Part shown: piece by piece, positions 1-20,000 of the stretch
Numbering within the stretch: position 1 is the stretch's first letter
How the letters are laid out: each line of letters opens with the position of its first letter
Assembly: GCF_004010195.1 (NCBI RefSeq)
Contig: NC_057718.1
Span: forward strand, 77,856,523-77,876,522
Reading direction: 5' to 3'
Origin: Chiloscyllium plagiosum
Taxonomy: Eukaryota
DNA length: 20,000 nt
Translations under genes and position numbers: made by a program
The notes under the pieces: generated by a model
What the model saw: only the letters and a program-made list of their open reading frames with translations
What the model was told of the DNA's origin: nothing
Databases searched by the model: none

Positions 1-44
1 AATAAATCTACTCTTCCATCTTTTTATTAATTTTAAACCTCCAG

Positions 45-1262
45 TTCACTGCCCTCAGTGAGACTCAGCTACCTGAGGAGGGTCAGCTAATGGAAACTGG
101 TGTAGGTTACACATTCTTTTGGAGTGGTTGGGAAAAGAAGAATAATGTAAAGGAGAGTGGTTTTTGCTGTCATGAAACATCCCTTGAACAAGTTGACTTG
201 CCTTCAAGTGAGCGTCATCATTTAAATGGTTCTTAAACTCTTCCTGGACAGCAACAGACAAGAAACCTTCTGAATGTATAGATCCACCATGATCAACCCT
301 AGTGAAGTCATGGACAAGTGCTATGATGGGTTCCACTCCTTGACTGCTATGGTACCAAAGTCAGACAAGCTAACCATTCCTGGTGAGTTCAAACCAAGAT
401 TAGGCTTGGGATGGTGTCATTCTGAAAAAGGGAGTTGGCAGTTCTAACAGCAGTTGTCTTCTTTTACTGAAGATGTAACCTGAGCCTGAGCTCTTCATCA
501 ACAACAGCTTTCTGCCTCTCTAGTTGAAACAAGATATCTTATTTGCACCCTGTTCTATAGTTTGGCACCTAATTGATCATGTCACTGCCAGACAGAGGGA
601 CAGACAGGATCTGCATGCAACAAAACCCATGAACTGACTGCTGGATTCACCATTGTCTTATCATTTCAAAATTCAACATTCAAGATTTATCTCTTGAAAC
701 ATCCCCAAGGCCCAAAGTCCAAATATGTCTCAATATCAGGTCCAAACAAGCAGTCATGAAGGAATCTCTTTAAAGAATTTTGAGTGTTACCTGTGTCACG
801 AAAAATCAGCACTGATATGAAATGCTGACTTACCTGTCTCTTCAGAACAGATTTCTGGACAGAGACTGAGGCCTACAACTTCTGCCATGCTATGGGGGTT
901 TGTGCACACAGAGCAAGGCTGATTATGCACGTTCAGCGCAGCATCTGAGCCTTTTATGTAATAACTGTAGATACAGATTTGTATCTGCATTGTGGAGTAT
1001 GCAAAGGGTGAACATTGCATCGGGACTGCAAGAAACCCTGTCTACAAGACTTGGTATAGCACAAATGGGAAGTCCGTGAAACATAGTCAAGTGCACAGCA
1101 GCAGGGAAACAGGTTCCATATCCAAAAGGTGCTCTGCAGCAAGTTGCAGGAAATTTAGGATCCAGTAGATGCAGCTATAAGCTAGGGTTCGCACTCAGGA
1201 AAAGCCTGCTGGAGCAATAAAGTCTTGGATAACACTCTGCAATCCACTGATGGTTTTCAGTG
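45..1262 (+). mobile_element. RTE-clade LINE, 5' part (APE endonuclease and linker), decayed
   Basis: Hand translation across stops/frameshifts gives ALSETQLPEEGQLMETGVGYTFFWSG, TMINPSEVMDKCYDGFHSL..VPKSDKLTIPGEFKPRLG (GDFNARVG-like), WHLIDHVTARQRDRQD and DCWIHH, typical of RTE/BovB-type endonucleases. Confidence 0.85.
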
Positions 1263-1364
1263 CAGATGAATTTCAGGCTAAAGAGGCTCATATTTGCTTG
1301 GTACAGCTGAAAAATATCAATGTTTGGAGGAATCCAAGGATACTTGCAGCTTAGTGATACTAGT

Positions 1365-1652
1365 AATCAAGCAGGAAATCGGAGATACATGCGGTAAAGG
1401 ACCATCTGTAATAATGGGTACTTTAATCTGCATATAGATTGGGCAAAACATATTAGTCAGAATACTGTACAGGAGAAATTCCTACAGTGTATATAGATAG
1501 TTTTCTGTACCAATATATTAAGTAGCCAACCACATAACAGGCCATCTTAGAAGGATATTGTACAATGAGAAAGGAATAATTGGGAATGCAACTGTGAGAG
1601 TTGGGGATGAACAACCATAATATGACAGCATTTTTCATAAAGATAAAGAGTA
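1365..1652 (+). mobile_element. CR1-clade LINE ORF2 endonuclease fragment
   Basis: Degenerate VIMG(D)FNLHIDW, QAILE..LYNEKGII and LGMNNHNM (SDHN motif) typical of CR1 endonuclease. Confidence 0.8.
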
Positions 1653-1656
1653 AGGA

Positions 1657-2210
1657 AAATAAACAAAGAACTGCGGATGCTGTAAATCAGAAACAAAACA
1701 GAAATTTGAAAAACAGAAACAATAGGTGGAGATGGAGCCCAGAGAGAGAGAGAAGGCAGCTAGGCAGACGAAGGAATGGCTAAAGATCAGCCTTGAAGAA
1801 TCAATAGCTGCTAATGGGGACCACTTGTGGCTGACAATGGGTTGTTTGCTATTGCAGCCCATGTGATGACAAGGTCTTGCGTGTGGGGTTGAGGTAAGGA
1901 CATGGGAGAAGATGCTCAGGTCCTAAAATTATTGAACTCGATATTGAGTCTTGAAGGCTGCAAGGTCCCTAAGTGAATAATGAGGTGCTGCTTTTCAAGC
2001 TTGTGCTGAGCTTTGCTGGAGCACTGCAGCAAGCTTGAGACAGAGATGTTGGTGCTTTCAGTGTCAGGTAACAGTGTCATTGTCAGGGTCATTTTGCATT
2101 AAAAAGGTAAGTGTTCAGCAAAGTGGTCTCCACAATATTGAGCAGACCACATTGTGAGCAGCGAATACAGTTGACCAGATTGAACAAAGTGTGGGTAAGT
2201 TGCTGTTTTA
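1657..2210 (-). mobile_element. Penelope-like element 3' end: GIY-YIG endonuclease remnant plus pLTR
   Basis: Minus strand reads NLVNCIRCSQCGLLNIVET (VYCIRC..C..YIGET-like), HFAEH and LLQCSSKAQHKLEKQHLIIHLGTLQPSRLNIEFNNFRT* (stop 1916-1918). The end at about 1657-1700 resembles the CAGCATCTGCAG tail of the other pLTRs in this window. No hammerhead core is visible in this copy. Confidence 0.85.
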
Positions 2211-3483
2211 GAATTAGAATGAGCCTTATTGTGACATGTACTCACATGAAGAAAAACATCTTTCCTGCAACAGTTCTGTAACTGTGACTTTTAACTAATA
2301 AGTCAGAGACATTTTAAGAGGAATCTGACCACCTTGTGTCACTTCACAACTAATGGAAGCATTTGGAGAAAAATGACTGAAACAGCCATAAGGATCATGA
2401 GAAGTGTCATGACGATCACTTCAACATCAGTACCTGGGAATAAAGACTGCTGAACATGTGTTTCTTGTTTTTCCCTCTCTGTCAGTCTGTAAGGGGGAGT
2501 TTATTATATGCTGATGGTTAACCTGCAACTAGAGTTTAATTATTTGTAATAAATACTAATTGTTGTTCAGTTCAGAAACCCACTCCACATCTTCTATCAA
2601 CCTGGATCTGTAAAGGTCAGAAATATTGTGAAACTTTGCATATTTTTAAAAAAATTAACTTTTGCATTGATTCTGAAAATAGCAGAGTTTGATTTTCAGT
2701 GTGCTCTCAATGAGTTGTAACAGTGGCTAAAGAGTTAATTAATGCATTTGTGTTAACTTTGCAAAATTCTCTACATTTAGGAAAGTTCCATCATGCCGGT
2801 CATGAAAGAGAGTAAAGCTGGACATATATTAAACCTCAAGGGAATTGTGAGGAGTTAGTATTATTTTGTGAAAGAGATATCATGTTTAACTAACTTATTT
2901 AAGTTTTTTGAAGGAGTAATGTGTGTTGTGGATAAAAGGAAGCCTGTACACACAGTACTTGGATTTCCAGAAGGCATTATAAGAAGGTGTCACCTTAAAG
3001 ATTATGTTAGAAAATAAATGGTCATGGTGCAAGGACAAAATATTACCATGGATAGGTAACTGGTTGGCTGGCAGAAAACAGACAGTATGCATAAATGAGC
3101 GTTTCTCTGATTGACCAGACCTGACAAGTGGGGTGTCGAAGGTGTCTGTGCTGTGTTCTCAACTTTTTACAATTTACATCAACAACTTAGGCAACAGGAG
3201 CAAAGTCATGGTAGCTAAATTCACAGATGACACAAAGATAGGTAGGAAAGTATTTTGTGAAGAAAACATAGATAATTTGGGATGGATATAGAAAGGTTTA
3301 GTGAGTGGGCAAAAATCTGGCAGTGGGAGAAAAATGAGGGAAAATGTGAAGTTGTATGTTTTGGTGGGAAGAATAAAAAAGCAAAGCACACTTAAATAAG
3401 GAGCGCAGAATTCTGAGGTACAAACAGTCCTAGCTGTTCTAGTGCATTTATCACAAAATGGTAGTATGCAGGTACAACACATA

Positions 3484-3785
3484 GCTGGAAATGTGTTGCT
3501 GGAAAAGCGCAGCAGGTCAGGCAGCATCCAGGGAACAGGAGANNNNNNNNNNNNNNNNNNNNNNNNNNNNNNNNNNNNNNNNNNNNNNNNNNNNNNNNNN
3601 NNNNNNNNNNNNNNNNNNNNNNNNNNNNNNNNNNNNNNNNNNNNNNNNNNNNNNNNNNNNNNNNNNNNNNNNNNNNNNNNNNNNNNNNNNNNNNNNNNNN
3701 NNNTGCTGCCTGACCTGCTGCGCTTTTCCAGCAACACATTTCCAGCTCTGATCTCCAGCATCTGCAGACCTCACTTTCTCCTCAA
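3484..3785. mobile_element. Palindromic Penelope pLTR-derived mini-insertion, copy 1 (centre in assembly gap)
   Basis: 3483-3526 is the exact reverse complement of 3704-3747 (44 bp). Flanked by direct repeat AGGTACAACACATA at 3470-3483 and 3786-3799. Unpaired tail 3748-3785. Confidence 0.9.
3543..3703. other. Assembly gap (161 N)
   Basis: Run of N at the centre of the inverted repeat. Confidence 1.
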
Positions 3786-3984
3786 AGGTACAACACATAA
3801 CCAAGAAGGCTAATTGGATGCTATACTTTTATTATGAAAGGAACTGAACATGAAAGCAAGAATGCTATGCTTTAGTTTTGCAGGGTTAGTGAGAATACGT
3901 TTTAAATACTGTCAGTTTTGGTTTCCTTGTCTACAAAAGGATGGATACACGTGGATATGGTTCAGAAGAGGTCTACTGAATGTC

Positions 3985-4505
3985 TTCTGAGCAATTGCTG
4001 TGCCACTCTGCTCTACACATGCTAGACTTAGATTGTGTGCCAGCATGATGCCAAGAAGCTCAATCACTTTCATTTGAACAGTTGCAGAAGCTTCTGAAAA
4101 TCAAATGGCAGGATAAAATACCTAATGCTGAAGAGCTCACCAAAGCAAATCAATTATGGCAAGCTTGAAACTGGGAATGTGCTCTCAAGATGGTCAAAGG
4201 AAACACTACTAGGGCACTCTGAAAGCTTCAGTTAAGAGTTTTGATATCGACTTTGGAGTCCTAGATGAAGCTCATCCAGGATCACTACATTTGTTACAAC
4301 CAAATAAAAAAATTGCATGTCTTCTTCAAAAGCATATGCATATGAGGCTGAAAATAAATGCAAGAAGAGGAAATCCCAAGTTGGCACTCATCCAAAACCC
4401 TGCAAGATCTTCCGATATAAATTGGTCAAGCAGTTACTCACGTAAATCCTACTGAGCACCTCAAATGGACAGCCTGGTCATCTTTGCCTCAAAGGACAAA
4501 CAGAC
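3985..4505 (+). mobile_element. RTE-clade LINE 3' end (post-RT C-terminus and 3' UTR)
   Basis: TLLYTC.T.IVCQHDAKKLNHFHLN, KLLKIKWQDKIPNAEELTKA, YGKLETG..SQDGQRKHY.GTLKASVKSFDID resemble the RTE C-terminus (LLYGCETW, WQDKIP, GGQRKRYKDTLK). Confidence 0.85.
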
Positions 4506-5264
4506 TTACATAAAAATTATTAAATTGATCTATGTAATATGGAATGAATTCACGTGTGGCGTATAGCTTTAAGATATCACAACCAGAATTAATTTCCTTG
4601 CCACAAGCTCAGAATTATATTGCCACAAGCTCAATAACAAACAGAAATCAAATTAAAAACATATTTGGCTTTTTAATAAAATGCAGCCAGTAACTGGGAA
4701 TAAACTAATGTTTGCACAGTAAGGACTTTGTTGCAAAAACAAAACTCTACCAACAAATATAACAAACACAGCATTGGGAAAAAGCTACTTGTAATTCAAT
4801 TCTGGAGTTCACTCGATGTTCCTATTCAAATATGTGATGGTATCTTATCTCCATGATTAAATTACAGCTGCACAATTATTTCCTGCCATTCCTAGTTACA
4901 CATTATTATATTACTCTTTGTTCCCTACTGTACTTATAGATATAGATTCATTATTTGAATAACCTATTTTGTTTTATTTGCAATTTTTGAAACAAAATTA
5001 GCACAAAAGTACAATATAGAAAAAAAATTACTTTTAGTTAATATACCAAAAACATATCAGACAAGAAAAATACATATTTGCTAAGTTTTTATGATATCGA
5101 CATCAATTTTAAAAAGTTTATTTCAGCCCATGGGGATTTACAAATGAATGATTATTCAGTCTGGCTACTGGGATGGCAGAGCATGAGTGTGGCACTGCAC
5201 ACCTTTACTTTAAAAACTTGCAGTTACTGACTATCTCTGGTCGAAGGTCAGCTGACAGAAAATT

Positions 5265-6265
5265 GTACATAGGAATAAAGGCATAGGAATGGAAATAAAC
5301 CATTTAGCCCCATTAGCCTGGACAACTGTACAATGAAATTATGGTTGATCTGCAGCCTACTGCTTTAGAACATACCCAATATTTTTTAATGCCTTTTGTT
5401 AATAAAGACCTACCAATTGACCCCAAATCAGTTGTTGTCTGCAAAAGATTCACATTTCAACAGGCATTTGTGTGCCAAAATGTTTCCAAATTACACTACA
5501 CCTTTTGGACTACTCCCCCTGTCCTAGACTCTTCAACTAACAATGATTTGTAGTTAAAATTTAAACTATCTACATTTCAGTGAATACAATCATAGTTTAT
5601 ATAGGCTCTTCTTGTAATTTGACACTTGGAGTCCATGCATCATTCTGATAAATACATACTGCAATCCAAATCAATTATACCTTTCCTCAGGTGTGGTATC
5701 CAGAACTTAATAGAATATTCGAGAATTGGCATAACCCTGACTCTGTATAATTGCAGCAGGCCTTCTACCTCTATGTATTCTAGATCTCTACGCATAAATA
5801 TTAATATTTCATTAGTCTTTTGATCATTTTCTACACAGGACATTTTATTGATCATTGTACTTAGACTCTTGAGCTTCTATGGTTTTATTGTTTTAGAGTA
5901 CATTGTTTTAACTTTCCAATATTTAGAAAGCATAGTCATTTTTATTTCCAATGTTGATGACTTCACATTCGTTTAAATTGAAATCCATTTGCTACAGCTT
6001 TGCCCATTCACTTAATCTATCAATATCTCTGTAATATTATGCATCCAACTGCACTGCTTATGTTGTTGCCCATCTCATTGTCATGAGCAAATTTTGATTT
6101 GTGGCTTTCTATCACACCATCTAAGTCATTAATAGATAAGAAAAATAGTTGTGGCTCCAACACAGATTGTTGTGGGACACAACTAATGGCACCCTGCCAA
6201 TTTGAGTACCAATCCATAAACACTATTCTCTTTTTTTTTGCTGTTCAGTCAATTACTTCAACATA
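5265..6265 (-). mobile_element. CR1-clade LINE 3' portion (RT to 3' tail), old
   Basis: ORFs 6020-6223 (SCVPQQSVLEPQLFFLSINDLD..SKFAHD) and 5640-5855 (LQLYRVRVMPILEYSIKFWIPHLRK); CATAGGAAT repeats at about 5268-5290 are the reversed short-repeat tail. Confidence 0.85.
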
Positions 6266-6616
6266 CACATTGGTGCCAGAATTGGGGTAAGTGGGATCTG
6301 TATTGATGGGTTGGTCTCCACCTGAAGTGTGCTGGAGCCAGTGGTCTTGCAAGTCCCATAACTAGGGACACGGAGAGCATTTTAAACTGAGGGAGACAAG
6401 GGGTGATAAATCAATAGAGTCAAGAGGTATATCCAAAATATCCAAAAAAGAGATACATTAACATGAGAAACCACAAAACTGACCCTGATAAAAAGGGATA
6501 GAGAGTATGGATCCAAGAGGCAAAAGTGAGAACTGCAGATGCTGGAAACCAGAGTTTAGGTCAGAGTGGTGCTGGAAAAGCACAGCAGGTCAGGCAGCAT
6601 CCAAGGAGCAGGAAAA

Positions 6617-6648
6617 TCGACGTTTCGGGCAAAAGCCCTTCATCAGGA
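6617..6648 (-). ncRNA. Minimal type I hammerhead ribozyme core (Penelope-type)
   Basis: Minus strand: tc-CTGATGA-A-GGGC-TTTT-GCCC-GAAA-C-GTC-ga. It has the CUGANGA box, perfect 4-bp stem II, GAAA box, loopless palindromic stem III (ACGT) and GUC cleavage triplet. Stem I is only 2 bp here. Confidence 0.8.
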
Positions 6649-6650
6649 AA

Positions 6651-6680
6651 CTGATGAAGGGCGTTTGCCTGAAACGTTGA
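6651..6680 (+). ncRNA. Minimal hammerhead ribozyme core, slightly decayed copy
   Basis: CTGATGA-A-GGGC-GTTT-GCCT-GAAA-C-GTT: core boxes intact, one G-U in stem II, GUU triplet; the 5' strand of stem I is lost at the palindrome centre. Confidence 0.65.
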
Positions 6681-6829
6681 GTTTCCTGCTCCTCGGATGC
6701 TGCCTGACCTGCTGTGCTTTTCCAGCACCACTCTGATCTACACCCCAGTATGGATCCAAGAGTCAACTAATAAATAACACTAGAATTTATAAAGAGAGTG
6801 AAGGATGAAGACGAAAGGCTCTGTACATG

Positions 6830-7016
6830 AGTGGTGGAGGTTGGTACAATTGTAACATTTAAAAGCCATCTGGATGGGTATATGAATAGGAAGGGCTTAG
6901 AGGGATGTGGGCCAAGTGCTGCCAAATGGGACTAGATTGGGTTGGGATATCTGGTCAGCGTGGACGAGTTGGACCGAAGGGTCTGTTTCTGTGCTGTGTA
7001 TCTTTATGACTCTATA
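6830..7016 (+). mobile_element. HER1/CR1-like LINE 3' terminal fragment
   Basis: VVEVGTIVTFKSHLDGYMNRKGLEGCGPSAAKWD* followed by 3' UTR TTGGACCGAAGGGTCTGTTTCTGTGCTGTG and TATGACTCTAT tail; near-identical family in reverse at 13841-14200. Confidence 0.85.
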
Positions 7017-7480
7017 TCAATAAGTTGCCTTCAATCCCATGAACTTCAACTTCAGTTAACAATCTCTAATAAAGTTATTTATAATGTCTTCTGGAAGTCA
7101 ACATAAATAATGACCATAGACATTCTTCTGATCACTACTTTCAAAAGATGTATTCAGCTTTAGGCATGATTTACCCTTTACGAACACAAGCTGGTTCACT
7201 CTAAGCAGCTGAAAGTTTTCAAGACGTAGGTCACTGTCTCCTGAATTGTAGACCTTAGTAACTATCGACAACAGATTTTAGGCTATCTGACCTCAAACTG
7301 GTTGAATTTCTTTTCTCACATTTTGAAAATAGCTGAGTACATGTTCAACTTTTCAATCACAATGTAAGGATTCTAAATTGAGGGAACTATGGAAGTTTCT
7401 AGTTAAAACCTCTACAATGTTCTTATTTACTTCCTTCAAAACCGTGAAATGAAGAAACCATCTGATAACTTGTCCCTTGC
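7017..7480 (-). mobile_element. CR1 RT fragment, probable upstream continuation of 5265-6265
   Basis: Minus strand IIYVDFQKTL (LDFQKAF-like), EVHGIEGNL and degenerate upstream RT motifs. Confidence 0.65.
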
Positions 7481-7905
7481 ACTTGCACCTGACTACATTG
7501 TTTTTCCAAATATGATCGTAAAACTTTTATGTTAATTTGATACATATTCACATTTTGCTTTACAGTTCGTATAGAAAACAGAGTTAACATTTCAAAGCCA
7601 GTGACTCTTTAAGAATTTCTCTATCAATTTCTCTTTTTGTCACAGTTTTCATTATCTGTTTTGTCATCCTTTGCAGCTATTATTCTTTCCAAATTGTTAA
7701 AATCTGCGATTCCTTGCATTCTCACATACTTTGAAATTTTTTTAATCTATTATCTATTTCTTCTTCAGTTAAACATGACTGTTTTCTTTAACAAATAGAG
7801 CACTTGACCCTTAGGGACATAAACCAGTTCTGTAACATACTATCTTCATTTTGAACACTCATCATCTGTCATCATAAAAACCTAATAAAAAATGTACTCA
7901 CTTAC

Positions 7906-8005
7906 TGTGGATAGCCTCACTTAGTTCTTTAGCAGCTGCTTTGAGTTTATCCTTTTCAGACACCATGGCCCATAATTTCTGCTGTGACAAAAACAGTGAA
8001 AATTC
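7906..8005 (-). CDS. Candidate host-gene exon (100 nt), product unidentified
   Basis: Minus strand: acceptor ttctgattttcag, exon EFSLFLSQQKLWAMVSEKDKLKAAAKELSEAIH (only open frame of three), donor A|gtaagt; lies in sequence I do not recognise as repeat. Confidence 0.6.
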
Positions 8006-8399
8006 CTGAAAATCAGAAGTGCCGGCCTCAAAATTATCAGCTGTTTCCATTTAAATGCCATTTTGGTATCCTAGCTGTTTGGAACACATTCTGTAGAGTA
8101 TACAGGTCAGTTTCAGTACATTTCTTTTGGACAGCCAGAAATTGATTCTTGCTGTGTTATAGGAGAAAACGCTGGTTAATGTTCGAGTATCTGATAGATA
8201 TTTAAGTTTTATTCTATTTTTAATGGTCAAAGTCATAAATTTTGAGCAAGAGAAGAGCATTAAAGCCACAGATTGCAGGTTTACTTGTTGTTAGATGATT
8301 GGTGGGATGATATCATAAGCCACAACATAATGAAAGTCCAGTGAAAACTAGATGGTAGAATTTGAATATTTCTAGCCTTAAAGTAAAAGTAAGGTCTTT

Positions 8400-9060
8400 A
8401 TTTTGTGCTTAGGTCTCTAGTCTATTTTTTTCTACCTTTTCCTTAAAAACAACTTCAAATTACAGTAAATTGTAAAGAGTGGAGAATTCTTAAAGTGTAA
8501 TGAGCAAGGCTACTACAGGAATTAATTAATAAATTAAATAAAGTAGAAAAATGATGGCAGGATAGGTAATACATTTCTGCTGTAGCATGTAGGAGTTGCT
8601 GGACACAAGGGTGATCTAGGGCAAAAAACGTTCAAAAGAAGTGTTTGCAGATTAAGGAACTCTGGATTCAAGTTGAGGAGCTGGAGTCTGAGCTGCAGGC
8701 ATTGCAAATATAATGGAGGGAGGACTTAATGGAAACTCAGGGACACTTCACTCTAGAAGGTGATCATACACTTCAAATTTGGCTATTCAAATTTGGTCTG
8801 CAATCAGGGGCAAGAGGATGTGACCTTAGATGAGGCAGATATGGAGAACAGGCGGACACATTTCAGGAGCTTTGGCCTTGGTAACTATCTAACATTTAAG
8901 GTTCTTGTAAACTTTGTGGACGAGAACAAGGACTGCAGGGAGGAGGAATGAACTGACCATGACATCTTGGTACTGAAAATAATTAAGCTGGGATGGGGAT
9001 GGAGATAATAGGAATGCAGTAATGGTAGTGGAAAGTATAATTTGGGGAGAACCTATTGTC
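8400..9060 (+). mobile_element. CR1 5' region and ORF1 N-terminus (zinc finger/leucine zipper type), decayed
   Basis: MMAG.VIHFCCSM.ELLDT..KCLQIKELWIQVEELESELQALQ (degenerate Cys motif plus heptad coiled coil), LSN..KVL motif, and degenerate start of the esterase domain near 9015-9050. Confidence 0.65.
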
Positions 9061-9061
9061 T

Positions 9062-9847
9062 GGAGCTGTCGTCAAGATATCTGGTGTATAGAGTTGGTTG
9101 GAGGTCCTGTGCAGCAAGGAAGTCTTGTTAGAACTTGTGCATGAAAATGTTGGCATATTGGAATGCAAATTTGGTCCCCATGGATGTTCCGTGTATCTGG
9201 ATGAAGAACTCGTTCTAGATTAGAGTGGTACTGGAAAAGCACAGCAGGTCAGGCAGCATCCAAGGAGCAGGAAAATCCCTCGGATGCTGCCTGACCTGCT
9301 GTGCTTTTTCAGCACCACTCTAATCTAGACTCTGGTTTCCAGTATCTGCAGTCCTTGTTTTTACCACCTTGAAGAACTCGTTGTCAAAGGTGAAAATGTT
9401 GTGGTCGAGCATGAAGCGGATGAGTTGTAGGATGGTGCTCGGAGATTGGCAGTTGTTGGTTGTGAATACTGAGGCTGTTGCAGCGATGCCGTCATCGTGG
9501 GAGCTGCTGGTGTAGAGTGCTGAAATGTCCATTGTGACGAGGAATGTTCCCACTTCGACTAGACTGTGGGTGCTGCGTTTTTGTAAGAAATTTGTTGTGT
9601 TGCAACAGAAGCTGGGGGTCCCCTGTAAAATGGGTTTCAAGATGCCTTGGACATAACCAGAGAGGATCACACACAGGGCCCCATTGCCTGATATGATGGG
9701 ACGTCCAGGTGTGTTGACTTTGTGTATCTTCGGAAAGCAGTAGAAGTCACCTATGCAAGAAGTACATGGGATGAGAGCATGTAAGGAACTCTTTGGGACT
9801 GGATCAAACCTCATACCTTTAATGCATTGTCTGAGCTGAGATGTCAC
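9062..9847 (-). mobile_element. Penelope-like element reverse transcriptase fragment, interrupted at 9215-9369
   Basis: FYCFPKIHKVNTPGRPIISG, LVTMDISALYTS, NIFTFDNEFF; after removing the insert it continues IQIHGTSMGTKFAFQYANIFM..LYTRYLDD (RYLDD at 9068-9082). These are PLE-type RT motifs. Confidence 0.92.
9215..9369. mobile_element. Palindromic Penelope pLTR-derived mini-insertion, copy 3 (centre deleted)
   Basis: Arms about 9214-9265 and 9278-9329 are reverse complements. TSD TGAAGAACTCGTT at 9202-9214 and 9370-9382. Tail 9330-9369. No CTGATGA present. Confidence 0.92.
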
Positions 9848-10177
9848 TTTTTTAAATAAAATCTTAAATTATCGCAGAATGTGACTTAAAAGAAGTTCTG
9901 GGTTTTACATATTAATGAACCAAAACCTGCAACCCATTTGAAAAGATGAAAGACTTAACAACAATCTAGGTTTATTCAATATATCATTTCAGTTGCATGA
10001 CACTATAATCTTTTATTTAAATTCTGTGTCTTATGGTCCTGCTCCTTAACTACCTGATGAAGGAGCGGCACAACGAAAGCTAGTGCTTCCAAATAAACCT
10101 GTTGGACTATAACCTGATGTTGTGTGATTTTTAACTTTGTCCACCCCAGTCCAACATCGGCTCCTCCACATCATGGC
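9848..10177 (+). mobile_element. Penelope-like pLTR of a second family, inverted relative to the adjacent RT
   Basis: Contains CTGATGA..GAAAGCTA hammerhead motif followed by AATAAACCTGTTGGACTATAACCTG, recognised from memory as a shark PLE terminal repeat; directly abuts the truncated 5' end of the RT fragment. Confidence 0.75.
10051..10085 (+). ncRNA. Degenerate minimal hammerhead ribozyme
   Basis: tac-CTGATGA-A-GGAGCGGCACAAC-GAAA-G-CTA-gtg: both core boxes, palindromic AGCT stem III, CUA triplet, 3-bp stem I (UAC/GUG); stem II disrupted by mutations. Confidence 0.6.
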
Positions 10178-11062
10178 GGCCATTATGGACACAGGGTTAC
10201 ATGGAGATCAAAGCTGGGAAATATTTGCGACTTTTCAAAAGGAAGAAAAGGGTAGTGGTGATGGAATAGGTATGATAGTTCGAACTCTTGGATCAGAAGA
10301 TGCAGAATCCAAAACAATGGAAGTAAAAAATAAGAGGAAGAGATACTAGTGGAAGTAGTTTGTAGGTTCATTTACACTAGTTATACCATGGAATAGAGAA
10401 CAAATCAGAAGATAATGAGGGCAAGTAAAAAGGCAGTACATTAATCATGGGTGATTTTAATCTTAATGTAGACTTGGAAATTAAATTGGCAGAGGTAACT
10501 ATGAGGAAGTATTCATAAAACGTATTTAGGTTGTTGCAGAGAACAATGTGTTTTGAATCTAGCAGGGATCAGGCTATTTTGTATCTGGTAAGTGTAATGA
10601 GGTAAGTTTTTCATAGATTATATGAGAGCAAAAGATCTCCCTAGGAACCAGCAACCGAAATACAAAATAATAGTAAACAGGCGAAAGGGTGTTGGAGTTG
10701 GGGGGAGCAGGGGGAGAGAGAAATGGAGGGGAAGCAATATGTACAATAATTATCACTAAAGAAAAAAGTAACAGGCGGAACTAATGAGGCTAAGGGCTGT
10801 TAACTCACCTGAAGCTGATGGGCTGCGCCCTAAAATATTAAATGACGTAGCTATAGAGATAGCAGATGAACTGGTAATAATATTCCAAGAATCCTTAGAT
10901 TTGGCAAAATATGGTAGAATTTAGATTTCTGTTTTAGAAGGAGGAACTTGGGGTCAAGTGCAGCTATGCTAAAATTAAGTAATGGTAACTATAAAGAAAT
11001 GAAGGCAGTGTTGGCTGGAGTGGACTGGTAAAGCAGTTTAATAGAAAAGATGACAGATTAAG
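10178..11062 (+). mobile_element. CR1 ORF2 endonuclease region, decayed
   Basis: AIMDTGLHGDQSWEI (ITETWL-like), KGSGDG, LIMGDFNLNVD, QAILYLV.CNE, LGTSN (SDHN-like), MVEFRF. Confidence 0.8.
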
Positions 11063-14000
11063 AAGACCATAAGACCATAAGATATCAGAGCAGAAATTAG
11101 GCCATTCAGCCCATCAAGTCTGGTCTGCCATTCAATCAGGGCTAATAAGTTTCTCAACCCCATTCTCCCGCTTTCTCCGCATAACCCTCGATCCCCTTGA
11201 CAATCAACAACCTATCTATCTCTGTCTTAAGTATATTCAATGACTTGGCCAAACAGCCATCATTGCCACAGGGCAATGAATTCTATAGATTCACCACACC
11301 CTGGCTAAAGATGTTTCTCCTTATCTCTGTACTAAAAGGTCTTCTTTTTACTCTAAGGCTGTACCCTCAGGTCCTAGTGTCTCTGACCAATGGAAATATC
11401 TTCCCAACATCCATTTTGTCCAGGCCATTCAATATTCTATAAGTATCGATTATACATCCCCTTTATCCTTCTAAACTCCGTCAAGTATAAACCTAGAGTC
11501 CTCAAACTTTCCTCGTGCTAAGCTTTTCATTCCTGGGATCATTCTCGTGAACCTGTTCTGAACATGCTCCAGGGCCAATATATCCTTCCTGAGATATGGG
11601 GCCCAAAACTGCACACAATACTCCAAAAGCAGTCTGACCAGAGCCTTATAGAGCCTCAGAAGTACACGCTACTTTTATATTCAAGTCCTTTTAAAATAAA
11701 AGCCATCGTTGCATTTGCCTTCCTAACTGCTGACTCAACCTGCAAGTTTGCCTTGAGGGAATCCTGAACTAGAACACCCAAGTCTCTTTGCACTTCAGAC
11801 TTCTGAATTTTCTCCCCATTTAGAAAATAGTCCATGCCTCTATTCTTCCTACCAAAATGCATGACATCACACTTTCCTACATTGTACTCCATCTGCCACT
11901 CTTTGCCCATTCCCCTAACCTGTCCAAATCCTTCTGTAGCCTCTGCACCTCCTCAATGCCACTTGTTCCTCTACATATCTTTTCATCGTTTGCAAACTTA
12001 GCCAGAGTGCCCTCAGTTCCTTCATCTAGATTGTTAATGTATAAAGTGAAAAGGTTGGTCCCAACACTGAGCCTTGCGGAGCACCACTTGTCACTGGCTG
12101 CCATCCTGAGAAGGACCCTTTTATCCCCACTTGCTCCTTCCTACCAGATAGCCAAGCTTCTATCCATGCTAACACCTTGCTATAATACCATGGGTCCTTA
12201 TCTTACAGAGCAGCCTCCTGTGCAACACCTTGTCAAAGGCCTTCTTGAAGTCCAGACAGATAACATCCATTGGCTCTCCTTGGTTTTACATGCCATTATT
12301 TTCTCAAAGAATTCTAGCAGATTTGTCAAATCCTACCAAAGTTAGGCTAATCAGTCTGTAATTTTCCATTTTTGCCTTACTCCCTTTTTAAATAGTGGTG
12401 TCACATTAGTAATTTTCCAGTCCTCTGGGACCCTCCCTGATTCTAGCGATTCCTGAAGGATCACCACTAACACCTCCAATATCTCTTCAACTATCTCCCT
12501 TAGAACACTGGGGCATAGTTCATCTGATCCAGGCGATTTATCTACCTTCAGGCCATTCAGTTTTTCTAGCACCTTCTCCTTGGTGATGGCCACCATACTC
12601 AACTTGAAACACTTCACAATATTTTGGGATATTACTCATGTCTTTCAAGGTGAAGACTAATGCAAAGCAATTTTTTAGTTCCTCAGCCATTTCCTTGTTC
12701 CCTATTACTATCTCTCCAGCATCATTTTGCAGAGGTCCAATGTCCACTTTTGCCATTTATATATCTAAAGAAACTCTTTCAGTCTTCCTTTATATTACTG
12801 GCTAGCCTACCCTCACATTTAATCTTCTCCCTCCTTATTTCTTCTTTCATTCCCCTCTATTGGTCTTTGTAAGCTTCCCAATCCTTTGGTTTCCCACTAC
12901 ACTTCACCGCACTATCTGCTTTCTCTTTTGCTTTTATGCTATCCCTGACTTCCCTAGTCAGCCATGGCTGCCTCATCCTCCCTATACCAGGCTTCTTTTT
13001 CCTCAGGATGAACCTTTGCTGTGTCTCCTGTATTACTCCCAGAAACTCCTACCTTTACTGTTCCATTGTTTTTCCTGTAAGGCTCCTCTCCCAGTCAATT
13101 CTACGCAGCTCCTCCCTCATGTCTCTGTAGTTGCTTGTATTCAGCTGTAAAACCAATACCTTTAGTTCTATCTTTTCTCTCTCAAATTGCAGAGTAAATT
13201 CAATCATATTATGATCACCGCCTCCTGAAGCTCCCTTATCTCCTTAAGCTCCTGTATCAAGTCTGCCTCATTGCATAACACTAAATCCAGTATCGCCTAT
13301 TCCCTAGTGGACTCTACAATAAGCTGCTCCAAAAAGCATTCCACAACTTCCTTTTCTTGCAATCCACTACCAAACTGATTTTCCCTGTCCACCTGCATAT
13401 TGAAATCCCCCAAGATCACTGTGACTTTGCCTTTCCTACACATCTTTTCTAACTCCTGGTGTATTTTGCACCCTAGCTCCTGACTAGTATCTGATTCTAC
13501 TTCATTTCTTACTATTAATTTAATTTCATTTCTTACTAATAAGGCAAATCTACCCCTCTACCCACTTCCTTATCTTCTCAATAGGATGTAGATTCCCTTG
13601 CAGCCACGTCTCCATGATTCCCGCCTCGTCATACCTGCTAATTTGATCTGTGCCACAAGCTCATTTACCTTATTACTTATCCTGCATGCATTCCAATATA
13701 ACCGTCAGTCTTGTATTAACTGTCGCTCTTCTCATTGTCATTTGTTTGCCCAGTGTGCTTGAATTTTGATTGTTAACCCTTTACAAATATTCTGTCCTAC
13801 TTCTGTCTGTGCTGAAAACTTTAATAACTTCTCTTGAGCTATAGACTCATAGAGATGTACAGCATGGAAACAGACCCTTTGGTCCAACTCGTCCATGCCT
13901 ACCAGATATCCTAAATTTATCTAATCCCATTTGCCAACACTTTCCCATATCTCTCTAAAACTCTTCCTATTCACACACCCATCCAGGTGCCTTTTAAATG

Positions 14001-14340
14001 TTATAACTGTACCAGCCTCTACCACTTCCTCTGGCAGCTCATTCCATACACACACCACCCTTTGCATGAAAACGTTGCCCCTTAGGGACATCCTGTACTT
14101 CTGCACTCCCCCAACCCAGGGAGGCACTCCCCCAATCTTATCTATTTAATGTATCCATGGCCCTTGTGATTTTATAAACCTCCATAAGGTCACCCTTCAG
14201 CTTCCTCCTCCTTTAATTTGGGTTTTTTAATTTTCCCTAAAACTTAATCCTCCCCCCACCTATTTATTTTAACGCCCTGTCTATAGCCCTAGTTATGCGA
14301 TTCGCTAGGACTCTGGTCCCAGCACGGTTCAGATGAAGAC
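11063..14340 (-). mobile_element. CR1 LINE, ORF1 end through ORF2 to 3' tail (best preserved copy; internal deletions, frameshifts)
   Basis: (AAGACCAT)n reversed tail at 11063-11083; ORFs 11656-11910, 11877-12104 (FTLYINNLDEG..AKFANDEK), 12351-12617 (KSPGSDEL.P..PEDWKITNVTPLFKKG), 12538-12756; ILGDFNMQVD at about 13390-13417; ORF1 end LHLNRAGTRVLANRITRAIDRALK* at about 14265-14338. Confidence 0.93.
13841..14200 (-). mobile_element. HER1/CR1-like 3' fragment nested in the 11063-14340 element
   Basis: ORF 13921-14127 LRGNVFMQRVVCVWNELPEEVVEAGTVITFKRHLD; 3' UTR and tail match 6830-7016 in reverse. Confidence 0.9.
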
Positions 14341-14903
14341 AATGGCTGATGTTCAAGAAAATAGTTCATGACCTTTAATAAAGGCATGTCCCTATGAAGA
14401 AGAAAAATTCTAGAAAGGGGATAAAATAAACATCTTAACTGAATAAAGTAAGGATGGCATCAACTTCAAAGAAAAAAACATACAATTGGCAAAGATAAGT
14501 GGTAAGTCAAAGGATTGGGAAAGCTTTAAAAACAAACAAAGATGACCAAAGAAAGGGAGAAAATAAACTTCATGTGTAAATGAGTAAGTAACATAAAAAC
14601 AGACAGTAAGAGCTTTCATAATTATATAAAGAGGAAGAGACAATATAAGAATGTGAACATAGGCCACACTGACAATGAGGGTGGGTAAATAATAATGGCA
14701 GAGGAGTTGAGTAATTTATTTGCATTAGACTTTCAAGTAAAAGACACTAATAATATCATAGTAAATACTAAATAATATTCCAAAAATCCATAGATTCAGG
14801 AAAAGTCCCAAAAGATGGGAAATTGACAATGTAACACACTTATTCAAAAAGAGGAGACGAAAACACAAGTAATTATCAGCCAGTAAGCTCAACATCAGTC
14901 ATC
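14341..14903 (+). mobile_element. CR1 ORF2 linker and RT start, continuation of 10178-11062
   Basis: QWLMFKK, KTDSKSFHNYIKRKR, QKSIDSGKVPKD, NVTHLFKK, NYQPVSSTSV. Confidence 0.8.
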
Positions 14904-15204
14904 AAAACACAATCTTGACAACAAAGGACACTATCCACCACCGCTCTCCCCCAAATTATTGAATTGCTTAAAATCAAATTTGTTGTCTTCTGAAATTCAG
15001 TTTTTAAAAAAATTCTATTACTGGCTTGCTTAAGGCTTCTTAACTTTAAATGCATGCCCTCTGCTTCCCTGATGGGATTGAAACTCAGTGAGGACAGTAA
15101 AGCAAAACTAGTGAATGTTTGAATACTTTATTAATCTGCAGATACTTCCAAAATTCTGATACTAATAGATCTTAGTGCTTTATGTTAATAACAATGAGGT
15201 AAAA

Positions 15205-16730
15205 GCATAAGAACAGAAGACCAAAGAGCAGTAGTTGGCAATTCAGACCCTTGAGCCTATACCACCATTTGAAAAGAATGACTTTGATCTCATTTTGGCC
15301 TCAAATCCACTTTCCTGCCCACTCTCCAAGAGCCTTCAACCTAATACTAATCATAAATGTCTATCTTCTCCTTAAAGTTTGCTCAAAGTCCAAATATCTG
15401 CTGCACTCTAGGGAACTAAATTCCACAGATTCACAAACCTTTAAGAGAAGTAATTTCTCCTCATCTCTCTTTTAAATCTGCTACCTCTTATCTTAAAACT
15501 ATGACCTCTATTTCTAGATCAGCCCATATGAGGAAATATCCTTTCTATGTCTACTTTGTTAATCCCTTTTAGTGTCTTATATATCTCAACTAGATCTCCT
15601 CTCATTGTTCTTAACTCCAAAGATTATAGGCCTAAACCGCTCAATCTGTCTTCTTAAGACAAACCCCTCATCCCTGGGATCAATCTAGTGAACTGCTTCC
15701 AGTACAATTTCATACCTCAAGTAAGGAGACCAAAATTGTTTGCAATACTCCAGGGGCGGTCTCACTAATATCGTGTACAGTTGCAGCAACACTTACTTAC
15801 TTTTATACTTTATTCCTTTCACAATAATTGCTGAAATTCTATTTGCCTTCCTAAATGTATCTGCATATTGGTTTTCTGCAATTCATGCACAAGGAAACCC
15901 AGATCCCTCTGCATCAAAGCAATCTGAAGTTTGTCTACATTTAAATAGTTAAGTTGCCTTACAGTTCCTCTGACCAAAATGGATAACCTCACACATATTC
16001 ATTGCTAAATGTCATCTCCAACTTTTGGCCCATTTATCTAACCTATCCATATCTGTTTATAAATTTCTTATTTTGTCATTGCAACTTACTCTCCCATGTA
16101 TTTTAGTGTAATCAGCAAATCTAGATTCAATACTTTCTAACCCCAGTCATTAATATAGATTATAAATAGTTGGTGTCATCTTGCCAACCAGAAAAAAATG
16201 CAATTATGCCAACTCTTGCTTTCTGTTGATTAGCCAATCTGCTATGTAAGCTAATAAATTACCCCTAACCCCATGGGATCTTATCTTGTATTTTAACTTT
16301 TTGTGCCGCACATTATAAATTACCTTCTGGAAGCTAAGATATACTATATCTACAGGATTTCAATTATCCAATTGCTTGTTACACCCTTAAAGAACCCTCA
16401 CAAATCAGACAAACAGGATTTATCCTTCATAAAGCTGCATTGACTCTGATATTCCAAGTGTCCTGTTATTACTTCCTGAGTAAAGGACTCTAACAATTTA
16501 ATAATATGCATGTCAGACTGACTAATATGTATTACCTTACTTTCTGCCTCCTTCCTTTTTTAATAAGGGTGTTATATTAGCATTTTTCCAATTCACTGGA
16601 ACCTTTCCTGCGTCCAGGGATCTTTGGAATATTGTGGCCAATGAATCCACTATCTCTACTGCCACTTCCTCTAAGATGCTCCGGACTTGTCTGTCTTCAA
16701 TCCCAACGGTTTGTTCAGTACCTTTTCCCT
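15205..16730 (-). mobile_element. CR1 LINE 3' part (RT to tail)
   Basis: Reversed CATAAGAACAGAAG tail at about 15206; minus strand LYTILVRPPLEYCKQFWSPYLR, YLSFQKV, PGRRKGSSELENANITPLLKKG-like motifs. Confidence 0.85.
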
Positions 16731-17538
16731 AGTCATACAGTCATACAGCACAGGAACAGACCCTTTGGTCCAGCATTCCATGCCGAACATAATCCCAAAC
16801 TGAACCAGTCCCACTGCTTACTCCTGGCCCATATCTCTTCAAATTTTCCTATTCATGTACTTATCCAAATGTCTATTAAACATAATTGTTCCCAGATCCA
16901 CCACTTTCTCAGGAAGTTCATTCCACATGTGAACCACCTTCTGTGTAAAAATATTTGCCCTTCGTATCTTTTTCAAAACTCTCTCCTCTCACCTTAAAAA
17001 TGTGTCCCCTAGTCTTAAAATCCTCAATCCTAGGGAAAAGACAAGCATTATTAACTCTATCTATATCATTCATTATTTTATAAATTTCTATCTGATCACC
17101 TCTCAGCTTCCTACGAATCAGTGAAAAATGTCACAGCCTTTCTTAATAACGCAAACCTTCCATACCCAGCAAGATCCTGATAAATCTCTTCTGAACCCTC
17201 CAGCCTAATAATATATAATTGAGCAAGCAGAACTGAACACTGTACTCCAGAAGAGGCTTCATTAATGTCCTGCACAATCTCAATGTGACTTCCGACCTCC
17301 CATACTCAAAGGACTGAACAATGAAGGCAAGTATGCTAAATGCCTTTTTAATCACCTTGTCTGTATATGATGCAAATTTCAAAGAATTATATACTTGCAC
17401 CCTTTGGTCTCTGTGTTCTACAACACTACCCAAGGCACTGCCATCAATTGTATAAGCCCTATCCTTGTTTGTTGTACCAAAATGCAATACTTGCATTTAT
17501 CCAGATTGAACTCCATCAGCCTTTCTTCAGCTTATTGA
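16731..17538 (-). mobile_element. HER1/CR1-like 3' fragment nested in the previous element
   Basis: Reversed (AGTCATAC)n tail at about 16730-16748; ORF 17143-17496 QVLHFGTTNKDR..LCRTLMKPLLEYSVQF..RVQKRFIRIL. Confidence 0.88.
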
Positions 17539-17702
17539 AGTGGTGATGATTGTTCTAGGTTACTCCTTTTCTATAATTTCTGCATTACCTGCAACTATTG
17601 GATGGTACTAGTGTCCTCTACCATGAAAGGTAAAGTAAGGTATCCTAGGTACTAACTTCCCAGTCTCATTCTCCAAGGGACGAATATTCACTTCAGCTAC
17701 TG
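17539..17702 (-). mobile_element. CR1 ORF2 linker, continuation of 15205-16730
   Basis: AEVNIRPLENETGK (compare AKVDIGPLQNDAGE in ORF 12538-12756); sequence resumes the motif broken at 16730. Confidence 0.7.
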
Positions 17703-17704
17703 GA

Positions 17705-18425
17705 AAGTAGAACGGTATAGTACAGGAACAGGCCCTTTGGATTACCATGTCTCTGCTGGCTATGATGCCATTCAAAACTAATTCCATCTCCCTGCACAAG
17801 TCCATATCCCTCTGTTCTCTGCCTGTTCATGTTCCTGTTTAAATGCCTCTTAAACTTTGCTAATGTACCTGCTTCCCTGATACCACCTCCCAGATAGTGC
17901 ATTCCAGGCAACGCTCACCCATTGTATTAAAATAACTTTCCTCACACACCACCTCCGTTAAACCTAGTCCCTCTCACCTTAAACCTATGCTCACTAGTAC
18001 TTGATATTTCCACACTGGGAAAGAAACTCTGAACAACCACTGTATCTATGCTTCTCATAATTTTTTATATTGTGATCAGGTCACCCCGCTGCCTCCAACG
18101 TCTAGCAAAAACATTCCAAGCTTGTCCAACCTCTCCCTATATATAATACACTCCAATCCAGTCAACATCCTGCAAACCTCTTTTGAGCCATCTTGGAAGC
18201 CTTCACACCCTTCCTGTAGAGTGGGGAGCAGAACTGCACACAATCCTCCAAACATGGCTTGACCAAAGTCTTATGCAAAATGATTTGCCAATTTTTATTC
18301 TCAATGTTCTGACCAATGAAGGCAAGCATGCCATATGCCTTCTTTACCACCTTATCCATTTGTGCAGCCACTTTCAGTGAGCTGTGGACTTGCACCCCAA
18401 GATCCCTTTGTATATAAATGCTTCT
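17705..18425 (-). mobile_element. CR1-like LINE 3' fragment
   Basis: ORFs 18162-18395 (QVHSSLKVAAQMDKVVKKAYGMLAFI) and 17693-17911 (EAGTLAKFKRHL); 3' UTR ends in reverse at about 17705. Confidence 0.88.
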
Positions 18426-18429
18426 GATT

Positions 18430-20000
18430 ACATGGATCGCTTGGAGCAGCAGTGAGGGGCAATAAGGAATTTACAAGAGCTGGGGTGGGATGGATGGTAG
18501 TTATAGGAAGGGACAAGAGCCGCAGTTACATTCAGGTAGATGGATTAACTCTAGGAAAGGTAGGAGGAGTAGGCAGATAGTGCAGGAGTCTCCTGTGGCT
18601 ATCCCCATTTCAAACAAGTAAGCTGTCTTGGAAAACATAGGGGAATGTAGCACAAACAGTCAAGTGTCTGGTATTGAGACTGACTCTAATGTAATGAGGG
18701 GTACGTTGGATTCCAAGTGATCGATTGTGATAGGGGACTCTCTAGTCAGAGGCACAGACGGATGTTCCTGCGGGCAGCAGCGAAAAGTCAGATTGGTGTG
18801 TTGCCTCCCTGATGCCAGGATCAAGGATATCTCAGAAAGAGTGCAGAGTATTCTCAAAGGGGAGAGGAACCAGCGGGAGGTCATTGTACACATTGGAACT
18901 AACAACATAGGAAGGGAAAAGGATGACACTCTGAAGGGAGAAGACAGAAAGTTAGGCAGGAATTTAAAAAGGAGGTCCTCGAGGGTAGCAATATCTAGAT
19001 TACTTCCGGTGCTATGAGCTAGTGAGGGTAGGAATAGGAAGATAGGGCAGATAAATGCGTGGCTGAGGAGCTGGTGCAAGGGAGAAGAGATCATTGGAAT
19101 CTCTTCTGGGGGAGAAGTGACCTGTACAAGAAGGATAGATTGCACCTGAATTGGAAGGGGACTAATATACTGGCAGGGAGATTTGCTAGAGATGCTCAGG
19201 AGAATTTAAACTAGTAAGGTCGGAGGGGGTGACCCAGGGAAATTGTGAGGAAAGAGATCAATCTGAGACTGGTACAGTTAGGAAAAGGAGCAAGTCAAAC
19301 GGTCAGGACAGACAGGAAAAAAATAGAGAACAAGGTAGAACTGATAAATTAAACTGCTTTTTCTTCAATGGAAGAGGACTAACAGGGAAGGCAGATGAAC
19401 TCAGGGTATGGTTAGGAACATGGAATTGGGATATCATAGCAATTACACAAATGTGGCTCAGGGAGGGACAGGACTCGCACCTTAACGTTCCAGGATATAA
19501 ATAAGGAAGGATAGAAGGACGGGCAAGAGAGGAGAGGGAGTGGCATTTTTGATAAGGGATAGCATTACTGCTGTACTTAGGGAGGATATTCCTGGGAATT
19601 GAATTGAATTGAATTTATTGTCATGTGTACCGAGGCACATTGAAAAGCTTTGTCCTGCAAGCAATACAGGCAGATCACATAATTAAATAGCATAGGTAAG
19701 TAAATAATAGGTAAACAGTGGCAAAACCAAAAACACAGATACAGGCAAATGTTTTTGAGTCCATTTAATTTTCGAACAACAATCCAGAGAAAGTATATTC
19801 CTGTCAGCGTGAAAGGGAAGGCTGGTAGGTATAGGGAATGCTGGATGGCTAAAGAAATTGAGGGTTTGGTAAAGAAAAAGAAGGAAGCATATGTCAGGTA
19901 TAGACATGATAGATCGAGTGAATCCTTAGAAGAGTATAAAGGAAGTAGGAGTATACTTAAGAGGGAAATCAGGAGGGCAAAAAAGGGTACATGAGATAGC
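18430..20000 (+). mobile_element. CR1 LINE with SGNH-esterase ORF1 and ORF2 start (runs off window)
   Basis: IGDSLVRG, CLPDARIKD, VIVHIGTNN and DRLHLN (SGNH blocks); ORF2 KLNCFFFNGRGL..WDIIAITQMWL, RGEGVAFLI; resumes at about 19770 with CWMAKEIEGLVKKKKEAY. Confidence 0.9.
19596..19768 (-). mobile_element. 3' UTR of a different LINE (probably Rex1/Babar-like) with (TTCAA)n tail
   Basis: Minus strand ends ..ACAAAGCTTTTCAATGTGCCTCGGTACACATGACAATAAA followed by TTCAA repeats (plus strand GAATT x4 from 19596). Family assignment is from memory only. Confidence 0.55.

Follow-up and report, generated by a model that had tools for sequence, protein, structure and literature searches.

Insertions of Penelope-like elements (PLEs) are known to carry an extension of 30-40 bp at one end, beside an inverted and 5'-truncated copy of the element (PMC8557442, PMC3846280). 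In PAc, a Poseidon element of the green anole, the hammerhead is located ~110-120 nt from the 3' end. Its open reading frame (ORF) opens at helix II, and reverse transcription begins 111-118 nt into that frame; the tail is bounded by two start sites, and in vitro both strands of the target are cut and extended by the protein (PMC11167929). Inverted copies are not discussed in the main text of that paper, where the sole 'inverted' is a blocking group. The minimal hammerheads of metazoan PLEs have a type I core, an extra base before helix II, a G10.1-C11.1 pair, a palindromic 15.2-16.2 segment and a short helix I; pairs of such motifs on opposite strands, ~100-700 bp apart, probably derive from truncated PLEs, and sharks are not named in the accessible part of the source (PMC4209133). 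Animal non-LTR retrozymes, reported in one chondrichthyan genome, are short, non-coding, hammerhead-bearing and PLE-derived, and consist of head-to-tail tandems with at least two hammerheads on the same strand (bioRxiv 10.64898/2026.07.22.740005).

The window analysed here is a stretch of 20,000 nt from Chiloscyllium plagiosum (GCF_004010195.1, NC_057718.1:77,856,523-77,876,522), and all coordinates below are window positions. It contains a hairpin insertion, copy A, which is a clear example of the known kind of PLE insertion and not a new ribozyme system. Copy A is probably a dead, fixed and old insertion that holds only the 3' end of the element, copied twice head to head. No description of this shark family was found in the literature, and a deposited repeat-database consensus may well exist.

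Architecture of the hairpin insertion

The layout of copy A is as follows.

6504..6519, no strand: target-site duplication, left copy; 16 bp, exact, the last 2-3 bases being common with the family tail end
6520..6553, minus strand: 34-nt 'tail', the 3' end of the direct copy, unpartnered; a one-sided tail of 30-40 bp is known from PMC8557442, PMC3846280 and PMC11167929
6554..6649, minus strand: direct, tail-bearing arm, a PLE terminal repeat whose 5' truncation lies 3 nt upstream of hammerhead C3; family contigs follow it as far as 6649 before diverging
6619..6646, minus strand: complete minimal type I hammerhead motif by motif inspection, with a predicted cut between 6619 and 6618
6650..6650, no strand: junction base fitting the parent of neither arm when contigs are compared with the window sequence, probably untemplated or mutated
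6651..6743, plus strand: inverted arm without a tail, its truncation coinciding with hammerhead C3 (arm alignment, core inspection)
6651..6678, plus strand: defective hammerhead core, with A x G at 2.1-1.1 (helix I absent), G10.1-U11.1 and a GUU triad
6744..6746, no strand: three bases between the inverted arm and the duplication, unmatched in the direct arm (arm comparison)
6747..6762, no strand: target-site duplication, right copy; exact repeat of 6504-6519

The first-pass annotation had described a 227-bp palindromic element with 93-bp arms. The hairpin itself is real, with arms of 93 nt each (6554-6646 and 6651-6743) that are 92% complementary and separated by a 4-nt spacer. Copy A is asymmetric, however: the 34 nt of 6520-6553, present at one end only, have no partner in the opposite arm, and the 227 bp therefore do not form a single palindrome. 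Hammerhead, arm and tail follow one another in that order on the minus strand, which makes 6649 to 6520 the direct copy; the inverted copy is 6651-6743. What had been read as a GAAA apex is indeed a 4-nt spacer between the arms, but three of its bases belong to the parent, where they precede the minus-strand core on its 5' side, and are not a dedicated loop.

Other elements of that description stood unchanged. The exact 16-bp direct repeat flanks the insertion (6504-6519 and 6747-6762; rough chance ~3e-7), and since the final 2-3 bases of its left copy also match the family tail end (family contigs begin at 6518), the true duplication of copy A measures 13-16 bp. The arms differ at 7 of 93 positions, three of the mismatches being transitions at CpG (6603/6694, 6619/6678, 6627/6670), as had been proposed. 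The claimed absence of coding capacity also holds, with stops in all six frames of the 227 bp (6520-6746) and no ORF.

Copy A resembles the complex insertions of endonuclease-bearing (EN+) PLEs described in PMC3846280 and PMC8557442 in its head-to-head inverted repeat, one-ended tail, target duplication and 5' truncation, and differs from them in its total length of 227 bp and in having neither an ORF nor a second direct repeat; the duplications here (13-16 bp) are longer than the 8-10 bp of the rotifer PLE examples given there. The distance from the tail end to the first base after A9 is 120 nt, which places the hammerhead as in PAc (PMC11167929), a likeness of description and not of aligned sequence, and PAc is a full coding element, unlike copy A. 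With its one-sided tail, its head-to-head inverted 5'-truncated copy and its target-site duplication, copy A shows structural features by which an EN+ PLE insertion is recognized; the single ORF for a reverse transcriptase with a GIY-YIG endonuclease is absent from the stub, which a truncation would lead one to expect.

Hammerhead cores and their folding

The cores were read with the hammerhead numbering and the NUH rule. Two hammerhead cores, one per strand, had been claimed for the innermost part of the hairpin; both motifs are present but they are not equivalent. The minus-strand core comprises CUGAUGA, an extra A, a 4-bp helix II with G10.1-C11.1, GAAA, the palindromic ACGU and a GUC triad, and its helix I has only 2 bp, followed by two U-U mismatches. 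It agrees with the feature list for metazoan PLE minimal hammerheads in PMC4209133. The plus-strand core departs from that list at 2.1-1.1 and at 10.1-11.1, and its truncation at C3 means that 2.1 is unable to pair with 1.1, leaving the core without helix I, so that the claim of one ribozyme core per strand is in effect wrong. Compared with the opposite-strand pairs reported in PMC4209133, as far as these are described there, the two cores of copy A are only 4 nt apart, one of them is defective, and helix II has 4 bp. Copy A shares its small size, lack of coding capacity, hammerhead and PLE origin with the non-LTR retrozymes (bioRxiv 10.64898/2026.07.22.740005), but its head-to-head arrangement with one complete core places it outside that class.

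A motif scan of both window strands gave four hammerhead-like matches, namely the two copy A cores, one at 10054 in another repeat, and one at 73. Recourse to hammerhead models, as the first-pass annotation had advised, did not bear out the call: an Rfam search yielded no hammerhead among 15 matches up to E 5, all of them below cut-off, and detected neither core. The hammerhead call thus rests on motif inspection against the published description. MicroRNA families were considered and rejected, the Rfam matches being far below cut-offs and attributed to long hairpins.

As RNA, copy A has a predicted folding energy of -181.5 kcal/mol (z -24.3), a stability equalled by none of 200 shuffles. In the computed fold of the full element, the probability of being unpaired is at most 0.023 for C3-A9, and opening the core is calculated to cost 28.6 (minus) or 37.1 (plus) kcal/mol; even when folded alone, the minus arm is predicted to favour an alternative pairing of its core. 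The earlier suggestion that the hairpin buries its cores is thus supported by computation: in any read-through RNA both would be hidden within a long duplex, and by these models the locus most likely has no ribozyme function. Dimer cleavage has reportedly been described by Lunse and colleagues.

Related copies and competing origins

A relaxed arm motif occurs at six places in the window (0 expected by chance), and these pair into three head-to-head sets, copy A and two others.

9215..9369, plus strand: copy B, inverted arm and direct arm with tail, with a different centre and no hammerhead core; 13-bp duplication 9202-9214 / 9370-9382
3484..3785, plus strand: copy C, of another subfamily, with the layout of copy A; 14-bp duplication 3470-3483 / 3786-3799

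In all three copies the tail stands at one end only, the outer ends agree, and the inverted arms terminate within ~2 nt of one common point, whereas the centres differ in the two copies where they can be read (A and B). The duplications of A, B and C are 16, 13 and 14 bp. The centre of copy C is longer than that of copy A and is hidden by an assembly gap at 3543-3703. This gap (161 N) is the sole one in the window, and its position at the centre of copy C would be expected if palindromes break assemblies. The arms of one copy share variants of their own (for copy C, 42/42 positions agree within the copy, against 32-36/42-44 in comparisons with the others), so both must derive from one template or one subfamily. 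Fold-back stubs account for all three copies in this window, unlike the complex EN+ PLE insertions described in PMC3846280 and PMC8557442. Within copy B, 9223-9320 draws matches to Rfam microRNA families with E ~1e-7, far below cut-off, and such stubs could be mis-annotated as microRNA genes.

The family was also followed outside the window by aligning four of 24 listed public sequencing runs (3 DNA, 1 RNA) to 6150-7150 at 85% likeness. In the three DNA runs 176,166, 185,907 and 249,808 contigs aligned, part of them representing a second repeat at ~6830-7016; summed depth, which is not a copy number, reached millions on the arms, while most of the flanks had tens to low hundreds. In the same runs the match up to 6649 gives way to other sequence in 1363, 1404 and 1511 contigs, showing that the parent extends past the copy A apex. 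Relative to the mean over 6626-6659, summed depth at 6651 is ~1.5%, 0.9% and 2.0%; the copy A junction is therefore not the standard form of the family, though a minor subfamily is possible. Joints between arms are numerous (15 displayed and 1268 more), several having distinct end points and filler letters (6646-6704, 6648-6703, 6580-6669). Nine of the 15 displayed are marked 'between: not known', and one, the 'opposite strands' joint 6617-6682, was rejected as a mirror alignment of the unbroken arm. The high depth of some of the joint contigs (2968 in one run) might reflect junction subfamilies that were amplified.

The left junction of copy A is bridged in a third organism, by a contig that reaches 40 letters into the element and differs at 31 of ~410 bases (flank divergence ~7.5%); bridging records in two further runs, with 25 and 26 letters inside the element, were left out under a rule requiring 31. 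A bridged insertion in a diverged species indicates an old, shared event, consistent with 7/93 arm mismatches. The empty allele was not seen among the joints displayed. One contig in each of two DNA runs (~single-copy depth), together with four RNA reads, has one extra A behind 6651; if these contigs come from the orthologous locus, those animals would have a plus-strand core with different first bases.

The first-pass annotation had left the origin between an extreme PLE truncation product and a non-autonomous ribozyme-bearing unit. The former is supported by the one-sided tail, the inverted copy, the long duplication and the centres that differ between copies. The latter is improbable; it supposes a pre-formed palindrome with the copy A centre that is transcribed and then retroposed as a whole, a PLE protein acting in trans. 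It would account for the hairpin form, similar outer extent and clean duplications of all three copies in the window, for the variants shared by both arms of one copy, and for the joint contig (6602 to 6678) whose depth of 2968 contrasts with a flank depth of ~16-25. Copy B, however, has another centre and no core, many different joints exist, and depth across 6651 is only ~1-2% of that on the adjacent arm. The high-depth joint falls at a CGA triplet common to both arms, where repeated microhomology joining explains the depth equally, and a fully double-stranded RNA (-174 to -182 kcal/mol) would probably be a poor template.

The variable centres could also come from later deletion. It is, however, quite improbable that a longer inverted PLE structure was formed first and lost its centre afterwards through the instability of long palindromes. 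The longer centre of copy C, which the assembly leaves unresolved, fits such a course, as do the microhomology-mediated deletions in PLE copies reported in PMC3846280. Against it, the copy A junction lacks microhomology and has one base that fits neither arm, and 5' truncation with an adjacent inverted copy is described as the primary product in PMC8557442.

Selection on the copy A locus as a host-exapted double-stranded RNA, serving as an editing substrate or small-RNA source, is highly improbable. The fold is very stable and the insertion is common to another species, but the divergence between the arms (7/93) is about that of the flanks between species, no compensatory change is seen, and the Rfam microRNA matches are all far below cut-offs. 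The RNA run, of which ~2% was read, gave zero depth in the unique flanks 6150-6489 and 6762-6795, which is weak evidence against exaptation; reads of the family are present in it, and 97% of them run on unlike the copy A locus. This portion of the run has no pile-up of read starts or ends at copy A, and the library is unable to settle self-cleavage; for 5000-8500 no RNA dataset is listed. The RNA run has 28 A>G places, against 15-19 in the DNA runs; these were not taken as A-to-I editing, since its reads stem from other copies of the family and the DNA compared is not of the same animal. A miniature inverted-repeat or foldback DNA transposon, a class with terminal inverted repeats and a fixed duplication length, is next to impossible for these short, non-coding, palindromic and very abundant copies, since their inverted repeats are not terminal (34-nt one-sided tail), their duplications vary in length (13, 14, 16) and a hammerhead motif lies at the distance expected of a PLE end.

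In the surroundings of copy A, possible exons on the minus strand, at ~7902-7981 and 834-964, emerged from a crude splice scan; a homologue search with the latter found nothing, nor did Pfam in three frames nearby. A host intron and processing by ADAR or Dicer, as envisaged in the first-pass annotation, found no support here. The very high-copy repeat at 6830-7016 that adjoins copy A, which resembles a LINE 3' end, has inverted relatives at 13840-14026 and 16731-16880.

Coding relatives and a model of stub formation

Copy B interrupts a PLE reverse-transcriptase remnant (9068-9862, minus strand) whose best relatives are shark proteins with 66-71% identity and a reverse-transcriptase domain; several more distant matches also bear GIY-YIG. 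Pfam and PDB searches returned nothing for the remnant itself. It shows that PLEs are present in this genome, and it is the target of copy B, not its parent. The wider region 9068-10175 appears as a second PLE insertion with an internal inversion, in which the minus-strand remnant lies beside a plus-strand terminal repeat and copy B is nested; the terminal repeat has a decayed hammerhead at 10054-10082 (plus), with the palindrome AGCU and a broken helix II.

A connection between the tail and a PLE ORF is suggested by a second region. The tail matches at 22/25 positions at ~1666-1690 (score 38; maximum of 32 in 60 shuffles), located 3' of a minus-strand frame, 1919-2050, that corresponds to the C-terminal end of GIY-YIG-type proteins. 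This frame matches 25 proteins; GIY-YIG was found in one of nine scanned, below the Pfam cut-off, and the shared end of these relatives aligns to a full protein with reverse transcriptase and GIY-YIG (E 1e-4). Judged from sequence similarity, the link would thus come from a sister family and not from the exact family of copy A. The region 1640-2140 (minus) is a third PLE-like fragment, with a GIY-YIG-type C-terminus followed by a tail similar to that of copy A; no hammerhead core was detected between the two. Neither the fragment at ~1640-2140 nor that at ~9068-10175 showed a flanking duplication. Exact-pattern scans of metagenome, viral and prokaryote collections gave 0 loci, shark DNA not being expected there. 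The predicted proteins P0086, P0096 and P0107 have a PLE endonuclease end fused to unrelated domains (7TM receptor, ATP synthase c, RNase H) and are probably gene-model artefacts.

The layout, fixed outer ends, variable centres, shared arm variants and age of the stubs, all observed directly, can be combined with published work on the anole PLE into a model of staggered nicks and priming at two sites. By analogy with that element, a PLE reverse transcriptase/GIY-YIG protein would nick the two strands of the target at positions 13-16 nt apart, and each nick would prime copying of the same kind of RNA, the outer start site giving the arm with the tail and the inner start site the tail-less arm. 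Both copies would stop early, after ~130 and ~95 nt, and would then be joined at the apex, while fill-in would create the target duplication. The hammerheads are merely carried along with the terminal repeat. An alternative route to the same product may be the self-priming by fold-back that PMC3846280 proposes for rotifer PLEs.

The stubs might constitute a large fossil record of two-ended PLE priming in which a share of the inner ends lies exactly at the hammerhead cut site, a reading that we consider doubtful. In copy B the inverted arm starts directly after the GUC triad, and two high-depth joint contigs pass into the inverted arm at 6678, a single base away from the cut. An inner end at the cut site is nevertheless found for one of four readable inner ends in the window, and the lead is weak against a ribozyme-independent reason, the shared CGA triplet that favours joins there. 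If true, it would be genomic evidence that a minimal ribozyme cuts its template RNA in vivo and sets the length of the insertion; template cutting by the hammerhead was not seen for the anole PLE.

Copy A alone matters little, as one old copy among very many. The stubs do bear on assembly and annotation, given the gap in one of the three copies and the weak microRNA matches of another. As a population, they make two questions of PLE biology testable by counting, namely how inverted copies are formed and whether the hammerhead cuts its template in vivo.
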